From assembly GCF_050920415.1 (NCBI RefSeq), contig NZ_CP169309.1: a DNA stretch of 64,000 nucleotides; one strand, written 5' to 3'. Positions within the stretch are counted from its first letter, which is position 1; each line of letters opens with the position of its first letter. This stretch comes from Escherichia coli. GTDB taxonomy: Bacteria; Pseudomonadota; Gammaproteobacteria; Enterobacterales; Enterobacteriaceae. This document shows positions 1-64,000 of this stretch, in pieces. The notes under the pieces are model-generated. The model saw nothing but the letters and a program-made list of their open reading frames with translations, was not told the DNA's origin and ran no database searches. Both the position numbers and the translations under genes were made by a program.

Positions 1-1
1 T

Positions 2-439
2 TTGCTGGATTACGGTAACTGGCGGATGAATGGTCTGCGCTGTTCGCTTGATCCGTTGCGTCGTGAAGTGAGCGTTACGGCGCTGACCGACGATAAAGCA
101 TTAATGATGATTAGCTGTGAAGCAGGCGCGTATAACACCATTGATCTTGCGTGGATTGTGTCGCGTAAAAAGCCACTGGCTTCGCGCCCGGTACGGTTGC
201 GTTTGCCGTTCAACAACGGTCAGGAGACCAATGAACTCGAACTGATGAACGCAACATTCGATGAAAAATCGCGTGAACTGGTGACCTTAGCGAAAGGGCG
301 AGGATTAAGCGATTGTGGCATTCAGGCGCGCTGGCGCTTTGACGGTCAGCGTTTTCGCCTGGTGCGTTACGCTGCAGAACCCACCTGCGATAACTGGCAT
401 GGACCAGACGCCTGGCCCACGTTGTGGATCACCCGTTAA
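2..439 (+). CDS. ypfG: C-terminal portion of a DUF1176-family protein (YpfG-like), truncated by the window start
   Basis: ORF runs in from the window edge and stops at 439; the position next to tktB matches the K-12 neighbourhood; identity rests on synteny, not on a recognised motif. Confidence 0.5.
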   Translation: MLDYGNWRMNGLRCSLDPLRREVSVTALTDDKALMMISCEAGAYNTIDLAWIVSRKKPLASRPVRLRLPFNNGQETNELELMNATFDEKSRELVTLAKGRGLSDCGIQARWRFDGQRFRLVRYAAEPTCDNWHGPDAWPTLWITR

Positions 440-461
440 ACATAATAGCGGGAACATGTCA

Positions 462-548
462 GCCTGATAAGACGCGTCAGGCCGGATAAGACGCGGTAGG
501 CCGGATAAGACGCGTCAGCGTCGCATCCGGCAATCAGCATCCGGCGAT
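462..548. repeat. REP/BIME cluster (repetitive extragenic palindromes)
   Basis: Three tandem gccggataagacgcg units followed by cgtcgcatccggc palindromes between ypfG and tktB. Confidence 0.75.
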
Positions 549-553
549 CACCA

Positions 554-2557
554 TCAGGCACCTTTCACTCCCAGTACCTTATGCGCTTTTGCCACAATAT
601 TCTCGGCGGTAAAGCCAAAGAACGGGAACAGCTTATCCGCAGGAGCAGATTCCCCATAACCCGTCATCCCGACAATTGCCCCTTTCAGACCAACATATTT
701 GTACCAGTAATCGGCGATGCCTGCTTCCACCGCCACGCGAGCCGCAACGTTAGAAGGCAACACCGACTCCCGATATTCCTCATCCTGGGCGTCGAAAATA
801 TCGGTCGAGGGCAGGGAAACTACGCGTACATTGCGACCTTCTCCCGCTAATTTCTCCGCTGCTTGCAAGGTGATTTCCATCTCTGAACCAGTGGCAATCA
901 AAATAATATCCGGCTTGCCGCCGCTGTCTTTCAACACATAACCACCGCGGGCAATCTCTTTTACCTGATCTGGCGTACGTTCCACCTGGGCCAGATTCTG
1001 CCTTGAGAGGATAAGCGCCGTCGGCCCGTTGTGACGCTCGACCGCCAGCTTCCAGCCCACCGCAGCTTCCACCTGATCACACGGTCGCCAGGTGCTAAAA
1101 TTCGGCGTCAAGCGCAGACTGGCCAGTTGCTCAACGGCCTGGTGGGTCGGACCATCTTCCCCTAAGCCAATTGAGTCGTGGGTATAAACCATAATCTGCC
1201 GCGCTTTCATCAGTGCCGCCATCCGCGCGGCGTTACGAGCGTATTCAACAAACATCAGGAACGTCGCGGTATACGGCACGAAGCCGCCGTGGTGCGCAAT
1301 GCCATTGGCGATAGCGGTCATACCAAATTCACGCACCCCGTAGTGAATATAATTCCCCGCCGGATCTTCCTTCAGCGACACAGAACCTTTCCAGATGGTG
1401 AGGTTGCTGGGAGCCAGATCCGCCGAACCGCCGAGCAACTCAGGCAGCATCGGCCCGTAAGCGTTAAGCGTATTTTGTGAAGCCTTACGGGTAGCGATTT
1501 TCGCCGGATTCGCCTGCAACTCATTGATATATTTCTGAGTCGTTTTCTCCCAGTCTTTTGGTAAACCACCGCTCATCCGGCGAGTAAACTCTTCTGCCAG
1601 TCGCGGATGAGCCTTTTTATACGCGGCAAACTTCTCATTCCAGCTCTGCTGTGCTTTATCGCCTTTTTCGCGGGCATCCCAGGCGTGATAAATCTCTTTG
1701 GGGATCTCAAATGGCGGATGATGCCAGCCCAGTTTCTGTCGTGCCAGCGCCACCTCTTCTTCACCCAGCGGTGCACCGTGGGCCTCTTCTTTACCCGCTT
1801 TATTGGGTGAACCAAAGCCAATCACCGTACGGCAGATAATCAACGACGGCTTATCTTTTACGCTTTGCGCTTCAAGAATCGCTTCCTTCACCGCCTGCGG
1901 ATCGTGACCGTCGATTTCATGGATCACATGCCAGTGATAGGCTTCAAAACGTTTTGCCGTATCGTCGGTAAACCAGCCTTCGGTTTCACCGTCGATGGAA
2001 ATACCATTGTGATCGTAAAAACCAATCAGCTTGCCCAGCCCCAGCGTGCCCGCCAGCGAACAGACTTCGTGAGAAATACCTTCCATCAGGCAGCCGTCGC
2101 CCATAAACACATAGGTGAAGTGATCGACAATTTCATGATCCGGCTGGTTAAACTGCGCCGCCAGTGTACGTTCTGCTATCGCCAGTCCGACCGCGTTCGC
2201 CAAACCTTGTCCAAGTGGACCGGTGGTGGTTTCAACACCAGGCGTATAGCCAATCTCCGGGTGACCAGGGGTTTTCGAATGCAACTGACGGAAGTTCTTC
2301 AGCTCTTCCAGCGGCAGGTCGTAACCGGTCAGATGAAGCAAACTGTAGAGCAGCATCGACGCGTGACCGTTGGAGAGAATAAAGCGGTCGCGATCATACC
2401 AGGTTGGATCGTTGGGGCTATGTTTAAGAAAATCGTTCCACAGCACTTCGGCAATATCGGCCATGCCCATCGGCGCGCCGGGATGACCAGAATTGGCTTT
2501 TTGCACCGCATCCATACTGAGCGCGCGAATCGCATTGGCAAGGTCTTTTCGGGACAT
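554..2557 (-). CDS. tktB: Transketolase 2
   Basis: ORF 554..2620 trimmed to the internal ATG giving [31 protein letters not shown]..., 667 aa; transketolase TPP-binding N-terminus; the upstream extension would run into talA. Confidence 0.93.
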
Positions 2558-2576
2558 ATAACACTCCGTGGCTGGT

Positions 2577-3527
2577 TTATAGTTTGACGGCAAGAAGATC
2601 TTCCAGTTTGCGTTGATCAACGGCGAACAGGCGGATGCCTTCAGAGAGTTTTTCTACCGCCATTGCATCCTGATTGTGCTCCCAACGGAACTCCGCTTCG
2701 CTCATCGGGGCTGGGCGTGGGAACGTCTGAGAAGGCGGGATTAATTTACGCACTACTGGAGAAACTTTTTCCTGCAGCTCCTTCAGCAAATTCGGCGCAA
2801 TAGTCAGTCGATCACAGCCGGTTAAGGCGAGGATTTGTTCGGTGCGACGGAAGCTCGCGCCCATTACAATGGTTTCGTAGTGGTGTTGCTTATAGTAGTC
2901 GTAGATATTGCGCACTGACTTAACGCCCGGATCTTCTTCCACCACATACGGGTCCATCGGCTTACGCGCCTGATACCAGTCATAAATACGCCCGACAAAC
3001 GGCGAAATCAGAAAAACGCCTGCTTCTGCACAGGCCCGCGCCTGAGCAAAAGAAAACAGTAGCGTCAGGTTGCAGTTAATACCTTCTTTTTCCAGTTCTT
3101 CTGCCGCGCGAATTCCTTCCCAGGTTGAAGCCAGCTTGATCAGAATACGTGATTTCTCAACGCCTTGTTGCTGATACAGGTCCACCAAATGGCGCGCCTT
3201 CTCAATACTTTTTTCTTTATCAAAAGAGAGGCGTGCATCAACTTCTGTTGACACGCGACCGGGTACGATTTTGAGAATTTCAGTGCCGAAATTGACCGCC
3301 AGTTTGTCACATGCAGCGACCACCTGTTGTTCCTGGGTCTTGCCATTTTTTTTACCCCAGGCGATAGCATCGTCTATTAAATGCTCATATTGTGATAATC
3401 CGGCAGCCTTGAGTAACAGCGAAGGATTGGTGGTGGCATCCTGGGGATGATAATGGCGAATGGACTCAATATCACCACTGTCTGCCACGACAGTGGTGAA
3501 CTGTTTGATGCCGTCTAACTCGTTCAT
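2577..3527 (-). CDS. talA: Transaldolase A
   Basis: 316 aa, [23 protein letters not shown]... transaldolase; talA-tktB operon arrangement. Confidence 0.93.
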
Positions 3528-3815
3528 AGGAAATACTCCTTGAAAAGTAAAGTGTTAGATGAGTGCGTTAATTCACACTTCTGAGAAATTTCGCTAAACG
3601 CATCAAAAAAGCATAGCAGACAGGCATGGTATTGCTGGATTAAGCAGGTAACATCAGTGTTATAGGATTATTACCAAAACATTATATTAATGGTGAGAGT
3701 TTGGACTTGCTCAAAGTCTGTAGACTCCGGCAAGGTAATAATGTGCGCCACGTTGTGGGCAGGGGCTGTTGCCCACACACTTTATTTGTGAACGTTACGT
3801 GAAAGGAACAACCAA

Positions 3816-6095
3816 ATGGATGACCAGTTAAAACAAAGTGCACTTGATTTCCATGAATTTCCAGTTCCAGGGAAAATCCAGGTTTCTCCAACCAAGCCTC
3901 TGGCAACGCAGCGCGATCTGGCGCTGGCCTACTCACCAGGCGTTGCCGCACCTTGTCTTGAAATCGAAAAAGACCCGTTAAAAGCCTACAAATATACCGC
4001 TCGTGGTAACCTGGTGGCGGTGATCTCTAACGGTACGGCGGTGCTGGGGTTAGGCAACATTGGCGCGCTGGCAGGCAAACCGGTGATGGAAGGCAAGGGC
4101 GTTCTGTTTAAGAAATTCGCCGGGATTGATGTATTTGACATTGAAGTTGATGAACTTGACCCGGACAAATTTATTGAAGTCGTCGCTGCGCTCGAACCGA
4201 CCTTCGGCGGCATCAACCTCGAAGACATTAAAGCGCCAGAATGTTTCTATATTGAACAGAAACTGCGCGAGCGGATGAATATTCCAGTATTCCACGACGA
4301 TCAGCACGGCACGGCAATTATCAGCACTGCAGCCATCCTCAACGGATTGCGCGTGGTGGAGAAAAACATCTCCGACGTGCGGATGGTGGTTTCCGGCGCG
4401 GGTGCAGCAGCAATTGCCTGTATGAACCTGCTGGTGGCGCTGGGGCTGCAAAAACATAACATCGTGGTTTGTGATTCAAAAGGCGTTATCTATCAGGGCC
4501 GTGAGCCAAATATGGCGGAAACCAAAGCCGCATATGCGGTGGTGGATGACGGCAAACGTACCCTCGATGATGTAATTGAAGGCGCGGATATTTTCCTGGG
4601 CTGTTCCGGCCCGAAAGTGCTGACCCAGGAAATGGTTAAGAAAATGGCTCGTGCGCCGATGATCCTGGCGCTTGCAAACCCGGAACCAGAAATTCTGCCG
4701 CCGCTGGCAAAAGAAGTGCGTCCGGATGCCATCATCTGTACCGGCCGTTCCGACTACCCGAACCAGGTTAATAACGTGCTTTGCTTCCCATTCATCTTCC
4801 GTGGCGCGTTGGACGTTGGTGCAACAGCCATCAACGAGGAAATGAAACTGGCGGCGGTACGCGCGATTGCAGAACTGGCCCATGCGGAACAGAGCGAAGT
4901 CGTTGCTTCGGCGTATGGCGATCAAGATCTGAGCTTCGGCCCGGAATACATCATTCCAAAACCGTTTGATCCGCGTTTGATCGTTAAGATCGCTCCTGCG
5001 GTCGCTAAAGCGGCGATGGAGTCGGGCGTGGCGACGCGTCCGATTGCTGATTTCGACGTCTACATCGACAAGCTGACTGAGTTCGTTTACAAAACCAACC
5101 TGTTTATGAAGCCGATTTTCTCCCAGGCCCGCAAAGCGCCGAAGCGCGTTGTTTTACCGGAAGGGGAAGAGGCACGCGTTCTGCATGCTACTCAGGAACT
5201 GGTGACTCTGGGACTGGCGAAACCGATCCTTATCGGTCGTCCGAACGTGATCGAAATGCGCATTCAAAAACTGGGCTTGCAGATCAAAGCGGGCGTTGAT
5301 TTTGAGATCGTCAATAACGAATCCGATCCGCGTTTTAAAGAATACTGGACCGAATACTTCCAGATCATGAAGCGCCGTGGTGTAACTCAGGAGCAGGCAC
5401 AGCGGGCGCTGATCAGTAACCCGACAGTGATCGGCGCGATCATGGTTCAGCGTGGCGAAGCCGATGCAATGATTTGCGGTACGGTGGGTGATTATCATGA
5501 ACACTTCAGCGTGGTGAAAAATGTCTTTGGTTATCGCGATGGCGTTCACACCGCAGGTGCAATGAACGCGCTGCTATTGCCGAGTGGTAACACTTTTATT
5601 GCCGATACCTACGTCAATGATGAGCCAGACGCAGAAGAGCTGGCGGAGATCACCTTGATGGCGGCAGAAACTGTTCGTCGTTTTGGTATTGAGCCGCGTG
5701 TGGCTCTGTTGTCGCACTCCAACTTTGGTTCTTCTGACTGCCCGTCGTCGAGCAAAATGCGTCAAGCGCTGGAACTGGTCAGAGAGCGTGCGCCAGAACT
5801 GATGATTGATGGTGAAATGCACGGCGATGCAGCGCTGGTGGAAGCGATTCGCAGCGATCGTATGCCGGACAGCCCTTTGAAAGGTTCCGCCAATATTCTG
5901 GTGATGCCGAACATGGAAGCTGCCCGTATTAGTTACAACTTACTGCGCGTTTCCAGCTCGGAAGGTGTGACTGTCGGTCCGGTGCTGATGGGTGTGGCGA
6001 AACCGGTTCACGTGTTAACACCAATCGCATCCGTACGTCGTATCGTCAACATGGTGGCGCTGGCCGTGGTTGAAGCGCAAACCCAACCGCTGTAA
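3816..6095 (+). CDS. maeB: NADP-dependent malic enzyme (malic enzyme domain fused to a phosphotransacetylase-like domain)
   Basis: 759 aa, [23 protein letters not shown]...; length and N-terminus match MaeB. Confidence 0.95.
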
Positions 6096-6112
6096 TTCAT
6101 TCTTAACTCTCA

Positions 6113-6145
6113 CGCTTACCCTGAATATTCAGGGTAAGCGGTTTT
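6113..6145 (+). terminator. Rho-independent terminator downstream of maeB
   Basis: Perfect palindrome cgcttaccctgaa tattcagggtaagcg followed by gtttt, 17 bp after the maeB stop. Confidence 0.7.
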
Positions 6146-6387
6146 ACTATAATATATTAGTAAAGCTTATTACTAAGTTTTCGAATAATAAAAAAAGCAG
6201 CATATAAACTATCTCGATATCATTTTATTTATATTCATGCGTTGCATATGAAAGTTTATGCATCACAGTAAATATCTCTCCATTCTTAGTGATCTACCTC
6301 ACCTTTTAAACGCGCTTGCCGAATTTTGTTATTTACTCTGACGAAAAATTGTCACGATACACGCAAGTTTTTCACAGGCGGCGACTT

Positions 6388-6723
6388 ATGGATAAAGAAC
6401 GCATCATTCAGGAATTTGTGCCCGGCAAACAGGTCACACTGGCGCATCTCATTGCGCATCCCGGCGAAGAACTGGCGAAGAAAATCGGCGTTCCGGATGC
6501 GGGCGCAATCGGCATTATGACGCTAACTCCCGGCGAAACGGCGATGATCGCCGGTGATTTAGCACTGAAAGCTGCCGATGTGCATATCGGTTTCCTCGAC
6601 CGTTTTAGCGGCGCACTAGTGATTTATGGCTCGGTGGGCGCAGTAGAAGAAGCGTTATCACAAACCGTCAGTGGTTTAGGTCGTTTATTAAATTATACGC
6701 TTTGTGAAATGACCAAAAGTTAA
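6388..6723 (+). CDS. eutS: Ethanolamine utilisation microcompartment shell protein EutS
   Basis: ORF 6316..6723 trimmed to ATG 6388 ([15 protein letters not shown]...), 111 aa BMC-domain protein; first gene of the eut operon. Confidence 0.9.
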
Positions 6724-6735
6724 TACGAGGCATTC

Positions 6736-7215
6736 ATGAAACGAATTGCGTTTGTGGGTACCGTCGGGGCAGGAAAAACAACGTTATTTAATGCGTTGCA
6801 GGGGAATTATACCCTCGCCAGAAAAACACAGGCCGTGGAATTTAATGATAAGGGTGATATTGATACGCCGGGTGAATATTTTAGCCATCCCCGCTGGTAT
6901 CACGCCTTAATTACCACGCTACAGGATGTGGACATGCTGATTTATGTCCACGGCGCGAATGACCCGGAAAGCCGATTGCCTGCCGGGTTGCTGGATATTG
7001 GTGCCAGCAAACGGCAAATCGCCGTCATCAGTAAAACGGACATGCCGGATGCTGACGTCGCAGCAACGCGAAAGTTATTGCTTGAAACTGGTTTTGAAGA
7101 GCCGATTTTCGAGCTAAACAGCCACGACCCGCAAAGCGTGCAGCAACTGGTGGATTATCTGGCATCTCTCACCGAACAGGAGGAAGCAGGTGAAAAAACT
7201 CATCACAGCGAATGA
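6736..7215 (+). CDS. eutP: Ethanolamine utilisation protein EutP (P-loop GTPase-like)
   Basis: 159 aa, Walker A motif GTVGAGKTT near the N-terminus. Confidence 0.9.
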   Translation: MKRIAFVGTVGAGKTTLFNALQGNYTLARKTQAVEFNDKGDIDTPGEYFSHPRWYHALITTLQDVDMLIYVHGANDPESRLPAGLLDIGASKRQIAVISKTDMPDADVAATRKLLLETGFEEPIFELNSHDPQSVQQLVDYLASLTEQEEAGEKTHHSE

Positions 7216-7891
7216 TATTCGTGAAGCACATGCGCGCGGCGAACAGGCAATGTCTGTGGTTCTGCGCGCCAGCATTATTACCCCGGAAGCCCGCGAAGTG
7301 GCGGACTTGCTGGGGTTTACCATCACCGAATGCACTGAATCGACGCCAGTAGCGGCATCTGTTCCCGTCAGCGTGCCTGCCGATAAAACTGAAAGCCAGC
7401 GTATCCGCGAAACCATCATCGCCCAGCTGCCGGAAGGCCAGTTTACCGAAAGCCTGGTCGCGCAGCTGATGGAAAAAGTGATAAAGGAAAAACAGTCGCT
7501 GGAGCAGGGTGCAATGCAGCCGAGTTTTAAATCGGTGACCGGCAAAGGCGGCATCAAAGTTATTGATGGCAGCAGCGTGAAGTTTGGTCGTTTCGATGGC
7601 GCGGAACCGCACTGCGTAGGCTTGACTGATCTCGTGACCGGAGACGACGGCAGCAGCATGGCCGCCGGTTTTATGCAGTGGGAGAACGCCTTCTTCCCGT
7701 GGACCCTGAACTACGACGAAATCGACATGGTACTGGAAGGGGAGCTTCATGTTCGCCATGAAGGCGAAACCATGATCGCTAAAGCAGGCGACGTGATGTT
7801 TATCCCGAAAGGTTCCAGCATCGAATTTGGTACGACATCCAGCGTGAAATTCCTGTATGTCGCCTGGCCGGCTAACTGGCAATCCCTATGA
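7190..7891 (+). CDS. eutQ: Ethanolamine utilisation protein EutQ (cupin-fold)
   Basis: 233 aa, MKKLITANDIREAHARGEQ...; overlaps eutP by 26 nt; operon position. Confidence 0.9.
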   Translation: MKKLITANDIREAHARGEQAMSVVLRASIITPEAREVADLLGFTITECTESTPVAASVPVSVPADKTESQRIRETIIAQLPEGQFTESLVAQLMEKVIKEKQSLEQGAMQPSFKSVTGKGGIKVIDGSSVKFGRFDGAEPHCVGLTDLVTGDDGSSMAAGFMQWENAFFPWTLNYDEIDMVLEGELHVRHEGETMIAKAGDVMFIPKGSSIEFGTTSSVKFLYVAWPANWQSL

Positions 7892-8691
7892 AAGATTTCA
7901 TCACCGAAGCATGGCTAAGAGCGAACCATACGCTCAGCGAAGGCGCAGAGATCCATCTCCCTGCGGACAGTCGCCTGACGCCCTCTGCCCGGGAGTTACT
8001 GGAAAGCCGCCATCTGCGCATCAAGTTTATTGACGAGCAGGGCCGCCTGTTTGTTGACGATGAACAGCAGCAGCTACAGCCCGTTCACGTGCTGACCAGT
8101 AGTGATGAACATCCGCAGGCGTGCTGCGAACTGTGTCACCAGCCAGTGGCGAAAAAGCCGGACACGCTGACTCACCTGTCGGCGGAAAAAATGGTCGCCA
8201 AAAGCGATCCGCGCCTGGGTTTTCGCGCTGTTCTCGACAGCACCATTGCGCTGGTAGTGTGGCTGCAAATTGAACTGACAGAACCGTGGCAGCCGTGGCT
8301 GGCGGACATCCGTTCGCGTCTTGGCAACATTATGCGTGCCGATGTGTTGGGCGAACCGCTGGGCTGCCAGGCGATTGTCGGGTTTTCTGACGAAGATCTG
8401 CATCGACTTTCTCACCAGCCACTGCGTTATCTCGACCACGATCATCTGGTGCCGGAAGCCAGCCACGGGCGCGATGCGGCGTTGCTGAATCTGCTACGCA
8501 CCAAAGTGCGGGAAACCGAAACCGTCGCGGCGCAGGTGTTTATTACCCGTAGTTTTGAAGTATTACGCCCGGACATCTTGCAGGCGCTGAACCGCCTTTC
8601 CAGCACGGTTTACGTGATGATGATTTTGAGCGTAACGAAGCAGCCGCTAACGGTGAAGCAGATCCAACAACGACTGGGGGAAACGCAATGA
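7888..8691 (+). CDS. eutT: Ethanolamine utilisation cobalamin adenosyltransferase EutT
   Basis: 267 aa; 4-nt overlap with eutQ; operon position. Confidence 0.9.
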
Positions 8692-9704
8692 TTATTGAAC
8701 GTTGTCGTGAACTGGCGTTGCGAGCGCCCGCCAGAGTGGTTTTTCCTGATGCGTTAGACCAACGCGTGCTGAAAGCCGCGCAATATCTGTATCAACAAAG
8801 TCTGGCGACGCCCGTTCTTATCGCCAATCCGTTTGAACTTCGCCAGTTTGCGCTCAGCCACGGCGTGGCGATGGACGGGCTACTGGTGATTGATCCTCGT
8901 AGCAACCTCGCAATGCGGGAAGAATTTGCTGACCGCTGGCAGGCCCGTGCGGGAGATAAAACGCCGTCGGATGCGCTGGAAAAACTTACCGATCCACTAA
9001 TGTTCGCCGCTGCGATGGTTAGCGCTGGTAAAGCGGATGTCTGTATTGCAGGCAACCTCTCTTCAACGGCAAATGTACTACGTGCCGGATTACGCGTTAT
9101 CGGCTTGCAGCCTGGCTGTAAAACGCTCTCCTCCATTTTCCTGATGCTGCCACAGTACAGCGGTCCAGCATTGGGCTTTGCCGATTGCAGCGTAGTGCCA
9201 CAGCCGACGGCGGCGCAGTTGGCGGATATCGCGCTTGCCAGCGCCGAAACCTGGCGAGCCATCACCGGAGAAGAGCCGCGCGTGGCGATGTTGTCGTTTT
9301 CCAGTAACGGCAGCGCCCGTCACCCCTGCGTTGCCAACGTGCAGCAAGCGACAGAAATCGTCCGTGAGCGCGCACCAAAGCTGGTCGTCGATGGCGAGTT
9401 GCAGTTTGACGCCGCCTTTGTGCCGGAAGTGGCGGCGCAAAAAGCGCCAGCCAGCCCGCTACAAGGCAAAGCCAATGTGATGGTTTTTCCGTCGCTGGAG
9501 GCGGGAAATATTGGCTACAAAATCGCACAACGACTTGGCGGATATCGTGCCGTCGGGCCATTGATACAAGGACTTGCCGCGCCGATGCACGATCTCTCTC
9601 GTGGTTGTAGCGTGCAGGAAATTATCGAGCTGGCGCTGGTGGCAGCCGTGCCGCGTCAGACAAAAGTGAACCGCGAAAGCAGTTTACAAACACTGGTTGA
9701 ATGA
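8688..9704 (+). CDS. eutD: Phosphotransacetylase EutD
   Basis: 338 aa PTA-family protein; 4-nt overlap with eutT. Confidence 0.9.
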
Positions 9705-9742
9705 ACGGTCCCGTTCTGGACCCCTATAAAGAGGAAAACACA

Positions 9743-10036
9743 ATGGAAGCATTAGGAATGATCGAAACCCGGGGCCTGGTTGCACTGATTGAGGCTTCTG
9801 ATGCGATGGTGAAAGCTGCGCGCGTCAAACTGGTTGGTGTTAAGCAGATTGGCGGCGGCCTGTGTACTGCCATGGTTCGCGGTGATGTTGCAGCCTGTAA
9901 AGCCGCGACCGATGCCGGTGCCGCAGCGGCACAGCGTATCGGTGAACTGGTATCCGTACATGTTATTCCGCGTCCGCACGGCGATCTGGAAGAGGTCTTC
10001 CCGATCGGCCTGAAAGGCGATAGCAGCAACCTGTAA
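9743..10036 (+). CDS. eutM: Microcompartment major shell protein EutM (BMC domain)
   Basis: ORF 9701..10036 trimmed to ATG 9743, which sits behind the RBS aaagaggaaa; [28 protein letters not shown]..., 97 aa. Confidence 0.9.
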
Positions 10037-10142
10037 TCACCCTGTGTGACGTCGATTCGGGCGTCACGCTCTCTCCTTTTTCAGTTTACCTTCCGCGGAG
10101 GGTAGGGGGAGCTTTTACCTGAAATACGCCACGGAGGCGGGT

Positions 10143-10430
10143 ATGAAACTGGCAGTCGTCACTGGACAAATTGTTTGTACCGTACGCCATCACGGACTGG
10201 CGCATGACAAATTGCTGATGGTGGAAATGATTGATCCACAAGGTAATCCTGACGGGCAATGCGCCGTCGCCATCGACAATATTGGCGCGGGAACCGGGGA
10301 GTGGGTGTTGCTGGTGAGTGGCAGTTCCGCCCGCCAGGCGCATAAAAGCGAAACGTCACCGGTCGATCTGTGCGTGATTGGCATCGTCGATGAGGTGGTC
10401 TCTGGCGGTCAGGTAATTTTCCACAAATAA
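10143..10430 (+). CDS. eutN: Microcompartment vertex protein EutN
   Basis: 95 aa, MKLAVVTGQIVCTVRHHGL...; EutN/CcmL-family pattern. Confidence 0.9.
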   Translation: MKLAVVTGQIVCTVRHHGLAHDKLLMVEMIDPQGNPDGQCAVAIDNIGAGTGEWVLLVSGSSARQAHKSETSPVDLCVIGIVDEVVSGGQVIFHK

Positions 10431-10441
10431 GGCAGAACATC

Positions 10442-11845
10442 ATGAATCAACAGGATATTGAACAGGTGGTGAAAGCGGTACTGCTGAAAATGCAAAGCAG
10501 TGACACGTCGCCCGCCGCCGTTCATGAGATGGGCGTTTTTGCTTCCCTGGATGACGCTGTTGCGGCAGCCAAAATTGCCCAGCAAGGGTTAAAAAGCGTG
10601 GCAATGCGCCAGTTAGCCATTGCTGCCATTCGTGAAGCAGGCGAAAAACACGCCAGAGATTTAGCGGAACTTGCCGTCAGTGAAACGGGTATGAGCCGCG
10701 TAGAAGATAAATTTGCCAAAAACGTCGCTCAGGCACGCGGTACGCCAGGCGTTGAGTGCCTCTCTCCACAGGTGCTGACCGGTGACAACGGCCTGACTTT
10801 AATTGAAAACGCGCCCTGGGGCGTGGTGGCTTCGGTGACGCCTTCCACTAACCCGGCGGCAACCGTAATTAATAACGCCATCAGCCTGATTGCCGCGGGC
10901 AACAGCGTCATTTTTGCCCCGCATCCGGCGGCGAAAAAAGTCTCTCAACGGGCTATTACGTTGCTCAACCAGGCGATTGTTGCCGCAGGCGGGCCGGAAA
11001 ACTTACTGGTTACTGTGGCAAATCCAGATATCGAAACCGCGCAACGTTTGTTCAAGTTCCCGGGTATCGGCCTGCTGGTGGTGACCGGCGGCGAAGCGGT
11101 AGTGGAAGCGGCGCGCAAACACACCAATAAACGTCTGATTGCCGCAGGTGCTGGCAACCCGCCGGTGGTGGTGGATGAAACCGCCGACCTCGCCCGTGCC
11201 GCTCAGTCTATCGTCAAAGGCGCTTCTTTCGATAACAACATCATTTGTGCCGATGAAAAGGTACTGATTGTTGTTGATAGCGTAGCCGATGAACTGATGC
11301 GTCTGATGGAAGGCCAGCACGCGGTGAAACTGACCGCAGAACAGGCGCAGCGACTGCAACCGGTGTTGCTGAAAAATATCGACGAGCGCGGAAAAGGCAC
11401 CGTCAGCCGTGACTGGGTGGGTCGCGATGCGGCGAAAATCGCGGCGGCAATCGGCCTGAACGTGCCGCAAGAAACGCGCTTGCTGTTTGTAGAAACCCCC
11501 GCAGAACATCCGTTTGCCGTGACCGAACTGATGATGCCAGTGCTGCCGGTCGTGCGCGTCGCCAACGTGGCGGATGCCATTGCGCTGGCGGTGAAACTGG
11601 AAGGCGGTTGCCACCACACGGCGGCAATGCACTCGCGCAATATCGAGAACATGAACCAAATGGCGAACGCCATTGATACCAGTATTTTCGTTAAGAACGG
11701 ACCGTGCATTGCCGGGCTGGGGCTGGGCGGGGAAGGCTGGACCACGATGACCATCACTACGCCAACCGGTGAAGGGGTAACCAGCGCGCGTACGTTTGTC
11801 CGTCTGCGTCGCTGTGTATTAGTCGATGCGTTTCGCATTGTTTAA
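10442..11845 (+). CDS. eutE: Acetaldehyde dehydrogenase (acetylating) EutE
   Basis: 467 aa aldehyde dehydrogenase-family protein; operon position. Confidence 0.92.
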   Translation: MNQQDIEQVVKAVLLKMQSSDTSPAAVHEMGVFASLDDAVAAAKIAQQGLKSVAMRQLAIAAIREAGEKHARDLAELAVSETGMSRVEDKFAKNVAQARGTPGVECLSPQVLTGDNGLTLIENAPWGVVASVTPSTNPAATVINNAISLIAAGNSVIFAPHPAAKKVSQRAITLLNQAIVAAGGPENLLVTVANPDIETAQRLFKFPGIGLLVVTGGEAVVEAARKHTNKRLIAAGAGNPPVVVDETADLARAAQSIVKGASFDNNIICADEKVLIVVDSVADELMRLMEGQHAVKLTAEQAQRLQPVLLKNIDERGKGTVSRDWVGRDAAKIAAAIGLNVPQETRLLFVETPAEHPFAVTELMMPVLPVVRVANVADAIALAVKLEGGCHHTAAMHSRNIENMNQMANAIDTSIFVKNGPCIAGLGLGGEGWTTMTITTPTGEGVTSARTFVRLRRCVLVDAFRIV

Positions 11846-11855
11846 GGAGTAACCG

Positions 11856-12692
11856 ATGGCGCACGACGAACAATGGCTTACCCCGCGGCTGCAAACGGCG
11901 GCAACGCTGTGTAACCAGACGCCCGCCGCGTCGGAATCTCCGCTGTGGCTGGGGGTAGATCTGGGCACCTGCGATGTGGTGTCGATGGTTGTCGACTGCG
12001 ACGGTCAGCCGGTGGCGGTATGTCTCGACTGGGCCGATGTGGTCCGCGACGGCATCGTCTGGGATTTCTTCGGTGCTGTCACCATTGTTCGTCGCCATCT
12101 CGATACCCTTGAGCAGCAATTTGGTCGCCGTTTTAGCCATGCGGCGACCTCATTTCCTCCTGGTACGGACCCGCGTATTTCCATCAACGTGCTGGAGTCT
12201 GCCGGGCTGGAAGTGAGCCATGTGCTTGATGAGCCAACCGCAGTCGCGGATCTACTGCAACTGGACAACGCCGGTGTAGTGGATATTGGCGGCGGCACTA
12301 CCGGAATTGCCATCGTGAAAAAGGGCAAGGTGACTTATTCAGCGGATGAAGCGACCGGCGGACATCACATTTCTCTGACTCTCGCCGGAAATCGCCGTAT
12401 TTCGCTGGAAGAGGCAGAGCAGTACAAGCGCGGTCACGGTGACGAGATTTGGCCTGCGGTGAAGCCGGTGTACGAAAAAATGGCGGACATTGTTGCCCGG
12501 CATATTGAAGGGGAGGGCATTACTGATTTATGGCTGGCGGGCGGCTCTTGTATGCAACCGGGCGTGGCGGAACTGTTTCGCAAACAATTCCCGGCGTTAC
12601 AGGTGCATTTACCGCAGCACAGTTTGTTTATGACCCCGCTGGCGATCGCCAGTAGCGGGCGAGAGAAAGCGGAGGGGCTATATGCAAAATGA
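11856..12692 (+). CDS. eutJ: Ethanolamine utilisation chaperone-like protein EutJ (actin/Hsp70-fold ATPase)
   Basis: 278 aa; DLGTCDVV and DIGGGTTGIA phosphate-binding motifs. Confidence 0.9.
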   Translation: MAHDEQWLTPRLQTAATLCNQTPAASESPLWLGVDLGTCDVVSMVVDCDGQPVAVCLDWADVVRDGIVWDFFGAVTIVRRHLDTLEQQFGRRFSHAATSFPPGTDPRISINVLESAGLEVSHVLDEPTAVADLLQLDNAGVVDIGGGTTGIAIVKKGKVTYSADEATGGHHISLTLAGNRRISLEEAEQYKRGHGDEIWPAVKPVYEKMADIVARHIEGEGITDLWLAGGSCMQPGVAELFRKQFPALQVHLPQHSLFMTPLAIASSGREKAEGLYAK

Positions 12693-13869
12693 ATTGCAGA
12701 CCGCGCTCTTTCAGGCGTTCGATACCCTGAATCTGCAACGGGTAAAAACATTTAGCGTTCCACCGGTGACGCTTTGCGGTCCGGGCGCGGTGAGCAGTTG
12801 TGGGCAGCAAGCGCAAACGCGTGGGCTGAAACATCTGTTCGTGATGGCAGACAGCTTTTTGCATCAGGCGGGGATGACCGCCGGGCTGACGCGCAGTCTG
12901 GCAGTAAAAGGCATCGCCATGACGCTCTGGCCGTGTCCGGTGGGCGAACCGTGCATCACTGACGTGTGTGCAGCCGTGGCGCAGTTGCGTGAATCAGGCT
13001 GTGATGGGGTGATCGCGTTTGGCGGTGGCTCGGTGCTGGATGCGGCAAAAGCCGTGGCGTTGCTGGTAACGAATCCCGATAGCACGCTGGCAGAAATGTC
13101 AGAAACCAGCGTTCTGCAACCGCGCCTGCCGTTGATTGCCATTCCAACTACCGCCGGAACCGGCTCTGAAACCACCAATGTAACGGTGATTATCGACGCG
13201 GTGAGCGGGCGCAAGCAGGTGTTAGCACATGCCTCGTTGATGCCGGATGTGGCGATTCTCGACGCCGCGCTGACCGAAGGTGTGCCGTCGCATGTCACGG
13301 CAATGACCGGTATCGACGCGTTAACTCATGCTATTGAAGCGTACAGCGCGCTGAACGCTACACCGTTTACAGACAGCCTGGCGATTGGCGCAATTGCGAT
13401 GATTGGTAAATCACTGCCGAAAGCAGTGGGCTACGGTCATGACCTTGCCGCGCGCGAGAGTATGTTGCTCGCATCATGCATGGCGGGAATGGCATTTTCC
13501 AGTGCCGGACTTGGGTTATGTCACGCGATGGCGCATCAGCCGGGGGCGGCGCTGCATATTCCGCACGGACTGGCGAACGCCATGCTGCTGCCCACGGTGA
13601 TGGAGTTTAACCGGATGGTCTGTCGCGAACGGTTTAGTCAGATTGGTCGGGCGCTGCGAACTAAAAAATCCGACGATCGTGATGCTATTAACGCGGTAAG
13701 TGAGCTGATTGCGGAAGTCGGGATTGGTAAACGGCTGGGCGATGTTGGCGCGACATCTGCGCATTACGGTGCATGGGCGCAGGCTGCGCAGGACGATATT
13801 TGTCTGCGTAGCAACCCGCGTACTGCCAGCCTGGAGCAGATCGTCGGCCTGTACGCGGCGGCGCAATAA
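12682..13869 (+). CDS. eutG: Iron-containing alcohol dehydrogenase EutG
   Basis: 395 aa; GGGSVLDAAKA motif typical of Fe-ADH. Confidence 0.9.
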   Translation: MQNELQTALFQAFDTLNLQRVKTFSVPPVTLCGPGAVSSCGQQAQTRGLKHLFVMADSFLHQAGMTAGLTRSLAVKGIAMTLWPCPVGEPCITDVCAAVAQLRESGCDGVIAFGGGSVLDAAKAVALLVTNPDSTLAEMSETSVLQPRLPLIAIPTTAGTGSETTNVTVIIDAVSGRKQVLAHASLMPDVAILDAALTEGVPSHVTAMTGIDALTHAIEAYSALNATPFTDSLAIGAIAMIGKSLPKAVGYGHDLAARESMLLASCMAGMAFSSAGLGLCHAMAHQPGAALHIPHGLANAMLLPTVMEFNRMVCRERFSQIGRALRTKKSDDRDAINAVSELIAEVGIGKRLGDVGATSAHYGAWAQAAQDDICLRSNPRTASLEQIVGLYAAAQ

Positions 13870-13870
13870 A

Positions 13871-14057
<187 letters not shown>

Positions 14058-14085
14058 AAATAACAACTAACAGGGAGTAAAGGCG

Positions 14086-15312
14086 ATGGGAATTAACGAA
14101 ATCATCATGTACATCATGATGTTCTTTATGCTGATAGCTGCCGTGGACAGGATCCTGTCGCAGTTCGGCGGTTCTGCTCGTTTCCTCGGTAAGTTCGGTA
14201 AAAGTATCGAAGGATCCGGCGGCCAGTTCGAAGAAGGCTTTATGGCAATGGGCGCACTGGGCCTGGCGATGGTCGGTATGACCGCACTGGCACCAGTTCT
14301 GGCCCACGTACTTGGGCCGGTGATTATCCCGGTTTACGAAATGCTCGGTGCTAACCCATCGATGTTCGCCGGAACACTGCTGGCGTGCGACATGGGCGGC
14401 TTCTTCCTCGCGAAAGAGCTGGCGGGCGGCGATGTGGCAGCGTGGCTATACTCTGGGTTAATTCTCGGATCGATGATGGGGCCAACGATTGTGTTTTCCA
14501 TTCCGGTGGCGCTCGGCATTATCGAACCTTCTGACCGTCGTTATCTGGCGCTCGGCGTGCTGGCGGGCATTGTGACCATTCCAATTGGCTGTATCGCTGG
14601 AGGTCTGGTAGCTATGTATTCCGGTGTGCAGATCAACGGGCAGCCGGTGGAATTCACCTTTGCGCTTATCCTGATGAATATGATCCCGGTACTTATCGTC
14701 GCGGTGCTGGTGGCGCTGGGGCTGAAATTCATCCCGGAAAAAATGATCAACGGCTTCCAGATCTTCGCCAAATTCCTCGTTGCATTGATCACCCTCGGTC
14801 TTGCCGCTGCGGTAGTGAAATTCCTCCTTGGCTGGGAACTGATCCCCGGTCTGGATCCGATCTTCATGGCTCCAGGCGACAAACCCGGTGAAGTGATGCG
14901 CGCCATTGAAGTTATCGGTTCTATCTCCTGCGTTCTGTTAGGGGCGTATCCGATGGTGCTGCTGCTGACACGCTGGTTTGAAAAACCGCTGATGAGCGTC
15001 GGTAAAGTGCTGAATATGAACAATATCGCGGCAGCCGGCATGGTGGCAACGCTTGCCAACAACATCCCGATGTTTGGCATGATGAAGCAGATGGATACCC
15101 GCGGCAAAGTCATCAACTGTGCCTTCGCCGTTTCCGCTGCTTTCGCCCTGGGTGACCACTTAGGCTTCGCCGCTGCCAACATGAACGCCATGATCTTCCC
15201 GATGATTGTCGGCAAGTTGATCGGCGGCGTAACGGCGATTGGCGTGGCGATGATGCTGGTGCCAAAAGAAGACGCGACCGCGGCTAAAACCGAAGCGGAG
15301 GCACAATCGTGA
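14086..15312 (+). CDS. eutH: Ethanolamine permease EutH
   Basis: 408 aa polytopic membrane protein; operon position. Confidence 0.9.
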   Translation: MGINEIIMYIMMFFMLIAAVDRILSQFGGSARFLGKFGKSIEGSGGQFEEGFMAMGALGLAMVGMTALAPVLAHVLGPVIIPVYEMLGANPSMFAGTLLACDMGGFFLAKELAGGDVAAWLYSGLILGSMMGPTIVFSIPVALGIIEPSDRRYLALGVLAGIVTIPIGCIAGGLVAMYSGVQINGQPVEFTFALILMNMIPVLIVAVLVALGLKFIPEKMINGFQIFAKFLVALITLGLAAAVVKFLLGWELIPGLDPIFMAPGDKPGEVMRAIEVIGSISCVLLGAYPMVLLLTRWFEKPLMSVGKVLNMNNIAAAGMVATLANNIPMFGMMKQMDTRGKVINCAFAVSAAFALGDHLGFAAANMNAMIFPMIVGKLIGGVTAIGVAMMLVPKEDATAAKTEAEAQS

Positions 15313-16712
15313 ACACTCGCCAGCTACTGAGCGTCGGTATCGATATCGGCACTACCACCACCCAGGTGATCTTCTCCCACCTGGAGCTGGTTAACCGTGC
15401 GGCGGTGTCGCAGGTGCCGCGCTACGAATTCATCAAACGCGAAATTAGCTGGCAAAGCCCGGTGTTCTTTACCCCTGTCGATAAACAGGGCGGTTTAAAA
15501 GAAGAGGAACTGAAATCCTTAATCCTCGAGCAATATCAGGCTGCGGGCATTGCGCCGGAAAGTGTGGATTCCGGTGCCATCATCATCACCGGCGAAAGCG
15601 CGAAAACCCGCAATGCTCGCCCGGCGGTGATGACGCTCTCTCAGTCGCTGGGCGATTTTGTCGTTGCCAGCGCTGGGCCGCATCTCGAATCCGTGATCGC
15701 CGGTCACGGTGCCGGGGCGCAAACCCTTTCTGAACAACGGTTATGTCGGGTACTGAATATCGACATCGGCGGTGGCACCGCGAACTACGCTTTGTTCGAT
15801 GCCGGAAAAATCAGCGGCACTGCCTGCCTTAACGTCGGCGGCCGCCTGCTGGAAACCGACAGCCAGGGACGCGTGGTTTACGCTCATATACCGGGGCAGA
15901 TGATTGTGGATGAGTGCTTCGGTGCAGGCACTGACGCCTGTTCACTGACCGGCGCGCAGCTGGTGCAGGTTACCCGGCGGATGGCGGAACTGATTGTCGA
16001 AGTGATTGACGGAACGCTCTCGCCGCTCGCGCAGGCATTGATGCAAACCGGTTTGCTGCCCGCAGGTGTTACGCCCGAAATCATTACGCTTTCTGGCGGC
16101 GTGGGCGAATGTTATCGCCACCAGCCCGCTGACCCGTTCTGTTTTGCCGATATTGGCCCGCTTCTGGCAACGGCGCTGCATGAGCATCCTCGTCTGCGTG
16201 AGATGAACGTGCAGTTTCCAGCGCAAACCGTGCGCGCCACGGTGATTGGCGCAGGCGCACATACCCTTTCGCTCTCTGGCAGCACAATCTGGCTGGAGGG
16301 GGTACAACTGCCGCTGCGCAATTTGCCGGTGGCGATCCCAATTGATGAAACGGATCTGGTGAGTGCCTGGCAACAAGCGCTAATTCAACTGGATCTTTGC
16401 CCCAAAACTGACGCGTACGTGCTGGCGCTTCCCGCCTCGCTGCCTGTGCGTTACGCCGCGGTACTGACGGTCATCAACGCGCTGGTCGATTTCGTCGCGC
16501 GTTTTCCGAATCCGCATCCCCTGCTGGTGGTGGCCGGGCAGGACTTTGGTAAAGCTCTGGGCATGTTGTTGCGTCCACAGCTACAACAACTCCCGTTGGC
16601 AGTCATTGACGAAGTGATTGTCCGCGCGGGGGACTATATCGACATTGGTACGCCTCTTTTTGGCGGATCGGTTGTGCCGGTGACGGTGAAATCACTCGCA
16701 TTTCCTTCCTGA
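15309..16712 (+). CDS. eutA: Ethanolamine ammonia-lyase reactivase EutA
   Basis: 467 aa; 4-nt overlap with eutH. Confidence 0.9.
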   Translation: MNTRQLLSVGIDIGTTTTQVIFSHLELVNRAAVSQVPRYEFIKREISWQSPVFFTPVDKQGGLKEEELKSLILEQYQAAGIAPESVDSGAIIITGESAKTRNARPAVMTLSQSLGDFVVASAGPHLESVIAGHGAGAQTLSEQRLCRVLNIDIGGGTANYALFDAGKISGTACLNVGGRLLETDSQGRVVYAHIPGQMIVDECFGAGTDACSLTGAQLVQVTRRMAELIVEVIDGTLSPLAQALMQTGLLPAGVTPEIITLSGGVGECYRHQPADPFCFADIGPLLATALHEHPRLREMNVQFPAQTVRATVIGAGAHTLSLSGSTIWLEGVQLPLRNLPVAIPIDETDLVSAWQQALIQLDLCPKTDAYVLALPASLPVRYAAVLTVINALVDFVARFPNPHPLLVVAGQDFGKALGMLLRPQLQQLPLAVIDEVIVRAGDYIDIGTPLFGGSVVPVTVKSLAFPS

Positions 16713-16723
16713 GGGAACGACTT

Positions 16724-18085
16724 ATGAAACTAAAGACCACATTGTTCGGCAATGTATATCAGTTTAAGGATGTAAAAGAGGTGCTGGCTAAAGCCAACGA
16801 ACTGCGTTCGGGGGATGTGCTGGCGGGCGTTGCAGCGGCAAGCTCACAGGAGCGCGTGGCGGCAAAGCAGGTGTTGTCGGAAATGACCGTAGCGGACATC
16901 CGCAATAATCCGGTGATTGCCTATGAAGATGACTGCGTTACGCGGTTGATTCAGGACGACGTTAACGAAACGGCATACAACCAGATTAAAAACTGGAGCA
17001 TCAGCGAACTGCGTGAGTATGTGCTGAGTGATGAAACCAGCGTTGACGACATTGCTTTTACCCGCAAAGGGCTGACCTCGGAAGTGGTCGCGGCGGTAGC
17101 GAAGATTTGCTCTAACGCGGACCTGATCTACGGCGCGAAGAAAATGCCGGTAATCAAAAAGGCCAATACAACTATTGGTATTCCGGGCACCTTCAGCGCC
17201 CGTTTGCAGCCAAACGATACCCGCGACGACGTGCAAAGTATCGCCGCGCAAATCTACGAAGGGCTTTCTTTCGGGGTGGGCGATGCGGTGATCGGCGTTA
17301 ACCCGGTGACTGACGACGTGGAAAACTTAAGCCGCGTGCTGGATACCATCTATGGCGTGATCGACAAATTCAACATTCCGACCCAGGGCTGCGTGCTGGC
17401 GCACGTTACTACCCAGATTGAAGCGATCCGTCGCGGCGCGCCGGGCGGGCTGATTTTCCAGAGCATCTGCGGCAGCGAAAAAGGGCTGAAAGAATTTGGC
17501 GTGGAGCTGGCGATGCTCGATGAAGCACGCGCAGTGGGCGCAGAGTTTAACCGTATCGCCGGGGAAAACTGCCTCTACTTCGAAACCGGGCAGGGTTCTG
17601 CGCTATCGGCGGGCGCTAACTTCGGTGCAGATCAGGTAACGATGGAAGCGCGTAACTACGGGCTGGCACGTCATTACGATCCGTTTATCGTCAACACCGT
17701 AGTGGGCTTTATTGGGCCAGAGTATCTCTACAACGACCGGCAGATTATCCGTGCGGGCTTAGAAGATCACTTTATGGGCAAACTGAGCGGCATTTCTATG
17801 GGCTGTGACTGCTGCTACACCAACCACGCTGACGCTGACCAGAACCTCAACGAAAACCTGATGATCCTGCTCGCCACCGCAGGCTGTAACTACATCATGG
17901 GGATGCCGCTGGGTGATGACATCATGCTCAACTACCAGACTACGGCCTTCCACGACACCGCCACTGTGCGTCAGTTACTCAACCTGCGCCCGTCACCGGA
18001 GTTTGAACGCTGGCTGGAAAGCATGGGCATTATGGCAAACGGTCGCCTGACCAAACGGGCGGGCGATCCGTCACTGTTCTTCTGA
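16724..18085 (+). CDS. eutB: Ethanolamine ammonia-lyase heavy chain EutB
   Basis: 453 aa; starts 12 bp after the eutA stop. Confidence 0.93.
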   Translation: MKLKTTLFGNVYQFKDVKEVLAKANELRSGDVLAGVAAASSQERVAAKQVLSEMTVADIRNNPVIAYEDDCVTRLIQDDVNETAYNQIKNWSISELREYVLSDETSVDDIAFTRKGLTSEVVAAVAKICSNADLIYGAKKMPVIKKANTTIGIPGTFSARLQPNDTRDDVQSIAAQIYEGLSFGVGDAVIGVNPVTDDVENLSRVLDTIYGVIDKFNIPTQGCVLAHVTTQIEAIRRGAPGGLIFQSICGSEKGLKEFGVELAMLDEARAVGAEFNRIAGENCLYFETGQGSALSAGANFGADQVTMEARNYGLARHYDPFIVNTVVGFIGPEYLYNDRQIIRAGLEDHFMGKLSGISMGCDCCYTNHADADQNLNENLMILLATAGCNYIMGMPLGDDIMLNYQTTAFHDTATVRQLLNLRPSPEFERWLESMGIMANGRLTKRAGDPSLFF

Positions 18086-18105
18086 TGACGCGGAGATAAC
18101 ACATC

Positions 18106-18993
18106 ATGGATCAAAAACAGATTGAAGAAATTGTACGCAGCGTGATGGCGTCAATGGGACAAGCGGCCCCCGCGCCGTCAGAAGCAAAATGCGCCACTAC
18201 CACCTGTGCAGCACCGGTGACCTCGGAAAGCTGCGCGCTGGATTTAGGTTCCGCAGAAGCAAAAGCGTGGATTGGCGTTGAAAACCCGCATCGCGCAGAC
18301 GTATTAACAGAACTGCGCCGCAGCACCGTGGCTCGCGTCTGTACCGGTCGTGCCGGTCCGCGTCCGCGTACCCAGGCGTTGCTGCGTTTCCTGGCCGATC
18401 ACTCTCGTTCGAAAGACACCGTACTGAAAGAAGTGCCGGAGGAGTGGGTGAAAGCGCAGGGCTTGCTGGAAGTCCGCTCTGAAATTAGCGACAAAAATCT
18501 CTATCTGACTCGCCCGGATATGGGCCGCCGCTTGTGTGCAGAGGCTGTTGAAGCGCTGAAAGCGCAGTGTGTTGCCAATCCGGACGTACAGGTGGTTATT
18601 TCCGATGGTCTATCTACTGATGCGATCACCGTGAACTATGAAGAGATTCTGCCACCGCTGATGGCGGGCCTGAAACAGGCCGGGTTGAAAGTCGGCACAC
18701 CGTTCTTTGTGCGTTACGGTCGCGTGAAGATTGAAGATCAGATTGGCGAACTTCTTGGCGCGAAAGTGGTGATCCTGCTGGTGGGTGAACGTCCGGGGTT
18801 GGGGCAGTCAGAAAGTCTCTCCTGCTACGCCGTTTACTTGCCGCGTATGGCAACCACCGTTGAGGCCGACCGTACCTGTATCTCTAACATTCACCAGGGC
18901 GGCACGCCGCCGGTTGAAGCCGCAGCCGTCATTGTGGATTTGGCGAAACGTATGCTGGAGCAGAAAGCATCCGGCATCAACATGACCCGATAA
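18106..18993 (+). CDS. eutC: Ethanolamine ammonia-lyase light chain EutC
   Basis: 295 aa; operon position. Confidence 0.92.
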
Positions 18994-19002
18994 GGAGGCA
19001 TC

Positions 19003-19662
19003 ATGCCAGCTTTAGATTTGATTCGACCGTCGGTAACCGCCATGCGGGTGATTGCCTCTGTTAACGCCGAATTTGCGCGTGAACTGAAATTGCCGCCGCA
19101 TATTCGTAGCCTCGGGCTGATTTCTGCTGATTCCGATGACGTCACCTACATTGCGGCTGACGAAGCGACCAAGCAGGCGATGGTTGAAGTCGTGTATGGT
19201 CGCTCGCTGTATGCGGGAGCTGCACACGGGCCGTCACCGACTGCCGGTGAAGTGCTGATTATGCTCGGGGGGCCAAACCCGGCGGAAGTGCGTGCCGGTC
19301 TGGATGCGATGGTTGCGCATATTGAAAATGGCGCTGCTTTCCAGTGGGCTAATGATGCAGAAAACACAGCCTTCCTGGCGCATGTCGTTTCGCGTACCGG
19401 CTCTTATCTCTCATCAACCGCCGGGATCACGCTTGGCGATCCGCTGGCGTATCTGGTGGCACCGCCGCTGGAAGCGACCTACGGCATTGATGCAGCGTTG
19501 AAATCTGCCGACGTGCAGCTGGTGACCTATGTCCCGCCACCGTCTGAAACCAACTACTCGGCAGCATTTTTAACCGGTAGCCAGGCCGCGTGTAAAGCAG
19601 CCTGTAACGCCTTTACCGATGCAGTGCTGGAAATCGCGCGTAATCCAATCCAGCGTGCGTAA
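19003..19662 (+). CDS. eutL: Microcompartment shell protein EutL (tandem BMC domains)
   Basis: 219 aa; operon position. Confidence 0.9.
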
Positions 19663-19674
19663 CGGAGGTTGCCG

Positions 19675-20175
19675 ATGATCAATGCACTGGGATTGCTGGA
19701 AGTGGACGGCATGGTCGCCGCGATAGATGCAGCTGATGCCATGCTCAAAGCAGCTAACGTTCGTCTGCTCAGTCACGAAGTGCTTGACCCTGGTCGCCTA
19801 ACGCTGGTGGTGGAAGGCGATCTGGCGGCGTGTCGTGCGGCGCTGGACGCAGGTTGTGCTGCCGCGATGCGTACCGGGCGTGTCATCAGCCGTAAGGAGA
19901 TCGGTCGGCCAGACGATGACACCCAGTGGCTGGTTACTGGCTTTAACCGCCAACCGAAGCAACCCGTAAAGGAACCCGACGCGCCAGTTATCGTCGCGGA
20001 ATCTGCTGACGAGTTGTTGGCGCTGTTAACATCAGTACGTCAGGGAATGACGGCAGGAGAAGTGGCTGCCCACTTTGGCTGGCCGCTGGAAAAAGCCAGA
20101 AATGCGCTCGAACAGCTCTTTTCTGCCGGGACGTTACGTAAACGCAGTAGTCGTTATCGTCTCAAGCCCCATTAA
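19675..20175 (+). CDS. eutK: Microcompartment shell protein EutK
   Basis: ORF 19669 (TTG) trimmed to ATG 19675 behind a ggagg RBS; MINALGLLEVDGMVAAIDAADAM..., 166 aa. Confidence 0.88.
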   Translation: MINALGLLEVDGMVAAIDAADAMLKAANVRLLSHEVLDPGRLTLVVEGDLAACRAALDAGCAAAMRTGRVISRKEIGRPDDDTQWLVTGFNRQPKQPVKEPDAPVIVAESADELLALLTSVRQGMTAGEVAAHFGWPLEKARNALEQLFSAGTLRKRSSRYRLKPH

Positions 20176-20220
20176 CCTGTCGGAGGTGCCGGGTGTCCTA
20201 CAACACCCGGCATTAACATC

Positions 20221-21273
20221 ATGAAAAAGACCCGTACAGCCAATTTGCACCATCTTTATCATGAACCCTTACCCGAAAACCTGAAGCTCACGCCGAAGGT
20301 CGAAGTGGATAATGTTCATCAACGACAGACAACGGATGTCTATGAACATGCTTTGACGATTACCGCCTGGCAGCAGATTTACGATCAGCTGCATCCGGGC
20401 AAGTTTCATGGTGAATTTACGGAAATTCTACTCGATGATATTCAGGTTTTTCGTGAATACACCGGTCTGGCGCTGCGTCAGTCGTGCCTGGTCTGGCCGA
20501 ACTCGTTCTGGTTTGGCATTCCGGCGACGCGCGGTGAGCAGGGATTTATCGGTTCGCAATGTCTGGGAAGCGCAGAAATTGCGACACGCCCTGGAGGAAC
20601 CGAGTTTGAATTAAGTACGCCGGACGATTACACGATCCTTGGCGTGGTGCTTTCTGAAGATGTCATCACCCGTCAGGCTAACTTTTTGCATAACCCGGAA
20701 AGGGTGCTGCATATGTTACGTAACCAGTCGGCGCTGGAAGTGAAAGAGCAGCATAAAGCCGCGCTGTGGGGCTTTGTCCAACAGGCTCTGGCGACATTTT
20801 GCGAGAACCCGGAAAATCTCCATCAGCCTGCAGTGCGAAAAGTGCTGGGGGATAATTTGCTAATGGCGATGGGGGCGATGCTGGAAGAAGCGCAGCCAAT
20901 GGTGACGGCGGAAAGTATCAGCCACCAGAGTTACCGTCGCTTGTTGACCCGCGCGCGTGAATATGTGCTGGAGAATATGTCCGAACCGGTAACCGTGCTG
21001 GATTTGTGCAATCAACTGCATGTCAGCCGCCGCACGCTACAAAACGCGTTTCACGCTCTTTTAGGCATTGGCCCAAACGCGTGGCTGAAACGCATTCGCC
21101 TGAACGCCGTGCGCCGCGAACTGATAAGCCCGTGGTCGCAAAGTACAACGGTCAAAGATGCCGCCATGCAGTGGGGATTCTGGCATCTGGGGCAATTCGC
21201 CACGGATTACCAGCAACTGTTTGCCGAGAAGCCGTCTCTGACGCTACATCAGCGGATGCAGGAACTGGAGTGA
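20221..21273 (+). CDS. eutR: AraC-family transcriptional activator of the eut operon, EutR
   Basis: 350 aa; C-terminal AraC-type HTH region; last gene of the operon. Confidence 0.9.
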
Positions 21274-21349
21274 GGGTGAGGGCCGGATGAGGATGGTGTT
21301 TGATCCGGTCCATAGTGAAGTTACAAATTACGTTGAATTGCTATGTATT

Positions 21350-21667
21350 TTATTGCCCAACGGGATAGGCGATAAACAAACCGACAATTGTCAGAATACA
21401 CGCCAGCAGGAATACCAACATACAATTTACGCGCTTTCGCGAAATTTTAAATAAATAGCAAAATAGTGTTGTTACCACGATCACTACCGGGATAGTCATA
21501 AAATTAATAACGATGAGTGCTATCAATCCAAAACTTGCTCCTCCACCGTGGGGAATAAAAATGTGTTCTTCAAAATAAACTTCTATAGCAAATGCCAGCA
21601 CACATCCCAGAAAACTCATATCCAGATGAGGGTGCCATTTACTTTCTTTATTTGATGTGTCTGACAT
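21350..21667 (-). CDS. Small hypothetical membrane protein (about 3 predicted TM helices); accessory relative to K-12
   Basis: 105 aa with hydrophobic stretches (LGCVLAFAIEVYF, FGLIALIVINFMTIPVVIVVTTLF, MLVFLLACILTIVGLFI); visibly AT-rich coding sequence; no counterpart recalled between eutR and hemF in K-12. Confidence 0.5.
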   Translation of the reverse strand: MSDTSNKESKWHPHLDMSFLGCVLAFAIEVYFEEHIFIPHGGGASFGLIALIVINFMTIPVVIVVTTLFCYLFKISRKRVNCMLVFLLACILTIVGLFIAYPVGQ

Positions 21668-21707
21668 TCTTAAATGCTCCCGTGAGCAAACTGGCGCAAA
21701 ATAATTT

Positions 21708-22970
21708 CTAAGATTGCTGATAAGACGTCGCTGTTGTCCGGCACTCCGGGCAGATAAACGCGTAAATTATCCCTTCGCCATATTGTTCAATATCGGCATA
21801 ATCCAGTTGCGCAAGAAACATCATTGTGTGGGAACATTGCGGACAGAGAGGATATTCCGCGTCCTGAATCCAGGTTGGATGCCCGCCAAGTTGCGAGAAA
21901 GAGACAGGTAAAAATGGGTCTGCGGCAAATAACGGTGACCTAAGGTTTCCCTGTCTCATGCTGTTTACAGGGAGTCGACGCCATTCCGATACATCATCCG
22001 GCAGCCAGGCAGGCGGGATATTTTTTGCAGACAAATGAGCGTTACCCTTTGAGTCCATGTAGCCGAAAATGGTGCTGTAGGCGGTGCAACATTCGCAAGT
22101 CACGACGCGAAAACTGCCGTTATCGCTAAGACCCGTTGCCTTCAGGTCAACGTCGAAAAGATTTGTTAGGGGCAATGCGCACTTTGGACAGGTATCGCTG
22201 CGTTCATCAACAACACGCAAAGCTTCGCAAGACCCGGTGCTTTTCATCTCCAGATGAAAACATTGAGGAAAATAGAGATTACGCCTTTGATCTTCAGCGG
22301 TTAACTCCCAACCGGCCTCATGCGCATATTCTTCTGGCGCGATGTAAAGTGAACTGCGCCACAGCGGCGGGTTATTGCGCCAGTAGGCAAAACGTTCAAC
22401 AACAACGTCATCCCCAATCCATGCCAGACATTGCAGAATACAATTTCTGTTTTCTGCATCATCCTCAACCCGTTCTAACAGCGTATCGCGAACATCCGCT
22501 GGGGCGCGGTGGAAAGGCAGAGGAGAATAAGCGTCTAAATCATCATAAGAGATCCACTCTCGTAAATATGCATCCAGATTTGCCTGGGTAAACGCCGCCA
22601 GACAAAGACAAATCTCCTGAGCGTGTTCATATTCACCAGACGCAAAGCGTTCTGTGGCGTAATCAGCCATTTGCTGCGCTTGCTCGGCGGTCAACTGTTG
22701 ATACAGGGCATCGGTGGGAACGGGGCAGGGAGTCCAGTCGATTAACGCATCGAATTTCCGCGGTTGGTGAATTAATTTAAGCATGGCAACCGGATCGCTT
22801 AACCCAGCAAACGCATTCACGATCTTTTTGTTTTTCTTGATATATTCGTCGTGCTCACGCTGCTGTTGGGCCTGCTCGCAGGGCATGCAGTATCCGTTAG
22901 TACGCGCTGCGGTTTCCGGAAGAATGGTTGATGTACAAGCGGGGCTTTTACAGGGAATACGGTGAGTCAT
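21708..22970 (-). CDS. Hypothetical Cys-rich protein with DUF1963/YwqG-like C-terminal signature; accessory relative to K-12
   Basis: 420 aa; several CxxC pairs (CMPC, CPKC, CPQC, CPEC); C-terminal GGHPTWIQDAEYPLCPQCSHTMMFLAQLDY...GIIYAFICPEC resembles the DUF1963 family by recollection. Confidence 0.6.
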   Translation of the reverse strand: MTHRIPCKSPACTSTILPETAARTNGYCMPCEQAQQQREHDEYIKKNKKIVNAFAGLSDPVAMLKLIHQPRKFDALIDWTPCPVPTDALYQQLTAEQAQQMADYATERFASGEYEHAQEICLCLAAFTQANLDAYLREWISYDDLDAYSPLPFHRAPADVRDTLLERVEDDAENRNCILQCLAWIGDDVVVERFAYWRNNPPLWRSSLYIAPEEYAHEAGWELTAEDQRRNLYFPQCFHLEMKSTGSCEALRVVDERSDTCPKCALPLTNLFDVDLKATGLSDNGSFRVVTCECCTAYSTIFGYMDSKGNAHLSAKNIPPAWLPDDVSEWRRLPVNSMRQGNLRSPLFAADPFLPVSFSQLGGHPTWIQDAEYPLCPQCSHTMMFLAQLDYADIEQYGEGIIYAFICPECRTTATSYQQS

Positions 22971-23107
22971 AGAGGCGCTCCTTGCCTGAGGATATTAAGT
23001 CGAAAGAGATTATTATTAGATATTAGGGTGTCACTATGGCACACAAATTAAACAGAATTAATTTCAAGCCACAAACATAGGGTTATTTTTCTTTTATTTT
23101 CATGATA

Positions 23108-24010
<903 letters not shown>

Positions 24011-24880
24011 TTACCGCTTTCTCGAGTGTGCTTTCTGGTTGTCAAACCAGTGGAAATAACTGATCACGCCTTCGGCAATGGCTGTGGCGATTTTCTGGCG
24101 AAATGCCGCCGTGCCTAACAGCCGCTCTTCTTCCGGGTTGGTGATAAAAGAAGTTTCCACCAGCACCGAAGGAACAGATGGCGATTTCAACACTACAAAC
24201 GCGGCTTGTTCGGTATTGCGACTGTGCAGCTTATGCACCGGCTTAATCTTCTTCAGAATATGCGAGCCAAGCGTCAGGCTGTTTTTAATGGTATCGGTTT
24301 GCACCAGATCAAACAGCACTTGCTGCAATAGGTGATCCTTGTCAGTCGCTTTTTTACCGGCAACTTCATCAGCGCGGTTTTCGCGTTCAGACAGGTATTT
24401 CGCCATTGCGCTACTTGCGCCGCGGTTAGAGAGAGCAAATACCGAAGCACCGGCAGCTTTCGGGTTAGTAAAGCCGTCGGCGTGAATTGACATAAACAGG
24501 TCAGCGCCATGTTTATGGGCGATTTCAACGCGATCGTACAGCGGGATAAACGTATCGCCAGAACGCGTTAAACGCGCATCAATGCCATGATTACGCAATA
24601 TGGAACGGACGTTTTTGGCAATCGCCAGCACCACATGTTTTTCTTTCGATCCATTGCGACCAATCGCTCCGGTATCAATTCCGCCGTGGCCTGGATCGAG
24701 AACAACGACACGTTTGCCGCCGCTTTTTTTGGCTTTCGGCTTACTGTGTCCGTTACTGGTTTTTAAAGGTTCTTCTTTGGCGATGGCTTGCGACATTCCT
24801 GACAACGTCAGGGCAGCCAATCCGGCTTTCAGCACCTGGCGGCGCGAAGTGAGTGTTTTTAGTGGTTTAAAAGTGCTCAT
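24011..24880 (-). CDS. amiA: N-acetylmuramoyl-L-alanine amidase AmiA
   Basis: 289 aa; Tat-type signal peptide (SRRQVLKAG); amidase_3-family body. Confidence 0.92.
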   Translation of the reverse strand: MSTFKPLKTLTSRRQVLKAGLAALTLSGMSQAIAKEEPLKTSNGHSKPKAKKSGGKRVVVLDPGHGGIDTGAIGRNGSKEKHVVLAIAKNVRSILRNHGIDARLTRSGDTFIPLYDRVEIAHKHGADLFMSIHADGFTNPKAAGASVFALSNRGASSAMAKYLSERENRADEVAGKKATDKDHLLQQVLFDLVQTDTIKNSLTLGSHILKKIKPVHKLHSRNTEQAAFVVLKSPSVPSVLVETSFITNPEEERLLGTAAFRQKIATAIAEGVISYFHWFDNQKAHSRKR

Positions 24881-25093
24881 ACGGCCTGAGTTGTAATAAT
24901 AAAGTTCCAGATGTTATATCGTATCGCGTAATCCGTTACGACCGTTTGCTGTTGAGAATTGTTTTACTTTTCATTTCAATAGTTGACAACTCCCCATTAT
25001 GCCACTTTTTTAACCGATTTTCGTCAGATATTGGCTAATTCGACCGTTCACGCCATAATCAGCCTTTTAACCCGCAAAAAGGTAACGAATACC

Positions 25094-25519
25094 ATGGAGA
25101 TACGCGTATTTCGCCAGGAAGATTTCGAAGAGGTCATCACCCTTTGGGAGCGTTGCGACTTGCTGCGTCCGTGGAACGATCCGGAAATGGACATCGAGCG
25201 CAAAATGAACCATGACGTCAGTCTGTTTCTGGTCGCTGAGGTAAACGGTGAAGTGGTCGGAACGGTGATGGGCGGTTATGACGGGCATCGCGGGTCTGCT
25301 TATTATCTTGGCGTGCATCCAGAGTTTCGTGGGCGTGGGATTGCTAATGCGTTGCTTAATCGGCTGGAGAAAAAGCTGATTGCTCGCGGCTGCCCGAAAA
25401 TTCAGATCAATGTGCCGGAAGATAACGACATGGTGCTCGGAATGTATGAACGCCTTGGATATGAACACGCCGACGTGCTGAGTCTGGGCAAGCGTTTGAT
25501 TGAAGATGAAGAGTACTGA
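25094..25519 (+). CDS. ypeA: GNAT-family N-acetyltransferase YpeA
   Basis: ORF 24983..25519 trimmed to ATG 25094 ([14 protein letters not shown]...), 141 aa. Confidence 0.85.
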
Positions 25520-25955
25520 GTTTCATCCTGCCCATTATGATGCGCACGGACGCCTGCGTTTACCTTTTCTCTTCTGGCTTGTGCTGTTGCTTCAGGCGCG
25601 AACCTGGGTGCTGTTTGTCATTGCCGGTGCGTCGCGTGAGCAGGGTACTGCGCTGTTGAATCTGTTTTATCCCGATCACGATAATTTCTGGCTGGGGTTA
25701 ATTCCTGGCATTCCTGCGGTGCTGGCGTTTTTGTTGAGCGGTCGGCGGGCTACGTTTCCTCGCATCTGGTATGTACTCTATTTTCTGTTGCTGTTGGCGC
25801 AGCTCGTTTTGCTTTGCTGGCAACCGTGGTTGTGGCTGAACGGTGAATCCGTTAGCGGTATCGGTCTGGCGCTGGTAGTGGCGGATATTGTGGCGTTAAT
25901 CTGGCTGCTGACCAATCGACGTTTACGCGCTTGTTTTAATGAAGAAAAAGAATAA
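25506..25955 (+). CDS. yfeZ: Inner membrane protein YfeZ
   Basis: About 149 aa hydrophobic protein; start taken at the second ATG ([11 protein letters not shown]...); overlaps the ypeA end. Confidence 0.8.
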
Positions 25956-26015
25956 CGGCACTTTTTGGTGAATTTGCACTCCAAGCAACGTTATTGAATA
26001 ACCAAAGGAAGTGAC

Positions 26016-26591
26016 ATGAAATCGCTGCGTTTAATGTTATGCGCTATGCCGTTGATGCTGACCGGCTGTTCCACGATGTCGTCAGTTAACTGGTCTGCCG
26101 CTAACCCGTGGAACTGGTTTGGGTCGTCCACCAAAGTGAGCGAGCAGGGCGTTGGTGAATTAACGGCGTCCACACCACTGCAAGAACAAGCCATTGCCGA
26201 TGCGCTTGATGGCGATTATCGCCTGCGCAGCGGAATGAAAACCGCGAACGGCAACGTGGTGCGCTTTTTTGAAGTGATGAAAGGCGACAACGTGGCGATG
26301 GTGATTAACGGCGATCAGGGCACGATCAGCCGCGTTGATGTGCTGGATAGCGATATTCCAGCTGACTCCGGTGTTAAAATCGGTACACCGTTTAGCGACC
26401 TTTACAGCAAAGCATTTGGCAATTGCCAAAAAGCTGATGGTGATGATAATCGTGCCGTCGAATGTAAAGCCGAAGGCAGTCAACATATTAGCTACCAGTT
26501 CAGCGGGGAATGGAGTGGTCCTGAAGGGTTAATGCCTTCGGACGATACCCTGAAAAACTGGAAAGTCAGTAAAATTATCTGGCGGCGTTAA
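26016..26591 (+). CDS. yfeY: Lipoprotein YfeY
   Basis: 191 aa; lipobox LTGC in the signal peptide (MKSLRLMLCAMPLMLTGCS). Confidence 0.88.
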   Translation: MKSLRLMLCAMPLMLTGCSTMSSVNWSAANPWNWFGSSTKVSEQGVGELTASTPLQEQAIADALDGDYRLRSGMKTANGNVVRFFEVMKGDNVAMVINGDQGTISRVDVLDSDIPADSGVKIGTPFSDLYSKAFGNCQKADGDDNRAVECKAEGSQHISYQFSGEWSGPEGLMPSDDTLKNWKVSKIIWRR

Positions 26592-26602
26592 TTTGCGTCT
26601 GA

Positions 26603-27586
<984 letters not shown>

Positions 27587-27606
27587 GCGCTTCTGATTCG
27601 ATGATT

Positions 27607-27643
27607 AAAGGCCAGCCAGTATCACAACTGACTGGCCTTTTTA
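27607..27643. terminator. Bidirectional rho-independent terminator between convergent yfeX and yfeW
   Basis: aaaggccag...ctggccttt 9-bp stem with an internal ccagt/actgg helix, flanked by A-run and T-run. Confidence 0.6.
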
Positions 27644-28945
27644 TTACTGCTTTAACGCCGCATACACCTGATCCACCACCCAACCATAAGTTGCAATCGG
27701 TAGCTGACCGCTTTCGAACATATTGGGATTTTTGTGTGGATCGGCAACTGGTGAATGTGGCTTGTTGCTTAACATCACAATCGCCATATGATTGATAGGA
27801 TCGATAACGGTCACCGTCCCGGTCCAGCCAGTGTGACCGTAGGTTTGCGGGCTTGCCAGCGTGCCAAACGTCGGCGTCATGGTGGCATTACCATTCACGC
27901 GCCAGCCGAGGCCAAAAGTAGCATCTTCCTTAGAGCTGGTGGTGAACATCTTCACCGTTTCCGCACTGAACAGCTGCACATCGCCATAGCCGCCGCCGTT
28001 CAGCATCGTTTGCATTAACACCGCAATATCGCCGGTATTGGAAAACAAACCTGCGTGCCCGGAAACGCCGCCCATCGAATAGAATGCTTTTTCATCGTGC
28101 ACCTGACCCCAGAGAGTGGAGGTGCGGATATTCGGGAAGTGAATCACGCCATCGCGGGTATTGCCGTTCAGTTCCGTGGCGGCAATTTGCTGTGGTTTAA
28201 AGCCTTTCAGCAGCGGATTAAACACCGTATGCGTCAGGCCGAGCGGGCGATAAATCGACTCTTCAACATAGCGGTCAAGCGGCTGACCAGTAACTGACTC
28301 GACGATAAATCCAAGCAGCATATAATCGACATCGCTGTAGATATGTTTGCTGCCGGGCTGATATTCCAGGGGCGTGCGCTTGATCATTTCCAGCGTCTGG
28401 CCTTTATCCTGGGAATATAACGCGCCCGCGACGGCTTTATTTGGGTATTGCGGGTCTGCCGGGAAACCGCCGCTGTGATGCAGCAGATCAGAAATCCGCA
28501 GCGTGTTTTTGCCTTTGATGGTGTCATTTGGACTGTCGGCAAATCCCGGAATATATTTCGCAATCCGATCGTCAGGATGTAGTTTGCCTTCGCTCATTAG
28601 CTTTTGTAGGGCGAAGTTAGTGGCGTACATTTTTGTGTTTGAGGCCAGGTCATACAGCGTCTCGGTGGTTGCTTTTACTGGCTGCTTCATTAACACGCTG
28701 CCATCGTACTTTTTCGCCGCGCCCCAGGCTTTGCGATACACAATCTGATTATCTTTAATGATCAGCAGGTTAACGCCGGGATAACCGGCATCAACTTGCT
28801 GGCTAATCCAGCGATCCATCTGATTAAGCCGTTCGACGTTAAACCCTGCTTTCTCTGGCGAACTTTCTGTCAGAACAGGGTATTTTGCGGCGCTGACGCT
28901 ACAGCTGACAGCCAGCAGAGAAAAATAGAGCATTGTCCGTTTCAT
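27644..28945 (-). CDS. yfeW: Penicillin-binding protein 4B (beta-lactamase/DD-peptidase family) YfeW
   Basis: 433 aa; signal peptide; SNTK active-site motif (DLASNTKMYATNFALQ). Confidence 0.88.
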   Translation of the reverse strand: MKRTMLYFSLLAVSCSVSAAKYPVLTESSPEKAGFNVERLNQMDRWISQQVDAGYPGVNLLIIKDNQIVYRKAWGAAKKYDGSVLMKQPVKATTETLYDLASNTKMYATNFALQKLMSEGKLHPDDRIAKYIPGFADSPNDTIKGKNTLRISDLLHHSGGFPADPQYPNKAVAGALYSQDKGQTLEMIKRTPLEYQPGSKHIYSDVDYMLLGFIVESVTGQPLDRYVEESIYRPLGLTHTVFNPLLKGFKPQQIAATELNGNTRDGVIHFPNIRTSTLWGQVHDEKAFYSMGGVSGHAGLFSNTGDIAVLMQTMLNGGGYGDVQLFSAETVKMFTTSSKEDATFGLGWRVNGNATMTPTFGTLASPQTYGHTGWTGTVTVIDPINHMAIVMLSNKPHSPVADPHKNPNMFESGQLPIATYGWVVDQVYAALKQ

Positions 28946-28947
28946 AA

Positions 28948-30372
<1,425 letters not shown>

Positions 30373-30375
30373 GGG

Positions 30376-31272
30376 TTATTCCTTGTCTAAAACCTGACGA
30401 ATAAAGCCGCCGTGTTGATCCAGGCGTTTTTTTGCTTCTGCGGCATCGAGATTTTTCAGCACCATCACAATGGCCGTTTTGCAGTTGCGCTCGCAGGCAA
30501 TTAACGCCGCTTCCGCTTGTTCGGCGTTACATCCGGTGGCGTTTTTAACGATATTGACCTGGCGCACATGCAATTTTTCGTTGGTGGCGACCACATCGAC
30601 CATCAGGTTGCCGAACACTTTGCCGGATTTAATCATCAGCCCGGTAGAAAGCATATTGAGCACCAGTTTCTGCGCTGTGCCTGCTTTCATTCGCGAAGAA
30701 CCGGTAACCACTTCGGCACCAACCACCGGAGTAATAGCAAACTCAGCGGTGGTTGAAACGGCGCTCCCCGGATTACAGGAAATGCCCACTGTGCGGCAAC
30801 CGAGTTGGCGTGCGTATTCCAGCCCGGCAATCACATACGGTGTGCGACCGCTGGCAGCAATACCAACCACCACATCCTGTGCGGTTAAGCCGATATTTTT
30901 TAGATCGTTAACACCACCTTCCCGGCTATCTTCTGCGCCTTCCACCGCGTGCTGAATGGCATATTCACCGCCAGCAATCAAACCAACCACCAGGTCCGGT
31001 TTGACGCCGTAGGTCGGCGGACATTCGCTGGCATCAAGAATACCCAGACGACCGGAAGTCCCCGCACCGATGTAAATCAGTCGACCGCCGCCGCTTACCT
31101 GGGCGTGGATAACATCGATCGCTGCGGCGATATCCGGCAGTACACGCTCAACGGCAAGTGGTACGGTTTTATCTTCATCGTTGATAATCCGGCACATTTC
31201 CAGCGTTGATACGCGGTCAATTTCAGCCGAAGCGGCGTTCGAGCCTTCGGTAATCATCTTTTCAAGTTGCAT
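30376..31272 (-). CDS. murQ: N-acetylmuramic acid 6-phosphate etherase MurQ
   Basis: 298 aa SIS-domain protein; 3 bp upstream of murP. Confidence 0.92.
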
Positions 31273-31435
31273 CGGTGGTGACCTTACTATTTACGATCAA
31301 ATAATTGCAGATGGATGGAATCATATATCCCGAATTGACAGACTTAAAGGAATCATTGAGTCTACACTCGCAGAGTGTGAAGAGCGTCATAAGAACTTAA
31401 GCGGAATTTTTGCTGCCAGCCCAGGAGAGTGGAAG
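31273..31435. promoter_or_regulatory. Divergent murQ / murR control region
   Basis: 163-bp intergenic region between divergently oriented murQ and murR; promoter and MurR operator are expected here from established knowledge, exact sites not resolved. Confidence 0.5.
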
Positions 31436-32293
31436 ATGTTGTACCTGACGAAAATACGCAATGCAGAAAGTGAATTTACCGAGAACGAGCAAAAAATAGC
31501 TGACTTTCTGCAGGCTAAAGTGAGTGAGCTGAAATCCGTCTCTTCGCGCAAGATGGCGAAACAGCTCGGTATCAGCCAGTCGAGTATTGTGAAGTTTGCC
31601 CAGAAGCTCGGCGCGCAAGGATTTACTGAATTGCGTATGGCGTTAATTGGCGAATACAGTGCCAGCCGGGAGAAAACGAATGCCACGGCGCTGCACTTGC
31701 ACAGTTCGATTACCAGTGACGATTCGCTGGAAGTGATTGCCCGCAAACTGAATCGCGAAAAAGAGCTGGCACTGGAGCAAACCTGCGCCTTACTCGATTA
31801 CGCGCGGCTGCAAAAAATCATTGAGGTCATCAGTAAAGCGCCGTTTATCCAGATAACAGGCCTGGGCGGGTCGGCGCTGGTGGGGCGCGATCTTTCATTC
31901 AAACTGATGAAAATTGGTTATCGCGTGGCCTGTGAAGCCGACACGCACGTACAAGCTACCGTTTCCCAGGCGTTGAAAAAAGGTGATGTACAAATCGCTA
32001 TCTCTTACAGCGGCAGTAAAAAAGAGATTTTGCTATGCGCCGAGGCAGCGCGAAAGCAGGGGGCAACGGTGATTGCCATTACTTCACTGACTGATTCTTC
32101 GCTGCGGCGGTTGGCACATTTCACCCTCGATACCGTTTCTGGTGAAACCGAATGGCGTAGCTCGTCGATGTCCACCCGCACGGCGCAAAATTCGGTTACC
32201 GATTTACTGTTTGTTGGGCTGGTACAACTTAATGATGTCGAGTCATTGAAAATGATTGAGCGCAGCAGTGAGCTAACACAACGCCTGAAATGA
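31436..32293 (+). CDS. murR: RpiR/SIS-family transcriptional repressor MurR
   Basis: ORF 31181..32293 trimmed to ATG 31436 ([25 protein letters not shown]...), 285 aa; the longer ORF would overlap murQ on the opposite strand. Confidence 0.9.
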
Positions 32294-32421
32294 TGCATAA
32301 AGCAGCGACTGGATTGAGATTTTCCTGAATTAGTGAGCTGATCCGCAGCAATATTTTGTTTATCCTGTATTTTCAGAGGGAATGGAGTGTAACGCTCTGT
32401 ATTAACAAGGAGAGCATTAAA

Positions 32422-33213
32422 ATGGGTAAACTCACGGGCAAGACAGCACTGATTACGGGCGCATTGCAGGGAATTGGCGAAGGAATTGCCAGAACTTTTG
32501 CGCGTCATGGCGCAAACCTAATCTTGCTGGATATCTCCCCTGAGATCGAAAAGCTGGCGGACGAACTGTGTGGTCGTGGTCATCGCTGTACGGCGGTTGT
32601 CGCCGATGTGCGTGACCCGGCGTCGGTAGCCGCAGCTATCAAGCGCGCAAAGGAAAAAGAAGGGCGCATTGATATCCTGGTGAATAACGCAGGCGTTTGT
32701 CGTCTGGGCAGTTTCCTCGATATGAGCGATGAAGATCGCGATTTCCATATTGATATCAATATAAAAGGCGTATGGAACGTCACGAAGGCGGTGCTGCCGG
32801 AGATGATTGCCCGCAAAGATGGTCGCATTGTGATGATGTCTTCGGTCACTGGCGATATGGTGGCCGATCCGGGCGAAACGGCGTATGCCTTAACGAAAGC
32901 GGCGATTGTTGGCCTGACTAAATCGCTGGCGGTGGAGTACGCGCAGTCTGGTATTCGCGTTAACGCCATCTGCCCAGGATATGTTCGCACGCCAATGGCG
33001 GAAAGCATCGCGCGTCAGTCAAACCCGGAGGATCCGGAATCGGTGCTGACTGAAATGGCGAAAGCAATCCCGCTGCGTCGCCTCGCCGATCCGCTGGAAG
33101 TTGGCGAACTGGCGGCCTTCCTCGCATCCGATGAATCCAGCTATTTAACCGGTACACAGAATGTGATTGATGGCGGCAGCACACTGCCGGAGACGGTTAG
33201 CGTCGGCATCTGA
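32422..33213 (+). CDS. ucpA: Short-chain dehydrogenase/reductase UcpA
   Basis: ORF trimmed to ATG 32422 (MGKLTGKTALITGALQGIGEG...), 263 aa; Rossmann TGxxxGIG motif. Confidence 0.9.
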   Translation: MGKLTGKTALITGALQGIGEGIARTFARHGANLILLDISPEIEKLADELCGRGHRCTAVVADVRDPASVAAAIKRAKEKEGRIDILVNNAGVCRLGSFLDMSDEDRDFHIDINIKGVWNVTKAVLPEMIARKDGRIVMMSSVTGDMVADPGETAYALTKAAIVGLTKSLAVEYAQSGIRVNAICPGYVRTPMAESIARQSNPEDPESVLTEMAKAIPLRRLADPLEVGELAAFLASDESSYLTGTQNVIDGGSTLPETVSVGI

Positions 33214-33516
33214 TTCACCTCTGTTTCCTCCCTGCATGTGTGGGGAGGATTTCGTCTTGAACTAAGTTCACCAGGCTATTTTATTTGTCATTTTGGCCCC
33301 GGGCAGTGCTCGAAATCCTCACGTACTATGTGTACGCTCCGGTTTCTCCGCGCTGTTCGTGTCCAAACTGACTGCAACAATTACGCCTGTTGAACCAAGT
33401 TCTTATTCCCTTTTCAACTTCCAAATCACCAAACGGTATATAAAACCGTTACTCCTTTCACGTCCGTTATAAATATGATGACTAATAGAAAGTCATTTAA
33501 TTAATAAGGGTGCGCA

Positions 33517-34533
33517 ATGGCCGTTAACTTACTGAAAAAGAACTCACTCGCGCTGGTCGCTTCTCTGCTGCTGGCGGGCCATGTACAGGCAACGGAACTG
33601 CTGAACAGTTCTTATGACGTCTCCCGCGAGCTGTTTGCTGCCCTGAATCCGCCGTTTGAGCAACAATGGGCCAAAGACAACGGCGGCGATAAACTGACGA
33701 TAAAACAATCTCATGCCGGGTCATCAAAACAGGCGCTGGCGATTTTGCAGGGCTTAAAAGCGGACGTTGTCACTTATAACCAGGTGACCGACGTGCAGAT
33801 CCTGCATGATAAAGGCAAGCTGATCCCGGCTGACTGGCAGTCGCGCCTGCCGAATAACAGCTCGCCGTTTTACTCCACCATGGGCTTCCTGGTGCGTAAG
33901 GGCAACCCGAAGAATATCCATGACTGGAACGATCTGGTGCGCTCCGACGTGAAGCTGATTTTCCCGAACCCAAAAACCTCCGGTAACGCGCGTTATACCT
34001 ATCTGGCGGCATGGGGCGCAGCGGATAAAGCTGACGGTGGCGATAAAGCCAAAACCGAACAGTTTATGACCCAGTTCCTGAAAAACGTGGAAGTGTTCGA
34101 TACCGGCGGTCGTGGCGCGACCACTACTTTTGCCGAGCGCGGGCTGGGCGATGTGCTGATTAGCTTCGAATCGGAAGTGAACAACATCCGCAAGCAGTAT
34201 GAAGCGCAGGGCTTTGAAGTGGTGATTCCGAAAACCAACATTCTGGCGGAATTCCCGGTGGCGTGGGTCGATAAAAACGTGCAGGCCAACGGCACGGAAA
34301 AAGCGGCAAAAGCTTACCTGAACTGGCTCTACAGCCCACAGGCGCAAACGATCATTACCGATTATTACTACCGCGTGAATAACCCGGAAGTCATGGACAA
34401 ACTGAAAGACAAATTCCCGCAGACCGAGCTGTTTCGCGTGGAAGATAAATTTGGCTCCTGGCCGGAAGTGATGAAAACCCACTTCAACAGCGGCGGCGAG
34501 TTAGACAAGCTGTTAGCGGCGGGGCGTAACTAA
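33517..34533 (+). CDS. cysP: Thiosulfate/sulfate-binding periplasmic protein CysP
   Basis: 338 aa with signal peptide; first gene of cysPUWAM. Confidence 0.92.
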
Positions 34534-35366
34534 TGTTTGCAGTTTCTTCCAGACGCGTGCTGCCGGGCTTTACCTTAAGCCTCGGCACCAGTCTGCTGTT
34601 TGTGTGCCTGATTTTGCTGCTGCCGCTCTCCGCACTGGTGATGCAACTGGCTCAGATGAGCTGGGCGCAGTATTGGGAGGTGATCACCAACCCGCAGGTG
34701 GTTGCGGCCTATAAAGTGACGCTGCTGTCGGCGTTTGTGGCATCGATTTTTAACGGCGTTTTCGGCCTGCTGATGGCGTGGATTTTAACCCGCTATCGCT
34801 TTCCGGGCCGCACGCTGCTTGATGCGCTGATGGATTTACCGTTTGCGCTACCAACGGCGGTAGCAGGTTTAACGCTGGCCTCGCTCTTTTCCGTGAACGG
34901 TTTTTACGGTGAATGGCTGGCGAAGTTTGATATCAAAGTCACCTATACGTGGCTTGGTATCGCGGTGGCGATGGCCTTTACCAGTATTCCGTTTGTGGTG
35001 CGTACCGTGCAGCCGGTGCTGGAGGAGTTAGGCCCGGAATATGAAGAAGCCGCAGAAACGCTCGGCGCAACGCGCTGGCAGAGTTTCTGCAAAGTGGTGC
35101 TGCCGGAGCTTTCTCCGGCGCTGGTGGCGGGCGTGGCGCTGTCGTTTACCCGTAGTCTCGGTGAGTTTGGTGCGGTGATTTTTATCGCCGGGAACATCGC
35201 CTGGAAGACGGAAGTGACGTCGCTGATGATTTTTGTTCGCTTACAGGAGTTTGATTACCCGGCGGCGAGCGCAATTGCTTCGGTGATCCTCGCGGCGTCA
35301 CTGCTGCTGCTGTTCTCAATTAACACTCTGCAAAGTCGCTTTGGTCGGCGTGTGGTAGGTCATTAA
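34533..35366 (+). CDS. cysU: Sulfate/thiosulfate ABC transporter permease CysU (CysT)
   Basis: 277 aa polytopic permease. Confidence 0.92.
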   Translation: MFAVSSRRVLPGFTLSLGTSLLFVCLILLLPLSALVMQLAQMSWAQYWEVITNPQVVAAYKVTLLSAFVASIFNGVFGLLMAWILTRYRFPGRTLLDALMDLPFALPTAVAGLTLASLFSVNGFYGEWLAKFDIKVTYTWLGIAVAMAFTSIPFVVRTVQPVLEELGPEYEEAAETLGATRWQSFCKVVLPELSPALVAGVALSFTRSLGEFGAVIFIAGNIAWKTEVTSLMIFVRLQEFDYPAASAIASVILAASLLLLFSINTLQSRFGRRVVGH

Positions 35367-36241
35367 TGGCGGAAGTGACACAGTTGAAGCGTTATGACGC
35401 GCGCCCAATTAACTGGGGCAAATGGTTTCTGGTTGGCATCGGGATGCTGGTTTCGGCGTTCATCCTGCTGGTGCCGATGATTTACATTTTCGTGCAGGCA
35501 TTCAGCAAAGGGCTGATGCCGGTGTTACAGAATCTTGCTGACCCGGACATGCTGCACGCTATTTGGCTGACGGTGATGATCGCGCTGATTGCCGTACCGG
35601 TAAACCTGGTGTTCGGTATTCTGCTGGCGTGGCTGGTGACGCGCTTTAACTTCCCCGGACGCCAGTTATTGCTGACGCTGCTGGACATTCCGTTTGCCGT
35701 GTCGCCGGTGGTTGCCGGTCTGGTCTATCTGCTGTTCTACGGCTCTAACGGCCCGCTCGGCAGCTGGCTGGATGAACATAATCTGCAAATTATGTTCTCC
35801 TGGCCGGGAATGGTGCTGGTCACCATCTTCGTGACCTGTCCGTTTGTGGTGCGCGAGCTGGTGCCGGTGATGTTAAGCCAGGGCTGCCAGGAAGACGAAG
35901 CGGCGATTTTGCTTGGCGCGTCTGGCTGGCAGATGTTCCGCCGCGTCACGCTGCCGAACATCCGCTGGGCGCTGCTTTACGGCGTGGTGCTGACCAACGC
36001 CCGCGCGATAGGCGAGTTTGGCGCGGTGTCGGTGGTATCCGGCTCGATTCGCGGCGAAACACTTTCGCTGCCGTTACAGATTGAATTGCTGGAGCAGGAC
36101 TACAACACCGTCGGCTCCTTTACCGCCGCTGCGCTGTTGACGCTGATGGCGATTATCACCCTGTTTTTAAAGAGTATGTTGCAGTGGCGCCTGGAGAATC
36201 AGGAAAAACGCGCGCAACAGGAGGAACATCATGAGCATTGA
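35366..36241 (+). CDS. cysW: Sulfate/thiosulfate ABC transporter permease CysW
   Basis: 291 aa polytopic permease. Confidence 0.92.
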
Positions 36242-37328
36242 GATTGCCAATATTAAGAAGTCGTTTGGTCGCACCCAGGTGCTGAACGATATCTCACTGG
36301 ATATTCCTTCTGGTCAGATGGTCGCATTGCTGGGGCCGTCCGGTTCCGGGAAAACCACGCTGCTGCGGATTATCGCCGGGCTGGAGCATCAAACCAGCGG
36401 GCATATTCGTTTCCACGGCACCGACGTCAGCCGCCTGCATGCACGCGATCGTAAAGTCGGTTTCGTGTTTCAGCATTACGCGCTGTTCCGCCATATGACG
36501 GTGTTCGACAATATCGCCTTCGGCCTGACGGTGCTGCCGCGTCGCGAGCGCCCGAATGCCGCAGCCATCAAAGCGAAAGTGACAAAATTGCTGGAAATGG
36601 TGCAGCTTGCGCATCTGGCGGATCGTTATCCGGCCCAGCTTTCAGGCGGGCAGAAACAGCGTGTGGCGCTGGCGCGCGCGCTGGCTGTGGAACCGCAAAT
36701 TCTGCTGCTTGATGAACCGTTTGGCGCGCTGGATGCGCAGGTGCGTAAAGAGCTGCGTCGTTGGCTGCGTCAGTTGCATGAAGAGCTGAAATTCACCAGC
36801 GTGTTCGTTACCCACGACCAGGAAGAAGCGATGGAAGTCGCCAACCGCGTTGTGGTGATGAGCCAGGGCAATATCGAACAGGCTGATGAACCGGATCAGG
36901 TCTGGCGCGAACCGGCGACCCGTTTTGTGCTGGAGTTTATGGGCGAAGTGAACCGCTTGCAGGGAACGATTCGCGGTGGGCAGTTCCACGTTGGTGCGCA
37001 CCGCTGGCCGCTGGGATACACCCCTGCGTATCAGGGGCCGGTGGATCTCTTCCTGCGCCCGTGGGAAGTGGATATCAGCCGCCGCACCAGCCTCGATTCG
37101 CCGCTGCCGGTGCAGGTGCTGGAAGCCAGCCCGAAAGGCCACTACACCCAATTAGTCGTGCAGCCGCTGGGGTGGTATGAAGATCCGCTCACCGTGGTAA
37201 TGCGTGGCGATGATGCGCCAGTGCGCGGCGATCGTTTGTTCGTCGGGCTGCAACATGCGCGGCTGTATCACGGCGACGAGCGTATTGAAACCCGTGATGA
37301 GGAACTTGCCCTCGCACAAAGCGCCTGA
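36231..37328 (+). CDS. cysA: Sulfate/thiosulfate ABC transporter ATP-binding protein CysA
   Basis: 365 aa; Walker [13 protein letters not shown] signature LSGGQKQR, Walker B LLLDEP. Confidence 0.94.
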
Positions 37329-37404
37329 TAGGTTGAGTGAATGTTAAACGCCCGGAGGCGCTTCCCGCGATCCGGGCTTTTTAATGGCAAGGTTTTGTAA
37401 CCTG

Positions 37405-37441
37405 TAGGCCTGATAAGACGCGTAAACGTCGCATCAGGCAA
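37405..37441. repeat. REP element between cysA and cysM
   Basis: gtaggcctgataagacgcgtaaacgtcgcatcaggca palindrome. Confidence 0.7.
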
Positions 37442-37462
37442 CACCACGTATGGACAGAGATC

Positions 37463-38374
37463 GTGAGTACATTAGAACAAACAATAGGCAATACGCCTCT
37501 GGTGAAATTACAACGAATGGGGCCGGATAACGGCAGTGAAGTGTGGTTAAAGCTGGAAGGCAATAATCCGGCCGGTTCGGTGAAAGATCGTGCGGCGCTT
37601 TCGATGATCGTCGAGGCGGAAAAGCGCGGGGAAATTAAACCGGGTGATGTGTTAATCGAAGCCACCAGTGGTAACACCGGGATTGCGCTGGCAATGATTG
37701 CCGCGCTAAAAGGCTATCGCATGAAATTGCTGATGCCCGATAACATGAGCCAGGAGCGTCGCGCGGCGATGCGTGCCTACGGTGCGGAGCTAATTCTGGT
37801 CACCAAAGAGCAGGGCATGGAAGGTGCGCGCGATCTGGCGCTAGAGATGGCGAATCGTGGCGAAGGCAAGCTGCTCGATCAGTTTAATAATCCCGATAAT
37901 CCTTATGCGCATTACACCACCACCGGGCCGGAAATCTGGCAGCAAACCGGCGGTCGCATTACCCATTTTGTCTCCAGCATGGGGACGACCGGTACGATTA
38001 CCGGCGTGTCGCGCTTTATGCGCGAGCAATCCAAACCGGTGACCATTGTTGGTCTGCAGCCGGAAGAGGGCAGCAGCATTCCCGGCATTCGTCGCTGGCC
38101 TGAGGAATATCTGCCAGGCATCTTCAACGCTTCGCTGGTGGATGAGGTGCTGGATATTCATCAGCGCGATGCGGAAAACACCATGCGCGAACTGGCAGTG
38201 CGGGAAGGGATTTTCTGCGGTGTAAGTTCCGGCGGCGCGGTTGCCGGAGCACTGCGGGTGGCAAAAGCCAACCCCGGCGCTGTAGTGGTGGCGATCATCT
38301 GCGATCGCGGCGATCGCTACCTTTCTACCGGGGTGTTTGGGGAAGAGCACTTTAGTCAGGGGGCGGGGATTTAA
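37463..38374 (+). CDS. cysM: Cysteine synthase B (O-acetylserine sulfhydrylase B)
   Basis: 303 aa; PLP-lysine region NPAGSVKDRAA. Confidence 0.93.
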   Translation: MSTLEQTIGNTPLVKLQRMGPDNGSEVWLKLEGNNPAGSVKDRAALSMIVEAEKRGEIKPGDVLIEATSGNTGIALAMIAALKGYRMKLLMPDNMSQERRAAMRAYGAELILVTKEQGMEGARDLALEMANRGEGKLLDQFNNPDNPYAHYTTTGPEIWQQTGGRITHFVSSMGTTGTITGVSRFMREQSKPVTIVGLQPEEGSSIPGIRRWPEEYLPGIFNASLVDEVLDIHQRDAENTMRELAVREGIFCGVSSGGAVAGALRVAKANPGAVVVAIICDRGDRYLSTGVFGEEHFSQGAGI

Positions 38375-38416
38375 GGATTAATAGCATTGGAGGCTGATGA
38401 CAAACGCAAAACTGCC

Positions 38417-38512
38417 TGATGCGCTACGCTTATCAGGCCTACAAGGTTCCTGTAATATATTGAATTAGCAATATTTTGTAGGCCGAATAAGGCGTTTACG
38501 CTGCATCTGGCA
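38417..38512. repeat. REP/BIME elements downstream of cysM
   Basis: ctgcctgatgcgctacgcttatcaggcctac ... gtaggccgaataaggcgtttacgctgcatctggc inverted pair. Confidence 0.7.
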
Positions 38513-38578
38513 TAAACAAAGTGCACTTTGTCAATAATCTGCTTTGTCGGCAGTTGTTGCTGCCGACAAATGCAGTTT

Positions 38579-39313
38579 TTAATTTTCGTGTGGAAACGTA
38601 GTAAGGTCATCAATCATTTTTTGAAGTATTGGTGAGTCCTGACCATCACCCCATTGAAGAATTTTTGCGGTAAGCTGATGACGGGCTAGTGCATTGAGTC
38701 CCATCTTTTTAAGTTTATGGGAGATTTTACCCATGACTTTAATCTGACCGAATGCAGTTGCGTAGGTAATCATATTGCTCTGGATAGTGCTCATTTCATC
38801 GGCTAGTAATTGCGCACGAATATCCTCTTCAAGAATACTTTCCATAGCGATATATTTCATACCCCAGATAGTTTCAATTAACATTTGAGGGAAATCAGCA
38901 CAATCTAGATCCGGCTCTTTACGCAGGCTATTTTCAAGAACGTTTAGAGCATCAGCACCTTCATCGCTGCCAAAAGGTGATTCTTCATCCCAGCAACACA
39001 CATAAAGTGGATCAGTAAAATGGCACTGGAAGTTTGGGTGTGACGTTTTAACATGTAACCCAATTTCTTCATCATCAAAATAGTAGCGATCCATGTAGTT
39101 AAAGTTTGGATCTTCTTGATAGCCTTTCTTCATTTTTGCGGCAATCAATTTACTGGCTTCTTTCAGACACTGTTCTTCATTATCGAACTCTTTTGTCTGG
39201 AATTTACCAATATTACCTACCTTGCCATAGTTGATAGCTAAACTATCCCCTTCGTAATCTATCCACCAAAATTTATTCGATTTTTCATCGTTATAAATAA
39301 AGCATTTTTTCAT
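38579..39313 (-). CDS. yfeS: WGR-domain protein YfeS
   Basis: 244 aa; N-terminal KFWWIDYEGDSLAINYGKVG (WGR-like); AT-rich gene. Confidence 0.82.
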   Translation of the reverse strand: MKKCFIYNDEKSNKFWWIDYEGDSLAINYGKVGNIGKFQTKEFDNEEQCLKEASKLIAAKMKKGYQEDPNFNYMDRYYFDDEEIGLHVKTSHPNFQCHFTDPLYVCCWDEESPFGSDEGADALNVLENSLRKEPDLDCADFPQMLIETIWGMKYIAMESILEEDIRAQLLADEMSTIQSNMITYATAFGQIKVMGKISHKLKKMGLNALARHQLTAKILQWGDGQDSPILQKMIDDLTTFPHEN

Positions 39314-39345
39314 GTTACCTCCTGTAAATGCCTTGCCAAAGCGGA

Positions 39346-39720
39346 TTAATTCCCTTCCGCAGGCACCGTTTTATCCGTCTGCGCAATTAACGCATGTAAA
39401 AAAGGTTGCGCGTTTTCATCGCTCTTACCGGGCATCTTCACGATATACGGCTTCCCGGTAATCGATGATGACGAAGCAACCTTATCAATAAATTGCTCAG
39501 CAGTATCAATGCGATTACGGGTATTGCCCAGCTTCAGACGCAAATGGGAAACCGCTTCATCGCAGGTATGTTCATCGCCGTTGCGCACAAATATCAAATC
39601 CTTTTTCTGTGCTAATCCCTCCAGCATGGCGTTGATGCGGGCTTCTTCGTGGGCGGTTAACTTCGCGTAAGCGGGGAGTGTCATTAGCAGCGTAATGACC
39701 AGACAAATGATTTTCTTCAT
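39346..39720 (-). CDS. yfeK: Secreted protein YfeK
   Basis: 124 aa; signal peptide [19 protein letters not shown]. Confidence 0.82.
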
Positions 39721-39745
39721 TGAATTACCTTATCCTTGTTTTGTG

Positions 39746-39811
<66 letters not shown>

Positions 39812-39824
39812 GAGAAAAAATTAA

Positions 39825-40676
39825 ATGAGTAGTTTGTTGTTGTTTAACGATAAGAGCAGGGCATTGCAGGCGGATATCGTCGCCGTGCAGTCGCAGGTAG
39901 TGTACGGCAGCGTAGGCAACAGCATTGCCGTGCCTGCTATCAAACAGAACGGCCTGAATGTCTTTGCCGTGCCGACGGTATTGCTGAGCAATACGCCGCA
40001 TTATGACACTTTCTACGGTGGTGCGATTCCGGACGAATGGTTTAGCGGTTATTTGCGTGCGCTTCAGGAGCGTGATGCGCTGCGCCAGCTGCGCGCTGTC
40101 ACCACGGGCTATATGGGAACGGCATCGCAAATCAAAATCCTTGCCGAGTGGCTGACTGCGCTACGCAAAGACCATCCTGACTTATTGATTATGGTCGATC
40201 CGGTGATTGGCGATATTGATAGCGGAATTTATGTCAAACCTGACCTTCCTGAGGCATACCGACAATATTTACTGCCTCTGGCGCAGGGTATTACGCCCAA
40301 TATCTTTGAGCTGGAAATCCTGACAGGTAAAAATTGCCGCGATCTCGACAGCGCCATTGCTGCCGCAAAAAGTCTGCTTTCAGACACATTAAAGTGGGTG
40401 GTGATTACCAGTGCCTCCGGTAATGAAGAAAATCAGGAGATGCAGGTGGTGGTGGTCAGTGCCGACAGCGTGAATGTCATTTCCCATTCACGGGTTAAAA
40501 CTGACCTGAAAGGGACTGGCGACCTGTTTTGTGCTCAGCTTATCAGTGGCTTGTTGAAAGGTAAGGAATTAACTGACGCGGTACATAGCGCGGGATTACG
40601 CGTGCTGGAGGTGATGCGCTATACCCAGCAGTATGGTAGCGATGAATTGATTTTGCCGCCGCTGACTGAAGCATAA
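39825..40676 (+). CDS. pdxK: Pyridoxal/pyridoxine/pyridoxamine kinase
   Basis: 283 aa ribokinase-fold protein; [32 protein letters not shown]... Confidence 0.9.
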
Positions 40677-40705
40677 AAAAATGGCGCCGATGGGCGCCAT
40701 TTTTC
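40675..40705. terminator. Bidirectional rho-independent terminator shared by convergent pdxK and crr
   Basis: aaaaaaa-atggcgcc-gatg-ggcgccat-ttttt: 8-bp perfect stem flanked by an A-run and a T-run. Confidence 0.85.
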
Positions 40706-40718
40706 ACTGCGGCAAGAA

Positions 40719-41228
40719 TTACTTCTTGATGCGGATAACCGGGGTTTCACCCACAGTCACGCTACCGGACAGTTTGATCAGTTCTTTGATTTCGTCCATG
40801 TTGGAGATAACAACCGGAGTCAGGGTAGACTTGGCTTTCTCTTCCAGCAGCGGCAGATCGAATTCAATCACGGTATCACCAACTTTCACGCGCTGACCTT
40901 CTTCAGCAATACGCTTGAAGCCTTCGCCTTTCAGTTCAACGGTGTCGATACCGAAGTGGACGAACAGTTCAACGCCGCTATCAGATTCGATAGAGAACGC
41001 GTGGTTGGTCTCAAAGATTTTACCAATGGTGCCGTCTACAGGCGCGACCATTTTGTTTCCAGTTGGTTTGATAGCAATGCCATCACCAACGATTTTTTCC
41101 GCAAAAACGACATCCGGCACGTCTTCGATATTGACGATCTCGCCAGAGAGCGGAGCAATGATCTCAATAGTTCCGGTATCCTTCTTGTCGTCGGAAACCA
41201 GAGATTTCAGTTTATCGAACAAACCCAT
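40719..41228 (-). CDS. crr: PTS glucose-specific EIIA component (EIIA-Glc)
   Basis: 169 aa, [39 protein letters not shown]... Confidence 0.96.
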
Positions 41229-41268
41229 GATCTTCTCCTAAGCAGTAAATTGGGCCGCATCTCGTGGA

Positions 41269-42996
41269 TTAGCAGATTGTTTTTTCTTCAATGAACTTGT
41301 TAACCAGCGTCATTAACTCGTCCGTTGTCGGTTGAGCAAGAGCCTGCTCTGCTAACACCTTCGCATCTTCGAAGTTCGTGTTACGGATAATCTTCTTAAT
41401 GCGCGGGATAGAAATGGCGCTCATAGAGAATTCGTCCAGACCCATCCCCAGCAACAGAAGTGTAGCACGTTCATCGCCAGCAAGCTCACCACACATGCCA
41501 GTCCATTTGCCTTCAGCATGAGAAGCATCAATAACTTGCTTGATCAAGTTCAGCACGGACGGTGACATTGGCTGGTAAAGGTGTGAAATCATATCATTAC
41601 CACGGTCAACTGCCAGAGTGTACTGCGTTAAATCATTGGTGCCGATACTAAAGAAATCAACTTCTTTGGCTAAATGACGTGCAATTGTTGCGGCCGCTGG
41701 TGTTTCCACCATTACGCCGATTTCAATTGACTCGTCAAACGCTTTACCTTCGTCGCGCAGTTCCTGTTTGTAGATTTCGATCTCTTTGCGCAGTGCACGC
41801 ACTTCTTCAACAGAGATGATCATCGGGAACATGATGCGCAATTTACCGAAAGCAGAGGCACGCAGGATAGCGCGGAGCTGATCGCGAAGGATCTCTTTAC
41901 GATCCATCGCGATACGGATAGCGCGCCAGCCGAGGAACGGGTTCTCTTCTTTCGGGAAGTTCATGTATGGCAGCTCTTTGTCGCCGCCGATGTCCATGGT
42001 ACGAACGATAACCGCTTGTGAGCCACACGCTTCAGCTACTGCTTTGTAAGCAGCAAACTGTTCTTCTTCAGTGGGCAGCGCGTCGCGGTCCATGAACAGG
42101 AACTCAGTACGATAAAGACCAACGCCTTCAGCGCCGTTACGCTCAGCACCTTCAACGTCACGAACCGTACCGATGTTAGCGCACACTTCTACCTGGTGAC
42201 CGTCCAGCGTAATAGCTGGCAGATCTTTCAGTTTAGCAAGCTCTGCTTTTTCAGAAGCCACTTGCTCCTGAACAGCGCGCATTTTATCAATAACTTCGTT
42301 GGTTGGATTGACGTAAACCTGATTATTTACGGCATCCAGAATCAGATAGTCGTCATTTTTCACCTGAGAGGTGACGCTACCGGTACCCACGATAGCAGGC
42401 AGTTCCAGAGAACGCGCCATGATAGAGGTGTGGGAAGTACGGCCACCCGCGTCGGTGATGAAACCCAGCACCTTCTTCAGGTTCAGCTGTGCGGTTTCGG
42501 ACGGCGTCAGATCAGCGGCAACCAGAATGACTTCATCCTGAATGGCGCTCAGGTCGATAATCTTCAGGCCCAGGATGTTGCGCAGCAGGCGCTTACCGAT
42601 ATCACGTACGTCAGCCGCACGTTCTTTCAGGTATTCATCATCCAGTTCTTCCAGGGCAGAAGCCTGACCTTCGATAACTTCATGAGCAGCTGCGTCAGCT
42701 GTCATGTGCTTATCTTTAATCAGGGCTATGATTTCCTGCTCCAGCTCCTCATCTTCGAGCAGCATAATATGCCCTTCAAAGATGGCTTCTTTTTCTTCAC
42801 CGAACGTTTCACCAGCTTTCGTTTTGATCGTTTCCAGCTGGGCTGATGCCTTGGCACGACCGCTCAGAAAACGTTCAACTTCCTGATCAACCTGGTCGGC
42901 AGAAATTTTTTTCCGGTCAATGACAATTTCGTCTTCTTTCAGAAGCAGAGCTTTACCGAAAGCGATACCCGGGGATGCTAAAATGCCTGAAATCAT
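41269..42996 (-). CDS. ptsI: PTS Enzyme I (phosphoenolpyruvate-protein phosphotransferase)
   Basis: 575 aa, [43 protein letters not shown]... Confidence 0.96.
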
Positions 42997-43040
42997 AACC
43001 CTACCTTACTTGTGACTGATTTTTAAAAGAACCCGGGAAA

Positions 43041-43298
43041 TTACTCGAGTTCCGCCATCAGTTTAACCAGATGTTCAACCGCTTTCTGTTCGTCTTCGCC
43101 TTCTGCGGAGATAGTCACAACGGTACCTTGAGTCAGGCCCAGAGTCTGCAGTTTAAACAGGCTTTTCGCGCTGGCGCTTTTGCCGTTGGAAGTCACAGTA
43201 ATTTCAGAAGTGAAGCCCTTAGCTTCTTTTACAAACTGGGCAGCAGGGCGGGTGTGCAGACCGTTCGGAGCGGTAATGGTAACTTCTTGCTGGAACAT
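43041..43298 (-). CDS. ptsH: PTS phosphocarrier protein HPr
   Basis: 85 aa, [23 protein letters not shown]... with active-site His15. Confidence 0.96.
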
Positions 43299-43630
43299 TG
43301 TATTTCCCCAACTTATAGGTTTAGTGTTGTGGAACTAAAGTCTAGCCTGGCGGTTCGACTTTAGCCTGTATTGTTAGCGCCAGTTTTTAACAGACGCGAC
43401 GCACGAAGAGCGCAATACAGTCCTTTGCTGGCGGGTGTTGACCGCTGACGTTTCGTACGTCATTAAACATTATGCCGCTAAAGGAAGAATTGAACCAAAT
43501 CATAAAATCGATTCAGCTATGGCTTTTCCTGTAACGATTAATTTCGCGCATCAAAATAATTAGTCTGGTTAAATACCAGTTCCGACAGGCTGAATCAATG
43601 CCAGGAGGGGCGAAAGTTTGAAGCAGGCCA
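43299..43630 (-). promoter_or_regulatory. ptsHI-crr upstream control region
   Basis: About 330-bp non-coding leader upstream of ptsH; promoters and CRP sites are expected from established knowledge, individual sites not mapped here. Confidence 0.45.
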
Positions 43631-43660
43631 CAAAAAAGCACCTGAAAAGGTGCTTTTTTA
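43631..43660 (-). terminator. Rho-independent terminator downstream of cysK
   Basis: aaaaaa-gcacc-tgaaaa-ggtgc-tttttt, symmetric hairpin flanked by A- and T-runs, 22 bp past the cysK stop. Confidence 0.8.
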
Positions 43661-43681
43661 CGCATTTTTAACAAGCTGGCA

Positions 43682-44653
43682 TTACTGTTGCAATTCTTTC
43701 TCAGTGAAGAGATCGGCAAACAATGCGGTGCTTAAATAACGCTCACCCGATGACGGTAGAATAACCACAATATTCTTGTTGGTAAAGCTTTCATCTTCTT
43801 GTAGTTTCAATGCTGCAGCAACAGCCGCTCCAGAAGAGATACCTGCAAGAATACCTTCCTCTTCCATCAGACGACGCGCGGTAGAAATAGCTTCTTCATT
43901 GGTGATGCCAATGACTTTATCGACCAGCTTGAGATCAAGGTTAGCCGGGATAAAACCAGCGCCAATCCCCTGAATTTTATGCGGGCCAGGTTTAATCTCT
44001 TCACCTGCCAGCGCCTGGGCGATAACCGGAGAATCGGTTGGCTCCACGGCGACAGAGATGAGATCGGTCTTGCCTTTGGTGCCTTTAATGTAGCGGCTGA
44101 CGCCGGTCAGCGTACCGCCAGTCCCAACACCAGCAATAAATACATCAACCTGACCGTCGGTATCTTCCCAGATCTCCGGACCGGTGGTTTTTTCGTGAAT
44201 TTCAGGGTTTGCCGGATTGCTGAATTGTTGCAGCAGTAGGTATTTCTCTGGATTGCTGGCGACAATTTCTTCTGCTTTTTGGATTGCGCCTTTCATGCCT
44301 TTAGCACCTTCGGTCAGCACCAGGTTTGCACCTAACGCTTTCAGCAGCTTGCGGCGTTCAATACTCATGGTTTCTGGCATGGTCAGGGTGAGTTTGTAAC
44401 CGCGAGCGGCAGCCACATAGGCCAGTGCAATCCCGGTATTACCGCTGGTTGGTTCAACCAGTTCAACGCCTGGTTTCAGCACGCCGCGCTTTTCGGCATC
44501 CCAAATCATATTGGCACCGATACGGCACTTAACGCTGAAGCTGGGGTTACGAGATTCCACCTTCGCCAGAATGCGTCCGTTACCGATGCGATTCAGGCGA
44601 ACCAGCGGTGTGTGACCGATAGTCAGCGAGTTATCTTCAAAAATCTTACTCAT
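43682..44653 (-). CDS. cysK: Cysteine synthase A (O-acetylserine sulfhydrylase A)
   Basis: 323 aa; PLP-lysine region [11 protein letters not shown]. Confidence 0.95.
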
Positions 44654-44837
44654 GGCCTGTCCTTAACTGTATGAAATTGGGATACAACAGGTAGCATACC
44701 CGCTCAGAGAATATGCGGAAGTAAGGATTTAGCATATCTATATGCAGAAGGGAAATAATGACATGCAAGATGGAATAAGGGGTGGCATAAGCCACCCCTG
44801 TTTCACACAAACGGTTTACAAAATAACCGGTAGATTG

Positions 44838-45599
44838 TTACCGCCACATCGCGTGTTTATCGCGATAGCAATCGACCCACATCGCCGTCGCGCCACAAAC
44901 GGCAACGGGCATGATGAACAGGTTAAGCAGCGGGATCATCGTAAACAGGCTGGTTAAAGCACCAAACTGCATATTGGTGATTTTGCGTGTGCGCAGGGCG
45001 GTACGCATCTCTTTAAACGGCACTTTGTGGTTATCGAAGGGGTAATCGCAATACTGGATGGCTAACATCCAGGCGCTAAACAGGAACCACAGTACCGGTG
45101 CGACGGTTTGCCCAATGCCAGGGATGAAGTAAAGAATTAGCAATACAATTGCGCGCGGCAGATACCAGGCAAATTTTTGCCATTCGCGTTTCATGATTCG
45201 CGGCACATCTTTCATGATACCGAAAATTCCAGTATCTGGCGGTGTAGCGCCAGTCAGTCTTGCTTCCAGTTGTTCAGCCAATAAACCGTTGAACGGAGCA
45301 GCAATCCAGTTAGCAATCGTTGAGAAGAAATAGCCAAACACTAACAGCACAGAGATGACAGCCAGGGGCCACAACAGATAGCTCAGCCATTGTAACCAGT
45401 CCGGAACATAACTCATGAGAGTCGGGATCCAGACATCGAGTTGCGTAAAGAGCCACCAGAATGCGCCCCCCATCAACAAAATATTGACCAACAGCGGTAA
45501 AATAACAAAACGCCGAATCCCTGGTTGCGAGACGAGCTTCCAGCCTTGCGCAAAATAGTAAAAACCGCTGCGTGGGGCAGATGTGAATGATGAAACCAT
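44838..45599 (-). CDS. cysZ: Sulfate transporter CysZ
   Basis: 253 aa polytopic membrane protein. Confidence 0.9.
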
Positions 45600-45828
45600 A
45601 ATCAGGATGAGCTCCTTTTGACCAATCCCAGGAAAATTCTGCGTATTTTACCGGGTAATTGCGCAATGGACAGTTAGGATATGTTCGAAAAAACAGCAAA
45701 AAGCACGATTTCATCTATCTTTGTGCTGTGAAAGTTAATAGTGCACTTGCACTTGAGGTAATCGGCAAATACTCTTAGTGAGTAAATGTTTGCCGTGGTG
45801 GCAAGGTGTTAGAACAACAGAGAATATA

Positions 45829-46827
45829 ATGATGCAGGATTTGCGTCTGATATTAATCATTGTTGGCGCGATCGCCATAATCGCTTTACTGGTACATGGT
45901 TTCTGGACCAGCCGTAAAGAACGATCTTCTATGTTCCGCGATCGGCCATTAAAACGAATGAAGTCAAAACGTGACGACGATTCTTATGACGAGGATGTCG
46001 AAGATGATGAGGGCGTTGGTGAGGTTCGTGTTCACCGCGTGAATCATGCCCCGGCTAACGCCCAGGAGCATGAGGCTGCTCGTCCGTCGCCGCAACACCA
46101 GTACCAACCGCCTTATGCGTCTGCGCAGCCGCGTCAACCGGTCCAGCAGCCGCCTGAAGCGCAGGTACCGCCGCAACATGCTCCGCGTCCAACGCAGCCG
46201 GTGCAGCAACCCGTGCAGCAGCCTGCCTATCAGCCTCAGCCTGAACAGCCGTTGCAGCAGCCAGTTTCGCCACAGGTCGCGTCAGCGCCGCAGCCAGTGC
46301 ATTCAGCACCGCAACCGGCACAACAGGCTTTCCAGCCTGCAGAACCTGTAGCGGCACCACAGCCTGAGCCTGTAGCGGAACCGGCTCCAGTTATGGATAA
46401 ACCGAAGCGCAAAGAAGCGGTGATTATTATGAACGTCGCGGCGCATCACGGTAGCGAGTTAAACGGTGAACTGCTTCTTAACAGCATTCAACAAGCGGGC
46501 TTCATTTTTGGCGATATGAATATTTACCATCGTCATCTTAGCCCGGATGGCAGCGGCCCGGCGTTATTCAGCCTGGCGAATATGGTGAAACCGGGAACCT
46601 TCGATCCTGAAATGAAGGATTTCACTACTCCGGGTGTCACTATCTTTATGCAGGTACCGTCTTACGGTGACGAGCTGCAGAACTTTAAGCTGATGCTGCA
46701 ATCTGCGCAGCATATTGCCGATGAAGTGGGCGGTGTAGTGCTTGACGATCAGCGCCGTATGATGACTCCGCAGAAATTGCGCGAGTACCAGGACATCATC
46801 CGCGAAGTCAAAGACGCCAACGCCTGA
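45829..46827 (+). CDS. zipA: Cell division protein ZipA
   Basis: ORF trimmed to ATG 45829 ([26 protein letters not shown]...), 332 aa; N-terminal TM anchor, charged region, P/Q-rich linker and C-terminal FtsZ-binding domain. Confidence 0.9.
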
Positions 46828-46856
46828 TACACTTAAGGCAAATTAACTCCTCTTCG

Positions 46857-46880
46857 AACCCCCGCTTGTCGGGGGTTTTT
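46857..46880 (+). terminator. Rho-independent terminator between zipA and ligA
   Basis: cccccg-cttgt-cggggg followed by ttttt, 30 bp past the zipA stop. Confidence 0.65.
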
Positions 46881-46888
46881 AGCATTGA

Positions 46889-48913
<2,025 letters not shown>

Positions 48914-48914
48914 G

Positions 48915-49133
48915 ATGGAAAAAGAGCAGCTGATTGAAATAGCCAATACGATAATGCCGTTTGGCAAATACAAAGGGCGTCGATTAATCGACCTGCCGGA
49001 GGAGTATCTTCTGTGGTTTGCCCGCAAAGATGAGTTCCCGGCAGGGAAGCTCGGTGAGCTAATGCAAATCACGCTGCTGATTAAAACCGAGGGGCTGACG
49101 CAACTGGTCCAGCCCCTGAAACGCCCACTTTAA
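48915..49133 (+). CDS. ypeB: Small protein YpeB
   Basis: ORF trimmed to ATG 48915, directly after the ligA stop; 72 aa, MEKEQLIEIANTIMPFGKYKGRRLIDLPEEY... Confidence 0.8.
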   Translation: MEKEQLIEIANTIMPFGKYKGRRLIDLPEEYLLWFARKDEFPAGKLGELMQITLLIKTEGLTQLVQPLKRPL

Positions 49134-50128
49134 GCTTTATCGGCGCTGCTTTCCTGCTGCGCCTGTAACTGTTCGGTCTGGCGTTTGTATCGACGCGCCA
49201 GCACCGCACAGACCATCAATTGGATCTGATGGAAAATCATCAGAGGCAGCACCATCATACCGATCACCGATGTGGGGAACAGAATGTTTGCCATCGGGAT
49301 GCCATTTGCCAGACTCTTTTTCGAACCACAAAAGACGATAGTAATTTCATCTGCCTTATTGAAGCCTAGTCGGCGTGCCATAAAGACGTTAACTACAATC
49401 ACGATAGCCAGAAGAACGCAACTGACCACCACGATAAACAGCAATGATCCCCAGCCAACTTTGTGCCAGATACCGTTAACGACGGCTTCGCTGAATGCCG
49501 TATAAACCACCAACAGAATGGACGTCTGGTCAGTTTTCGCAATCCATTTTTTATTACGCGACACCCAGTCACCAATCCACGGCCGCGAAAGATGCCCCAA
49601 CACAAATGGCAGCAGCAGTTGCAGCATTATCTTACCTACCTGCTCAAGGCTGCCCCCTGCACCGTGAACATTCATCACCAGGCCAACCAGCAACGGTGAA
49701 AGGAAAATCCCCAGTAGGCTGGATGCTGACGCAGAACAAACCGCCGCCGCGACGTTACCGCCCGCCATTGACGTGAAGGCGATTGCAGACTGCACGGTCG
49801 CGGGGAGAATGCACAAGTAGAGAAAACCGGAGTAGAGCATCGGGTCGACATTTACCGGTTTCCACCACGCAAACAGCACGCCCAGAATCGGAAACAGCAC
49901 GAAGGTGCTGCACATTACCCATAAATGCAGTCGCCAATGACCACCGCCTGCAATAATGGCCTCTCGCGATAACTTCGCGCCGTGCATAAAGAACAGCAGA
50001 GCAATGGCTGCGGTAGTCAGATTTTCAAAGAAGGGAACGAAATCGCCCCTGGCCGGAAAGAAAGAGGCCAGCAACACCACCGTGATCAGGGTTAAGGTGA
50101 AAGGATCGAGGATACGAAAAAGTTTCAT
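49130..50128 (-). CDS. yfeH: Putative Na+-dependent transporter of the bile acid:sodium symporter family, YfeH
   Basis: 332 aa polytopic membrane protein. Confidence 0.85.
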   Translation of the reverse strand: MKLFRILDPFTLTLITVVLLASFFPARGDFVPFFENLTTAAIALLFFMHGAKLSREAIIAGGGHWRLHLWVMCSTFVLFPILGVLFAWWKPVNVDPMLYSGFLYLCILPATVQSAIAFTSMAGGNVAAAVCSASASSLLGIFLSPLLVGLVMNVHGAGGSLEQVGKIMLQLLLPFVLGHLSRPWIGDWVSRNKKWIAKTDQTSILLVVYTAFSEAVVNGIWHKVGWGSLLFIVVVSCVLLAIVIVVNVFMARRLGFNKADEITIVFCGSKKSLANGIPMANILFPTSVIGMMVLPLMIFHQIQLMVCAVLARRYKRQTEQLQAQQESSADKA

Positions 50129-50217
50129 AAAGACTCCAGATGATCGATGGTTCTATTGTGCTTCTTCCAGTTTGAGAAATAAAATTGATTTATTGCATCC
50201 ATTCATGAAGAAAACAG

Positions 50218-51144
50218 ATGAATTATTCTTTAAAGCAATTAAAGGTTTTCGTCACAGTAGCGCAGGAGAAAAGTTTTAGTCGTGCAGGAGAGCGTATCGG
50301 CCTGAGCCAGTCGGCAGTGAGTCACAGTGTGAAGGAGCTGGAAAATCATACTGGTGTTCGCCTGCTGGACAGAACCACGCGTGAAGTGGTGCTTACAGAT
50401 GCAGGGCAGCAGTTGGCTTTGCGTCTTGAGCGACTGCTGGATGAACTTAACAGCACGTTGCGCGATACCGGGCGTATGGGGCAACAACTGAGCGGAAAAG
50501 TTCGGGTCGCTGCCAGCCAGACCATTTCCGCGCATCTTATTCCGCAATGCATTGCTGAAAGCCATCGCCGCTATCCAGATATTCAGTTTATCCTCCACGA
50601 TCGTCCGCAGCAGTGGGTGATGGAAAGTATTCGCCAGGGAGATGTCGATTTTGGCATCGTCATCGATCCAGGCCCAGTGGGCGATCTGCAATGTGAAGCG
50701 ATTCTTTCCGAGCCTTTCTTTCTGCTTTGCCATCGCGATAGCGCTTTGGCCGTGGAAGATTATGTACCCTGGCAGGCATTACAGGGAGCGAAATTGGTGT
50801 TGCAGGATTACGCGTCAGGCAGCCGACCGCTGATTGACGCAGCGCTGGCGCGCAATGGTATTCAGGCGAATATTGTGCAGGAGATTGGTCATCCGGCGAC
50901 GCTGTTCCCGATGGTAGCCGCAGGCATCGGCATCAGTATTCTTCCCGCACTGGCGCTACCATTGCCTGAAGGTAGCCCGCTGGTGGTAAAGCGCATTACG
51001 CCGGTGGTTGAACGCCAGTTGATGCTGGTGCGCAGGAAGAACCGTTCACTTTCCACCGCCGCTGAAGCGTTATGGGACGTAGTACGAGACCAGGGCAATG
51101 CGCTAATGGCTGGGCGGGAAGGGGATCCGTTGTATCAGATATAG
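50218..51144 (+). CDS. yfeR: LysR-family transcriptional regulator YfeR
   Basis: 308 aa; N-terminal LysR HTH ([23 protein letters not shown]). Confidence 0.88.
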
Positions 51145-51154
51145 AGTGAATTCA

Positions 51155-51177
51155 TACTGCCGGGAGCTCCGGCAGTA
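51155..51177. other. Perfect 9-bp stem hairpin between convergent yfeR and yfeN (possible terminator lacking a T-run)
   Basis: tactgccgg-gagct-ccggcagta. Confidence 0.4.
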
Positions 51178-51182
51178 ATCAA

Positions 51183-51947
51183 TCAGAAATTAAATTTGAT
51201 GGAGTAGATTATCGCATCCTGGTAAAAATCTTCGCCCAGTTTGTCATCCGCATAACGATACTGAATCCCTGTGGTGATGTGTGAAGTTGCATTCCACCAA
51301 AGTGCGACGGCACCATTCAGACCTTCTTTGCCGCCATTACCTGCCGCGTAGGTGGCATCACGATCAAACTCGTACTCGTTCCAGTTGGTGAGGGTGAATT
51401 TCTCACTGCCCAGCATAAAGCTGTAACCTGCAACCCAACCGGCGACATAACCGTTATCGCCGGTATAATAGGTTTGGTCTGTATAGCGTTTTGCAAAGAA
51501 CGGTTTGAACCACCAACCGCTGCCGGTGAAATTGTAGCCGATCCCGTAAAGGAACATATCGTCATGGAAATTCACACGATTCGCAGAACCGTAGGTGCCA
51601 TACGCATGCAAGTAGAGATTAAATCCGGTGTCACCCAGGTAAATACGGTTGGTATTTTTAAATGTATAACGCTGCTCGCTACCCTGTTTATCATGACGAT
51701 CATTATAAAAGTTTTCCCAGTCGAAGAACCCGTACATTTCTCCCCAACTAAAGTTAGCGCCGCCTTCCAGTTCCAGATATCCAAAATCATCTTTGTGTGA
51801 TTTGGTCGACGATTTCTCAGTGGTTCTGCTAGTCCAGTCAAGATAATGAATACCTATATCAGCAAAACCGCCTTTAAATTCTGCATGGGATACTGCTGGT
51901 ATCGCCAATACAGAAGAGAGTGTCAGAGTAAAAAGATGTTTTTTCAT
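51183..51947 (-). CDS. yfeN: Putative outer-membrane beta-barrel protein YfeN
   Basis: 254 aa; signal peptide; aromatic-rich alternating pattern and C-terminal F typical of OM beta-barrels. Confidence 0.85.
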   Translation of the reverse strand: MKKHLFTLTLSSVLAIPAVSHAEFKGGFADIGIHYLDWTSRTTEKSSTKSHKDDFGYLELEGGANFSWGEMYGFFDWENFYNDRHDKQGSEQRYTFKNTNRIYLGDTGFNLYLHAYGTYGSANRVNFHDDMFLYGIGYNFTGSGWWFKPFFAKRYTDQTYYTGDNGYVAGWVAGYSFMLGSEKFTLTNWNEYEFDRDATYAAGNGGKEGLNGAVALWWNATSHITTGIQYRYADDKLGEDFYQDAIIYSIKFNF

Positions 51948-52195
51948 AGCATAATTCCCTATGCCGATCGTTATTAGTTGATTGCTTAATAAAAAGGTTG
52001 ATTAAAAGCGGCATATTGTTAATGCAAGGGAAAGGAGAGTACCAATACAGTTTTTTCAGCCTATTAATAGTGAAAAAATATAAATATATCGATATCGAAT
52101 AACTATCGGATACATGAAAAAAGTGTATTGGTATGAGGTAGGGCAATCTCGTTATAAAAAGGCGTTAGATTCCACCCTACAAAAAAAGGATATAT

Positions 52196-53029
52196 ATGTA
52201 TCAGGCTCAGTTTTCTCATAACCCACTGTATTGCGTAGATATTATCAAGACTTATAAACCTGATTTCACGCCACGAGTGGCCTTTATTTTAGGTTCCGGG
52301 CTGGGCGCGCTGGCCGATCAGATTGAGAACGCGGTCGCAATTTCCTACGAAAAGCTGCCTGGGTTCCCGGTAAGTACCGTACACGGTCATGCGGGTGAGC
52401 TGGTGCTGGGTTATCTCCAGGGGGTGCCAGTGGCGTGCATGAAAGGTCGCGGACATTTCTACGAAGGTCGTGGGATGACCATCATGACGGATGCAATCCG
52501 TACCTTTAAGTTGCTGGGCTGCGAGTTGCTGTTCTGCACCAATGCGGCTGGCTCACTGCGTCCTGAAGTGGGGGCCGGCAGTCTGGTCGCATTGAAAGAT
52601 CACATCAACACCATGCCGGGAACGCCGATGGTGGGTCTTAATGATGAACGTTTTGGTGAGCGCTTCTTCTCGCTGGCGAATGCCTACGATGCGGAATACC
52701 GCGCACTGTTACAAAAAGTGGCGAAAGAAGAGGGGGTCCCTCTGACGGAGGGCGTGTTCGTCTCGTATCCGGGGCCGAATTTCGAGACTGCGGCGGAAAT
52801 TCGCATGATGCAAATTATTGGTGGGGATGTTGTTGGTATGTCTGTGGTGCCTGAGGTTATTTCAGCTCGCCATTGCGAACTTAAAGTCGTTGCGGTCTCT
52901 GCGATTACCAACATGGCGGAAGGTCTGAGTGACGTGAAGCTTTCTCATGCCCAAACGCTGGCAGCAGCGGAACTCTCAAAGCAAAACTTTATTAATCTTA
53001 TTTGCGGCTTTCTGCGCAAAATTGCCTGA
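52196..53029 (+). CDS. xapA: Purine nucleoside phosphorylase II (xanthosine phosphorylase)
   Basis: 277 aa PNP-family protein. Confidence 0.92.
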   Translation: MYQAQFSHNPLYCVDIIKTYKPDFTPRVAFILGSGLGALADQIENAVAISYEKLPGFPVSTVHGHAGELVLGYLQGVPVACMKGRGHFYEGRGMTIMTDAIRTFKLLGCELLFCTNAAGSLRPEVGAGSLVALKDHINTMPGTPMVGLNDERFGERFFSLANAYDAEYRALLQKVAKEEGVPLTEGVFVSYPGPNFETAAEIRMMQIIGGDVVGMSVVPEVISARHCELKVVAVSAITNMAEGLSDVKLSHAQTLAAAELSKQNFINLICGFLRKIA

Positions 53030-53089
53030 GTAAAACAACAATAAACGGCCTCACTGAGTGAGGCCATATGATGCGACAAGGAAACGATT

Positions 53090-54346
53090 ATGAGCATCGC
53101 TTTGCGCTTAAAGGTAATGTCCTTTTTGCAATATTTTATCTGGGGGAGCTGGCTGGTTACCCTCGGTTCTTACATGATTAATACCCTTCATTTCACCGGC
53201 GCTAATGTTGGCATGGTTTACAGTTCCAAAGGGATCGCCGCGATTATTATGCCTGGTATAATGGGGATCATCGCAGACAAATGGCTGCGTGCAGAACGTG
53301 CATACATGCTGTGTCACCTGGTGTGTGCAGGCGTACTTTTTTATGCGGCATCCGTAACTGATCCGGATATGATGTTTTGGGTGATGTTAGTCAATGCGAT
53401 GGCGTTTATGCCGACTATTGCGTTATCGAACAGCGTCTCTTATTCCTGTCTTGCCCAGGCAGGGCTTGACCCGGTGACCGCTTTCCCGCCCATTCGCGTT
53501 TTTGGTACGGTGGGGTTCATTGTCGCCATGTGGGCAGTAAGCCTGCTGCATCTGGAATTGAGTAGTCTGCAACTGTATATCGCGTCCGGTGCGTCATTGC
53601 TGCTGTCGGCTTATGCGCTGACTTTGCCGAAGATTCCGGTTGCGGAGAAAAAAGCGACTACATCGCTTGCCAGCAAGCTGGGTCTGGATGCCTTCGTGCT
53701 GTTTAAAAATCCACGCATGGCTATCTTTTTCCTCTTCGCCATGATGCTGGGTGCGGTGCTGCAAATTACCAACGTTTTTGGCAACCCGTTCCTGCATGAT
53801 TTCGCCCGTAATCCTGAGTTTGCTGATAGCTTCGTGGTGAAATATCCGTCCATTTTACTGTCAGTTTCACAGATGGCTGAAGTCGGTTTCATTCTGACGA
53901 TACCGTTCTTTTTGAAGCGTTTCGGTATTAAAACCGTCATGCTGATGAGTATGGTGGCGTGGACGCTGCGCTTTGGCTTCTTTGCCTATGGCGATCCATC
54001 ACCAACCGGGTTTATTTTGCTGTTGCTGTCGATGATTGTTTACGGTTGTGCATTCGATTTCTTCAATATTTCTGGTTCGGTCTTTGTCGAACAGGAAGTT
54101 GATTCCAGCATTCGTGCCAGCGCCCAGGGCCTTTTTATGACGATGGTAAATGGCGTCGGCGCATGGGTTGGCTCGATTCTGAGCGGTATGGCAGTGGATT
54201 ACTTCTCGGTGGATGGCGTAAAAGATTGGCATACCATTTGGCTGATGTTTGCAGGGTATGCTCTTTTCCTCGCAGTGATATTTTTCTTTGGGTTTAAATA
54301 TAACCATGACCCTGAAAAGATAACGCATCGTTCAGTTACACATTAA
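53090..54346 (+). CDS. xapB: Xanthosine permease (nucleoside:H+ symporter family)
   Basis: 418 aa 12-TM transporter. Confidence 0.92.
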   Translation: MSIALRLKVMSFLQYFIWGSWLVTLGSYMINTLHFTGANVGMVYSSKGIAAIIMPGIMGIIADKWLRAERAYMLCHLVCAGVLFYAASVTDPDMMFWVMLVNAMAFMPTIALSNSVSYSCLAQAGLDPVTAFPPIRVFGTVGFIVAMWAVSLLHLELSSLQLYIASGASLLLSAYALTLPKIPVAEKKATTSLASKLGLDAFVLFKNPRMAIFFLFAMMLGAVLQITNVFGNPFLHDFARNPEFADSFVVKYPSILLSVSQMAEVGFILTIPFFLKRFGIKTVMLMSMVAWTLRFGFFAYGDPSPTGFILLLLSMIVYGCAFDFFNISGSVFVEQEVDSSIRASAQGLFMTMVNGVGAWVGSILSGMAVDYFSVDGVKDWHTIWLMFAGYALFLAVIFFFGFKYNHDPEKITHRSVTH

Positions 54347-54597
54347 AAGGATTCGCAGCTCTGTTCCTTGGGGCTGCTTTCATGATAAAGGTTAATTAGT
54401 GAAAGATATTTTATTTTCTTCTGGCGTTGGTTTTGGCATTGGTGCTTTGTTTACAATCGTGCGATTACCTATTCCTGTTCCAAATGTATTGCCGGGTATA
54501 TTATCCATCGTGTTTATGTATGTCGGATATCTGGTGGTGAAATACTTTATGCCATGATAATTTAATACGATGTATTTTTTATATGGAGCACTTAATT

Positions 54598-55482
54598 ATG
54601 GAACGCATATATAGAACAGATCTTAAGTTGCTCCGTTATTTTCTTGCCGTAGCGGAAGAGTTGCATTTTGGTCGCGCAGCAGCGCGTTTAAATATGTCTC
54701 AGCCTCCGCTCAGTATTCATATTAAAGAGCTGGAAAATCAACTCGGCACGCAGCTTTTTATTCGCCATTCGCGCAGCGTCGTACTGACACACGCGGGCAA
54801 AATCTTGATGGAAGAATCGCGTCGATTGCTGGTGAATGCAAATAATATATTGGCTCGGGTTGAACAAATAGGTCGGGGAGAAGCAGGGCGGATTGAACTC
54901 GGGGTTGTGGGAACGGCAATGTGGGGACGGATGCGCCCGGTTATGCGGCGATTCCTTAGAGAAAATCCTAACGTTGAAGTTCTGTTTCGCGAAAAGATGC
55001 CCGCGATGCAAATGGCCTTGCTGGAACGCCGCGAACTTGATGCCGGGATCTGGCGAATGGCGACAGAACCACCGACTGGTTTTACCAGCTTACGGTTGCA
55101 TGAATCGGCGTTTCTGGTGGCGATGCCTGAAGAGCATCATCTCTCATCATTTTCCACCGTCCCGCTGGAAGCGCTACGTGACGAGTATTTCGTTACAATG
55201 CCGCCCGTGTACACTGACTGGGATTTTTTGCAGCGAGTTTGCCAGCAGGTGGGATTTTCACCGGTTGTTATTCGCGAAGTTAATGAACCGCAAACGGTAC
55301 TCGCCATGGTCAGTATGGGTATTGGTATCACATTGATAGCGGACAGCTACGCGCAGATGAACTGGCCCGGTGTCATATTCCGTCCGCTCAAAGAACGCAT
55401 CCCGGCAGACTTATATATTGTTTATGAAACGCAGCAGGTGACGCCCGCGCTGGTTAAACTGCTGGCGGCGTTGGCGCAGTAG
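54598..55482 (+). CDS. xapR: LysR-family activator of the xap operon, XapR
   Basis: ORF 54583..55482; start taken at ATG 54598 (MERIYRTDLKLLRYF...), 294 aa; the 54583 ATG is an alternative. Confidence 0.88.
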   Translation: MERIYRTDLKLLRYFLAVAEELHFGRAAARLNMSQPPLSIHIKELENQLGTQLFIRHSRSVVLTHAGKILMEESRRLLVNANNILARVEQIGRGEAGRIELGVVGTAMWGRMRPVMRRFLRENPNVEVLFREKMPAMQMALLERRELDAGIWRMATEPPTGFTSLRLHESAFLVAMPEEHHLSSFSTVPLEALRDEYFVTMPPVYTDWDFLQRVCQQVGFSPVVIREVNEPQTVLAMVSMGIGITLIADSYAQMNWPGVIFRPLKERIPADLYIVYETQQVTPALVKLLAALAQ

Positions 55483-55500
55483 ATGAGAGGCACGGGAACT

Positions 55501-55540
55501 GCCGGACATAGTTGGTCTGATAAGCGAAGCGCATCAGGCA
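55501..55540. repeat. REP element downstream of xapR
   Basis: gccggacatagttggtctgataagcgaagcgcatcaggc. Confidence 0.6.
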
Positions 55541-55552
55541 ATTTCGCAAATT

Positions 55553-55607
55553 GCAGATAGTAAAAAAGCGCCTTTAGGGCGCTTTTTTACATTGGTGGGT
55601 CGTGCAG
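55553..55607 (-). repeat. Direct repeat copy 1: tRNA-Lys 3'-end fragment plus terminator hairpin
   Basis: gcagatagtaaaaaagcgcctttagggcgcttttttacattggtgggtcgtgcag; on the minus strand this reads CTGCACGACCCACCA (tRNA 3' end) followed by an A-run/gcgcc/ggcgc/T-run terminator. Confidence 0.7.
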
Positions 55608-55674
55608 GATGACTCGCTTCGCTCGCCCTTCGGGCCGTCGCCGCGAGCGGCTCCGTTGTTTCGCTGCGCTCAAC

Positions 55675-55698
55675 TCGAACCTGCTGCAGGTTCGAATC
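55675..55698. other. Palindrome built from head-to-head tRNA T-arm fragments
   Basis: tcgaacctgc-tgcaggttcgaatc; GGTTCGAATC is the conserved tRNA T-arm, present in both orientations. Confidence 0.55.
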
Positions 55699-55708
55699 TT
55701 TGAGTATC

Positions 55709-55763
55709 GCAGATAGCAAAAAAGCGCCTTTAGGGCGCTTTTTTACATTGGTGGGTCGTGCAG
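55709..55763 (-). repeat. Direct repeat copy 2: tRNA-Lys 3'-end fragment plus terminator hairpin
   Basis: 55-bp copy with one mismatch to copy 1, 156 bp downstream of it. Confidence 0.7.
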
Positions 55764-55927
55764 AATCCTTATTCAGACTCTAACCTTTTGAAAAATCAAG
55801 AGATATAACACTAACAACCATCACTGTGGGCCTAATTATAGGCCCATTTTTGAAAGCTGCAAGTAAGAATTGATTTTGGTGATTTAAGTGCACAATTTTC
55901 AGGCAGCGCGGGAGTTGCAGCGGCATA

Positions 55928-56227
55928 TCAGGAGATCATTAACCCGGATTCACCTTCCACGATCACACCACCATGTTCGGTGGTATCTCCCATACGGGCA
56001 ACGGCTTTACCGTTAATTTTGAGAACCGTTGAACCGGAAACAATAGTGTCTTTGCTACCGCTACCTTTGCAGGTGAGCTTATCACCCACCAACGCCAGCG
56101 GAACACCATTATACGTAACAAAGGTCTGCTGACATTCACTGACCGGGCCACCAATATGTGGGCGGGGGCCGGGATCAACTTTCGGGCAGGTATGGTTATG
56201 TCCTTTGAGTACCACGGCTTTACTCAT
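55928..56227 (-). CDS. PAAR-domain protein (putative T6SS spike-sharpening protein)
   Basis: ORF 55928..56317 trimmed to ATG 56227, which overlaps the upstream stop as ATGA; 99 aa, MSKAVVLKGHNHTCP...LKINGKAVARMGDTTEHGGVIVEGESGLMIS with a PAAR-like KAVAR motif. Confidence 0.7.
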   Translation of the reverse strand: MSKAVVLKGHNHTCPKVDPGPRPHIGGPVSECQQTFVTYNGVPLALVGDKLTCKGSGSKDTIVSGSTVLKINGKAVARMGDTTEHGGVIVEGESGLMIS

Positions 56228-56982
56228 CGTCTGTTCTCCTGCGCAGTTTTTGTGAATATGTCCAGAAGTCGCCAGTAAGCATACTCCTGTTGTCCCAGAT
56301 TCAGGCAACCATACCACCGTGGATGCAGAGGATCATCAAAACAACGAAATCCGTCATAATATTGGGCTACTGCCAGTAGCACTTCGGCCTGTCCGCCGGA
56401 TTCATAGCGGGATAGCGCCCGCCTTGCACTAGCCATCAGTTGTCGGTATATATTTTCATATAGCTCAACTGTTGGCGAAAAAGCCGTTCTTTTTTCCACC
56501 GTATACAGGCGGGTGAAAATCTGACCACTCCCCAGCCAGGCATTGTGATATTGGGGGATAATGCAGTGAGGCGTATCCGGCCCCCAGGAATGTTTATAGT
56601 GTTCACTAAGCCAGTCAACAGACCAGTCATCTTTATGTGCTATCAGGTATGCAGGTATAGTCTCATCTTGCGGGGATGTCTTTGCACTAATGTAGTGTTC
56701 AACAATTTTCTGCAATTCCGTATAGCGGACATCCTCCATAAAAAACGATCCCAGGCACAATCTGGCACTGGCAATATGTATAGCAAGCAATTGATCAGGA
56801 ACTTTTTGAGTCTCAGTCCATTGATAGCTCTGTCTGATTAATTCATCAATAGCGGATGCGGGAAGCTTTCTGTCGGTAATAACCTTACCAAAGCGGTTTA
56901 CCAGCCAGACGCGGCCCTTTTTCAGAAATTCCATCATCCGGTGCTCCGCCAGACTACGGTAAGTTGCTTCTGTTATCCTCAT
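56224..56982 (-). CDS. Hypothetical protein, paralog of the 309-aa upstream gene; candidate T6SS immunity protein
   Basis: 252 aa; shares FMEDVRYTELQKIVEHYISA and LLAIHIASA motifs with FVKEALYTQNEVLLKEWLTA and IVLAIEMLAS of the neighbour. Confidence 0.45.
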   Translation of the reverse strand: MRITEATYRSLAEHRMMEFLKKGRVWLVNRFGKVITDRKLPASAIDELIRQSYQWTETQKVPDQLLAIHIASARLCLGSFFMEDVRYTELQKIVEHYISAKTSPQDETIPAYLIAHKDDWSVDWLSEHYKHSWGPDTPHCIIPQYHNAWLGSGQIFTRLYTVEKRTAFSPTVELYENIYRQLMASARRALSRYESGGQAEVLLAVAQYYDGFRCFDDPLHPRWYGCLNLGQQEYAYWRLLDIFTKTAQENRR

Positions 56983-57014
56983 GACTTCAGCCTCTCCCTT
57001 ACGCTATTGCAACA

Positions 57015-57944
57015 TTATTTAAAAAGCGTTTTTGTAAAAGCCAATTCCGGGTTAATGGCGATCAGTTTATCCAGCAATGGATAAAACCACTCCGGGGCAT
57101 TCCAGCGGCTGAAATCGGGGCGATGATCAATTGCCAGCGGTGTTTTTAACAGCGGATGATCGATTTCTGGGGTGGAAAGACCATGCTCTGCCCGAAAATT
57201 TTTTACTGCCTGATATTCAAACGGCCAGAGCAGCAATTCTCGGTCTTCAATTTCATAACCATTTCTGGCATATTCGTCTTCAGTTGTTTCGGTACGTGCC
57301 GACCATTTAAGATGGTTATCGCAAAGTGCTGTCAGCCACTCCTTCAGCAAGACTTCATTCTGTGTGTAGAGCGCTTCTTTTACAAACTGGGTATAAAAAC
57401 GATCAGAGGGGATACCAAATGTCTCCCAGTTGATAGTTTGTTTCTGTTCGCTGGCAAGCATTTCAATTGCCAGCACAATCATTTTTTGCGGTTTAAGCTT
57501 TTTAGCTTTTGCTACGTCAAAGTTTTTCAAACCTTGGGTGAAATAAGGATAATAAAGACGGGCGATATCAAGACGATGCGTTGCCATAAATGATAGGAGT
57601 GGAATTCCTTTCTTATAGAAAAAACCATCTAAGAAACCTGTGGTTTTAGAATATTGAATGGCTTCACAAAACAAATTCATGGATTTACATGCAACATAAT
57701 CACATATTAACGAGTTATCCTCTTTGTTTTTGTAAAATAAATACCACGCATATAGATAACAAAAGGATGAAGCTGCATCATAGAATATATATTGTGAATC
57801 AGATATTTCCTCGCCATTCGAATTGCCCACTTCTAATAAAGCATCAGAAATATCCTCATTGGAAATGTTTATATATCTGTTAACATCCATGTTAAAGGAA
57901 CTTTCATTAACAAAATAAGAATGAATTTCATTGTATCTTTTCAA
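57015..57944 (-). CDS. Hypothetical protein, paralog of the 252-aa downstream gene; candidate T6SS immunity protein
   Basis: 309 aa; AT-rich N-terminal third; C-terminal region homologous to the 252-aa ORF. Confidence 0.45.
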   Translation of the reverse strand: MKRYNEIHSYFVNESSFNMDVNRYINISNEDISDALLEVGNSNGEEISDSQYIFYDAASSFCYLYAWYLFYKNKEDNSLICDYVACKSMNLFCEAIQYSKTTGFLDGFFYKKGIPLLSFMATHRLDIARLYYPYFTQGLKNFDVAKAKKLKPQKMIVLAIEMLASEQKQTINWETFGIPSDRFYTQFVKEALYTQNEVLLKEWLTALCDNHLKWSARTETTEDEYARNGYEIEDRELLLWPFEYQAVKNFRAEHGLSTPEIDHPLLKTPLAIDHRPDFSRWNAPEWFYPLLDKLIAINPELAFTKTLFK

Positions 57945-57946
57945 TT

Positions 57947-58972
57947 TTAATTTCCTTCTTTTTGAGGAAGACTACTGTGAAAAGGAATATCCGTTTTAAA
58001 TTTATCTTTGACTATTTTTGCATCACCAAACCACAAGGAAATAGATGACATTCCCTCTGGGCAAGCTATGTTTTCAATTAATTTATATTCTTCGTTTATA
58101 CCTTGACCAATAACAAGTCCTATAACGCCCATTTCACCATTAGGTTTATTTTGATCTCGAAGTGCTTTTAGCAATTTTTTTACATTTCTTCGTTTTTCAT
58201 CATCCATCACATAACCACCTGGATTTTCTTTATTCATTTTTAACGCATTTTCAATTCTCTCTATAGCATAGTCAATGGCTCCCTCCTGTTTCTCTGATAA
58301 AATACCTTCATACTGCGTAAAATCACCTGCATCGTCACCATGACATGCCTTTGTTTTTACTTCACAGATCAGCCAAAAATCATCCGGCGGCGGTGAAGGG
58401 TTTTTTACTTTAGCAACAAGATCAAGGCCGTTTTTGGTTTTGACGTGCTGAACCGACATCACCGAACCTTCTACTACGCTGAAGTTAACGGTAGCCGTTG
58501 CCTGTTTAGCCTCCTTATTATAGATATGAAATTGTGCATTTCCCTGTTTCATCTTCCTGGCGAGAAGCACCTCGCCAACATCACCAGTAAACTGATTGAT
58601 TTTCAAAGAAAATAAGCTATCAAAAATCTTATTTTTAATCAAAAAATTAGCAACCTCAGTTGCGCTCATGCCAATTTCTGTATCGCCATTAACCTTTACG
58701 CGAAATGTTGCGTGTGTTGTACTGCCAGGCTCAAGCTCTGACTCAATACGTACAATTGCTTCCGTTGCATCTTTATTACCGGAACCTGACGCATGTGTTA
58801 TCCCTACAGTAATCCTGGTCGGGCCGGCTTGTTCTTCAAAAGTGGCAAAGGCCGTATTGGCTCTGAGGACTTCAGCCTCGGCTTCTTTTACTCTTTTCGC
58901 ATCATTAATCGCACGCCGGTTTACCTGCGTAACATTTACTGCATCTTCGATAGCCCCTGTACCTTTTCCCAT
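57947..58972 (-). CDS. Hypothetical protein with a possible PD-(D/E)xK nuclease motif; candidate T6SS toxin domain or immunity protein
   Basis: 341 aa; start overlaps the upstream stop as TAATG; literal PDDFWLICEVK matches the P-D...(D/E)-x-K pattern. Confidence 0.4.
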   Translation of the reverse strand: MGKGTGAIEDAVNVTQVNRRAINDAKRVKEAEAEVLRANTAFATFEEQAGPTRITVGITHASGSGNKDATEAIVRIESELEPGSTTHATFRVKVNGDTEIGMSATEVANFLIKNKIFDSLFSLKINQFTGDVGEVLLARKMKQGNAQFHIYNKEAKQATATVNFSVVEGSVMSVQHVKTKNGLDLVAKVKNPSPPPDDFWLICEVKTKACHGDDAGDFTQYEGILSEKQEGAIDYAIERIENALKMNKENPGGYVMDDEKRRNVKKLLKALRDQNKPNGEMGVIGLVIGQGINEEYKLIENIACPEGMSSISLWFGDAKIVKDKFKTDIPFHSSLPQKEGN

Positions 58973-60306
58973 TATTTTTCCACTCCCTGGTCTTCATTCT
59001 CAATCTTCATTGAGGAAACCTCTACTTCATTTACCAGTGCAACCTTACTGCCAAGGTAAGCGCCGCCACCACTGGTAACTAATGCTGAAGCAAATTTATA
59101 TTGTGGTTTTTTACCAAATACCATCAGGGTATTTATTGCATGAAAGGCCACTTCAATATTATGTCCCCCACCTGATTTTTTATCCAGATAGCGGGAAAAC
59201 TCAAGCAGTGGATTATATCCATCGGCTTTTGAACCAAGCCACCGATTACGCAGTTTATCCGCTACCTCAATACCATGATTGACATCCACAACAAGCATAG
59301 CAATACGAAGAACCTTCATTGAACCTTTTAAAAAAATAGTCCCGGAAACAATAGCAGCAATCGTCAGAAGTGCATCAGCGACCTCTAAAATAACATCCCT
59401 TACAACATCAAGAGACCGGTTCTCATCAGCCTGATTAAGAACGGCACGGATAAATTCTTCCGCCAGATCAGAGGGGGATTTATGTAATGGGCCGGCCAGT
59501 CTTTCAGGACGACTTCCTGCACTATTTGTCGCCAGCTCACCATATATCAGCGATACATCAAGTGTTTCATATGGACGGTATTTCAGTTGCTCATCGGTTA
59601 ACACATCCCGGTATTCAGCAGGAAGACCTATCGGAACTTCTGCATCTCTGTAGATATAAATATCCGGCGCAACCTCAACAACAAAATCATCTCCCCAGAA
59701 TGTACTGCCATGAGTTCTGGCATGTTCCACTTTATAATTATTACTGTAATAAGGGATAATATTTGCACCAACCTCATGGTATCTTAATTTAAATTTAGCA
59801 TCTTCCAGTTGAACGGTTTCTCCTTTATATTTAACAGCAAACCCGTTGCCGTCTGGGCTTTCCCTGGCCTGTTCGTCAAAAAGCAGTGCAAAATTGAGAA
59901 ATGCTTCATCCCCAAGTTGTTTTCTGACGGCATCAAAAAACGCATCCATTGCCACAATTTCTTTTGCTGTTTCAATAGCATTTCTTTCCGCATCCGTTAA
60001 ATCTGGCGAGTCCTGTATTGTTGCATAACGGGTGATTTCATTATTCAGACTACGGAGTGGAATACCTCGCTGTAAATGTACCTGTGAGGTCTTCTTATCC
60101 ACTGGCTCAAAGAAAGATCCCATGAAACTGGCTGTATTCTTATAAAAGTCTTCTATCGCCTGCTGTCCCTCAGCCGTTGAGCTGTCAAACTCCACAAAAG
60201 CGCCAAATGGTTTCAGCGGGCATGTTGCTGTTGCGCTTTTTGCATCACACGGTATTGCGTCAGAAGGAATGCTTCCCGTTGCCGCTCCGTCAGTATCATC
60301 CATCAC
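58972..60306 (-). CDS. Hypothetical protein; candidate T6SS cargo effector partnered with the DUF4123 adaptor
   Basis: 444 aa; sits directly downstream of the DUF4123 gene, the canonical effector position; hydrophobic segment ALLTIAAIVSGTIFL; no GxSxG lipase motif. Confidence 0.45.
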   Translation of the reverse strand: MMDDTDGAATGSIPSDAIPCDAKSATATCPLKPFGAFVEFDSSTAEGQQAIEDFYKNTASFMGSFFEPVDKKTSQVHLQRGIPLRSLNNEITRYATIQDSPDLTDAERNAIETAKEIVAMDAFFDAVRKQLGDEAFLNFALLFDEQARESPDGNGFAVKYKGETVQLEDAKFKLRYHEVGANIIPYYSNNYKVEHARTHGSTFWGDDFVVEVAPDIYIYRDAEVPIGLPAEYRDVLTDEQLKYRPYETLDVSLIYGELATNSAGSRPERLAGPLHKSPSDLAEEFIRAVLNQADENRSLDVVRDVILEVADALLTIAAIVSGTIFLKGSMKVLRIAMLVVDVNHGIEVADKLRNRWLGSKADGYNPLLEFSRYLDKKSGGGHNIEVAFHAINTLMVFGKKPQYKFASALVTSGGGAYLGSKVALVNEVEVSSMKIENEDQGVEK

Positions 60307-60322
60307 TTACACTCCTTTTTTG

Positions 60323-60898
60323 CTATATAAAGACCAGACTATTTTTTTCTTTTGGGTTTTCACAAATAATATTTGTCAGTCCGGTGGTAAATTCTGCAAA
60401 ATCGTCCGCAGGTAAAAAAGGAATAAAATCCCGCACTGTTTCAGGCGCATAATACCGGAACATGACCCACATTTTATTTACCTCATCATAAAGCTGATTA
60501 AATTTTCGCAGATGATGAGTCAGTTCATTCAGGGAAAGATAGCTGCGGATAAAAATACCCCAGCCATTACCCCGGCTGCTTCTTATCAGCCATTCCGTAA
60601 ATGGCTTATCTTTTTCCAGCCGGACGATATAAGGCGCATAAAGAGAAAACTGTTCTCCCAGTTCACCTTTCCATAAGCATGACCATTCCGTCTCATACGC
60701 ATCAAGTAAAACGGCAATATCCGGTTTTTTTAATGCATCAATGATGGCATAAGTGTGGCAGTCAGTTATTTTACTGGCAGATATCACTGATATATCATCA
60801 GATGCTGTTTTTTCCGGCATACTGAAAAGAAAGCCTGTCAGCGCATCCTGGTATAATTGTGTATCTTCCGGCACATCAATAATTTTCAGTCGGCTCAT
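60323..60898 (-). CDS. DUF4123-family T6SS effector adaptor/chaperone (Tap/Tec-like)
   Basis: 191 aa; YAIIDA, YAPYIV, HLRKF and RYYAPETVRDF motifs match my recollection of the DUF4123 signature; ATGA overlap with the vgrG stop. Confidence 0.75.
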   Translation of the reverse strand: MSRLKIIDVPEDTQLYQDALTGFLFSMPEKTASDDISVISASKITDCHTYAIIDALKKPDIAVLLDAYETEWSCLWKGELGEQFSLYAPYIVRLEKDKPFTEWLIRSSRGNGWGIFIRSYLSLNELTHHLRKFNQLYDEVNKMWVMFRYYAPETVRDFIPFLPADDFAEFTTGLTNIICENPKEKNSLVFI

Positions 60899-62967
60899 TT
60901 TTTCCCGTCCTCTTCTTCGGCCTGTTTTGCTTTCGCACAGATTTCGCAGAACGGTTTGCCCTCATTCACCATCGCCGTCAGTGCTTCCACCTGATCCACG
61001 CCGCCGCCCCGGATATCCATTGCTGGCGTCAGGATCTGAAGTTTTTTTGCCTTTATCGTAACGCCACCACCATCAATGGTCAGACTGCCGCCAGGCCCGG
61101 CGATCACCAGTCGCTCTCCGGCGTGCATAATGTATTTATTGGTCTGCGAAAAAATCTTCGTATTTACCGTTTCATCCTTCACGCCCTGGATCACCACCGT
61201 TTTATTGCCGCCAATATCGTCCAGGGAATCAGCAAATATTTTCTTTCTTTCCGAACTGTTCACCACCAGCGTCCGGTTTCTGTCCACTTCGATTTCCTGA
61301 TCCTGAACCACCCGGACAACGGAGTTCCTGCCGATGGTTTCATAGTGATCCCGGCCCACATCTGTTTTCTTGTCCTGACCAATGGTTTCCTGCTGGTCAA
61401 CGCCCACGCTTTTGGCGCGGTTATTACCGATGGTATGGCTTTCATCGTGCAGAATTTCCGTCACATGGTCTTTCTGCGCGTGCATATAGACCTGTTCCCG
61501 GTTTGTGGCGTCTTCAAAACGCAGTTCATTAAAACCCTCGCCCCGGTAGGTCTGCGTGCGGATAGTGGTCTGCGTTTTCGTTTCCGGTAAATCCCCCGGC
61601 GAGCGATTTTTCTCATGGTAGGTGCGCCCCATGATGATCGGCTGGTCAGGATCACCGTTTAAAAAATCGACAATCACCTCCTGACCCACACGCGGAATGG
61701 CAAGATGACCAAATCCCGTCCCGGCCCATGGCTGTGATACTCTGATCCAGCAGGAACTGTTCTCATCCTGTTTGTGATAACGATCCCACAAAAATTTCAC
61801 CCGCACCCGGCCATGCTCGTCGCAGAAGATTTCCTCACCTTCCGGCCCGGTGACGACCGCTGGTTGTGGGCCATCCACTTTCGGCTTAGGCTGCGGCGTG
61901 GGACGCCAGGTTTTATCCGCTGGTATGGCCTGAAACGTATTCACCAGCGTGGTTCCCTGGCCCCGGCTTCCGGGAACGGCCTGCGGCTGCTCGCCGTGCA
62001 GTTCGCTGGCGATCACCTGCCATTCCCGGTTCAGATCGTCAGCCGGATGATCGGTCAGCGTAAAGCGCGTACCGGGCCACAGTTTTGGCGAGTTGCTGCA
62101 TCCCCTGGCGATCTCCGCATCATTGCGCCAGCCTTCCATCTGGTAACGGGTAAAATCTCTGCCATGCTGTTCGTCCTTAAAACGCCCCGGATAGTCCATC
62201 ACCTCATACTGGTTGCGCTGGCCGTTAAGACTGGCGGCATTATGGCGAAAACGCCCCGGCCAGTCAGGGTATTTGAAGGTGTAGTCTTTGCTGATGACAT
62301 ACGCCGGGCGTATCTGCGCACTGTGGCGGAACTGGCTGATATACTCCGTTTCCGTGGCGCGGGGTTCCGGGTTAAACGGAAGGGGGAAGGCTTCCGGCAG
62401 GTAGTAAACTTTATCGCAGAACACCAGCGGCTGATCCTTCCCTTCACGGGCGTGCTCTTCGTAAAAAAATATCCCTTCTTCCGCCAGCAGGCGGCAGAGA
62501 AAACCAAAATCAGTTTCACCGTACTGCACGCAGAACTCCCGCGCCGGATGAGGCTCGCCCAGCAGATAAGCCGTCTGCATCACCCGGTTGTCATCCAGCA
62601 GGTGCTTAATAATGGACTGAATATCCTGCTGCTGAAAATGGCGAAAATTTTCCCGCAGGCTGCTGCGCCAGAAAGGAGGATGCACCCGCAGGTAGTAGTT
62701 CATTTTATGACCGTCATATTCCCCGCGCTCAATCCTGGCTACCAGCCCGGTGATATGGCGCTGTGCGGTATTGTTTTGCCACAGGGTAAGCGTGGCATTC
62801 AGTTCCAGCAGTTCCGTAGATTTAAGGTGGATAGTGTCGCTGATGAGATGAAGATCGAGGGTGAATAATGCGGAGTAATGCTGGGTAAGATGAAAGTTTA
62901 CGACGGCAAAGGTTTCTGTATCAAAATCGCCGATATCAACGGTAAAACGGGTTCCTGTCCGGGGCAT
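60895..62967 (-). CDS. vgrG: Type VI secretion system spike protein VgrG
   Basis: 690 aa; gp27/gp5-like body, e.g. CDEHGRVRVKFLWDRYHKQDENSSCWIRVSQPWAG and repetitive beta-helix region; short C-terminal tail EGKPFCEICAKAKQAEEEDGKK. Confidence 0.9.
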   Translation of the reverse strand: MPRTGTRFTVDIGDFDTETFAVVNFHLTQHYSALFTLDLHLISDTIHLKSTELLELNATLTLWQNNTAQRHITGLVARIERGEYDGHKMNYYLRVHPPFWRSSLRENFRHFQQQDIQSIIKHLLDDNRVMQTAYLLGEPHPAREFCVQYGETDFGFLCRLLAEEGIFFYEEHAREGKDQPLVFCDKVYYLPEAFPLPFNPEPRATETEYISQFRHSAQIRPAYVISKDYTFKYPDWPGRFRHNAASLNGQRNQYEVMDYPGRFKDEQHGRDFTRYQMEGWRNDAEIARGCSNSPKLWPGTRFTLTDHPADDLNREWQVIASELHGEQPQAVPGSRGQGTTLVNTFQAIPADKTWRPTPQPKPKVDGPQPAVVTGPEGEEIFCDEHGRVRVKFLWDRYHKQDENSSCWIRVSQPWAGTGFGHLAIPRVGQEVIVDFLNGDPDQPIIMGRTYHEKNRSPGDLPETKTQTTIRTQTYRGEGFNELRFEDATNREQVYMHAQKDHVTEILHDESHTIGNNRAKSVGVDQQETIGQDKKTDVGRDHYETIGRNSVVRVVQDQEIEVDRNRTLVVNSSERKKIFADSLDDIGGNKTVVIQGVKDETVNTKIFSQTNKYIMHAGERLVIAGPGGSLTIDGGGVTIKAKKLQILTPAMDIRGGGVDQVEALTAMVNEGKPFCEICAKAKQAEEEDGKK

Positions 62968-63406
62968 AACGTTTCCTTAGCAATAATACGGCTCAGAGAT
63001 AACGAAATCATTCATGAGCAATATGAATTATGATTAATAATTCGTAAAAGGAATGTATTTTATAATGACTCTTCCTGTTTTTAGTCAAAGTTGTCATTAT
63101 AATTAATATTATACTAATTAATTTCCAGAAAACTTCTGTAACCAGTAAAAACACTGCTCCGACAACCTAACATAATGTAAATTAACACTATTAACTGGAA
63201 ATTATCATCTTTAAGTTTACATAAATTCCGTGATGCATATCGCAAAGCGGTGATAAATATATATCCTGTGAAAATGAACTTTGCACCTCCACAGAATATG
63301 TTAACGTAATATCATATGGTAGCAGAAGGCTATTAATTAATTATCCGTATTATAAATCTTGTCTGACGCCTTTCTGTTTCTGCTGTATTACGGGAAGGAT
63401 TACCTA
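62968..63406. promoter_or_regulatory. AT-rich divergent control region between vgrG and tssF
   Basis: 439 bp, visibly AT-rich (runs such as ttataattaatattatactaattaattt); no ORF; flanked by divergent starts. Confidence 0.5.
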
Positions 63407-64000
63407 TGGCAATGAACGAACGTTTTTACCGGGAAGAACTGGATTATCTTCGTCAGTATGGCGCGCTGCTGGCGCAGGAATATCCCGCCCTGAAATCTTT
63501 CCTGGGCAGTAAAAACGCTGATCCGAACGTGGAACGCCTGCTGGAAGGGTTCGCGTTTCTCTCCGGCAGACTGCGGGAAAAAATCGAGGATGAGTTTCCC
63601 GAAATCACCGTTCCGCTGATTAACCGTCAGTGGCCCAATTATTTGCGCCCCGTTCCGCCGATGACCGTTATCGAATACACGCCGGACAGCTGCAGGCTTA
63701 CCGCTCCCCTGACCGTTTCACGCGGTGAGCAGGTGATGAATCCGGGGCAGGACAGCCAGCCGGAAAACAGCCGCCCCGGTGATGAATCAGGGGCTACCGG
63801 GGGGCCACCTTCCTGTATCTTCACTTTGTGCCGTGATATCCGCCTCCTGCCGTTGTGCATTGAAACAATACAGAGTCGCAGCAGCCCGCAATCCAGTACC
63901 CTTGATCTCATTTTCACCGTGACGGGAAAAGGCCGGATCGCCACCGCCGATCTGAATCAGATCAGTTTCTGGCTGGGCGATGCGGACGAACGCAGCCGCA
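63407..64000 (+). CDS. tssF: Type VI secretion baseplate protein TssF (ImpG/VasA family), N-terminal 198 aa; continues beyond the window
   Basis: Open frame from ATG 63407 to the window end with no stop (absent from the ORF track for that reason); MAMNERFYREELDYLRQYGALLAQEYPALKSFLGSKNADPNVERLLEGFAFLSGRL... matches the TssF N-terminal signature. Confidence 0.75.

Follow-up and report, generated by a model that had tools for sequence, protein, structure and literature searches.

The two direct repeats and the T-arm palindrome that lie between xapR and a genomic island in this Escherichia coli chromosome are, very probably, jointly explained by a known and already annotated element, the RtT RNA, standing next to a routine tRNA-island junction. 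Within the window (the whole stretch of DNA analysed, 64 kb in length), an RtT RNA of the Lys type occupies 55593..55718 on the minus strand, and the island takes up 55767..64000 and runs on to the equivalent of window position ~71726, as judged from the PGAP annotation and profile searches. The original prediction had read the repeats and the palindrome as a scar of integration at a tRNA-Lys gene. Its derivation of the sequence from lysV and its placing of an island boundary here were borne out, but the duplication and the palindrome are present in island-free strains as well and do not belong to the insertion.

Locus and gene order

In a search of 5,426 complete E. coli genomes with a 501-nt query spanning the repeats, the chromosome of strain MFDS1022581 (NZ_CP169399.1) matched with 100% identity, and no second genome among the 5,426 matched over >80% of the query length. 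Positions in the locus of this strain (L001) are converted to window positions by adding 35399. On the backbone side, the gene order annotated by PGAP is cysA ... xapA-xapB-xapR, followed by the RtT sRNA and a PAAR gene. From PAAR the order continues with four hypothetical proteins, a DUF4123 protein, VgrG, TssF, TssG, a hypothetical protein, an HTH protein, an integrase-domain protein and an integrase, and past the integrase come tRNA-Lys, three tRNA-Val genes and gltX. The xapR coding sequence in the backbone flank (54598..55482, plus strand; PGAP annotation of NZ_CP169399.1) ends at 55482, as does the listed open reading frame. ARAGORN found no tRNA gene in the 64-kb window, in agreement with the earlier statement that no intact tRNA is present; the intact lysV lies outside the window, 16 kb off, next to the integrase. 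In K-12, the annotated operon valU-valX-valY-lysV adjoins xapR, which is the arrangement that the prediction had named.

Identification and distribution of the RtT element

The segment 55593..55718 (minus strand) matches Rfam family RF00391 over its full length (model positions 1-130) with 51.6 bits (E = 2e-8; gathering score 45 bits), and PGAP annotates an RtT sRNA with identical coordinates. The score of the Lys type is just modestly over the threshold because the Rfam model is centred on the Tyr type; with a self-built model, R1, the score is 127.8 bits. RtT is also annotated by PGAP at lysV and lysQ of K-12 and four times in the tyrT operon, in addition to the MFDS1022581 locus.

The arrangement seen in the window, namely repeat, RtT, repeat, is found in K-12 between xapR and the intact lysV, and again in strain 98198, the flank of which is 98.9% identical to the window. 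A near-identical unit, including the 61-nt repeat described below, lies behind lysQ of K-12, and the tyrT-tyrV operon of K-12 holds four Tyr-type copies. In 1991, Bösl and Kersten reportedly described rttR, together with repeats of 178 bp, in the tyrT-tyrV operon of E. coli. The xapR-side repeat together with the RtT body was detected in 1,912 of the 5,426 complete E. coli genomes (35%), always with an intact lysV and without the island, and a Lys-type RtT body at any site in 3,243 (60%), with a median of two places per genome. The RtT sequence starts 31 nt past lysV in K-12, in strain 98198 and in the other island-free carriers, while strains without RtT at lysV, of the type of Z0117EC0062, have exactly one repeat copy. 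The expectation that the structure would be confined to strains with the T6SS island thus failed, as K-12 and 1,911 other island-free genomes have it.

According to the passages of the literature consulted, the tyrT RtT is released as a stable RNA from the processed tRNA operon transcript (PMC3318445, PMC4986893, citing Bösl & Kersten 1991), and Lys- and Asn-tRNA-linked RtT copies were seen on Northern blots in Actinobacillus (PMC4986893). An effect of RtT on the stringent response has been proposed, and its role is described in these passages as otherwise not established (PMC7542023; bioRxiv 10.1101/2024.07.17.603846; PMC3318445).

Direct repeats, terminators and T-arm palindrome

The predicted pair of 55-bp direct repeats with one mismatch was recovered at 55553-55607 and 55709-55763 (0 and 1 mismatch), and none of 100 dinucleotide-preserving shuffles of the window gave any match to the 55-mer. 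At 95% identity, the match can be lengthened to 61 nt (55550-55610 and 55706-55766). Copy 1 (55550..55610, minus strand) aligns with the equivalent K-12 segment and consists of the RtT-closing terminator and 18 nt that repeat the 3' end of tRNA-Lys. Copy 2 (55706..55766, minus strand), recognized by the repeat match, consists of the native lysV terminator region and a remnant of the lysV 3' end; in K-12 and strain 98198, its counterpart closes the intact lysV at its 3' end. The direct repeats are the two ends of one RtT unit.

Both copies carry the tRNA-Lys 3' end on the minus strand, as had been proposed: the sequence CTGCACGACCCACCA, which is the lysV 3' end as found in K-12, occurs at 55593-55607 and 55749-55763, with an expectation by chance of 0. 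In the left-hand repeat the identity to lysV covers 18 of 18 nt, so that 55593..55610 (minus strand, ATCCTGCACGACCCACCA) represents a pseudo-3' end of tRNA-Lys and an empty potential secondary attB. In the right-hand repeat it covers 15 of 15 nt, or 17 of 18 once the change from G to A at 55764 is included.

A hairpin of the form A6-GCGCC...GGCGC-U6 stands 3' of each tRNA-Lys end copy in the tRNA sense, in agreement with the terminator hairpin expected in each repeat. The hairpin closing RtT (55560..55590, minus strand; inverted repeat I2) and the native lysV hairpin (55716..55746, minus strand) are both predicted at -19.1 kcal/mol, with z-scores of -6.87 and -6.16, respectively, and by RNA folding both have the stable GC-rich stem and the U6 tail of intrinsic terminators. 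The hairpin is symmetric, with an A6 tract upstream, and is therefore potentially bidirectional; that at 55560-55590 is also located downstream of xapR on the plus strand. A simple consensus terminator scan listed neither hairpin, though both are obvious on direct folding, probably because stem extension consumes the U-tract.

Between the repeats, the T-arm is present in both orientations, as the original prediction held. The palindrome (55675-55698, or 55673..55697 on the minus strand), delimited from the sequence, the fold and the alignment to the Tyr type, consists of an inverted T-arm paired with the 5' half of a direct T-arm, and folds into an 11-bp RNA hairpin. A 14-nt inverted repeat (I3, 55523-55536 and 55610-55623, 86%) was dismissed as being at chance level.

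Architecture and predicted structure of the RtT RNA

On the minus strand, the RtT RNA is composed of a 12-nt leader, the inverted T-arm, the 5' half of a direct T-arm, a GC-rich hairpin core and ATCCTGCACGACCCACCA. The element at 55550-55766 is the normal 3' trailer of the valU-valX-valY-lysV operon, reading on the tRNA strand as the lysV terminator, a 12-nt spacer, an RtT body of ~95 nt, the 18-nt copy of the tRNA-Lys 3' end and the second terminator. The body resembles the 3' half of the upstream tRNA, with its T-loop split after TTCGA by ~64 nt of GC-rich hairpins and with the inverted copy of the T-arm placed before the split T-loop. By inference, RtT forms a structured trailer RNA that ends like a tRNA in ...ACCA, and would be transcribed only on read-through past the terminator and then trimmed by tRNA-processing enzymes. 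As RtT-Lys stands behind a strong predicted terminator, it may be produced at a low level only.

In the alignment, the Lys, Tyr and Ser types share one plan: an inverted cognate T-arm, the direct T-arm 5' half up to TTCGA, and a core of 64-70 nt made of small GC-rich hairpins. After the core, all types continue with (A)ATCC and the 3' strands first of the T-stem and then of the acceptor stem, and finish with ACCA; the Lys and Ser types also include a terminator. The flanks copy the cognate upstream tRNA (Lys, Tyr or Ser), and the core is common to all. In the lysT operon of K-12, every tRNA-Lys gene is followed by a shorter RtT-like spacer that ends in GAGTCATCCTGCACGACCCACCA.

Three core hairpins were assessed in a 14-sequence alignment, in which 88.7% of the cells are paired; when the partners were slid, pairing fell to 27-45%. 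Seven of the 15 core pairs have changed on both sides, and none of 500 shuffles reached the observed covariation score, in a test made on 14 related sequences with a structure specified by hand. The first core hairpin (GTTG...CAAC in Lys, CTCG...CGAG in Tyr) was excluded from the count because it has no single register in the MAFFT alignment. For so few and related sequences, the covariation would favour selection on the folded RNA. The outer stem of the Rfam model, in which the 5' inverted tRNA copy pairs with the 3' tRNA-like end, was not recovered in the Lys type, where cmscan marks non-canonical pairs; in the minimum-free-energy fold of this type, the inverted T-arm pairs with the adjacent direct T-arm half. 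The fold of the whole RtT-Lys RNA has a z-score of -2.4, which is not very unusual.

Integration of the island at lysV

The alignment to K-12 lysV and the comparison with empty-site strains, both suggested with the original prediction, gave an exact junction. The window is collinear with the empty-site strain 98198 to 55763 and diverges from 55764, and the same breakpoint is obtained in the alignments with K-12 and Z0117EC0062. The distal att core is the 15-nt perfect direct repeat CTGCACGACCCACCA at 55749..55763 (minus strand), the second copy of which lies in the intact lysV (L001 36328-36342), 15,978 bp away. The tRNA-like similarity reaches beyond the core as far as 55766, interrupted by a single mismatch at 55764 that comes from the island, and no more than the innermost 15-18 nt (55749-55766) of the right-hand repeat make up the integration junction.

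The proposed search for a nearby integrase located a P4-type enzyme 16 kb away, next to the intact lysV. It has 403 aa, lies ~265 nt from lysV and scores 521 bits with PRK09692 (cut-off 434). Among species-representative genomes, relatives at 84-86% identity were found just downstream of tRNA-Lys in four of four loci, three of them in a record titled Martelella alba BGMRC 2031 and one in a soil MAG, and relatives at ~55% identity stand next to tmRNA. In the 40.5-kb locus there are five copies of the octamer TGGGCCTA (1.1 expected by chance; none of 100 shuffles reached 5), all of them at the two island ends. Two form an inverted pair at 55827..55846, 61-80 nt in from the distal end, and the other three are found at 125-175 nt from the core on the lysV side; the same triplet is found beside the related integrase in L048, the soil MAG locus discussed below. 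From their position, these motifs are candidate arm-type sites of the integrase. No excisionase was identified among the island proteins, the HTH protein being SfsB/Ner-like but under the family cut-off.

The junction is a textbook case of site-specific integration at the 3' end of lysV by a P4-type tyrosine integrase. The island of ~16 kb entered by recombination at the last 15 nt of lysV, leaving a rebuilt lysV beside the integrase, and the displaced 3' end, the native terminator and RtT by xapR. Behind the intact lysV, an island-borne hairpin with a U8 tail (-23.1 kcal/mol) takes the place of the native terminator. In MFDS1022581, the val-lys operon would accordingly now end at a predicted terminator supplied by the island, and the native lysV terminator (55716-55746) would now stand downstream of the vgrG-to-PAAR string rather than of lysV. 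RtT-Lys appears severed from its tRNA promoter, and its production would proceed only via read-through from the island.

Island cargo and frequency

The part of the island in the window encodes a PAAR protein, four proteins without family assignment, a DUF4123 chaperone and VgrG, and takes in the beginning of tssF. The PAAR-domain gene (55928..56227, minus strand; PGAP; NCBIfam T6SS_PAAR_dom, E = 5e-9) is the last of the vgrG-to-PAAR string and is transcribed towards RtT, and VgrG (TssI) is encoded at 60895..62967 on the minus strand (TIGR03361, 599.8 bits). A candidate effector of 443 aa directly follows the DUF4123/Tla1-like chaperone; Pfam and NCBIfam gave no family match for it or for three neighbouring proteins. 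TssF and TssG both score over their equivalog cut-offs, and the remaining island proteins are a hypothetical protein, the SfsB/Ner-like HTH protein, a weakly matching XerC/D-like integrase-domain protein and the P4-type integrase.

The label of T6SS locus attached to this region was overstated. From the complete core set TssA-TssM (13 genes), only VgrG, TssF and TssG are encoded in the island, accompanied by PAAR and the DUF4123 chaperone. The cargo amounts to a VgrG-effector module plus two orphan baseplate genes, short of a complete T6SS. The full island, its junction and its integrase were each found in one of the 5,426 complete E. coli genomes.

RtT units in relation to integrases, and alternative origins

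The locus L048 from the soil MAG connects the two neighbouring features. It reads three tRNA-Val genes, lysV, a terminator, RtT, a terminator, a second and longer RtT, island sequence and an integrase, and its island sequence is homologous to the lysV-proximal end of the window island. The element there occupies an RtT unit at its pseudo-3' end of tRNA-Lys and leaves lysV untouched. In K-12, there are 12 copies of the 15-nt tRNA-Lys att core for six tRNA-Lys genes. From the L048 sequence, the one example, RtT pseudo-3' ends appear usable as secondary attachment sites by this integrase lineage; alternatively, L048 would result from recombination between repeats after an integration at lysV.

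A second observation came from IMG/VR, where a scan with a 16-mer core motif gave at least 120 matches, mostly by chance, and where the covariance model confirmed RtT in only two, L071 (an E. coli-like Tyr type) and L074 (a Ser type). L074 is a GC-rich provirus contig with a Ser-linked tandem array, in which two units score 54.0 and 53.8 bits with Rfam; the array is wedged between a prophage and an integrase gene. Because of the insertion at an RtT end in L048 and the array between prophage and integrase gene in L074, we consider, as a tentative and rather unlikely proposal, that RtT units, by multiplying the tRNA 3' end together with the terminator, serve as secondary or decoy att sites for tRNA-specific integrases, or are themselves mobilised by integrases. 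If true, islands could land behind a tRNA gene and not in it, and recombination between RtT units could let them stack or be exchanged. The use of pseudo-ends would hint at a role of the RtT RNA family at the DNA level, or at least at a consequence there.

In a rival account, RtT units descend as relics from ancient tRNA-targeting integrative elements, or are miniature elements that can still be mobilised, the 156-bp unit being an integrated mini-circle with an attP that copies the tRNA 3' end. The repeats would in that case be a scar of integration, left by an element far older than the island and different from it. The flanks do always match the cognate tRNA (Lys, Tyr, Ser), the tRNA-like sequence is broken at the T-loop, a classic integrase crossover site, single units are exactly present or absent among E. 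coli strains, and units form tandem arrays, those of L074 amid prophage and integrase genes. However, homologous recombination or slippage between the 61-nt repeats explains exact gain and loss equally well, and the covariation of the hairpins favours selection on RNA structure. RtT-like units are moreover co-transcribed between the tRNA genes of the lysT operon, and RtT has no consistently linked integrase; we regard this origin as improbable.

Still less credit can be given to the reading from which the analysis started, in which the repeats and the inverted T-arm are the scar left when the T6SS-related island integrated or recombined at tRNA-Lys, for instance through tandem or abortive integrations. 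It draws on the facts that the right-hand repeat does stop at the island junction, that duplication of a tRNA 3' end is the usual mark of island integration, and that a related island attached at an RtT pseudo-end, so that the two features interact. The structure, however, exists without the island in K-12 and 1,911 other genomes, and also at lysQ and, linked to Tyr, at tyrT, whereas island and integrase were found in one genome of 5,426. The repeat measures 61 nt and includes a terminator, as against the 15-nt direct repeat of the island itself, and the RtT body belongs to a conserved, covarying RNA family. An assembly artefact or chance similarity, which has nothing in its favour beyond the general risk of mis-assembling short tandem repeats, is practically negligible given that none of 100 shuffles produced a match and that the identical arrangement recurs in thousands of independently assembled complete genomes.

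The explanation by a native RtT element beside an island junction carries a caution for annotation: a duplicated tRNA 3' end beside an island is not automatically an att scar, and the native RtT repeats in the Lys and Tyr tRNA operons of E. coli mimic one.

Comparison with known systems

The unit in the window resembles the RtT RNA of RF00391 in its GC-rich core (AGGTTCGA..GAGCG..CGGCCCGAAGGGCGAG..GAGT.ATCC), in its location directly behind a tRNA gene, in a 3' end that copies that of the tRNA (...ACCA), in the inverted T-arm at its 5' side and in the possibility of tandem repeats. Unlike in the Tyr type, its flanks copy tRNA-Lys, a 6-nt deletion has made its third core hairpin smaller, and a local T-arm hairpin replaces the outer stem. 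It further differs from known RtT in that each Lys unit has a predicted intrinsic terminator and that the window unit is 16 kb away from its tRNA operon.

The island shares with P4-type tRNA islands (PRK09692 / CP4-57-like) an integrase adjoining an intact tRNA gene, a far boundary marked by a short repeat of that gene's 3' end, an exact empty site in related strains and cargo of foreign origin. Unlike the known P4-type islands, it targets lysV, for which a literature search returned nothing relevant as an island integration site in E. coli, and its integrase belongs to a tRNA-Lys-specific lineage otherwise seen in other Enterobacterales-like genomes.

A structural counterpart is a tRNA-Asn island located by mtfA in E. 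coli O145:H28 and ~580 other genomes, which is laid out in the same way: PAAR, effector candidates and VgrG share one strand, the opposite strand encodes TssF, TssG and a hypothetical, an HTH and an integrase-domain protein, and at the end of both islands there is an integrase beside the tRNA. The two are ~84% identical in DNA over the module from TssF to the integrase-domain protein. The window island differs in its terminal integrase, its tRNA target (Lys vs Asn) and its effector cargo, and it lacks the HigA gene present in the tRNA-Asn island. It is a tRNA-Lys-targeting member of a modular family of VgrG/PAAR islands.

Terminators and candidate integrase sites at the island ends

Insertion of the ~16-kb island at the 3' end of lysV has exchanged the terminators of this gene in the window strain. 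The rebuilt, intact lysV, outside the window, is immediately followed by a hairpin that the island supplies (-23.1 kcal/mol, U8 tail; positions 36240-36300 of L001, the locus of this strain that reaches beyond the window), and the native lysV terminator (window 55716-55746) now stands behind the PAAR gene of the island. The octamer TGGGCCTA is found five times in the 40.5-kb locus, always near an island end. Two copies form an inverted pair at the distal boundary (window 55827-55846); of the three beside the integrase (L001 36155-36205), two are direct and one is inverted. Judged from their placement, the octamers are candidate arm-type binding sites of the integrase. The arrangement is also kept in L048, a locus from the soil metagenome-assembled genome CTSoil_132 (JAGTSE010000042.1).

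Possible use of RtT copies as attachment sites

The L048 island is a close relative of that in the window; the two integrases share 86% identity across the matched region. Its junction (L048 7275-8060) does not fall at lysV; the island abuts a pseudo-3' end of tRNA-Lys that belongs to the second of two units of RtT, the RNA that trails tRNA genes, giving the order lysV, terminator, RtT, terminator, RtT', island. Since the island is joined here to an RtT pseudo-3' end, RtT copies can possibly serve as secondary attB sites, L048 being the single example.

The tRNA-Lys-specific integrase also occurs three times in the genome of a record titled Martelella alba BGMRC 2031 (L006, L007 and L008). Each copy has its own tRNA-Lys gene at a distance of ~265 nt, and one of these genes has anticodon CTT. 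The synteny at L008 (val-val-val-lys and two tRNA-Ala genes) is enterobacterial in look, whereas the record name is alphaproteobacterial, and the taxonomic label may be wrong.

RtT-like units at other tRNA genes

A shorter, unannotated RtT-like spacer was found after each tRNA-Lys gene of the K-12 lysT-valT-lysW-valZ-lysY-lysZ-lysQ operon (positions 2100-3050 of locus L004), consisting of a GTTGC...GCAAC hairpin followed by GGCCCGNAGGGC and then GAGTCATCCTGCACGACCCACCA. These spacers score 48-54 bits with our own RtT model (R1, filters off). With one after every tRNA-Lys gene, the operon holds the 15-nt att core 10 times within 1.2 kb.

A tandem array of at least four RtT-like units lies behind the 3' part of a class-II tRNA on the IMG/VR provirus contig IMGVR_UViG_2521172693_000001 (L074, 9900-10800), which is GC-rich and Pseudomonas-like (putative taxon). 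The anticodon loop is CTCGAAA and the tRNA is probably a tRNA-Ser. The array has a period of ~184 nt, with two subtypes alternating, and each unit is closed by 21 nt of the class-II tRNA 3' end. Phage portal/capsid genes flank it on one side and a tyrosine integrase ORF on the other.

Repeat variation and backbone features

Few positions vary in the 61-nt repeats (ATT/ATC...AGT/AGC; window 55550-55561 versus 55706-55717, and the equivalents in L002 and L003). Which of the two copies carries which variant differs from strain to strain, and the RtT-less allele has a mixed form, ATT...AGC. This shuffling is consistent with gene conversion between the repeats and with loss of a unit when they recombine. 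A REP-like palindromic unit, GCCGGACATAG...CTGATAAGCGAAGCGCATCAGGC (window 55500-55545), was identified by eye in the stretch that separates the xapR stop codon from repeat copy 1; K-12 and the RtT-less strain have kept it too. Elsewhere in the backbone, PGAP annotates an IS2 copy between yfeH and yfeR (window 48911-50139, minus strand), encoding an IS3-family transposase with a programmed frameshift.

Island cargo and a related island

Four consecutive island proteins of 237, 309, 341 and 443 aa are encoded on the minus strand between the DUF4123 chaperone and PAAR genes (window 56224-60303). None has an NCBIfam match, and the 443-aa protein has no Pfam match either; by position, they are candidate T6SS effector/immunity proteins of unassigned type.

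A structurally equivalent island is found at tRNA-Asn beside mtfA in E. coli O145:H28 RM12761 (L172, 2460099-2483558). It carries, on one strand, PAAR, two hypothetical proteins and VgrG, and beyond VgrG, TssF, TssG, a hypothetical protein, an HTH protein, HigA and an integrase-domain protein, followed by an integrase. The module from TssF to the integrase-domain protein is common to ~580 complete E. coli genomes at roughly 84% identity. The islands of the window and of RM12761 look like members of a modular family with exchangeable integrases.

What the first reader, a model, noticed from the sequence alone, without database searches (positions are those of the whole stretch)
55928..62967. 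VgrG-linked seven-gene cargo operon with four uncharacterised proteins: candidate novel T6SS effector/immunity system
The minus strand carries vgrG (690 aa), a DUF4123 adaptor (191 aa), then 444-, 341-, 309- and 252-aa ORFs, and finally a PAAR protein. Junctions are tight: ATGA overlap vgrG/DUF4123, 16-nt gap, TAATG overlap 444/341, 2-nt gap, 32-nt gap, ATGA overlap 252/PAAR, implying one translationally coupled transcript. In known systems (V. cholerae Tap-1/TseL, Agrobacterium Tap-1/Tde1, P. aeruginosa TecT/TseT) the gene after the DUF4123 adaptor is the loaded effector and the next is its immunity protein. None of the four middle proteins shows a toxin or immunity signature I can recognise with confidence, and the effector/immunity block is visibly more AT-rich than vgrG. 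This is the best candidate in the window for an undescribed effector/immunity set.
Basis: partly seen in the sequence, partly recalled or inferred. Interest (0 to 1): 0.85.

Follow-up and report, generated by a model that had tools for sequence, protein, structure and literature searches.

The report
New T6SS spike cargo toxin module
A rare mobile island in this E. coli carries a seven-gene type VI secretion "spike and cargo" operon whose four unknown proteins look like a new carrier protein, a new DNA-cutting toxin, its immunity protein and a helper for the spike tip.

Summary
Seven tightly packed minus-strand genes (vgrG, DUF4123 adaptor, 444-, 341-, 309- and 252-aa ORFs, PAAR) lie at 55928-62967. 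I call the four unknowns A, B, C and D. They have no Pfam, NCBIfam, PADLOC, PHROG or PDB relatives.

The same seven-gene order recurs in Klebsiella, Serratia, Pectobacterium, Budvicia and metagenomes, even where B is only 21-30% identical.

Three comparisons assign roles:
- A second E. coli allele keeps VgrG, adaptor, D and PAAR at 96-99% identity. A falls to 86%, B to 78% and C to 73%. The variable zone runs from mid-A through B into the N-terminal half of C.
- Pectobacterium parmentieri keeps three intact C copies next to degraded A and B remnants, the pattern of an orphan-immunity array.
- B-like proteins conserve E...G-x-D...(D/E)-x-K...Q and weakly resemble the PoNe DNase toxin.

Best reading: B is a PD-(D/E)xK-type nuclease toxin and C is its cytoplasmic immunity protein. 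A is an adaptor-loaded carrier or co-effector. D is a PAAR-linked accessory factor. The roles of A and D are inference only.

The strain has a complete T6SS elsewhere. This is a new variant of a known kind and is moderately interesting.

The parts
60895..62967 (-). vgrG (690 aa), T6SS spike protein. Its C-terminal tail (...GGGVDQVEALTAMVNEGKPFCEICAKAK...) is conserved across all modules.
   Evidence: TIGR03361 at 3.9e-180. The last 130 aa are 68-95% identical between modules, while residues 1-560 are only 39-81% identical. This fits the adaptor-binding C-terminal motif described in PMC11582642.
60323..60898 (-). DUF4123 (Tap/Tec-type) adaptor, 191 aa. Its start overlaps the vgrG stop (ATGA).
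   Evidence: Pfam PF13503 at 1.5e-20. Weak match to the Tla1 chaperone. It is 47-62% identical between distinct module types and 83-88% among the three closely related Serratia/Pectobacterium-type modules.
58972..60306 (-). Protein A (444 aa), an uncharacterised family. Proposed to be the adaptor-loaded carrier or co-effector. It has a variable central beta domain and conserved hydrophobic, glycine-rich C-terminal helices.
   Evidence: No family or PDB hits. Seven clusters in 5.8e9 proteins. It always sits directly between the adaptor gene and B. It has a hydrophobic stretch at about residues 301-330. No catalytic-type invariants survive across clades. The AF2 model is only moderate for residues 85-300, and fold searches found only uncharacterised relatives.
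57947..58972 (-). Protein B (341 aa), proposed PD-(D/E)xK-type, PoNe-like nuclease toxin. Candidate catalytic residues are E134, D184, E204 and K206, plus Q229.
   Evidence: E134 is invariant, and D184, K206 and Q229 are nearly invariant, in an 18-sequence superfamily alignment. The best PDB profile hit is the T6SS DNase VP14465, aligned over G-x-D...PPPP...E-x-K (E 0.076). hhalign gives probability 61.5% and P 7.8e-5. The real match scores 16.5 bits against 5.4 bits for the best of 2000 shuffles. The catalytic core is deleted in an orphan copy in P. parmentieri.
57015..57944 (-). Protein C (309 aa), proposed cognate cytoplasmic immunity protein. It has a hypervariable N-terminal half and a conserved C-terminal half.
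   Evidence: Three intact paralogues sit beside degraded A and B remnants in P. parmentieri. Between the two E. coli alleles the N-terminal 120 aa are 23-56% identical and the C-terminal half is 83-100% identical. Between genera the N-part is 25-62% and the C-part 46-83% identical. It has no signal peptide or TM segment and no family hits.
56224..56982 (-). Protein D (252 aa), an uncharacterised family. Proposed to be a PAAR-linked accessory factor that belongs to the conserved delivery chassis rather than the toxin cassette.
   Evidence: It always lies immediately upstream of PAAR, from an overlap to a 21-nt gap. It is 96% identical between the two E. coli alleles, where B and C are 78% and 73%. 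Its phylogeny is decoupled from A-B-C: module L006 has the window type of A-B-C but the Budvicia type of D and PAAR. It is not duplicated in the P. parmentieri immunity array. It has no family hits.
55928..56227 (-). PAAR spike-tip protein (99 aa). Its start overlaps the D stop (ATGA).
   Evidence: PHROG 281 at 3e-14 and NF033420 at 5e-9. Orthologues carry PF05488. It is 71-92% identical across modules.
62968..63405 (.). AT-rich divergent intergenic region (GC 0.34-0.37) between vgrG and tssF. It presumably holds the promoters.
   Evidence: Composition and sequence. The consensus promoter scan was not informative.
63406..64000 (+). 5' part of tssF. It is cut by the window end, and tssG follows outside the window. 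It belongs to the same integrase-borne island.
   Evidence: RefSeq annotation of the identical record. The translated N-terminus is readable.

Best explanation
This is a mobile, orphan T6SS 'spike plus cargo' operon. It consists of a conserved delivery chassis and a swappable toxin cassette.

The chassis is the VgrG C-terminal tail, the DUF4123 adaptor, protein D and PAAR. The cassette is proteins A, B and C.

Proposed mechanism:
1. The adaptor docks on the conserved VgrG C-terminal tail and loads protein A, the gene product encoded immediately downstream of it.
2. A acts as a secreted carrier or co-effector. It holds protein B and, through its hydrophobic, glycine-rich C-terminal helices, may help B cross the target cell's inner membrane.
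3. B is a PD-(D/E)xK-type, PoNe-like metal-dependent nuclease that kills by cutting DNA in the target cytoplasm.
4. C is the cognate cytoplasmic immunity protein. Its hypervariable N-terminal half sets specificity for B.
5. D is an accessory factor coupled to this PAAR subfamily, for example stabilising or mounting PAAR on the VgrG tip.
6. The strain's complete T6SS-1 machine elsewhere on the chromosome fires the spike.

Shown here: gene content, conservation of the order, the chassis/cassette split, the orphan-immunity array, the conserved catalytic-type residues in B, and the presence of a full T6SS in the genome.

Inferred only: nuclease activity of B, neutralisation of B by C, the carrier role of A, the accessory role of D, co-transcription and secretion.
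For: Gene identities.

Conserved architecture. The seven-gene order is kept in K. spallanzanii, an Enterobacteriaceae MAG (beside tssM, tssA and VasL), S. fonticola, P. parmentieri, Budvicia aquatica and metagenomic contigs. It holds even where B is 21-30% identical.

Allele comparison within E. coli. VgrG 98.7%, adaptor 99.5%, D 96.4% and PAAR 98.0% identical, against A 85.7%, B 78% and C 72.8%. Divergence is concentrated in A residues about 210-270, the C-terminal half of B and the N-terminal 120 aa of C. This is a toxin/immunity hot zone flanked by conserved recombination anchors. The lowest-GC segment of the window coincides with it.

Comparison between genera. A and B fall to 25-31% identity, while the adaptor stays at 47-62% and PAAR at 71-91%. 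Module L006 combines the window type of A-B-C with the Budvicia type of D and PAAR.

Orphan array. P. parmentieri reads A-B-C1-[B with residues 130-288 deleted]-C2-[A and B fragments]-C3-D-PAAR. The C copies are intact and the toxin-side genes are degraded.

B signature. E134 is invariant, and G130, D184, K206 and Q229 are nearly invariant, across 18 sequences. The top PDB profile hit is the T6SS DNase VP14465, aligned on its catalytic GID...ExK motif including a shared poly-proline spacer. Motif and activity come from PMC6688995 and PMC13377157.

Localisation. C and D have no signal peptide or TM segment, which points to a cytoplasmic target.

A. It has no catalytic-type invariants and its hydrophobic C-terminal helices are conserved. 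The A-B pairing is kept in every context.

Precedents. Secreted co-effectors and tethers are known (PMC8728615, PMC10435454).

Firing machine. A complete T6SS-1 cluster lies at 4.11-4.15 Mb in the same genome.
Against: - The link from B to known nucleases is only marginal (PDB profile E 0.076, hhalign probability 61.5%).
- B lacks the K and both Y residues of the PoNe motif, and C is not a DUF1911/DUF1910 protein.
- In every characterised DUF4123 system the gene directly after the adaptor is itself the toxin, so A could be a toxin in its own right.
- No interaction, secretion, toxicity or transcription data exist.
- D's role rests only on linkage and conservation patterns.
- The conserved C-terminal half of C is unexplained.
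Confidence: 0.55

Rival explanations
1. A is the main toxin: a membrane-inserting, pore-forming or depolarising effector loaded directly by the DUF4123 adaptor, as in canonical Tap systems. B is then a second, independent effector or an accessory protein. C and D are the two immunity proteins, C for B and D for A.
For: A sits directly after the adaptor gene, where all characterised DUF4123-dependent effectors lie (PMC11582642). A has conserved hydrophobic, glycine-rich C-terminal helices. A fragments decay together with B in the orphan array. Four proteins fit neatly as two toxin/immunity pairs.
Against: Neither C nor D has a TM segment or signal peptide. By general knowledge, immunity proteins against membrane-targeting T6SS toxins usually have one. 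D is 96% identical between alleles whose A is 86% identical, and the variable region of A does not track D. The phylogeny of D is decoupled from that of A. D is not duplicated in the immunity array.
Confidence: 0.22
2. C and D together form a two-subunit immunity or regulatory complex for a single A-B toxin, rather than D being a PAAR accessory.
For: C and D are always adjacent. A second, divergent C'-D'-PAAR' set without A or B follows the module in metagenomic contig L009.
Against: P. parmentieri multiplies C alone. D stays conserved while the N-terminal half of C hypervaries. D is translationally coupled to PAAR, not to C: there are 32 nt and a separate Shine-Dalgarno sequence between C and D.
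Confidence: 0.12
3. The module is a decaying, non-functional remnant in this strain: an island carrying only tssF and tssG, with no dedicated machine. The four genes then have no current role.
For: The island carries only tssF and tssG of the core genes, next to integrases. The module is present in 1 of 5426 complete E. coli genomes.
Against: All seven ORFs are intact with tight coupling. The candidate catalytic residues of B are intact. A complete T6SS-1 cluster exists in the same genome. A second E. coli allele is also fully intact. Related mini-islands with int-HTH-tssG-tssF divergent from vgrG are common: 468 genomes match this tssF-tssG flank, and one of them was inspected in full.
Confidence: 0.08

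Closest known systems
DUF4123 (Tap/Tec) adaptor-dependent VgrG cargo modules (V. cholerae Tap-1/TseL, A. tumefaciens Tap-1/Tde1, P. aeruginosa TecT/TseT and Tap/Rhs/Tle; Colautti et al. 2024, PMC11582642)
   Same: vgrG is followed, with an overlapping junction, by a DUF4123 gene and then by cargo. The VgrG C-terminal tail is conserved within the module family, as expected for the adaptor docking site. A PAAR gene lies in the same operon.
   Different: The cargo belongs to none of the five neighbourhood classes reported for DUF4123 (Rhs, Tle, alpha/beta hydrolase, MIX, MATE). Four conserved unknown genes sit between the adaptor and PAAR, instead of one effector and one immunity gene.
PoNe/PoNi DNase toxin-immunity pairs (V12_14465/V12_14460; PMC6688995, PMC13377157)
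   Same: Both are T6SS-delivered. B carries a GE...G[IL]D...aromatic-x3-ExK core with a poly-proline spacer, which aligns to the PoNe catalytic motif. Both are followed by a cytoplasmic immunity gene.
   Different: The K and both Y residues of the PoNe motif are absent from B. Similarity is only marginal (E 0.076, hhalign probability 61.5%). B is a stand-alone 341-aa protein, not a C-terminal domain of a FIX, MIX, PAAR or Rhs polymorphic toxin. The immunity protein C has no DUF1911 or DUF1910 domain.
Binary effector modules and secreted tethers (VP1388 co-effector / VP1390 toxin / VP1389 immunity, PMC8728615; RIX tethers, PMC10435454)
   Same: A non-catalytic-looking protein (A) is always encoded next to a separate toxin candidate (B), and the two co-diverge. 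The delivery function and the toxic function appear to be split between two polypeptides.
   Different: A has no MIX or RIX domain. The module additionally uses a DUF4123 adaptor, a dedicated VgrG and PAAR, and a fourth unknown protein (D). Co-secretion has not been tested.
PAAR/spike accessory systems (DUF2169 TvpA-type complexes stabilising DUF4150/PAAR proteins; PMC13373197)
   Same: D is a conserved non-toxin gene tightly coupled to a PAAR gene. This suggests a helper for spike-tip assembly.
   Different: D has no DUF2169 domain or any other known domain. The PAAR here is a plain 99-aa PF05488-type protein. The proposed function is purely inferential.

Membership tests
T6SS VgrG-adaptor-cargo auxiliary module | VgrG spike protein with gp27/gp5-like domains | tested here: met
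   TIGR03361 at 3.9e-180 and TIGR01646 at 4e-129.
T6SS VgrG-adaptor-cargo auxiliary module | DUF4123 adaptor gene directly downstream of vgrG | tested here: met
   PF13503 at 1.5e-20. ATGA overlap with vgrG.
T6SS VgrG-adaptor-cargo auxiliary module | PAAR tip protein in the operon | tested here: met
   PHROG 281 at 3e-14 and NF033420 at 5e-9, the latter below its curated cut-off. Orthologues carry PF05488.
T6SS VgrG-adaptor-cargo auxiliary module | A complete T6SS machine is available in the same genome | tested here: met
   The genome holds hcp, tssB, C, E, F, G, J, K, L (annotated icmH/dotU), H, A and M, plus tagH, vasI and VasL, at 4.13-4.15 Mb of NZ_CP169399.1.
T6SS VgrG-adaptor-cargo auxiliary module | T6SS-dependent secretion of the cargo and killing that immunity can rescue | not testable with these tools
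   Requires competition assays and secretome analysis.
PD-(D/E)xK nuclease superfamily (protein B) | Conserved acidic residue in helix 1, then D, then (D/E)xK on successive strands | tested here: met
   E134 is invariant. D184 and K206 are nearly invariant. Position 204 is E or D. These hold across 18 superfamily members. The order of secondary-structure elements in the AF2 model agrees, but the model has low confidence.
PD-(D/E)xK nuclease superfamily (protein B) | Significant sequence or fold similarity to an established member | tested here: inconclusive
PD-(D/E)xK nuclease superfamily (protein B) | Metal-dependent nuclease activity | not testable with these tools
   Requires a biochemical assay.
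PoNe/PoNi | Full PoNe motif Kx3GExnGIDx2YxnYx3ExK | tested here: not met
   GE, G[IL]D and ExK are present. The K is absent, there is no Y after GID, and W replaces the second Y (motif from PMC6688995).
PoNe/PoNi | Downstream immunity protein with DUF1911 (with or without DUF1910) | tested here: not met
   C has no Pfam hit. The C profile does not find the PoNi structure 9waq_A in the PDB.
Binary effector module (co-effector plus toxin) | Two adjacent, co-inherited genes, one lacking toxin features and one toxin-like | tested here: met
   The A-B pair occurs in every context that covers both genes, down to 21% identity in B. A has no catalytic-type invariants.
Binary effector module (co-effector plus toxin) | Co-effector carries a MIX or RIX delivery domain | tested here: not met
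   A has no Pfam domain. Precomputed Pfam entries are empty for all A homologues. MIX is covered only if a MIX model is in Pfam-A, which I did not verify. RIX was not tested, because no RIX model was available.
Binary effector module (co-effector plus toxin) | Direct interaction and mutual dependence for secretion | not testable with these tools
Polymorphic toxin-immunity cassette | A hypervariable toxin/immunity zone between conserved flanks, and arrays of orphan immunity genes with degraded toxin remnants | tested here: met
   Allele comparison. P. parmentieri array. Split of C into a variable N-part and a conserved C-part.

The most novel reading that the evidence does not exclude
The module defines a previously undescribed, deeply conserved seven-gene class of T6SS spike-loading system. 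In it, delivery and toxicity are split between two polypeptides. A DUF4123-loaded carrier (A) with membrane-inserting helices ferries a separate nuclease (B) of a new PD-(D/E)xK toxin family into the target cytoplasm. A new immunity family (C) has a modular specificity domain. A new accessory family (D) is needed to mount this PAAR subtype on VgrG. That would add a sixth DUF4123 cargo class and a new PAAR helper.
Probability: 0.3. Interest if true: 0.7.

Novelty: new variant of a known kind. Interest (0 to 1): 0.55.

Why it matters
T6SS effectors are found piecemeal because they lack shared signals. This locus supplies four undescribed protein families in a rigidly conserved architecture, with a clear and testable division of labour.

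If B is confirmed, it adds a new branch of PD-(D/E)xK DNase toxins with a non-PoNi immunity family.

If A is a carrier, binary (co-effector) delivery extends from Vibrio MIX and RIX systems to adaptor-dependent VgrG loading in Enterobacterales.

If D is a PAAR helper, it adds a new accessory class.

The module sits on an integrase-borne mini-island (tssF-tssG divergent from vgrG plus cargo). It shows how E. coli strains acquire new weapons for an existing T6SS.

The conserved flanks around the variable zone could be used to design swappable toxin cassettes.

Tried and rejected
- Family and sequence searches. Single-sequence Pfam, NCBIfam, PADLOC, PHROG and PDB searches on A-D gave no meaningful hits. 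PDB profile searches for A, C and D also gave nothing.
- Structure prediction. AF2 with shallow 8-sequence alignments gave pLDDT 45 for B, which is unusable. A reached 53.7, with only residues 85-300 moderately confident.
- PoNe family alignment. I tried to build one from a 66-aa fragment of 9waq_B. The word-indexed search returned only two short proteins, so the hhalign test rests on a three-sequence template.
- C versus D by hhalign: unrelated.
- Promoter and terminator consensus scan: promoter-like sites were at the level expected from shuffles and no site was decisive, so it does not bear on co-transcription.
- D-like match in Saezia sanguinis: only a 90-aa remnant beside integrases.
- Literature search for the RefSeq and UniProt accessions of the adaptor and of A, B, C and D: no paper.
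- Phage structural, anti-phage defence and housekeeping explanations were rejected. There are no PHROG or PADLOC hits, and every genomic context is a T6SS one.
- Tvp/DUF2169-type accessory membership for D was considered and rejected, because D has no DUF2169 domain.

Full report
**1. Observation**

They are vgrG (690 aa), a 191-aa protein, ORFs of 444, 341, 309 and 252 aa (called A, B, C and D here), and a 99-aa PAAR protein.

- VgrG matches TIGR03361 at 3.9e-180.
- The 191-aa protein is DUF4123 (PF13503, 1.5e-20).
- The last protein matches PAAR models.

The junctions read directly from the sequence are an ATGA overlap, a 16-nt gap, a TAATG overlap, a 2-nt gap, a 32-nt gap with a Shine-Dalgarno sequence, and an ATGA overlap.

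GC content falls from 0.51-0.59 in vgrG to 0.30-0.44 in the cargo genes. The minimum lies over the 3' end of B and the 5' half of C.

Homologues of D all start at the position of the 252-aa start. The 237-aa RefSeq call is therefore probably too short.

**2. Where the window comes from**

The window is E. coli core chromosome (eut, cys, pts, xapABR). The module is 100% identical to a single record among 5426 complete E. coli genomes, strain MFDS1022581.

It lies on an island between an RtT element next to xapR and the tRNA-Val/Lys cluster. The island reads PAAR...vgrG, divergent from tssF-tssG, then a hypothetical gene, an HTH gene and two integrase genes.

- It carries only two T6SS core genes, tssF and tssG.
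- The same genome has a complete T6SS-1 cluster 2.6 Mb away, with hcp, three intact vgrG genes plus a vgrG fragment, PAARs, Tae4 and a Tle1/DUF4123 module.
- Sequence related to this tssF-tssG-HTH flank occurs in 468 of 5426 E. coli genomes. The one inspected, O145:H28, has the same int-HTH-tssG-tssF layout divergent from vgrG, at tRNA-Asn and with a different vgrG context.

**3. The four unknown proteins**

None of A-D matches Pfam, NCBIfam, PADLOC, PHROGs or PDB sequences. Profile searches against the PDB also failed for A, C and D.

- The families are tiny. A has 7 clusters and B has 6 clusters at 90% identity among 5.8 billion proteins.
- A full HMM scan of 1.84 billion representatives with the B profile found 22 proteins.
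- A D-profile scan of 100,044 species genomes found five loci.
- No paper in the searched library mentions their accessions.

**4. Conserved architecture**

Every homologue context long enough to show its neighbours has the same order: (tssF or hcp)-vgrG-DUF4123-A-B-C-D-PAAR.

- It occurs in Klebsiella spallanzanii, an Enterobacteriaceae MAG (next to tssM, tssA and VasL), Serratia fonticola, Pectobacterium parmentieri and Budvicia aquatica.
- It also occurs in several metagenomic contigs.
- The order holds for the most distant B-like proteins, at 21-30% identity.
- All four unknowns are therefore integral, co-inherited parts of one T6SS module family.

**5. Chassis versus cassette**

Three comparisons separate the parts.

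*(a) Between genera.* A and B drop to 25-31% identity between clades and C to 37-45%. The adaptor stays at 47-62% and PAAR at 71-91%. The MAG module (L006) has the window type of A-B-C (49-54% identical). Its D (46-50%) and PAAR (91%) are closest to the Budvicia type. A-B-C therefore recombines independently of D-PAAR.

*(b) VgrG and C.* The last 130 residues of VgrG are 68-95% identical, against 39-81% for residues 1-560. This fits a conserved docking tail for the adaptor, as Colautti et al. 2024 described (PMC11582642). C splits into a variable N-part (25-62%) and a conserved C-part (46-83%).

*(c) Within E. coli.* A second allele of the same island was compared with the window:

| Protein | Identity | Where the divergence lies |
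|---|---|---|
| VgrG | 98.7% | - |
| Adaptor | 99.5% | - |
| D | 96.4% | - |
| PAAR | 98.0% | - |
| A | 85.7% | falls to 43-53% at residues ~210-270 |
| B | 78% | C-terminal half is 53-76% |
| C | 72.8% | N-terminal 120 aa are 23-56%; C-terminal half is 83-100% |

The hypervariable zone runs from mid-A through B into the N-terminal half of C, and coincides with the GC minimum. This is the expected footprint of a diversifying toxin/immunity interface between conserved recombination anchors.

**6. Orphan-immunity array**

In P. parmentieri the module reads A-B-C1-[B']-C2-[fragments]-C3-D-PAAR.

- B' keeps residues 1-129 and 289-329 and lacks exactly the central region that holds the candidate catalytic residues.
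- The fragments are A residues 397-424 and B residues 285-329.
- Three intact C paralogues (56-67% identical to each other) therefore sit next to degraded A and B remnants. This is the classic pattern of retained immunity genes and discarded toxins.
- D is not multiplied.
- A metagenomic contig carries an extra, divergent C'-D'-PAAR' set without A or B.

**7. Protein B as a nuclease candidate**

An 18-sequence superfamily alignment shows E134 invariant. G130, D184, K206 and Q229 are nearly invariant. Position 204 is E or D.

The resulting pattern is (helix) GE ... G[LI]D ... PPP ... W-x3-(E/D)-x-K ... LS-x-x-Q. This is the standard E/D/(D/E)xK layout of PD-(D/E)xK nucleases (general knowledge; Steczkiewicz et al. 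2012, as cited in PMC6688995).

- The best PDB hit of the profile is VP14465 (9waq_B). It is a V. parahaemolyticus T6SS Mg2+/Mn2+-dependent DNase of the PoNe family.
- The alignment runs across its catalytic GID...ExK motif and a shared poly-proline spacer (E 0.076).
- hhalign against a small PoNe alignment gives 61.5% probability and P 7.8e-5.
- The real match scores 16.5 bits, against 5.4 bits or less in 2000 shuffles.
- The PoNe motif is Kx3GExnGIDx2YxnYx3ExK, and the D of GID is catalytic (PMC6688995; PMC13377157).
- B lacks the K and both Y residues, and C is not a DUF1911/DUF1910 (PoNi) protein.

**8. Protein A**

A always lies between the adaptor gene and B, overlapping B or within about 15 nt of it.

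- Across clades it keeps no catalytic-looking invariants.
- Its central beta domain varies and is deleted in one distant homologue.
- Its C-terminal 140 residues form conserved hydrophobic, glycine-rich helices.
- Neither C nor D has a TM segment or a signal peptide. This argues against a membrane- or periplasm-acting toxin with its immunity gene in this operon.
- Known precedents exist for non-toxic secreted partners that carry a separate toxin: the MIX co-effector VP1388 with toxin VP1390 (PMC8728615) and the RIX tethers (PMC10435454).

I infer that A is the adaptor-loaded carrier or co-effector for B, possibly with a membrane-translocation role. This is the weakest step together with the role of D.

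**9. Protein D**

D is always directly upstream of PAAR, from an overlap to a 21-nt gap. It stays conserved where the cassette varies, and its phylogeny follows PAAR rather than A-B-C. It is unrelated to C. I infer a PAAR or spike accessory role. This is analogous in concept only to the DUF2169 Tvp proteins (PMC13373197).

**10. Verdict**

The locus is a genuine, intact, horizontally mobile T6SS spike-cargo operon that encodes four undescribed protein families.

Best-supported roles:
- B is a nuclease toxin.
- C is its immunity protein.
- A is a carrier or co-effector.
- D is a PAAR-linked accessory.

The kind of system is known (a VgrG-adaptor-effector-immunity-PAAR auxiliary module). The cargo class, the split between toxin and carrier, and the D component are not. 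I rate it a new variant of a known kind, with interest 0.55.

Noticed in passing
window 55593-55718 (-): An RtT RNA element (Rfam RF00391, 51.6 bits) lies between xapR and the PAAR gene, at the edge of the island. It may mark the island boundary or an old tRNA-linked attachment site.
   Followed up: partly
window 63406-64000 (+) and L001 19479-27534: The island carries only tssF and tssG of the T6SS core genes. They are divergent from vgrG and followed by a hypothetical gene, an HTH gene and two integrase genes next to tRNA-Lys/Val. Sequence related to this flank occurs in 468 of 5426 E. coli genomes. The one inspected, O145:H28, has the same int-HTH-tssG-tssF layout divergent from vgrG, at tRNA-Asn. 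Why a mobile cargo island should carry its own baseplate subunits TssF and TssG is unexplained.
   Followed up: partly
L004 12351-16182 (Pectobacterium parmentieri): An array of three C paralogues is interleaved with an in-frame B copy whose internal deletion removes the catalytic core, and with short A and B fragments. This is a record of successive cassette replacements.
   Followed up: yes
L009 6789-8855 (metagenomic contig): A second, highly divergent C'-D'-PAAR' trio follows the complete module, with no A or B remnants. Its 87-aa PAAR is of another subtype. Its origin and function are unclear.
   Followed up: partly
L027/L028 (other E. coli assemblies): A second allele of the same island sits next to yfeR-yfeH-ligA, and xapABR and yfeN are absent. 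The island insertion is associated with a deletion or an alternative arrangement of the xap region in those strains.
   Followed up: no
window 56224-56982 (-): RefSeq/PGAP annotates this gene (D) as 237 aa, starting at 56937. Conservation of the N-terminal MR[IL]T... in all homologues supports the 252-aa start at 56982.
   Followed up: yes
window 48911-50139: An IS2 copy is inserted between yfeH and yfeR. An identical IS2 transposase also sits inside the strain's main T6SS-1 cargo region (L026 24934-26162).
   Followed up: no
window 57015-57500 (-), C residues ~150-309: The C-terminal half of the proposed immunity protein is unusually conserved: 83-100% between the E. coli alleles and 46-83% between genera. 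It contains an invariant LLWPFE.QAV.NFR...TPE..HPL.KTP motif. No function is suggested for it. It could be a recombination anchor or a second activity.
   Followed up: partly
L018 9899-10171 (Saezia sanguinis): A 90-aa remnant of a D-like protein lies between two integrase genes in a betaproteobacterium. This suggests that the D family, or the island type, has moved beyond Enterobacterales.
   Followed up: partly

Follow-up and report, generated by a model that had tools for sequence, protein, structure and literature searches.

The window analysed here is a stretch of 64,000 nucleotides of Escherichia coli DNA (contig NZ_CP169309.1) that carries a seven-gene type VI secretion system (T6SS) cassette, in the order vgrG, DUF4123, 444, 341, 309, 252 and PAAR, the unannotated genes being named after the length of their products in amino acids. 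The fifth and sixth genes of this cassette, encoding the 309-aa and 252-aa proteins, are the main subject of this work. The features of the locus are as follows:

60895..62967, minus strand: vgrG, T6SS spike, 690 aa; first gene of the cassette, annotated as "type VI secretion system Vgr family protein" in an identical E. coli record
60323..60898, minus strand: short DUF4123 (Tap/Tec-type) adaptor, 191 aa; DUF4123 annotation in an identical E. coli record
58972..60306, minus strand: 444-aa protein of an unannotated family, candidate co-effector or carrier; one hydrophobic segment at aa 301-330
57947..58972, minus strand: 341-aa candidate PD-(D/E)xK nuclease toxin; conserved E134, D184, E204-x-K206 and Q229
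57015..57944, minus strand: 309-aa candidate immunity protein, cytoplasmic and all-helical, with a PA2201/PoNi-like predicted fold; TTG start
56224..56982, minus strand: 252-aa protein of a small unannotated family, candidate DUF4123 co-adaptor; ATG start
55928..56227, minus strand: PAAR, spike tip, 99 aa; last gene of the cassette, NCBIfam T6SS_PAAR_dom match at 5e-9 and PAAR annotation in the E. coli record

The layout described in the original prediction is correct: the ORFs of 309 and 252 aa are adjacent on the minus strand and lie downstream of T6SS effector candidates, being preceded by vgrG, the DUF4123 gene and two further ORFs, and AT-rich sequence makes up the 5' end of the 309-aa gene (GC 0.31 at 57500-57999). 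The ATG start of the 252-aa ORF is preceded by GGGAGAGG, and its stop overlaps the PAAR start (ATGA), an arrangement that would couple both genes translationally. A scan between the 309 and 252 genes revealed no convincing promoter or terminator, with counts close to the shuffle expectation, and the cassette is treated as one operon. According to an HMM scan of the whole 64-kb stretch, each family is present in the window as a single copy. The island itself, which E. coli MFDS1022581 has in identical form, is found in one of 5,426 complete E. coli genomes.

Beyond this window, members of these families occur in E. coli, Salmonella, Serratia, Proteus, Providencia, Pectobacterium, and the bee-gut bacteria Gilliamella and Frischella. 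Further copies of the cassette are carried by Serratia, Budvicia, Proteus and Providencia, headed by VgrG homologs in several of the related loci, which are referred to here by their L numbers (L002, L004, L008 and L009), and the same gene set appears, reordered, in distant GC-rich genomes. Further loci are orphan arrays, of which L005 and L015 hold 309-family genes and no toxin; in L006, L010, L012 and L013 the 309-family ORFs are intact and the toxin has decayed to fragments.

The 309-aa and 252-aa proteins had been read as divergent tandem paralogs, on the basis of conserved blocks visible by eye. The six peptide strings behind this claim are all present, and they are collinear (positions 156, 187 and 250 in the 309-aa protein; 65, 81 and 129 in the 252-aa protein). 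However, the similarity between them is at chance level. The best BLASTP match between both proteins has an E value of 1.4, in an alignment that avoids these blocks altogether, and their Smith-Waterman local score of 32 is reached by 66% of 300 shuffles (34.0 +/- 5.5; z = -0.37). The best of the quoted blocks, with 4 identities over 20 aa and a score of 32, is equalled or exceeded in 12% of shuffles, and the second one scores -4. Profile-profile comparison of both families with hhalign gave a probability of 0.87% (43 vs 8 sequences), and of 0.17% when repeated with a larger 252 profile (43 vs 21 sequences), so that the alignment and the HMM comparison proposed as checks both turned out statistically insignificant. 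On these sequence comparisons, the conserved block is a chance resemblance of two helical proteins, and the genes are unrelated rather than paralogous; hence, the window holds no duplicated immunity array. This serves as a warning for by-eye reading, since short collinear blocks shared by two helical proteins are here at chance level.

The four families to which the 309-aa, 252-aa, 341-aa and 444-aa proteins belong have no Pfam, NCBIfam or PADLOC match, and a Pfam scan of 28 of their divergent relatives gave nothing above noise. Among them, the 341-aa protein looks like a cytoplasm-acting nuclease toxin of the PD-(D/E)xK type. Across 12 members of the family, down to about 20% identity, its residues E134, D184, E204-x-K206 and Q229 are kept, with D-x-K instead of E-x-K in two of them. 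The cytoplasm-acting nuclease of the original prediction finds a candidate in this protein through the motif E, D, (E/D)xK, Q, even though the protein has no match in Pfam, NCBIfam, PADLOC or PDB sequences, the PoNe sequence model does not match it even at E <= 10, and neither FIX, MIX nor any other known N-terminal marker was detected in it. In profile searches of the PDB, the 309 and 341 families returned chance matches only, to the amyloid precursor protein and calmodulin. The 444-aa protein, which has no match in PADLOC either, is a candidate co-effector or carrier; it always precedes the nuclease gene, 11 loci having its homolog immediately before that of the 341 family, and its hydropathy profile contains one hydrophobic segment.

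The 252-aa protein belongs to a very small family, with 17 representatives among 1.84 billion proteins, and matches nothing in Pfam, NCBIfam or PADLOC. In our reading it is a co-adaptor, and it may be the detached effector-binding lobe of the DUF4123 adaptor. The adaptor of the window gives a weak NCBIfam match to Tla1 (3e-5), and its homologs in related loci carry PF13503. All of these DUF4123 partners are short (184-205 aa), and with 191 aa the one in the window comes close to the length of the VgrG-binding N-lobe alone (PMC11582642). One pointer to a relation with DUF4123 is a fusion protein, P0149, where a 252-like domain (aa 268-479, library-wide E 1.5e-5) comes after a DUF4123 domain (PF13503, aa 87-218, E 2.7e-17), and whose gene lies upstream of an unrelated effector, a GH108 peptidoglycan hydrolase. 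In addition, L018, L019, L020, L021 and L022 all show the order vgrG-DUF4123-252, with the 252 gene immediately behind DUF4123. In L021, vgrG, DUF4123, 252 and PAAR form one block, with 444, 341 and 309 on the opposite strand. Across 9 related cassettes, whose pairs are not independent, the divergence of the 252 family follows that of DUF4123 best (Spearman 0.90) and that of the nuclease worst (0.28), with values of 0.78 for 444 and 0.41 for PAAR. The structure predicted for the 252-aa protein is helical but poor (pLDDT 59, from 8 sequences); a Foldseek search with it found essentially its own family, plus weak matches annotated as DUF4123 (E 0.1). A relationship between the 252 and 341 families was also considered, because genes of both types alternate with 309-family genes in a Proteus array, and rejected at an hhalign probability of 0.12%.

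The position of the 252 gene allows for a different partner. In the window and seven other cassettes it lies three genes away from DUF4123 in the same operon, and in the window it is coupled to PAAR, an arrangement that fits a PAAR-related role equally well. The protein could then be a PAAR-directed factor, either a tip chaperone or a bridge between PAAR and the cargo, instead of a partner of DUF4123. Its gene stands directly before PAAR in all eight enterobacterial cassettes, and also in the orphan islands L006, L013 and L015; it adjoins PAAR in L021 too, and a precedent exists in the loading of the toxin TseT onto PAAR4 by TecT and co-TecT, as far as the secondary account cited below describes it. 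However, PAAR was detected neither after the cassette on the L018 and L019 contigs nor within 10 kb of the fusion gene in L016, the 252-like domain is fused to DUF4123 and not to PAAR, and the co-variation with PAAR is weak. As an exclusive role this is unlikely, and both roles are mutually compatible.

Slightly less likely still is that a second immunity protein, unrelated to the first, is encoded by 252 and acts against the 444-aa protein as an independent membrane-active effector in a nested arrangement of the type E1-E2-I2-I1. The hydrophobic segment of the 444-aa protein could indeed make it a toxin itself, both families co-occur in nearly all loci, and the 252 ORF is intact in the orphan islands L003, L006 and L015. 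Nevertheless, the locus of the DUF4123-252 fusion lacks a 444 homolog, and the 252 gene precedes 444 and the effector genes in L018-L020 and L022. Copy number speaks against it as well, since Providencia L011 has duplicated the 444-341-309 module and not 252-PAAR; complete cassettes always hold one 252-family gene, next to one to three 309-family copies. In L012 and L013, the 309 family is intact and the 252 family broken into fragments, and in the orphan arrays L003 and L012 the latter recurs only as fragments or distant copies of about 214 aa. A soluble protein without a signal peptide, such as this one, would be an unusual antidote to a membrane-inserting toxin, and its divergence is closer to that of DUF4123 than to that of 444. 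Overall, the 252 family does not behave as immunity genes do, that is, lying 3' of the effector, co-varying with it and surviving as intact orphans.

The 309-aa protein, on the contrary, is very probably an immunity protein, directed against the adjoining 341-aa putative nuclease, an assignment that rests on predicted fold and gene context, given that neither the PoNi/PoNe sequence models nor the PDB profile search produced a match. Its confident structural model consists of two all-alpha domains, and the best structural match is PA2201 (PDB 2FEF). PA2201/PoNi is the immunity fold for PD-(D/E)xK toxins, and on this model the 309-aa protein would share it. An independent Foldseek search led to proteins annotated as immunity proteins. 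At the sequence level, Pfam DUF1910 and DUF1911 do not match the 309-aa protein or eight divergent members of its family even at E <= 10, and 2FEF was not found in the PDB search with the family profile. D172-W173, W240-P-F-E243 and D262-H263-P264 are conserved across the family and succeed one another as in the PoNi motif set, of which they may be a loose echo.

As for the context, a 309-family gene lies directly 3' of a whole or remnant 341-family gene in every scanned locus except the toxin-less L005 and L015, and 3' remnants of the 341 family stand before orphan 309-family genes. The family is also amplified elsewhere, with four copies in Proteus vulgaris, three in Pectobacterium, three in Gilliamella, where T6SS genes are absent nearby, and two plus one fragment in Serratia. 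The 309-aa protein could alternatively be some other helical accessory or structural component, its match to PA2201 being a generic likeness between helical bundles. This is improbable, as the tandem array of L005 has no T6SS genes at all, intact copies follow the remnants of decayed toxins, the strict place 3' of the nuclease gene is kept even in the rearranged L021, and the independent Foldseek search retrieved immunity-annotated proteins. The contrast between a variable N-terminal half and a conserved C-terminal half of the protein argues in the same direction.

The immunity array claimed at the outset survives, therefore, in part: the 309 gene is very probably an immunity gene with arrays of its family elsewhere, whereas 252 is not immunity-like and the window contains no array. 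That both genes are divergent tandem paralogs, duplicated as immunity to the neighbouring toxin or toxins, is the least probable of all readings, despite their position side by side on one strand and downstream of T6SS effector candidates, the predicted all-helical structure of both proteins, and the absence from both of any signal-peptide-like or transmembrane-like hydrophobic segment in the hydropathy analysis (maximum 19-residue Kyte-Doolittle means of 1.02 and 1.39, as anticipated), since their homology is undetectable by pairwise or profile methods, their distributions differ (142 vs 8 matches in the same database), amplification is limited to the 309 family, and 252 may lie upstream of the effector or be fused to DUF4123.

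We thus favour, with a probability of about 0.6 for the model as a whole, that these are unrelated genes, where 309 would provide immunity to the 341-aa nuclease and 252 would be an accessory on the delivery side. The parts observed directly are the non-homology of both genes, the conservation of gene order between genomes, the amplification of 309 alone, the fold match of its model, the motif of the 341-aa protein, and the fusion or adjacency of 252 to DUF4123. The nuclease activity of the 341-aa protein, its neutralisation by 309, and any physical contact that the 252-aa protein makes with DUF4123, the cargo or PAAR are what we infer from them. In this model, the 341-aa protein would act as a PD-(D/E)xK-type nuclease in the prey cytoplasm, and the two-domain helical 309-aa protein would bind it in the cytoplasm of the producer and its siblings, which would thereby be protected. 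The stub DUF4123 protein of 191 aa would correspond roughly to the VgrG-binding N-lobe, the 252-aa family would supply in trans the variable helical C-lobe of longer Tap adaptors, and the 252-aa protein would in this way help to load the 444-aa and 341-aa cargo onto the VgrG/PAAR tip.

A more specific form of this model, which we hold tentatively and at somewhat less than even odds, is a split Tap adaptor: the DUF4123 stub would dock on VgrG, and the free 252 lobe would couple the stub, and possibly PAAR, to the cargo. Equally tentative within this form is the division of the two-protein cargo into a membrane-inserting carrier, the 444-aa protein, and a nuclease, the 341-aa protein. If the split adaptor is true, it would make up a five-family delivery and immunity system common to Enterobacterales, Orbales and distant GC-rich bacteria. 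Four families of hypothetical proteins could gain names, as a nuclease toxin, a PoNi-fold immunity protein, a co-effector candidate and an adaptor partner. Moreover, if one lineage encodes the C-lobe as a gene of its own and another has it fused, this would be a convenient system for the study of how adaptors are matched to their cargo, and such a natural case of split and fused lobes would help to explain the exchange of effector cassettes.

Among known systems, the toxin and immunity pair is closest to PoNe/PoNi, a polymorphic PD-(D/E)xK DNase toxin with its immunity protein (Jana 2019, PMC6688995), which equals Tox-REase-1/Imm-PA2201 (DUF1910+DUF1911; PDB 2FEF) (Jana 2019, PMC6688995; Zhang 2012, PMC3482391). 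Imm-PA2201 and Imm49 are linked to Tox-REase-1, and PoNi to PoNe (Zhang 2012, PMC3482391; Jana 2019, PMC6688995). The Tox-REase-1 signature, "E, D, ExK, Q", and the PoNi motif set, D, W, GxWxxE, D, YPxD, have both been defined (PMC3482391). The pair described here resembles this system in the toxin signature E, D, (E/D)xK, Q, in the candidate immunity gene immediately downstream, whose product is cytoplasmic, of about 300 aa, predicted all-helical and best matched by PA2201, in the orphan immunity copies, and in the delivery by a T6SS. It differs in that the 309-aa and 341-aa proteins and 28 divergent relatives have no Pfam or NCBIfam match to those families, in that a separate 444-aa protein accompanies the toxin in all cases, and in that the PoNi motif set is only loosely echoed.

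Regarding delivery, the N-lobe of Tap/Tec (DUF4123) adaptors is conserved and binds VgrG, and their C-lobe is helical, variable and binds the effector (Colautti 2024, PMC11582642). The cassette follows them in having vgrG directly followed by the DUF4123 gene and then by the cargo, and P0149 reproduces the bilobed layout, with DUF4123 followed by the 252-like helical domain. Contrary to these adaptors, the DUF4123 protein of the cassette has just 191 aa, the putative equivalent of the C-lobe is a separate gene, and in enterobacteria this gene is found at the far end of the operon, beside PAAR.

TseT, the toxin already mentioned, has a restriction-endonuclease fold. It belongs to the TecT/co-TecT/TseT/TsiT/PAAR4 set of Pseudomonas aeruginosa, where an adaptor-co-adaptor module loads the toxin onto PAAR, as related in a secondary source (Burkinshaw 2018, via PMC6560169). 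This module also sets a precedent for a co-adaptor beside a DUF4123 adaptor. As far as that account goes, the common features are a DUF4123 adaptor assisted by a further protein that is not itself secreted and a cargo nuclease from the restriction-endonuclease superfamily (both predicted in our case), together with an immunity gene after the toxin and a PAAR dedicated to the cluster; the differences are the gene order and the family of co-TecT, DUF2875, which a Pfam scan did not find in the 252-aa and 444-aa proteins or their relatives.

Two further systems provide analogies for a toxin that needs additional operon-encoded proteins for its T6SS delivery. In the pef operon of Proteus mirabilis, pefF and pefG are located downstream of the immunity gene and are needed for killing and not for immunity (Alteri 2017, PMC5714391), and VP1388/VP1390 form a binary effector module, in which VP1388 is a MIX protein (Dar 2021, PMC8728615). 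The protein families of both differ from those described here, and the cassette is not the studied Proteus operon, in which PefD is a PAAR-HNH toxin, so that this likeness is one of analogy. With VP1388/VP1390, the resemblance extends to the cargo itself, as the 444-aa and 341-aa proteins recall a pair of co-effector and effector.

The chromosome in the window is of the E. coli type (ligA ... xapA, xapB, xapR), with a minus-strand operon that sits between xapR and the tssF/tssG cluster and comprises the following genes:

60895-62967, minus strand, vgrG
60323-60898, minus strand, DUF4123 gene, 191 aa
58972-60306, minus strand, 444-aa ORF
57947-58972, minus strand, 341-aa ORF
57015-57944, minus strand, 309-aa ORF, TTG start
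56224-56982, minus strand, 252-aa ORF
55928-56227, minus strand, PAAR gene, 99 aa

This operon is tightly packed: the 444 and 341 ORFs overlap, 2 nt separate the 341 and 309 ORFs, the gap from 309 to 252 is 32 nt and contains a good Shine-Dalgarno sequence ahead of 252, and the stop codon of 252 shares bases with the start codon of PAAR (ATGA). Between the 309 and 252 genes, neither promoter nor terminator signals were convincing. Start calls differ between public annotations, the 252-aa gene being 237 aa in PGAP and the 309-aa protein being listed as 291 aa in one NCBI entry (P0001). Since the N-termini of the 252 and 309 families are conserved in their alignments ("MR(I/L)T..T" and "M.R.NEI.KY", respectively), the longer forms are supported, including the TTG start.

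Of the complete E. coli genomes, 5,426 in number, only one has the whole cassette (island 55800-63200), at 100% identity. This genome belongs to strain MFDS1022581, a food isolate from Korea, in whose record the four middle genes of the identical island are all annotated as "hypothetical protein"; other E. coli match part of vgrG alone, at ~73%. In a large collection, clusters of the cassette proteins were found on 55-90 contigs. At one edge of the island, between xapR and the PAAR gene, lies a full-length RtT RNA element (55593-55718, minus strand; Rfam RF00391, 51.6 bits), annotated too in the identical record, which may mark the insertion junction. At the other, tssF starts at ~63406 (plus strand), as mapped from the identical record, where tssG comes next, and runs past the window end (64000), so the T6SS locus goes on outside the window. 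The strongly AT-rich vgrG-tssF intergenic region (62750-63500; GC 0.34-0.37) probably serves as a divergent promoter region. Also annotated in the identical record is a DUF1427 family protein of 52 aa, encoded between xapB and xapR (~54399-54557, plus strand) and unrelated to these findings.

The original prediction took the 309-aa and 252-aa ORFs for tandem paralogs forming a duplicated immunity array. The ORFs, the peptide strings quoted from them and the AT-rich 5' end of the 309 gene are all real, and both proteins lack hydrophobic leaders or membrane segments. The similarity itself did not hold: BLASTP between the two proteins gave E = 1.4, their Smith-Waterman score was 32 versus 34.0 +/- 5.5 in shuffles, the best of the quoted blocks was equalled or bettered in 12% of shuffles, and the second scores negative. 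Family alignments were built from database homologs, of which the 309-aa protein had 142 and the 252-aa protein 8; searching 1.84 billion representatives then enlarged the 252 family to 21 sequences. Profile-profile comparison of the two families returned probabilities of 0.87% and 0.17%. The 309 and 252 genes are not paralogs. What stands of the prediction is the genes, their context, a probable nuclease-type toxin, one very probable immunity gene, and the existence of family arrays elsewhere; the window itself would hold a single immunity gene together with an accessory gene unrelated to it.

The 341-aa protein has no match in any sequence library scanned. Its family alignment (12 members, down to ~20% identity; window numbering) contains four conserved elements: G-x-x-G-E134; G-x-D184; a proline-rich loop followed by W-x-x-x-(E/D)204-x-K206; and S-x-x-Q229. 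These correspond to a PD-(D/E)xK core, with a residue list identical to that of Tox-REase-1, a restriction-endonuclease-fold toxin with the signature "E, D, ExK, Q" (Zhang et al. 2012, PMC3482391). Motif and context thus make the 341-aa protein a probable toxin. The gene of the 444 family is invariably ahead of the nuclease gene and is duplicated together with it, and its product has one hydrophobic, glycine-rich segment, kept even in distant loci. We infer from this a candidate co-effector or carrier, which can be likened to what Dar et al. (PMC8728615) described as a binary effector module.

Related loci (21 fetched, and mapped with an HMM of each family) place the 309 family beside the nuclease. 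The complete order vgrG, DUF4123, 444, 341, 309 (at least one copy), 252, PAAR occurs in eight loci: the window, a Logan contig, Serratia fonticola, Serratia silvae, an Enterobacteriaceae MAG, Budvicia aquatica, Providencia stuartii and Proteus cibi. In all mapped loci, a 341-family gene or remnant, wherever present, is directly upstream of a 309-family gene; two Gilliamella arrays (L005 and L015) have neither 341-family gene nor remnant. In orphan islands of Pectobacterium (L006), Providencia (L012), Proteus (L013) and Serratia (L010), the 341 gene is cut down to 3' fragments and the 309-family ORFs are full length. Copies of the 309 family number three in Pectobacterium, four in Proteus vulgaris, two plus a fragment in S. 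fonticola, and three in Gilliamella, where T6SS genes were not found nearby.

The P. vulgaris locus (L003; CP090064.1, 893662-914612) has vgrG-DUF4123-Lipase_3 and then an array of >17 kb extending beyond the fetched 21 kb, in which eight 89-aa PAAR genes (89-98% identity) are interspersed with members of a 262/263-aa and a 308/317-aa family, the four genes of the 309 family, two 252-like genes of 214 aa, and one stand-alone 196-aa nuclease-domain gene.

The 309-aa protein has no match in Pfam, NCBIfam or PDB sequences. Conservation in its family lies mostly in the C-terminal half (residues 153-284), and the N-terminal half is variable, as would be expected if specificity resides in one half. 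The 309-aa gene is the candidate for the single immunity gene of the window.

The 252 family behaves differently: it is single-copy in each complete cassette, behind the last 309-family copy and immediately ahead of PAAR. In Providencia L011 the 444-341-309 block is doubled in tandem, and 252-PAAR is not. (In this locus, P. stuartii NCTC11800, vgrG and DUF4123 are each broken into several ORFs, either pseudogenes or assembly frameshifts.) The identities of the 444, 341 and 309 proteins vary in step between cassettes, and that of the 252-aa protein is 21-39% throughout. Across nine cassettes, a small and phylogenetically non-independent sample, 252-family divergence correlates best with that of DUF4123 (Spearman 0.90) and worst with that of the nuclease (0.28).

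The 252-aa protein has no match in the libraries scanned (Pfam, NCBIfam, PADLOC), and only 17 representatives of its family were found among 1.84 billion proteins, with a highly conserved C-terminal motif, AQYYDGxxCFDDPLRPRW. One database relative, P0149 (511 aa), combines Pfam DUF4123 at 87-218 (E 2.7e-17) with a 252-like domain at 268-479; its gene is upstream of a GH108/PG_binding_3 peptidoglycan hydrolase, a different effector type, and 444, 341 and 309 homologs were not found nearby. In five GC-rich loci, a 252-like gene immediately follows a short DUF4123 gene (184-205 aa). The order is vgrG-DUF4123-252-444-341-309 in L018, L019 and L020, and L022 (a 3.2-kb contig) follows it as far as a truncated 341-family gene at the contig end. 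Most telling of these distant loci is L021, where vgrG-DUF4123-252-PAAR form one block and 444-341-309 are on the other strand.

In L018 and L019, 9-kb contigs, a relaxase gene (PF03432, 156-1466) adjoins the cassette, which suggests a plasmid or other mobile element. In L020, the enterobacterial 252 slot between the 309-family gene and PAAR is occupied by a 249-aa protein (11404-12153) with a clear signal peptide (MKRLCLALLLLAAPAQAQA...); this protein is unrelated to the 252 family.

Regarding known systems, Imm-PA2201 (PDB 2FEF; DUF1910+DUF1911) and Imm49 are immunity proteins of Tox-REase-1 (Zhang et al. 2012, PMC3482391), and PoNi (DUF1911/DUF1910) has been shown by experiment to bind and neutralise the PD-(D/E)xK DNase PoNe (Jana et al. 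2019, PMC6688995). The 341/309 candidate toxin-immunity pair is PoNe/PoNi-like, new and sequence-divergent. Tap adaptors (DUF4123) have a conserved N-lobe of ~177 residues, which binds the VgrG C-terminus, and a variable, helical C-lobe, which recognises the effector (Colautti et al. 2024, PMC11582642). Because the cassette DUF4123 protein, at 191 aa, compares with the N-lobe of this two-lobed layout, we read the 252 family as a putative in-trans source of the missing effector-side function, either a co-adaptor or a detached C-lobe. In enterobacteria, 252 shows translational coupling to PAAR and so may also have a tip-related role. TecT/co-TecT, which, in the account of PMC6560169, loads TseT onto PAAR4, is a known example of an adaptor-co-adaptor pair; if the 252 family is a free-standing partner for a stub Tap adaptor, it would represent a new variation on this adaptor theme.

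Follow-up and report, generated by a model that had tools for sequence, protein, structure and literature searches.

Results

Gene content and boundaries of the island cassette

The window, by which we mean the whole 64,000-nucleotide stretch of DNA analysed here, comes from the chromosome of Escherichia coli MFDS1022581 and carries a minus-strand operon of seven genes in the order vgrG-DUF4123-p444-p341-p309-p252-PAAR (Table 1). Neighbouring genes are joined through ATGA or TAATG overlaps or are separated by gaps of 2-32 nt. Profile HMMs recognize a type VI secretion system (T6SS) VgrG and a DUF4123 adaptor upstream of the PAAR gene and in the same orientation, which is the composition of a vgrG-linked cargo module. 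The PAAR gene is the last one of both the operon and the island, and 165 bp separate its stop codon from the att repeat, which is 16 bp long. It also comes last in every related locus we inspected that shows the whole cassette, except the one of Serratia microhaemolytica. Gene order and RefSeq annotation agree with the preliminary description of this DNA, which had the PAAR gene closing the operon, neither beside vgrG nor fused to an effector.

Table 1 Features of the cassette operon and its surroundings in the window.
Feature	Position	Strand	Remarks
Intrinsic-terminator-like hairpin	55718..55744	-	GCGCC-loop-GGCGC, then T run; host sequence just past the att repeat; read from sequence
att repeat	55748..55763	.	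TTGGTGGGTCGTGCAG; exact copy of the intact tRNA-Lys 3' end, which lies at the other island end; island boundary
PAAR gene	55928..56227	-	99 aa plus stop; RefSeq WP_000030802.1, 'PAAR domain-containing protein'
ATGA overlap	56224..56227	-	PAAR ATG over p252 TGA; tcat on the + strand; read from sequence
p252	56224..56982	-	252 aa, uncharacterised; directly upstream of PAAR; candidate accessory protein
Shine-Dalgarno AGGAG	56236..56240	-	Within the p252 coding region, 8 nt before the PAAR ATG; read from sequence
p309	57015..57944	-	Probable immunity protein for p341; extra copies, hypervariable N-terminal half
p341	57947..58972	-	Probable toxin; motif E134...D184...E204-x-K206
p444	58972..60303	-	Cargo protein downstream of the adaptor; hydrophobic segment aa 301-330; stop overlaps p341 start (TAATG)
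DUF4123 adaptor (Tap/Tec family)	60323..60898	-	Pfam PF13503, E 1.2e-20; start overlaps vgrG stop (ATGA)
VgrG spike	60895..62967	-	690 aa; TIGR03361, E 3.9e-180; short tail after the beta-helix
Divergent vgrG/tssF intergenic region	62968..63405	.	438 bp; presumed promoter region
tssF, 5' part	63406..64000	+	Island-borne; RefSeq; runs past the window, then tssG

The cassette lies on an integrative island of ~16 kb at tRNA-Lys; of 5,426 complete E. coli genomes, one has this island. Ordinary E. coli genomes are homologous up to 55766, directly beside the repeat of the tRNA 3' end, and two integrase-domain genes sit next to the intact tRNA-Lys, as is characteristic of tRNA-linked integrative islands. 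Within the window, ARAGORN found no tRNA, only the 16-bp remnant being present there. In addition to vgrG and the DUF4123 gene, the island holds tssF, tssG, the integrases and an HTH gene; our literature searches for islands that carry tssF-tssG together with vgrG turned up no relevant report. The operon transcript likely ends at the hairpin past the att repeat; a consensus terminator scan did not list this hairpin. A promoter scan returned sites no more numerous than expected by chance.

The same chromosome encodes a complete T6SS at 4.11-4.15 Mb (tssB, C, E, F, G, J, K, L (icmH/dotU), H, A and M, hcp and vgrG). The island TssF is 49% identical to the TssF of this main cluster, with a dN/dS of 0.19 at near-saturated dS. 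Besides the cassette, the host has three other vgrG genes and two canonical PAAR genes of 94 aa in the main cluster, both named 'type VI secretion system PAAR protein' by RefSeq. The cassette PAAR is 35% identical to these over 52 aa.

The terminal gene encodes a PAAR spike-tip protein

By both family and fold, the 99-codon gene encodes a genuine PAAR spike-tip protein. Pfam PF05488 (PAAR_motif) aligns with it over profile positions 2-69 of 70 at an E value of 7.1e-20 and with 71.5 bits, where the cut-off is 27 bits; judged by sequence, the match is far beyond chance. The NCBIfam model for the 'type VI secretion system PAAR protein' (NF033420) scores below threshold, at 36.1 bits against a cut-off of 124. 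The best matches among PDB sequences are 8gra_J (E 1.4e-13, residues 3-99) and 9rce_c (E 1.6e-13), followed by the weaker matches VCA0105 (4jiv, E 1e-5) and c1882 (4JIW, 5e-3), and the protein belongs to a PAAR subfamily whose closer kin are the tip proteins of eCIS and of the Bacteroides T6SS, the canonical enterobacterial PAAR being more distant.

The AF2 model is confident (pLDDT 94.1, pTM 0.85) and compact, and all of its secondary structure is beta. Its top Foldseek matches are 4jiv_D, 4jiw_D and 4ku0_D. The six best PDB matches are all PAAR proteins: 4jiv, 4jiw, a phage KP1 baseplate chain, T4 gp5.4, a phage P1 baseplate chain and phiKZ gp163.1. Five matches at E < 0.001 give query-normalised TM-scores of 0.69-0.78. 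The product had been called PAAR-like in the preliminary description, and both the family alignment and the predicted fold, with solved PAAR structures as its best matches, uphold that assignment.

H24 and C53 are the same in all 33 aligned homologues, and H12, C14 and H85 in nearly all. Shneider et al. (2013) reportedly found that PAAR proteins bind zinc via His/Cys residues. At the position of H85 the cassette protein reads EHGG, whereas canonical PAARs have a Cys (DCGG), so the presumed metal ligands would be arranged differently from those of canonical PAARs. The gene is under strong purifying selection (dN/dS 0.04-0.07, near-saturated dS), and its product is the best conserved protein of the cassette.

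Translation start and overlap with p252

The PAAR gene lies in a minus-strand open reading frame (55928..56317) that would give 129 aa from a GTG start and that has an internal ATG at 56227, from which 99 aa are encoded. As first described, this ATG overlaps the preceding stop codon, and the longer frame overlaps the upstream gene; both observations hold, and the additional N-terminal residues are not conserved in homologues. The start Met is shared by 33 of 33 aligned homologues, nearly all of them 95-100 aa long, with no conserved N-terminal extension among the 33, and 34 of 38 homologues fall within 88-104 aa. The upstream gene stops 0-19 nt ahead of the PAAR start in related cassettes, including those of other genera, so the 129-aa frame cannot be conserved. 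That frame is open from 56317, but it would run over p252 by 94 nt in another frame, a strong Shine-Dalgarno sequence precedes the ATG at 56227, and the PAAR domain begins already at residue 3 of the short form. We therefore reject the 129-aa isoform, whose being a real product is exceedingly improbable, and take the real start, as predicted by these comparisons, to be the ATG at 56227; RefSeq likewise annotates the 99-aa form.

With its own Shine-Dalgarno sequence and its start overlapping the p252 stop, PAAR is probably translated from this ATG in step with p252. Among the loci examined, the ATGA overlap at this junction occurs only in two E. coli alleles, the others having gaps of 0-19 nt, and coupling by overlap is thus not a conserved feature.

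Candidate toxin and immunity genes

The four families between the adaptor and PAAR (p444, p341, p309 and p252) returned nothing significant from Pfam, NCBIfam or PADLOC, and profile searches against PDB sequences also found nothing. Word-indexed searches with p341 and p444 yielded only 6-7 relatives apiece, all unannotated. For p341, searching exhaustively with a profile recovered 24 relatives among 1.8 billion representative proteins, and none of these is fused to a known toxin scaffold. Paralogy among the four families was considered and rejected: hhalign detected no relationship, and p309 and p252 are not paralogues. Accessory systems based on Tvp, DUF2169 or DUF4150 proteins (PMC13373197) were set aside, as such domains are absent.

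Judged only from its motif and from comparative patterns, p341 is probably a toxin, and the motif could hypothetically be likened to that of PD-(D/E)xK nucleases. The p309 gene is present in three copies in Pectobacterium, together with a truncated p341 remnant, and extra tandem or orphan copies occur in Budvicia too. Between the two E. coli alleles, p309 and p341 have a hypervariable patch in common, located in the N-terminal half of p309. p309 has no hydrophobic segment and so is probably cytoplasmic. It is the probable immunity protein for p341, and p444, p341 and p309 form a candidate uncharacterised effector/immunity family.

p252 accompanies the PAAR gene

The 252-aa start of p252 is backed by homologues and by a Shine-Dalgarno sequence (GGGAGAGG). 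Wherever a DUF4123-type locus extends this far into the cassette, the gene is single-copy and lies beside PAAR, either 0-19 nt from the PAAR start or overlapping it. The pair stays together even where gene order has changed: in S. microhaemolytica (L028) the order is vgrG-DUF4123-p252-PAAR-p444-like, with the pair ahead of the effector-like gene. Between the two E. coli alleles p252 is 96% identical, against 78% for p341 and 72% for p309. PAAR had been described as following putative immunity genes, and this stands for p309, which has the hallmarks of immunity in its copies and hypervariability, but not for the single-copy, conserved and PAAR-linked p252, which is a candidate accessory rather than immunity protein.

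One possibility, which we hold tentatively, is that p252 and PAAR are a functional pair in which p252 would serve as a chaperone or co-adaptor with PAAR and the DUF4123 protein and load the p444/p341 cargo; p252 acting with PAAR would explain the coupling of the two genes. The single-copy, PAAR-linked and conserved nature of p252 would fit, and accessory proteins that aid PAAR/VgrG assembly are known (co-TecT and Tvp proteins). Against it, p252 has no homology to any known accessory family and is absent from type-B cassettes that have the same PAAR, and a degraded island (L015) keeps p309-like and p252-like genes together with PAAR, which an immunity role would also fit.

A conserved frame with exchangeable cargo

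Synteny of the seven genes is kept in Budvicia, Klebsiella, Pectobacterium, Serratia and metagenomes. VgrG is a mosaic: residues 1-480 go with the island frame and residues 481-690 with the cargo module, and sliding-window identities to Salmonella and Budvicia sequences have reciprocal profiles. DNA homology to the loci of Salmonella salamae comprises only the 1.46 kb of the vgrG 5' region, stopping at 61508, and the PAAR gene plus 110 bp downstream, beginning at the PAAR ATG. In S. salamae and other Enterobacteriaceae, the same vgrG 5' region and PAAR flank unrelated cargo, so that one frame carries two cargo types. A scan for related loci with the closer PAAR sequences gave 8 loci. PAAR proteins 84-88% identical to that of the cassette (88% for Salmonella) stand behind VgrGs with unrelated C-terminal thirds.

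The presence of unrelated cargo between the same vgrG 5' region and PAAR implies that cargo has been exchanged inside a conserved frame. VgrG residues 1-480 and PAAR are, by these alignments, that frame, while the VgrG C-terminus, adaptor, effector, immunity gene and p252 are the exchangeable cargo module. The suggestion that the whole spike, adaptor, cargo and tip set is inherited as one cassette is therefore right insofar as synteny extends across genera, but it does not hold for the mosaic VgrG or for the unrelated cargo of S. salamae and other Enterobacteriaceae.

Discussion

Comparison with known systems

The layout of the cassette is already documented in Agrobacterium tumefaciens C58, where tap-1 encodes a DUF4123 protein. 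The C58 hcp operon contains vgrG1 (atu4348), tap-1 (atu4349), tde1 (atu4350), tdi1 (atu4351) and atu4352, the last of which is listed against VCA0105, a PAAR-repeat protein of Vibrio cholerae whose structure has been solved (PMC3702570, PMC4096383). The likeness lies in the gene order of VgrG, adaptor, effector, immunity and a stand-alone PAAR in last place, and a VgrG1-PAAR-Tde1-Tap1 complex has been shown in A. tumefaciens. The cargo differs, being Tde1/Tdi1 there and p444/p341/p309/p252 here, and the A. tumefaciens operon is within the main T6SS cluster whereas the E. coli cassette is on a tRNA-linked island.

The best solved sequence match, Pte2 of Bacteroides fragilis (8GRA chain J), shares H-x-C-P, PHIGGP and HGG motifs with the cassette PAAR and belongs to a different type of T6SS. 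Pte2 is a T6SS spike tip (PMC13402684). Its chain has 222 aa with a C-terminal extension and comes from a different phylum, whereas the E. coli protein is a bare 99-aa domain. SalCis10 (9RCE), from the extracellular contractile injection system (eCIS) of Salmonella enterica subsp. salamae, is also 99 aa long and has the same His/Cys pattern. It caps a trimeric gp27/gp5-like spike (PMC13266070) and differs from the cassette PAAR in its origin, the latter belonging to a T6SS vgrG operon. VCA0105 of V. cholerae (4JIV) and c1882 of E. coli (4JIW) are likewise small stand-alone T6SS PAAR proteins and have the same fold (TM 0.69-0.75, first and second in the Foldseek ranking), but their sequence similarity to the cassette PAAR is weak.

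Swappable effector modules with cargo-specific VgrG C-termini, as seen here, also characterize A. tumefaciens VgrG1/VgrG2 and the Pseudomonas aeruginosa VgrG paralogues with DUF4123 Tap proteins. The N-terminal part of VgrG is conserved and the C-terminal region co-varies with adaptor and effector (PMC11582642; Bondage 2016, as cited). What sets the present locus apart from known vgrG modules is that the exchanged segment is bordered on its 3' side by a conserved PAAR and that the frame includes tssF-tssG on an integrative island; in the literature searched we came across no account of such a combination.

Role of the cassette PAAR

We consider it quite probable that this small stand-alone PAAR caps the VgrG spike of its own operon, within an island cassette whose cargo is exchangeable. 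PAAR proteins cap VgrG (Shneider 2013, as cited in PMC11582642), and a helix-turn-helix at the VgrG C-terminus is bound by the N-lobe of DUF4123 proteins (PMC11582642). In the cassette, a single copy of PAAR folds into a cone-shaped beta structure, probably stabilised by a metal ion on its conserved His/Cys residues, and would sit on the blunt end of the trimeric VgrG, the product of the first gene of the operon. Through the DUF4123 adaptor, p444 and the probable toxin p341 would be attached to the C-terminal tail of VgrG, and p309 would shield the producing cell. Once loaded and capped, the spike would be launched by the complete T6SS encoded elsewhere in the host genome, possibly with help from the island TssF/TssG.

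The specificity of this tip is less certain, and a PAAR that is generic or redundant is a possible but less likely reading: it would cap any VgrG in the cell, host PAARs would cap the cassette VgrG, and its place at the operon end would reflect recombination history. The two canonical PAAR genes of the host mean that the cassette PAAR may be dispensable or not VgrG-specific. The host also has three further vgrG genes. An 88% identical PAAR accompanies Salmonella VgrGs with an unrelated C-terminal third, so its fit to the tip of the cassette VgrG need not be specific, and in Serratia one VgrG is reported to pair functionally with PAAR domains that are only 34% identical. On the other side, PAAR is more conserved than any other cassette protein, is kept at the cassette end in all complete loci inspected but one, and evolves under strong purifying selection; its low identity to the host PAARs suggests a distinct partner preference.

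That PAAR is instead a functionless relic, left in what remains of a T6SS cluster now in decay, is very improbable. Just two core T6SS genes are on the island, tssF, tssG or vgrG are frameshifted in some Salmonella or other copies (L003, L013), and remnants occur in which PAAR alone is left (L015, L029); in E. coli MFDS1022581, however, tssF, tssG and all seven cassette genes are intact, dN/dS values run from 0.04 to 0.19 with dS close to saturation, and the two E. coli alleles have diversified in a toxin/immunity-like manner, which implies that selection is ongoing. We reject an inert relic on these grounds and because the host has a complete T6SS. Fainter still is the chance that the protein tips an eCIS or phage-tail-like particle rather than a T6SS spike. 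SalCis10 is its second-best PDB sequence match, and a homologue with 48% identity is encoded in L030, an eCIS locus that also has a tape-measure gene of CIS type, Pvc16 and an eCIS_core toxin. The cassette PAAR, by contrast, is co-oriented in one operon with a T6SS-type VgrG (TIGR03361, E 4e-180) and a DUF4123 gene, near the island tssF/tssG, its best PDB match is a T6SS PAAR, and the island has no eCIS or phage tail genes; as the operon is of T6SS type and the island does not qualify as an eCIS locus, we also reject this reading.

More speculatively, and with considerable doubt, the two patterns around PAAR may be read jointly. p252 and PAAR would be a conserved two-gene unit, with p252 as a hitherto unrecognised accessory or co-adaptor protein needed for assembly of the PAAR-capped, DUF4123-loaded spike; and PAAR, the 480 N-terminal residues of VgrG and TssF/TssG would make up a portable 'hub-and-wedge' frame at tRNA-Lys that plugs into a resident T6SS, with the cargo, including the C-terminal third of VgrG, swapped by recombination for which the PAAR gene would serve as the 3' homology arm.

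As the layout is already documented in A. tumefaciens C58, the PAAR finding is real but ordinary, and the gene itself, which RefSeq names as PAAR and whose order is known from Agrobacterium, is of little import. For T6SS specialists some value lies in a rare mobile island that equips an E. coli strain with a spike, a tip and two baseplate genes in addition to its resident T6SS, in a locus that is a clear case of cargo exchange bounded by the vgrG 5' region and PAAR, in the p444/p341/p309 family and in the candidate PAAR-linked accessory protein p252, all of them testable leads rather than surprises.

The PAAR gene closes a seven-gene operon

As the preliminary description had it, PAAR closes the operon. 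The seven genes lie on the minus strand: vgrG and a DUF4123 adaptor gene are followed by four genes whose products are named here by their length in amino acids (p444, p341, p309 and p252), and then by the PAAR gene. From vgrG to PAAR, successive genes meet at ATGA, across 19 nt, at TAATG, across 2 nt, across 32 nt and again at ATGA. For p252, RefSeq places the start at 56937 (237 aa); the start at 56982 (252 aa) is favoured by homologues at six further loci and by a GGGAGAGG Shine-Dalgarno sequence.

Positions of the operon genes and associated features in the window
Feature	Position	Strand	Remark
tssF start	63406	+	divergent from vgrG
vgrG	60895-62967	-	minus-strand operon
DUF4123 adaptor	60323-60898	-	minus-strand operon
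p444	58972-60303	-	minus-strand operon
Divergent patch	59400-60000		mid-p444
p341	57947-58972	-	minus-strand operon
Divergent patch	57500-58700		p341 C-terminal two thirds and p309 N-terminal half
p309	57015-57944	-	minus-strand operon
p252	56224-56982	-	minus-strand operon
129-aa ORF	55928-56317	-	from GTG, in the ORF listing
AGGAG	56240-56236	-	8 nt 5' of PAAR ATG
PAAR	55928-56227	-	last gene of operon
End of homology to ordinary E. coli	55766
tRNA 3'-end repeat	55748-55763		16 bp
Hairpin, then T run	55744-55718	-	host sequence, just past repeat

The sequence features first described for this gene (a 99-aa ORF, an ATGA overlap, and an in-frame 129-aa extension that runs into the upstream gene) are all present. 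Within the longer frame, an in-frame ATG at 56227 begins the 99-aa product MSKAVVLKGHNHTCPKVDPG...; the plus-strand tcat at 56224-56227 reads as ATGA on the minus strand, with the PAAR ATG overlapping the TGA of p252. The GTG-started form would run 94 nt into the upstream gene. All 33 aligned PAAR homologues share the start Met, nearly all are 95-100 aa long, and no conserved N-terminal extension was found among them. In other genera the upstream gene ends 0-19 nt before the PAAR start, and RefSeq annotates the 99-aa form. Together, these observations argue against the 129-aa form, which we regard as disfavoured.

The Agrobacterium tumefaciens C58 hcp operon comprises vgrG1 (atu4348), tap-1 (atu4349), tde1 (atu4350), tdi1 (atu4351) and atu4352. 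For atu4352 the listed counterpart is VCA0105 of V. cholerae, whose solved structure is that of a PAAR-repeat protein (PMC3702570, PMC4096383). A layout in which a stand-alone PAAR gene lies distal to the immunity gene is therefore a known one.

The protein and its PAAR subfamily

The protein aligns to the Pfam PAAR_motif model with an E-value of 7.1e-20 (71.5 bits, cut-off 27), and RefSeq already names the gene as encoding a PAAR-domain protein. A PAAR fold is also predicted: the AlphaFold2 model, built with 33 homologues as input, has a pLDDT of 94.1, and each of its six top Foldseek matches in the PDB is a PAAR protein (query-normalised TM-scores 0.69-0.78 for the five with E under 0.001). 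Lack of such a prediction was a refuting outcome named in the preliminary description, and it did not occur. Among homologues, H24 and C53 never vary and H12, C14 and H85 hardly do, making these five residues candidate metal ligands.

The closest PDB sequences are 8gra_J (E 1.4e-13), the B. fragilis type VI secretion system (T6SS) PAAR (PMC13402684), and 9rce_c (E 1.6e-13), which is SalCis10, a PAAR-like protein that forms the tip of an extracellular contractile injection system (eCIS) in S. salamae (PMC13266070). The classical VCA0105 (4jiv, 1e-5) and c1882 (4jiw, 5e-3) are more remote. The NCBIfam model for the canonical T6SS PAAR protein is not reached (36 bits against a cut-off of 124), identity to the two canonical 94-aa PAARs of the host's main T6SS cluster is 35% over 52 aa only, and a relative at 48% identity sits in an eCIS locus. 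On this evidence the protein is a genuine PAAR whose subfamily stands closer to Bacteroides T6SS and eCIS tips than to the usual enterobacterial type.

The operon lies on a tRNA-Lys island

The window is 100% identical to the chromosome of E. coli MFDS1022581. The cassette is present in one of 5,426 complete E. coli genomes, and an identical PAAR protein occurs in many draft assemblies, at the same location every time. Beyond the window, tssF is followed by tssG, genes for a 153-aa protein and an HTH_35 protein, two integrase-domain genes and an intact tRNA-Lys. With the tRNA 3'-end repeat and the end of homology to ordinary E. coli at the opposite side, this arrangement identifies the region as a ~16-kb tRNA-Lys integrative island. 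PAAR is its terminal gene, 165 bp from the boundary, and the hairpin and T run read from the sequence probably end the operon transcript.

At 4.11-4.15 Mb the host has a complete T6SS, which includes hcp, three vgrG genes, two PAAR genes, and Tae4 and Tle1-type cargo. Its proteins are 49% (TssF), 55% (TssG) and 52-61% (VgrG) identical to those of the island. The island tssF and tssG are intact (63406-64000 (+), continuing at 27907-30782 of L001, the host island region) and stand without other T6SS core genes; their dN/dS against the Salmonella copies is about 0.17-0.19. It seems unusual for an auxiliary module to bring baseplate wedge genes of its own. The cargo region of the main T6SS (L018, NZ_CP169399.1, 4.105-4.131 Mb) is broken up by mobile elements: one vgrG is split by an IS21 element, an IS2 separates a cargo pair from a PAAR gene, and close by are ISAs1 remnants and a group II intron. 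The stretch that the window spans also has an IS2 with the same protein accession, inserted between yfeH and yfeR.

A conserved frame surrounds exchanged cargo

The seven-gene order ending in PAAR recurs in Budvicia aquatica (within a full T6SS cluster), Klebsiella spallanzanii (after hcp), Pectobacterium parmentieri, Serratia silvae, an Enterobacteriaceae MAG and a metagenomic island flanked by integrases. PAAR is the best-conserved cassette protein in all seven-gene loci compared; identities to Budvicia are 77% for PAAR, 48% for VgrG, 53% for the adaptor, 31% for p444, 25% for p341, and 38% each for p309 and p252.

In Salmonella enterica subsp. salamae, a gut Enterobacteriaceae isolate and another xapR-site locus, unrelated cargo sits within the same frame, made up of PAAR at 83-88% identity, a vgrG with matching 5' part and, where present, tssG-tssF. 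Such type-B cassettes, which lack p252 (L002-L006, L023, L013), encode a 117-141-aa protein with a hydrophobic N-terminus, then a 400-430-aa protein of no recognised family, with several alleles 30-45% identical to each other; PAAR follows after an 86-203-bp gap. vgrG is frameshifted in L003 and L013, as are tssF and tssG in L003.

The window and the Salmonella loci share DNA homology in two stretches only: the opening 1.46 kb of vgrG, and the PAAR gene exactly from its ATG to 110 bp past its stop. VgrG is a mosaic with a breakpoint near codon 480. Residues 1-480 are mostly 70-90% identical to the Salmonella island VgrG and 22-52% to that of Budvicia, while residues 481-690 match the Budvicia-type cargo module (70-80%; ≤50%, mostly under 35%, to Salmonella). 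That the VgrG C-terminus co-varies with cargo is already known (PMC11582642). The dN/dS of PAAR is 0.04-0.07 against the Salmonella and xapR-site copies, and that of VgrG, TssF and TssG is 0.15-0.19 against Salmonella, with dS near-saturated; all four are maintained genes and not relics.

Degraded islands were also seen: in Enterobacteriaceae bacterium B14 (L015 10396-14046) only p309-like, p252-like and PAAR genes are left, followed by HetE-N and PIN-TPR-GreABC genes, and in Saezia sanguinis (L029) PAAR alone is kept, between two integrase genes. A 171-aa chimeric ORF of Salmonella enterica (P0020) fuses residues 1-71 of a PAAR of this subfamily with the last ~100 residues of a p341-like protein, and may be a recombination or deletion product of adjacent cassettes, or an assembly artefact.

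Candidate toxin, immunity and accessory proteins

Profile searches of Pfam, NCBIfam, PADLOC and the PDB returned no family or solved-structure match for p444, p341, p309 or p252. A second E. coli island allele (L020/L021, in which the xap genes beside the island are also absent) is 98-100% identical in DNA apart from the two divergent patches, where identity falls to 46%. At the protein level the alleles share 78% (p341), 72% (p309), 96% (p252) and 98% (PAAR) identity. This patchy divergence of p341/p309 and p444 is typical of what toxin/immunity diversification would produce. In Pectobacterium parmentieri (L022 9001-16262) the order is p341-p309-[truncated p341]-p309-p309-p252-PAAR, and Budvicia (L007 12812-14911) has extra orphan p309 copies downstream of PAAR, both resembling orphan immunity arrays. 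The conserved E...D...E-x-K motif of p341 hints at a PD-(D/E)xK nuclease; the structure model of p341 is of poor quality. The hypervariable patch, the additional p309 copies and the p341 motif suggest that p341 is a toxin to which p309 gives immunity. The p341 family is very rare (24 relatives in 1.8 billion representative proteins), and p444 has a single hydrophobic segment (aa 301-330); both are uncharacterised T6SS cargo families.

p252 is single-copy and always immediately before PAAR. On a 4.4-kb contig of Serratia microhaemolytica (L028) the order is vgrG-DUF4123-p252-PAAR-p444-like, the contig ending before the rest of the cassette: PAAR is not last, yet still directly follows p252, so the pair persists when gene order changes. 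The earlier placement of PAAR behind putative immunity genes thus holds only by half: PAAR comes after one probable immunity gene, p309, and one conserved gene, p252, that may encode an accessory factor.

Proposed working of the cassette

The island's PAAR-fold protein is under purifying selection, and its gene is the final one of a compact operon that begins with those for a T6SS VgrG and a DUF4123 adaptor; the host's own T6SS is complete. According to PMC11582642, VgrG trimers are capped by PAAR proteins (Shneider 2013, as cited there), and a helix-turn-helix at the C-terminus of VgrG is where DUF4123 adaptors attach cargo. One PAAR would then cap a trimer of the island VgrG and the adaptor would load p444/p341; the host T6SS would fire the spike, perhaps with the island TssF/TssG, and p309 would protect kin. 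Translation of PAAR would be coupled to that of p252.

Our literature search found no description of an exchanged segment whose 3' edge is a conserved PAAR gene, of p252-PAAR pairing, or of an integrative island with tssF-tssG, spike and tip. The joint reading, in which p252 is a PAAR-linked accessory and the frame a mobile hub-and-wedge unit with PAAR as its recombination anchor, is one we offer tentatively and consider rather unlikely. The PAAR gene itself is real and was correctly identified, and since its layout is already known, that finding is ordinary; the 3'-edge PAAR, the p252-PAAR pairing and the tssF-tssG island are leads.
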